From Coleofasciculus sp. B1-GNL1-01 (GTDB lineage: Bacteria > Cyanobacteriota > Cyanobacteriia > Cyanobacteriales > Coleofasciculaceae), in the NCBI GenBank assembly GCA_040220235.1, contig JAVJTO010000158.1: DNA of 10,683 nucleotides; one strand, written 5' to 3'. The position numbers and the translations under genes are program-made. The notes under the pieces were generated by a model, which ran no database searches, was not told the origin of the DNA, and saw only the letters and a program-made list of their open reading frames with translations. Of the stretch, positions 1 to 10,683 are shown piece after piece (the first letter of the stretch is position 1; every line of letters begins with the position of its first letter).

Positions 1-21
1 AGTGCGAGCGTCTCGCTCGCT
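1..21. repeat. REP/SDR-like hairpin (GCGAGCG-TCT-CGCTCGC), cut by the window edge
   Basis: Perfect 7-bp stem at 4-10/14-20 with a 3-nt loop. It lies just downstream of the reconstructed original Uma2 stop (31-33). Confidence 0.6.
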
Positions 22-71
22 ATTGGTTTTTCACCGAAAACTCAGAGTAAAAACTTGTTGTGGAGAGAAAT

Positions 72-176
72 TACAGCAGTTTGCTCTGCTATGCGGTACA
101 TTGTCGATCCCCCTAAATCCCCCTTAAAAAGGGGGACTTTGATCTACTGTACTTTATTACAGCGCAAAGAGCTGTA
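72..176. mobile_element. MITE (101 bp, 74-174) with imperfect ~27-bp TIRs and a TA target-site duplication, inserted in the Uma2 gene 3' end
   Basis: Left end TA|CAGCAGTTTGCTCTGCTATGCGGTACA matches the reverse-complemented right end TA|CAGCTCTTTGCGCTGTAATAAAGTACA. TA occurs at 72-73 and 175-176. There is an internal TCCCCCTT-AA-AAGGGGGA hairpin. Excision restores a typical Uma2 C-terminus. Confidence 0.88.
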
Positions 177-766
177 AACCGGGGAAACGTAGGCGAAACA
201 ATGGGAGTGTTTTCTGTAAATGGCGTCATCAGATATTCTCCGTCAACCAAAGTATTCACAAAAAATGTGGGTTGTTTGGGAGTGCCAATAAACTTTATTG
301 GTCCCAATGCGGCATAATCGACAATCCAATATTCCTCAATACCCATCTCTTCATAATCTCGAAGTTTATTATAGTAATCGTCACGCCAGTTCGTTGAAAC
401 AACCTCGATGATTAATTTAACTGAATCTGGATTTTGAATAATCGATTCACTTTCCCATCGGGATTCTGCACCAAGAACATCTTGGTTTAAAACGATGATA
501 TCGGGTTCATAACCTGATTTTTCCCGTTTGGGTTTCACAATTGATTCTCTAGGAATCGTCCAAATGCCACCTTGTCCCATTTGCCGAATAATTATGAAAA
601 GTTGTTCGATCAGGGAACCTGTTAGAGTTGAATGTTGTCCCTTGGGTTTGGGCATTTCGATAATTACTCCGTCATGCAGTTCGTACCGAACGTCTGAATT
701 TTCGGGATACCAGTTGATAAATTCATCAAAGGTGTAGAGTTGAGGTTGAGTTTGGGCTTGAGTCAT
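113..766 (-). CDS. Uma2 family (DUF820) PD-(D/E)XK putative endonuclease; last ~20 aa are MITE-derived
   Basis: Motifs YTFDEF, RYELHDGVIIEMP, YEPDIIV, IIEVVS, K-x2-YEEMGIEEYWIVD and IVSPTFP are characteristic of cyanobacterial Uma2 proteins. Confidence 0.92.
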   Translation of the reverse strand: MTQAQTQPQLYTFDEFINWYPENSDVRYELHDGVIIEMPKPKGQHSTLTGSLIEQLFIIIRQMGQGGIWTIPRESIVKPKREKSGYEPDIIVLNQDVLGAESRWESESIIQNPDSVKLIIEVVSTNWRDDYYNKLRDYEEMGIEEYWIVDYAALGPIKFIGTPKQPTFFVNTLVDGEYLMTPFTENTPIVSPTFPRFTALCAVIKYSRSKSPFLRGI

Positions 767-822
767 CGTTGATATCAGGTGTTGGGTGTTCTACCAAAAT
801 GGCTATAAATTAATAATTTTCT

Positions 823-891
823 CCCTCATCCCCTAACCCCTTCTCCCTCCGTGGGGAGAAGGGGAACCGAATTCTATTGATCCCCTCTCCC
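823..891. repeat. CCCTC-x-CCCCTAACCCCTTCTCCC...GGGAGAAGGGG hairpin repeat, second hairpin truncated
   Basis: CCCCTTCTCCC-N6-GGGAGAAGGGG stem-loop followed by a half site CCCCTCTCCC. Same family as the copies at 3028, 7745 and 10392. Confidence 0.85.
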
Positions 892-986
892 TATCCATAA
901 GCCTTATTGTAGATAACGATAGAGTGCGATCGCAGAACTTGATACTCTCAGGTAAACAATAGATCACCTTATTCTATCTTTTCAGC

Positions 987-1027
987 CCCTCTGCTACCTG
1001 GAGCGCTTCCCTCTGCTACCTGGAGCG
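987..1027. repeat. Perfect 19-nt direct repeat, period 22
   Basis: CCCTCTGCTACCTGGAGCG at 987-1005 and 1009-1027. Confidence 0.85.
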
Positions 1028-1061
1028 TTAAATCAACTACCAAATTTTCCCATCAACTCCC

Positions 1062-2888
1062 TCAAGAATCATGAACACGATTCAAACGCAGCCGAAAATA
1101 TTGACAATACAAATCGCACCGAGGCGTCACTTCATTCCCTTGCAGATTCACCAATCCCATACTATGTAACTTAAATCCTTGCATCGGTTCCAATTGTATG
1201 GGATAATCCGCAGTCACTACCTTTTTTAAAGCAGTAGCCAACTCAGGATGTTGGGATAAATTCCACATAAGTCGCCGCAAATGATCGCCATACAATCCAG
1301 CATCTGTTGGCGCTGTTGCTAACAGTTGCGCTAACGTAATCTCTTGACGTGCGATCGCGTACAGCGCTAGTCTGATTAAATAAGGATGACCCCCAACCAT
1401 TGCCATTAATTGTTCTACCTGATTATATTCCCAGGCTAATCCGTGACGCTGGGCTAAATCTTGAACTTGTTCGGCTGCAAATTCCGGTAAATCAATCGGT
1501 AATCCTACATTAAATGGAGACTGATTAATATCCATGGGAATATAGGCTTCCGTTGAATGCACCACAACTAATCGCAATTTACGCCATATTTCCCGATTTT
1601 TCGCCTCTTCATGCCATGATCGCAACAAGCCAAAAAAATCAGCCGTGAGTTCAGAATAATGAAATACCCGATCCACTTCATCTAACCCTAACACCAACGG
1701 TGTGGCAATCGTTGCTAATAAATACCGCTCAAAATAGGACTTACAACTCACCTTACTGCCAAAGGTTTTACTCCAATACTTCTCCAAGCGATCCGGTAAT
1801 TCCAGTTCTAAAGTAATCACTGCACAAAACCACTGCAAGAAGCCATCTAAATCCGTAAAAACATTACTATCCGCTAATTGAAAACTTAACGGAACTGTGG
1901 CATAATTAAGCTGAGTTCCCTGATGTAAAATCCGTGCCATTAACGACGTTTTACCCATTTGTCGCGGCGCTTTAATTCGGATTAAGGAACCCGGTTTAGC
2001 CACGGCTTCATAACAACGTTGTTCAACACCTGGACGTTCCACATAAAACGCCGAAGCTAACTCAACTTGTCCTCGTGGTAATTCCGGTTCGGCGACAGGT
2101 TGAGGCGGATGATTGGGGGTGAGGGAATAGGGACTGGGAAACGTTGCGGATTTGGGATTGCCTTCTGGAGTAACGGTGGATTGATCACTACAAAGCCAAT
2201 CCTGAACTGAATTTAACACAACAGCCGTATCTTCAGGCGATCGCCATTCCTGCTGGGACACCCCTTTGAGATAACCGCGTAAGTCATGGTTGAGTAATGT
2301 CCAAGGGCAATTAATCCGAATCGCCAAAATATCCGGTTTCCCCTGCGGATGTTGATCTCGCCGCCGTTTTGCCCATTGCACCTCTTCGGTTACCATCTCA
2401 CTCGACGCCGCCAGAGGAGACAACAATAACACCACGCGATCGCAACGGTTTAATTCGGCGTAGATTTGCTGCAATCCCTGGGTTGCCATGCGGAGACTAC
2501 CATTGGCAATGAACACCTGACATCCTTGGGCAGTTAACGCCGTTTCTAATTGCGTCGCAAGGCTTTTATCCGGATCAGTGCCACAATGATAACTCAGAAT
2601 AATTTGAGGTTGATTTGTCGCCGTCAGATTATCCCCTGGGATTAAATGGGGTAAATTATGGGCAATGGCAGTAATTAACTTAGAACGGTGAGATGATCCT
2701 TTATCTTCGTCATTGTTTAGGGCAAATATCTGACAGATATTCTGGATATGTTTTCGCACCGTACCTTGAGAAATACAGAGTTCCGCCGCAATTTCCCCAT
2801 CATTCTTTCCGGCGACAAATTGCTGTAAAACTTCCTTTTGTCGCGGTGTGAGTTTGGTAAATGCGTTGCTGAACTCTTGCTGTTCCAT
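1062..2888 (-). CDS. LuxR-type HTH + TIR + AAA-like (AAA_35, STAND-like NTPase) protein
   Basis: HTH: LTPRQKEVL...GKNDGEIAAELCISQGTVRKHIQNI. TIR: IILSY...LATQLETAL...VF...CDRVVLLLS...SEMVTEEV. NTPase: FYVER, Walker A APRQMGKTS, Walker B LVLGLDEVD, SPFNVG, GGHPYL. AGGGG RBS-like sequence upstream. Confidence 0.88.
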   Translation of the reverse strand: MEQQEFSNAFTKLTPRQKEVLQQFVAGKNDGEIAAELCISQGTVRKHIQNICQIFALNNDEDKGSSHRSKLITAIAHNLPHLIPGDNLTATNQPQIILSYHCGTDPDKSLATQLETALTAQGCQVFIANGSLRMATQGLQQIYAELNRCDRVVLLLSPLAASSEMVTEEVQWAKRRRDQHPQGKPDILAIRINCPWTLLNHDLRGYLKGVSQQEWRSPEDTAVVLNSVQDWLCSDQSTVTPEGNPKSATFPSPYSLTPNHPPQPVAEPELPRGQVELASAFYVERPGVEQRCYEAVAKPGSLIRIKAPRQMGKTSLMARILHQGTQLNYATVPLSFQLADSNVFTDLDGFLQWFCAVITLELELPDRLEKYWSKTFGSKVSCKSYFERYLLATIATPLVLGLDEVDRVFHYSELTADFFGLLRSWHEEAKNREIWRKLRLVVVHSTEAYIPMDINQSPFNVGLPIDLPEFAAEQVQDLAQRHGLAWEYNQVEQLMAMVGGHPYLIRLALYAIARQEITLAQLLATAPTDAGLYGDHLRRLMWNLSQHPELATALKKVVTADYPIQLEPMQGFKLHSMGLVNLQGNEVTPRCDLYCQYFRLRLNRVHDS

Positions 2889-2910
2889 TCCCCTGAACTA
2901 ATCGGTTAAT

Positions 2911-2997
2911 TGTCGGGACAGGTTTAGCCAAAATTGTAGGGGCGGGTTTAGCCACTCAAACGACTTGTCACTACTCAATGAACAACAAAACCCGCCC
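2911..2997 (+). repeat. GTAG-type REP-like inverted repeat with a degenerate tandem left arm
   Basis: GTAGGGGCGGGTTT (2936) pairs with AAACCCGCCC (2988-2997). A decayed left-arm copy TGTCGGGACAGGTTTAGCCA sits at 2911-2930. Confidence 0.7.
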
Positions 2998-3027
2998 TCC
3001 CCACCGATAACTCTGGGAACCGCTTCA

Positions 3028-3056
3028 CCCTCATCCATCGAGGGAGAAGGGGAACC
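3028..3056. repeat. Internally deleted copy of the CCCTC...GGGAGAAGGGGAACC repeat
   Basis: CCCTCATCCATCGAGGGAGAAGGGGAACC keeps both ends but lacks the CCCTAACCCCTTCTC middle. Confidence 0.7.
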
Positions 3057-3104
3057 CGAACCATCATAAAAGACGCGCTATTACACGTCTGGAACCTTCT
3101 GGGA

Positions 3105-4592
3105 TTAACCTGGCAAATCTGTACTCCCCATCAAATAGCGATCGCACTCACGGGCAGCACCTCGTCCTTCGTTGAATGCCCAAACCACCAAACTCTGACC
3201 CCGACGACAGTCTCCGGCGGCAAAGACACCGGGAATGCTGGTGGCATACTTCCCATAATCGGCTTTTATATTACTCCGAGCATTGCGTTCTAAACCGAGG
3301 GCATCTAGTAGGGGTTGTTCGGGACCTAGGAAACCCATGGCTAAGAGGACAAGTTGGGCGGGAATCACTTTTTCCGTACCTGGAACCGGACTGGGAATAA
3401 ATCGACCTTGCTCATTTTTCTGCCACTCGATTGTCACTGTATGCACCGCTTTCACATGTCCTTTCTCATCCCCCTCAAACTTCGTCGCGGTGGTGAGATA
3501 GGAACGGGGATCAGCGCCAAACTTCGCCGCCGCTTCTTCCTGCCCGTAATCCATGCGATAAATCTTGGGCCACTCGGGCCAGGGGTTGTCGGGGGCGCGT
3601 TCTAGGGGCGGCTGGGGCATGATTTCCAGTTGCGCCAGAGTCTTACACCCGTGACGCAGGGAAGTACCAACGCAGTCGGTTCCCGTATCACCGCCGCCGA
3701 TAATCACCACATCTTTGCCTTCAGCGGAGATAAAGTTGCCGTTTTTGCTGTTATCTAAAAGTGCCTTGGTATTAGCCGTCAGGAAATCCATGGCGAAGTG
3801 GATACCCTTTAACTCCCGTCCTTCGATGGGTAAATCCCGTGGTTTGGTCGCGCCCGTGCAGAGTACCACCGCGTCAAATTCTTTGAGTAGATTCTCGGTG
3901 GGGAAGTCTTTGCCCACCTCAGTGTTGCAGATAAACTTAACCCCTTCTTGTTCAAGCTGGTCAAGGCGACGCTGGACGACTTGCTTTTTGTCCAATTTCA
4001 TGTTAGGGATACCATACATGAGTAAGCCGCCGGGACGATCTTCCCGTTCAAATACGGTGATCCAATGACCGGCTTTATTGAGTTGGGCAGCCGCACAGAG
4101 TCCAGCCGGTCCAGACCCCACAATCGCGACTTTTTTCCCGGTGCGCTTGGTTGGGGGTTCAGGTTCGACCCAGCCTTCCTCCCAGCCTTTGTCAATAATC
4201 GAACATTCGATATTTTTGATGGTCACGGGGGGGTTATGGATACCCAGGACACAAGACCCCTCACAGGGCGCTGGACAGACGCGACCGGTGAATTCGGGGA
4301 AGTTGTTGGTTTTGTGCAGGCGATCGAGTGCCTCGCGCCATCGACCCCGATAAATCAGGTCGTTCCACTCTGGAATCAGGTTGTTGATTGGGCAACCGCT
4401 TGCCATACCCTTGATCATGGTTCCGGTATGGCAAAATGGCGTGCCGCAGTCCATACACCGCGCCGCCTGAGTTTGGAGTTTTTCCTCTGGCATGGGCAGA
4501 TGGAACTCATCCCAGTTGCCAATGCGACTGTCGGGTTGCAGTTCCGAGGGCAATTCGCGGAGATATTCGATAAAGCCAGTTGGTTTTCCCAT
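3105..4592 (-). CDS. gltD: Glutamate synthase (NADH-GOGAT) small subunit
   Basis: MGKPTGF start; Fe-S motifs [10 protein letters not shown]...GCP and [15 protein letters not shown] motif GSGPAG; NAD motif [11 protein letters not shown]-terminal [21 protein letters not shown] upstream. Confidence 0.97.
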
Positions 4593-4750
4593 AGTGATGC
4601 CTCAAGTTTAGAGTAGGGTATAGTTAGTGCTAAGGTGTCATTCGGTAAATTGGCGATGGTGATGAAGTCCCTAGGCTATTTTGGCGGCAAATCCTCACCA
4701 ATCGGTCGTTGACGGTGATCGGTGACCAACTAAGCGGATGGAAGACTGTC

Positions 4751-4777
4751 TAGAGACGTTAAAAGCAACATCTGTAC
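4751..4777. repeat. Degenerate palindromic short dispersed repeat
   Basis: TAGAGACGTT-AAAAGC-AACATCTGTAC resembles, from recall, the cyanobacterial palindrome GTAGAGACGTT-N6-AACGTCTCTAC. Confidence 0.55.
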
Positions 4778-4806
4778 CAAGTCAAAAGTCAAAATCAGAG
4801 ATATTT

Positions 4807-4822
4807 TGTAGTCTGTGTTACA
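4807..4822. promoter_or_regulatory. Putative NtcA binding site
   Basis: TGTA-GTCTGTGT-TACA is the extended consensus TGTA-N8-TACA. It lies ~215 nt upstream of the gltD start in the divergent intergenic region. Confidence 0.6.
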
Positions 4823-5019
4823 GTTTGTCAATCATTTTGGCGTTTAAATGCGAGGTTGAGTTTAATAAAAGGTTAGATTTGCTGCGGTTCAGTGGCTAGG
4901 ATTCATTAAGGTTTAGGTTCTCATTGAAGACGGCTAGAGATAGGATACAAAATAATTGCTTCTAGGGTTTCATATTTTCACATTTTTTTATAAAGTAACC
5001 CCCGTTTCGTTGGTGTCGG

Positions 5020-5133
5020 AAGTTAGTCAGCCCTGCATTAAAATACTCGAAGAGAAGCCGCTCCGCGTCTACGGGCTAAGAGCTCGCGTCCCGTTTTAAC
5101 GGGTTAATAACTTTAATTGTGTCCACCTACTTA
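5020..5133. mobile_element. Degenerate MITE-like element with an internal SDR-like repeat
   Basis: Right end TTTAATTGTGTCCACCTACTTA is weakly inverted to left end AAGTTAGTCAGCCCTGCATTAAA. Internal TACTCGAAGAGAAGCCGCTCCGCGTCTAC (5044-5072; GTAG start on the minus strand) and a CCCGTT-TT-AACGGG palindrome. Confidence 0.45.
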
Positions 5134-5179
5134 TGACATAAGACGAATGACGAATGACATAAGACGAATGACTTATGCC
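5131..5179. repeat. STRR-like heptamer tandem repeat, 7 units
   Basis: TTATGAC ATAAGAC GAATGAC GAATGAC ATAAGAC GAATGAC TTATGCC. Confidence 0.85.
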
Positions 5180-5192
5180 ACAATCAAGGCAG
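5176..5192 (+). promoter_or_regulatory. Putative extended -10 (TGnCACAAT) of kinase 1
   Basis: TGCCACAATCAAGGCAG matches TGGCACAATCAAGACAG upstream of kinase 2 at 15/17 positions, at a similar distance from the ATG. Confidence 0.5.
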
Positions 5193-5210
5193 TATTTGAG
5201 ATAATCGGCA

Positions 5211-6203
5211 ATGGCTTGGTCGGCGGGACAGCAGTTGCAACGTGGCAAATATACGATTGAGAAAGCGTTAGGATCAGGAAGGTTTGGGATAACCTATTTA
5301 GCCCGCGATCGCACGTCCCAACGCTGTGTGATTAAAACCCTGAGTGATACGTTACTCAATCAGCTTACTCCAGCAGAACTTAATCGGCTTCAGGATAAGT
5401 TGTGGCAAGAGGCGGTGAAGTTAGCGCAGTGCAAACACCCCCATATTGTTCGGGTTAAGGATTCGTTTAAAGAAGGTCAGCAAGTTTGTATTGTCATGGA
5501 GTATATTCAGGGACAAGATTTAACCCATGCCAACCGACTGACCGAAAAAGAAGCCTTACGCTATATTCGCCAGATTGGGTCAGCGCTGATGGTGGTGCAT
5601 GAGAATAACTTGGTGCATCGAGATGTTAGACCTGCGAATATTATGATGCGTCAGGGGAAACGGGAGGCGGTGTTAATTGATTTTGGGTTAGCGGTGGGAT
5701 TTGATCACCCGTTGACGACGATTAATCCGACAACTGCTGATGGGTTTACACCCCTGGAGTTATATCATGTGGATGCCGAACGCGGCGCTTATACCGATGT
5801 GTATTCCTTAGCCGCCACATTGTATCAATTACTAACCGGAGAAAAACCGCCCAGTGTCCGCGATCGCAGTTTGGCAAGGGCTAAATTGAAGCCACCGCAA
5901 GAGGAGAATCCCAAAATGAGCGATCGCACGAATCAGGCGATTCTCCGAGGGATGGCGTTAGCCCCGGAAGAACGCCCCCAAACGATGCCGGAATGGTTGG
6001 ATTTATTGGGGGTTGTGCCTCAATTTCCCCAACCCTGGCGCAATTGGGATTTGACGATGTGGTTAACGATTATTGGCACAATTGCTGGGATTTTGAGTAT
6101 GATTGCTGGGTTTTTAGCGCTCAAGCCACCCTCAACACCACCGCCGGAAACTACACCTGAGATTACGCCAACCTCACAACCGATTCAGCCAGAAACACAA
6201 TAG
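5211..6203 (+). CDS. Hanks-type Ser/Thr protein kinase with a C-terminal TM helix and Pro/Thr-rich tail
   Basis: LGSGRFGITY, VIK, HPHIV, MEYI, HRDVRPANI, LIDFG, TDVYSLA, PEERP; hydrophobic LTMWLTIIGTIAGILSMIAGFLAL. Confidence 0.93.
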   Translation: MAWSAGQQLQRGKYTIEKALGSGRFGITYLARDRTSQRCVIKTLSDTLLNQLTPAELNRLQDKLWQEAVKLAQCKHPHIVRVKDSFKEGQQVCIVMEYIQGQDLTHANRLTEKEALRYIRQIGSALMVVHENNLVHRDVRPANIMMRQGKREAVLIDFGLAVGFDHPLTTINPTTADGFTPLELYHVDAERGAYTDVYSLAATLYQLLTGEKPPSVRDRSLARAKLKPPQEENPKMSDRTNQAILRGMALAPEERPQTMPEWLDLLGVVPQFPQPWRNWDLTMWLTIIGTIAGILSMIAGFLALKPPSTPPPETTPEITPTSQPIQPETQ

Positions 6204-6230
6204 TACAACTAATATCATGTCCGGTTGAAT

Positions 6231-6252
6231 ACCCATCATTACAGTGATGGGT
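6231..6252 (+). terminator. Hairpin downstream of kinase 1 (possible terminator, or part of a decayed MITE starting TATCATGTCCGG at 6213)
   Basis: ACCCATCAT-TACA-GTGATGGGT, 9-bp stem with one G-U pair; no strong U-tract. Confidence 0.3.
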
Positions 6253-6388
6253 TGAGAGGGAGATGGGGAGAAGTTTTTATTCGGGAAAATTGAACCAAGA
6301 TAGGACGGCTTCTTCCGGACTGACTATGCTAGACTAGCAGGCGGCAAATCCTAAAATCAACCACACTTAGGACGCACGAATTCTATAT

Positions 6389-6418
6389 GTAGGGTGTGTT
6401 AGCGTAGCGTAACGCACC
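6389..6418 (+). repeat. GTAG-type REP/SDR-like hairpin
   Basis: GTAG-GGTGTGTTA-GCGTAGCG-TAACGCACC: a GTAG tetranucleotide followed by a 9-bp stem with one G-T pair. Confidence 0.75.
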
Positions 6419-6490
6419 ATTACCACTGTAGCGTCTCAGTTATTCAGAATTAATCCAAATAATTCCCCCTAATGGGACAGGCTACTTATT

Positions 6491-6814
6491 ATGCAAATTC
6501 GAGACTACTTCAATTTTCTTGCTCCTGATGATATCCGCATTCAGGACAGTCGCATCGGGATTGAAAGCGTTCTTTACGAGTATATTTACAGAGCTAAAAC
6601 CCCTGAATAAATCGCCAAACAATTTGAAAGTATTACCCTAGAACAGGTTTACGCGACGATTCTTTACTATCTACACAACACCGAAGAAGTGAGGGCTTAC
6701 TTGGCAGATTGGTTAGCGTTTTGCCGTCAACAGCGAGACGAGCAAAAACAGAATCCTTCTCCAGCACGACAGAGATTTCGCCAATTAAAAGCAGAGGCAA
6801 TAGAAGATTATTGA
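6491..6814 (+). pseudogene. DUF433-family (putative antitoxin) gene with an in-frame stop at codon 40
   Basis: Manual translation, not in the ORF track: MQIRDYFNFLAPDDIRIQDSRIGIESVLYEYIYRAKTPE*IAKQFESITLEQVYATILYYLHNTEEVRAYLADWLAFCRQQRDEQKQNPSPARQRFRQLKAEAIEDY. TAA is at 6608-6610, where TPEEIA is expected. Confidence 0.87.
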
Positions 6815-6817
6815 ATT

Positions 6818-7165
6818 TCAAGCGATCGAAAAATTGGTAAGATGGCGGTGTTGAGGGCGAATAAAACCTAAGATAATATCTTCTTTAGGAATGCCTAACT
6901 CTATTAATTCCAGGGCAATTCCTTTCTCTGTGCCATCGATTTCAATCCAAATTTTTTCTTCAATAATTCTGAGATGAAACACCACAGCATGAACTCGTCC
7001 CGTTCGATCCCATCCCGTATCCAGTAATAAATAATTATCGGTTATTGCATCACTGACAATTAAGGCTTCTATTTCTCCGTAGCTGGGTTTATATTGACCA
7101 TGTTTTTGAATAATTTGGGCAATTATTTTTCGGTAATGGTCTAATTTATGTTCTAGTTGAGCCAT
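6818..7165 (-). CDS. xisI: XisI family protein
   Basis: KLDHYRKII, D-x3-DNYLLLDTGWD, RVHAVVFHLRI, KIWIEIDGTEKGIALELIELGIPKEDIILGF. Confidence 0.93.
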   Translation of the reverse strand: MAQLEHKLDHYRKIIAQIIQKHGQYKPSYGEIEALIVSDAITDNYLLLDTGWDRTGRVHAVVFHLRIIEEKIWIEIDGTEKGIALELIELGIPKEDIILGFIRPQHRHLTNFSIA

Positions 7166-7569
7166 TGGCGAATCACCTCCTGATCTGGATTAAAAACAAT
7201 TAAGTGAATCTTTTGATCGCTGATAATATCTTGAATCGCTGGTTTTTGGAAAAAATCGTTGTACACTTCCTCTGAAATCGCTAAAAAGAGTTTTCGATCA
7301 GGGCTAACACGCTTTAATATACTGTGATACATATTATACTGACCAATTGCTTTTTGCAGTTCCGTAACTTGTGAAGGACTATTAAAGACTTTAATCTCAA
7401 CAGCGATTTTTTGTTCTTCTTTCTCTGCTGCTAATAATTTTTCTGCTCCCAAGTCTGCATATAAGCGCAGCCCTTTATAGTCTAATGTGTAAGGATCATC
7501 GGTAATTGTCCAGCCATCTTTACTCAAAGCGTTTTTAACTTCATTATGATACAGGTCGTATTGAGGCAT
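7153..7569 (-). CDS. xisH: XisH family protein (PD-(D/E)XK fold)
   Basis: DLYHNEVKNALSKDGWTITDDP, DLGAEKLLAAE, KIAVEIKVF, AIGQY, C-terminal EVIRQWLN; 13-nt overlap with xisI. Confidence 0.95.
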   Translation of the reverse strand: MPQYDLYHNEVKNALSKDGWTITDDPYTLDYKGLRLYADLGAEKLLAAEKEEQKIAVEIKVFNSPSQVTELQKAIGQYNMYHSILKRVSPDRKLFLAISEEVYNDFFQKPAIQDIISDQKIHLIVFNPDQEVIRQWLN

Positions 7570-7744
7570 TGTTTCAATTGATTAAATTTAATATTCTATA
7601 GTGATCAGTTTTAATGATGCTCTCTGGTAGATAATTTATTTAAATTTAACTTTATCCAATACGTTGTCATTATATTATATGCAAAATTTTGACGATTTTG
7701 CTGTCAGCTAATTATATCATCACAGTATATCTAGATGGTAGCAT

Positions 7745-7890
7745 TTTTCACCCTCTTCCCCTAACCCCTTCTCCCATCAAGGGAGAAGGGGAACCGGAAG
7801 TATTAATAATAGAAAATGTAGCTAGCCATGTCTTATCTTACTCCCCTCTCCCCGGCGTGGGAGAGGGGTTGGGGGTGAGGGGGCGATAGC
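7745..7890. repeat. Complete double-hairpin (REPIN-like) element: two inverted CCCCT(T)CTCCC hairpins around an AT-rich spacer
   Basis: Left CCCTCTTCCCCTAACCCCTTCTCCC-ATCAA-GGGAGAAGGGG; right CCCCTCTCCC-CGGCGT-GGGAGAGGGGTTGGGGGTGAGGG; ends in GCGATAGC. 7745-7807 is identical to 10392-10454. Confidence 0.9.
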
Positions 7891-7941
7891 TTAACCATGA
7901 CACCCCTAATCAACAGACATCCTGATTCCATCCAGCGATTG

Positions 7942-7958
7942 TGGCACAATCAAGACAG
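7942..7958 (+). promoter_or_regulatory. Putative extended -10 (TGnCACAAT) of kinase 2
   Basis: TGGCACAATCAAGACAG, conserved with 5176-5192. Confidence 0.5.
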
Positions 7959-7978
7959 GATTATCGCAAAAATCATCA

Positions 7979-9313
7979 ATGGTCTGGCTTAAGGGACAGC
8001 AATTACACGGTCATCGCTACGTCATTGAACGCAAACTCGGTCAAGGTGGCTTTGGTATCACCTACCTGGTAAAAGACAGAAAAGGCAACTCCCTCGTCAT
8101 CAAAACCCTGACAGACGAGGTGATGACAAATCCAGACTTTATCGAGTTTCGCGATAAATACCAGCGAGATTTTGAGCGGGAAGCTACCCGATTAGCTGTA
8201 TGTAGACACCCCCATATTGTCCAGATTGAAAATGTCTTCCATGAACAATCACTCCCCTGTATCGCCATGGAATATATCCAGGGGGAAGACTTATGGCGAC
8301 GGGTGAGAAATCGCCATCCTTTATCAGAAGCTGAAGCATTAGGCTATATCCAACAGATTGGGGAAGCACTGACGGTGGTTCATGATAAGGGATTATTACA
8401 TCGAGATTTAAAACCGCAGAATATTATGGTGCGTTCTGGCGTATCAGAAGCGGTACTCATTGATTTTGGCATTGCTAGGGAGTTTATCCCTAATCTTACT
8501 CAAACCCATAGTGTTCATGTCACACCCGGTTTTGCGCCGATTGAGCAGTATGATGAACAGGCACATCGGGGAGAATATACGGATGTGTATGGGTTAGCGG
8601 CGACGCTGTATTGTTTACTAACGACAAAAGTACCACCGCCAGCATTTATGCGAGTGGTGCGGGATTCGTTACAACCACCACAGGCGCTGAATTCTAACGT
8701 GAGTGATAGGGTGAATCAAGGGATTTTGACGGGGATGGAACTGCAACCGGAAAATCGTCCTCAATCGGTGTCGGAATGGTTGCGGTTATTGATTCCCCAG
8801 AATTCGGGTGATGATTTGAGTTCAGAATGTGGTATCGATTACCGCCGACTGCGAGATTTATTAGCTGCTGGAGAGTGGAAAGAAGCAGATGAAGAAACGG
8901 CAGATAAAATGTTGGCTGTTATCGGCAAAGAAAAGTGGCGGAATGTTGAAAGAGAAGATATAGACAAATTTTCTTGTACTGACCTGCGAACGATTGACCG
9001 TCTCTGGGTAAAATACAGTAATGGACGCTTTGGTTTTTCTGTGCAAAAGCGAATTTGGCAAAGTGTAGGGGGTCAACCAGGCGTGTATGATGGAGACATC
9101 TACAACAAGTATGCGGACGTGTTGGGTTGGCGTGAACAGGGAAAAGAGAACCTTTCCTTTTGCCTAAATGCTCCCCAGGGGCATCTGCCAGGGGTGTGCC
9201 ATGTGTTAGTGTGGGATGGATTTGGGCCTTGGATATTAGTTGATGATTTGGAGGGATTGTGGATTGGGGTTATTTCTTCTCTCGCGTCGAGACTTGTAAA
9301 ATGTAACATATAA
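7979..9313 (+). CDS. Ser/Thr protein kinase with a C-terminal GUN4-like domain
   Basis: Kinase: LGQGGFGITY, HRDLKPQNI, LIDFG, TPGFAPIEQ, TDVYGLA. GUN4-like: DLSSECGIDYRRLRDLLAAGEWKEADEET, DLRTIDRLWVKYSNGRFGFSVQKRIW, APQGHLP. Confidence 0.93.
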   Translation: MVWLKGQQLHGHRYVIERKLGQGGFGITYLVKDRKGNSLVIKTLTDEVMTNPDFIEFRDKYQRDFEREATRLAVCRHPHIVQIENVFHEQSLPCIAMEYIQGEDLWRRVRNRHPLSEAEALGYIQQIGEALTVVHDKGLLHRDLKPQNIMVRSGVSEAVLIDFGIAREFIPNLTQTHSVHVTPGFAPIEQYDEQAHRGEYTDVYGLAATLYCLLTTKVPPPAFMRVVRDSLQPPQALNSNVSDRVNQGILTGMELQPENRPQSVSEWLRLLIPQNSGDDLSSECGIDYRRLRDLLAAGEWKEADEETADKMLAVIGKEKWRNVEREDIDKFSCTDLRTIDRLWVKYSNGRFGFSVQKRIWQSVGGQPGVYDGDIYNKYADVLGWREQGKENLSFCLNAPQGHLPGVCHVLVWDGFGPWILVDDLEGLWIGVISSLASRLVKCNI

Positions 9314-9373
9314 AGGTTTCAGCAGAATGTAACAATTTACAACAGAGGCAAAATCCACGAAGTCTTGCGAGTT

Positions 9374-9944
9374 CTACGTTGACCATACCTGGCACCGCCC
9401 CAACCCCAAAGAAGCTATCTGGGGATTAAAGCAATTAGCCAAGACAAATTTGTCAGCCACCTCATGTACTTCCCCCTCCGGCGCTTCCCACTGCGCCCAA
9501 GGTAGAAGCATTTGTCCTGGCGATGACTTTTTCGGTTTTCCCTTAACACTCAATCCCGCTAACAACCGACTTCCCCAATGATTTCGCTTTTCAGGTTTTG
9601 GTTGAGGGCGATATTTTTTGCAGAATCCGCGATACTTTGCCGCACATTCCTCTAATGTCTTCCCCAAAGATAAAAATGCTGGATGCCATTGCGTCAATCC
9701 ATCATCACCCAGTCTGTCATGAATACCATAATTACTGAAATCATAAAAATAGCCCTGCTGCATCCCAGCAGATTTAGGATTAGCGTTATTGGATTTTAAA
9801 CCTGTATTTATATTGTGATTTTTTGATGGCATACAGTAATACTTTCCGACATTCCAAGCGGGTGAGACGAAACTCACGATTATTACAGCGAACGGTGATA
9901 TGGTATGAGTATCCAGGTTTGAATTGACGAGGCTGGCGTGGCAT
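9374..9944 (-). pseudogene. Y1/HUH (IS200-like, RAYT-type) transposase pseudogene with an internal deletion and frameshift
   Basis: The N-terminal piece 9944..9786, not in the ORF track, reads MPRQPRQFKPGYSYHITVRCNNREFRLTRLECRKVLLYAIKKSQYKYRFKIQ*, a typical RAYT-type start. The C-terminal piece from 9784, in another frame, reads ANPKSAGM...YDFSNY. The HUH motif and catalytic Tyr expected between them are missing. Confidence 0.82.
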
Positions 9945-10008
9945 GATTTCTAATCAATTTAAACTTAATTTGAATGGTACTGACTTAAGCTAAAATTTTG
10001 TAGGCTAA

Positions 10009-10032
10009 ATAATTGTGCAATGGATAAACTAG
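10009..10032 (+). pseudogene. Relic of an xisH 3' end
   Basis: ATA ATT GTG CAA TGG ATA AAC TAG = IIVQWIN*, compared with VIRQWLN* in the intact xisH. Same 13-nt overlap with the xisI start. Confidence 0.6.
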
Positions 10033-10358
10033 AACAATATCGTCAAGCCGTCCAGCAAGTCTTAACCAAATATGGCAGCTATAAACCGATAAACGTACAG
10101 GTGGACGTACAAACAATTTTTGATACTGAACGCGACCATTATCAAGTGGTGAGTGTGGGTTGGCACAACGACAGACGAATCCACAGTTGCTCAATGCATA
10201 TCGATATTAAGCCGGATGGTAAGGTATGGATACAGCTTAATAATACTGAGGCACATTTAGCCGATGAGTTGATGGAATTGGGCGTGAATCGGGAGGATAT
10301 AGTATTAGGATTTCATAGTCCTTATATGCGGCAGTTTACCGATTTTGCCGTTGGTTAA
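10020..10358 (+). CDS. xisI: XisI family protein (orphan copy)
   Basis: MDKLEQYRQAVQQVL, FDTERDHYQVVSVGW, HIDIKPDGKVWIQ, NTE...ELMELGVNREDIVLGFHSPYMRQFTDFAVG. Confidence 0.94.
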   Translation: MDKLEQYRQAVQQVLTKYGSYKPINVQVDVQTIFDTERDHYQVVSVGWHNDRRIHSCSMHIDIKPDGKVWIQLNNTEAHLADELMELGVNREDIVLGFHSPYMRQFTDFAVG

Positions 10359-10391
10359 TTGTGGAATTAAACTGTATCTATAGGGAAGCAA

Positions 10392-10518
10392 TTTTCACCC
10401 TCTTCCCCTAACCCCTTCTCCCATCAAGGGAGAAGGGGAACCGGAAGTATTAATGATCAAAAATGTAGTCGGCTATATCTTATCTTGCTCCCCTCTCCCG
10501 TGCCAAAAAAGCGATAGC
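10392..10518. repeat. Direct-repeat copy of the 7745-7890 element with the right hairpin truncated
   Basis: 63 nt identical to 7745-7807, a similar spacer up to CCCCTCTCCC (10499), then GTGCCAAAAAA and the same terminal GCGATAGC. Confidence 0.9.
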
Positions 10519-10546
10519 ATCCTTTGTCATCCCCCCTCTTGTAGGG

Positions 10547-10683
10547 CAGGGCTAATTCATTGTGATGAGAGAAAATTAGGACGACCAGAATTTAGCGTAA
10601 ACTAAATCTTGCAGCCATAGTTTAATCGAGTCATTTGCTTGCTATGAAGGTCAATCTCCTGGAAGCCTTAACCCAAGTGCCAG
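10547..10683 (+). mobile_element. Left end of a probable ISAs1-family IS, cut by the window edge
   Basis: Terminal CAGGGCTAATTCA (ISAs1 ends typically start CAGGG), followed by a transposase-like start at 10644. Confidence 0.6.
10644..10683 (+). CDS. N-terminus of a probable ISAs1 (DDE_Tnp_1-associated) transposase, partial
   Basis: MKVNLLEALTQVP-(G..), matching the L-x2-L-x2-VPD-x-R start of ISAs1 transposases. Only 13 codons are visible. Confidence 0.55.
   Translation, partial: MKVNLLEALTQVP

Follow-up and report, generated by a model that had tools for sequence, protein, structure and literature searches.

The 3' end of a Ser/Thr kinase-GUN4 gene of Coleofasciculus sp. B1-GNL1-01 carries a short G/T-rich block between apparently constant sequences, which raises the question of whether this block is a site of targeted diversification and, if so, what rewrites it. 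Both a hypervariable cassette and, more speculatively, a role for the convergent HUH gene next to it had been proposed in a preliminary description of the window, i.e. the whole stretch of 10,683 nt analysed here. The features of the locus are listed in Table 1.

Table 1. Features of the cassette, its gene and the facing HUH gene in the window
Feature	Position	Strand	Details
Ser/Thr kinase-GUN4-like gene (target)	7979..9313	+	444 aa; Pkinase 14-221, GUN4 282-406
Constant 5' anchor, GHLP codons to second Pro base	9179..9189	+	Profile over 121 loci; variant joints
Variable block, random length, G/T-rich	9190..9274	+	Position profile, composition, alignments
Constant three-frame tail, 39 nt	9275..9313	+	Ends SSLASRLVKCNI (stop 9311-9313), FSRVETCKM (stop 9304-9306), LLSRRDL (stop 9297-9299)
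Extended -10-like hexamer TGnTACATT, candidate promoter antisense into block	9300..9308	-	
Spacer, length-fixed, conserved, periodic A/T tracts	9314..9384		
DNA motif CGGTGCCAGGTAT, candidate HUH site	9385..9397	-	111 nt from tail start
Y1/HUH pseudogene, convergent, RAYT, TnpA-REP subclass 2.1-like	9374..9944	-	

A recount agrees with the block as first described: positions 9191-9274 comprise 84 nt (35 G, 32 T, 13 A and 4 C), are in frame and code for GVCHVLVWDGFGPWILVDDLEGLWIGVI. The G+T content is spread over the three codon positions (23, 22 and 22 of 28, respectively), and at least 67 G+T are found in only 33 of 206,128 non-overlapping 84-nt segments of the same genome, both strands included. 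The start of the block was right as to composition and one base off as to the first base replaced, which is 9190, the third base of the Pro codon, where composition is already insert-like across 121 loci; the last sequence kept on the 5' side is the anchor. Nine GUN4-like matches occur in this genome. In the paralogue of contig C170, of which the kinase part is 94% identical, the 66 nt located 3' of the block are identical while the insert is unrelated and ends in a different frame. Three other GUN4-like paralogues, on contigs C15, C12 and C111, have G/T-rich or tail-like ends and look like older cassettes.

The window and C170 loci may be adjacent and separated by the assembly: positions 3105-4592 of the window correspond to what we take to be a glutamate synthase small-subunit-like gene, and the end of C170, beside the paralogue, presumably to a large-subunit-like gene. 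A second kinase paralogue devoid of GUN4 and a LuxR-TIR-AAA_35 gene (window 5211-6203 and 1062-2888) give the locus signalling or defence-like surroundings. A dispersed repeat family with a GC-rich palindrome is also present, with two copies of 178 nt each (7675-7852 and 10322-10499) that are 83% alike and located beside XisH/XisI-type genes, and with further copies at 815-871 and 3028-3060.

An exact 26-nt search with the 3' flank retrieved 110 loci across cyanobacteria; in 80 of them an initial, strict pattern detects G[HYQ][LF]P upstream. Relaxing the pattern and adding loci gave 137 distinct loci, of which 134 were left after removal of one with a double flank and two outside 15-160 nt, and these were merged into 121 independent inserts. 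These are 21 to 146 nt long and fall in all three frames (42, 43 and 36 of the 121 loci), at variance with the earlier view that inserts are kept in frame with a single tail. Their composition (G.40, T.30, A.18, C.11) is the same at every codon position and at four-fold sites in the 121 inserts; the four-fold sites just upstream have G.19, T.26, A.29 and C.26. Gly and Val are not used more often in frame than out of frame (156 distinct inserts). The skew is thus mutational, and selection on amino acids, including the preference for hydrophobic or Gly residues that might have explained it fully, is ruled out as its source by these codon-position, four-fold and off-frame data. The peptide itself is selected to stay open, since in-frame stops affect 8 of the 121 inserts versus 74+-5 after shuffling and 66 and 65 in the other two frames; by codon, 11 of 3,313 are stops in frame versus 309 of 6,478 off frame. 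Six of 160 inserts are below 50% G+T, and a minority are balanced or A/C-rich on the coding strand (L015, L039, L056, L078, L132 and L175; L040 and L203).

The contrast between block and flanks is illustrated by loci L024 and L142, which have 99.5% identity over the 197 nt upstream of the block and 100% over the 70 nt downstream. Their inserts are unrelated, with a common prefix of 0 nt and a common suffix of 2 nt. In 47 close pairs with distinct inserts, the longest common stretch is 6.70 versus 6.67 in shuffles. As a control, the canonical GUN4 segment was compared within one genus; all 17 of 17 genomes have it at the same length, with 98.8% identity. Judged from these alignments, the change appears close to all-or-none, with sharp borders. 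The 121 loci, the 47 pairs and L024/L142 confirm that the segment is a targeted hypervariable cassette between constant flanks, and the opposite outcome, a block as conserved as the rest of the gene, is contradicted by unrelated inserts between near-identical flanks. Two loci have a more complex organization: L143 encodes a tandem pair of GUN4 domains, each with its own variable block, the first of which reads through an altered tail, and in L243 a second tract plus tail is joined behind an older one.

The part of the protein that is rewritten can be placed on the GUN4 structure. The core fold up to GHLP is the same as in canonical GUN4, and the block starts at residue 209 of Synechocystis GUN4, where the alignment to 1y6i ends. 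It therefore takes the place of the terminal part of the alpha6/alpha7 loop, including Arg214 and Arg217, two residues tied to porphyrin binding (PMC1084334), and the conserved Arg214/Arg217 loop that follows GHLP is indeed absent from the window gene. Since this porphyrin-binding segment is the one replaced, a variable ligand-contact loop is a fair inference. Canonical GUN4, the Mg-chelatase cofactor, has a fixed porphyrin-contact loop where the cassette proteins have random sequence; in this genome the canonical copy is a separate gene, on contig C140.

On the 3' side, the tail supplies a usable helix-like ending and a stop in whichever frame it is entered, which accounts for the occurrence of inserts in all three frames. 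Stops lie within 15 codons in all three frames in 44 of 56 tail loci versus 8.4 in shuffles, these 56 loci having been found through the HUH gene and hence not picked by the flank pattern. The short palindromes said to bound the block are present at their described positions (9169-9183 and 9280-9292), and it is their role as conserved bounding signals that does not hold: the 5' one retains 6/6 pairs in merely 11 of 160 loci and is considered incidental, and the 3' one, which lies within the tail, is partly kept (5/5 pairs in 17 of 33 HUH-first loci). No conserved RNA or ssDNA fold was detected in the spacer, the sole hairpin being one that the search pattern had fixed.

Beyond the spacer, conservation stops abruptly at a short motif that marks the edge of the module. 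Among 158 loci examined, 88 have this motif and 73 of these have it at 111 nt from the tail. Read on the HUH strand as GGTGCCAGGTA, it occurs in 50 of 110 HUH loci, in different frames of the HUH gene, and it is common to GUN4, cyanobactin and Nif11/prochlorosin loci; as a 12-mer it has two copies in the Coleofasciculus genome. In L121, L144 and L223 the HUH gene runs directly into a GUN4 domain, either at its start or in its middle; the join of L144 lies at the motif, and these joins suggest that the motif is a recombination point.

The facing gene of the window, for which an active part had been suggested as a speculation, is a pseudogene and catalytically dead: residues ca. 52-123 are deleted and with them both His and the Tyr. 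Besides it, the genome has only two distant Y1 matches (27%). Because the HUH gene is broken and no other close copy exists in the genome, the window copy of the cassette is probably frozen. Elsewhere the family is under strong purifying selection (median dN/dS 0.059, 75 pairs), and NHVH, WE and YxxxNP (YIHANP) are invariant in 30 of 30 aligned homologues. These are among the traits of subclass 2.1 given in Table 1 of PMC6006769. The proteins score 69-72 bits with the NCBIfam RAYT model NF047646 (cut-off 80) and 22-25 bits with the IS200-type model NF033573 (cut-off 55). A Pfam search of the protein returned Y1_Tnp only, with no HTH tail detected, the C-terminal half being modelled at low confidence; the structural model (pLDDT 66.6) has PDB 4ER8 as its best Foldseek match (E 1.3e-5), and a sequence search against solved structures gave no match. 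An invariant GQxxL(P)W in the HUH tail (alignment residues 214-220) resembles, by sequence, what we take to be the consensus of sliding-clamp-binding motifs. No conservation was found upstream of 92 HUH starts, i.e. no left end, and the gene does not show the multi-copy spread expected of a selfish element. With no two conserved ends and an NF033573 score below cut-off, an IS200/IS605 insertion sequence was rejected.

The same HUH clade also faces other kinds of genes. In L214, L218, L219 and L222 it lies inside cyanobactin clusters and faces variable-core precursors, and in L166, L178, L179, L224 and L228 it faces Nif11-type precursors, in both cases with the motif or a close variant. L166, L178 and L179 form a separate HUH subclade, outside picocyanobacteria, and the Nif11-like precursors that they face have unrelated cores. 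A tree of 93 proteins, built by a quick method, nests the cyanobactin- and Nif11-facing enzymes among the GUN4-facing ones and sets the picocyanobacterial enzymes apart as a distant sister group. The picocyanobacterial genes of L225, L226 and L227 face a 335-359-aa protein that ends in NRDVRV(H/Q)D followed by a variable, often Cys-bearing tail and that is possibly a further target class. In a published cyanobactin cluster, a transposase lies between sphE and sphF, without comment in the available text (PMC6162287). G/T skew is not a general mark of all targets, being missing from 25 Nif11/procA-type cores (A.24, C.21, G.31, T.24).

A candidate antisense promoter was noted in both GUN4 and cyanobactin loci. 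At the former, TAnnnT occurs at a fixed place on the HUH strand in 48 of 56 HUH-first loci and its TG extension in 36, a conservation that is confounded because the hexamer overlaps the three-frame coding of the tail; a scan of the window for two-hexamer promoters found none. The cyanobactin case is cleaner because the DNA there is non-coding: TTGAnn-17-TAnnnT is matched (8-10 of 12) in six of nine precursors, including five of the six with the motif, and the matches point into the core and end 6-8 nt outside the stop. Near-consensus sigma70-like promoters, antisense into cyanobactin precursor cores, were observed in L284-L287. In T. erythraeum, the start-site table has 17 GUN4-like rows, three of them antisense (PMC4143802); one antisense start has 17,070 reads versus 2,186 for the gene's own start, from which it is 1,992 nt downstream, this location being relative to the gene and not to the cassette.

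Whole-block replacement at random length, C/A-rich on the HUH strand and between fixed borders, with selection for an open frame and linkage to the HUH gene, is what these data show. As to its origin, we favour, at somewhat better than even, an RT-free diversity generator that combines HUH nicking with untemplated synthesis, perhaps aided by an antisense promoter. In such a scheme, the HUH protein would recognise the motif region and nick the minus strand just past the tail, this strand being exposed as single strand by antisense transcription or by replication. The free 3'-OH would be extended without template by a host enzyme, one candidate being PNPase, which polymerises dNDPs onto ssDNA in this manner (PMC5379764), and the extended end would be rejoined at the anchor through HUH strand transfer or microhomology. 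Slippage duplications would arise now and then. Once selection has removed the variants with premature stops, sensors of the kinase, TIR or caspase type would be left with a freshly written loop for ligand contact. A broader version, in which a single domesticated HUH clade guided by the motif and the antisense promoter acts throughout cyanobacteria as a template-free rewriter of GUN4 loops and of cyanobactin and prochlorosin cores, and would be the bacterial equivalent of TdT junctional diversity, is put forward more tentatively and is doubtful as a whole.

The direction of synthesis is suggested by flank copies that lack the gene. GUN4 is missing in front of five of the 145 copies for which sufficient upstream DNA is available; three of these (L031, L071 and L310) have a G/T-rich tract of ca. 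40 nt plus the tail fused to unrelated DNA, and the other two have no such tract. That the tract stays attached to the tail even in unrelated DNA suggests that new DNA grows from the tail side, as a C/A-rich extension of the minus strand.

The part played by the HUH enzyme can be weighed from its distribution. Among 110 loci fetched with an intact HUH query, 84 have at least 500 nt downstream and 61 of these face a GUN4 domain, a share biased to GUN4 partners because the loci are the best matches to a GUN4-facing query. Together with the 111-nt spacing in 73 of 88 loci, this bears out the tight linkage of a convergent HUH family to the cassette; co-occurrence with the HUH family or with an RT had been put forward as a test, and only the first is found, no polymerase, RT or other accessory gene recurring beside HUH in the 110 loci. 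In the flank-first set, HUH sequence is kept downstream, on the opposite strand, in 38 of 110 loci, mostly as 3' remnants, 30 of the 110 having only about 300 nt of flank. In the loci that have kin with an upstream identity of 92% or more, the insert was unique in all 11 that carry an intact HUH in cis and in 10 of the 21 that do not, the other 11 of these 21 sharing theirs, within five lineages; in this comparison loci are not independent and HUH action in trans is left out of the count. Stop-bearing inserts were found in 5 of 36 intact-HUH loci versus 2 of 91 others (p 0.019). Mean G+T is the same whatever the HUH status (0.72 intact, 0.74 none). That a locus becomes frozen once the border TC is lost found no support, TC being kept in 20 of 36 intact-HUH loci versus 48 of 91 others (p 0.84).

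These figures bear on the alternative that survives best, namely that the host repairs breaks, with nucleotides added without template, at a hot spot of antisense transcription. HUH would then only spread or duplicate the GUN4 end module from its motif and would not be needed for diversification. Of 401 sampled genomes, 87 have the tail pattern and only 24 a near-full HUH (E<1e-100; hand count, with at most six candidates scored per genome), and 69 of the 87 lack one; this agrees with a host process, as do the ten unique inserts beside no HUH in cis, the coincidence of the motif with the edge of shared sequence, the joins of HUH with GUN4 or another gene in L121, L144 and L223, and a HUH fold that offers no polymerase. 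It is judged unlikely because the five shared-insert lineages are all without intact HUH in cis, stop-bearing and hence fresh inserts are enriched beside intact HUH, the 111-nt spacing is fixed, the left end and multi-copy spread of a selfish element are missing, and the same HUH clade has three unrelated types of target next to it, all of them variable.

HUH-assisted rewriting also has to be set against a slow or rare turnover of inserts, which was apparent from contigs of four lake-type metagenome runs compared with L136, at contig level and not for single molecules. Two of the four runs contain alternative inserts joined at the predicted borders (L136 5911-5962 and 5913-5960), and the variant contigs have C/A-rich loose ends on the HUH strand; these variants may be other strains or paralogues. 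The insert of L136 itself, which has an intact HUH next to it, predominates in three of four runs, and insert turnover must therefore be slow or rare. One allele dominant across lakes, and kin that share certain alleles which drift by ordinary changes, would suit a second alternative, in which insert birth is rare and recombination or transformation swaps alleles of an old, large pool between the flanks. This is very unlikely: near-identical inserts are confined to close kin (134-160 loci), and the origin of the inserts, the strand skew, the random frames and the stop-bearing alleles are left unexplained.

More doubtful still is an explanation without any dedicated enzyme, in which a loop of low complexity is prone to slippage and the three-frame tail tolerates the outcome. 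Internal repeats of at least 10 nt are found in 10 of 121 inserts versus 2.6 expected, and copies of upstream sequence in 7 versus 2.8. Against this, the other 111 are free of such internal repeats, close pairs have no more in common than expected by chance, the change is all-or-none with sharp borders, and slippage would not give one composition across genera. Neither snap-back nor downstream templating of inserts showed a clear excess.

A retroelement of the DGR type, with a template, was sought in the whole assembly. No template repeat was detected by an ungapped scan of the genome that allowed mismatches at any one base, for all four bases and on both strands, and a short-word blast of the insert against the genome returned only itself and the paralogue flank. 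The longest genome matches of the two inserts of this genome are 16 and 14 nt, versus 13-19 in shuffles. Eight RVT_1 matches in the 172-contig assembly correspond to RTs of group II introns, five of them full and one split, and to one unclassified RT, and no DGR-type RT was found in the genome or at the locus. The unclassified RT (667 aa, YCDD, L007 850-2850) has weak matches to group II and Drt2 models. The earlier opinion that this is not a DGR and the search it called for, for a non-coding template copy, have thus led to the same answer, and a DGR was rejected for want of a template and of a DGR-type RT and because lengths vary from 21 to 146 nt in random frames. DGRs have a misincorporation bias that the scarcity of C in the inserts resembles, a point in favour of a hidden DGR-like element acting in trans from an adenine-rich template. 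Even so, and although a C-terminal site on cyanobacterial kinase sensors fits known DGR targets (PMC7517822), such an element is the least probable explanation of all, given the failure of the one-base mismatch rule to reveal a template, the nature of the RVT_1 matches, the random lengths and the lack of any RT recurring near the 110 HUH loci.

If the HUH enzyme does drive replacement, bacteria would have a further route of targeted diversification, distinct from DGRs, inversions and cassette swapping, by which new sequence of free length is written. How cyanobactin and prochlorosin cores become hypervariable between constant flanks, a long-standing question, would become testable. In contrast to the prochlorosin work, the GUN4 loci provide clear-cut borders, a signature in base composition, a motif at a fixed place and an easy read-out. 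The GUN4-like domains of kinase, TIR and caspase-type proteins would then probably act as variable receptors, and the pair would be a small two-component tool with which to build loop libraries in vivo.

The literature searched, which includes few subscription papers, yielded no account of a GUN4 loop that is hypervariable, and the GUN4 cassette is not described in the available parts of PMC10783134, PMC4603692, PMC7159879, PMC8195603, PMC7517822 and PMC5581495. The closest precedent is TnpA-REP facing procA in marine picocyanobacteria (Laurenceau et al., bioRxiv 10.1101/2020.03.09.984088), for which diversifying recombination was proposed and later hedged; the main text calls the link unique to picocyanobacteria and claims no strong evidence for causation. 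The same enzyme subgroup, convergent genes, a conserved distance and intergenic DNA, many C-terminal fragments and variation focused on a single segment are found there, and the loci described here display this type of pairing, being convergent, at fixed distance, with a conserved spacer and truncated 3' fragments. The picocyanobacterial HUH proteins have 45-50% identity with the GUN4-facing enzyme, and the motif is found with both. The partner differs, a lanthipeptide precursor there and GUN4 in the window, and the main text of that study names no GUN4 or cyanobactin target, base skew or three-frame tail. The cassette is therefore real and widespread, and a variant of a pairing so far only hypothesised; there is a fair chance that it is a new kind of mechanism.

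With RAYT/TnpA-REP proteins of class 2, subclass 2.1, the enzyme shares NHVH, WE and YxxxNP, a length of about 255 aa, low copy number without abundant REPs, and the fold match to 4ER8 (PMC6006769, PMC5581495), and differs in being tied to a coding cassette rather than to extragenic repeats and in scoring below the RAYT cut-off. Cyanobacterial DGRs likewise produce local 3'-end hypervariation of multidomain kinase-type sensors between constant flanks (PMC7517822), and in the available text of that study GUN4 is mentioned solely among the N-terminal domains that CLec targets carry. In contrast, the cassette has neither RT nor template repeat, its lengths are random and its target is GUN4 instead of CLec. 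It differs from a REPtron, in which a RAYT is accompanied by abundant GTAG-type REP repeats, in that its motif, the only element counted, is not high-copy. A parallel in logic is N-addition by TdT during V(D)J recombination, where a site-specific cut, apparently untemplated DNA of random length and selection for an open frame create a variable binding loop; this is an analogy only, the enzymes being unrelated and the cassette having a tail that itself accepts all three frames.
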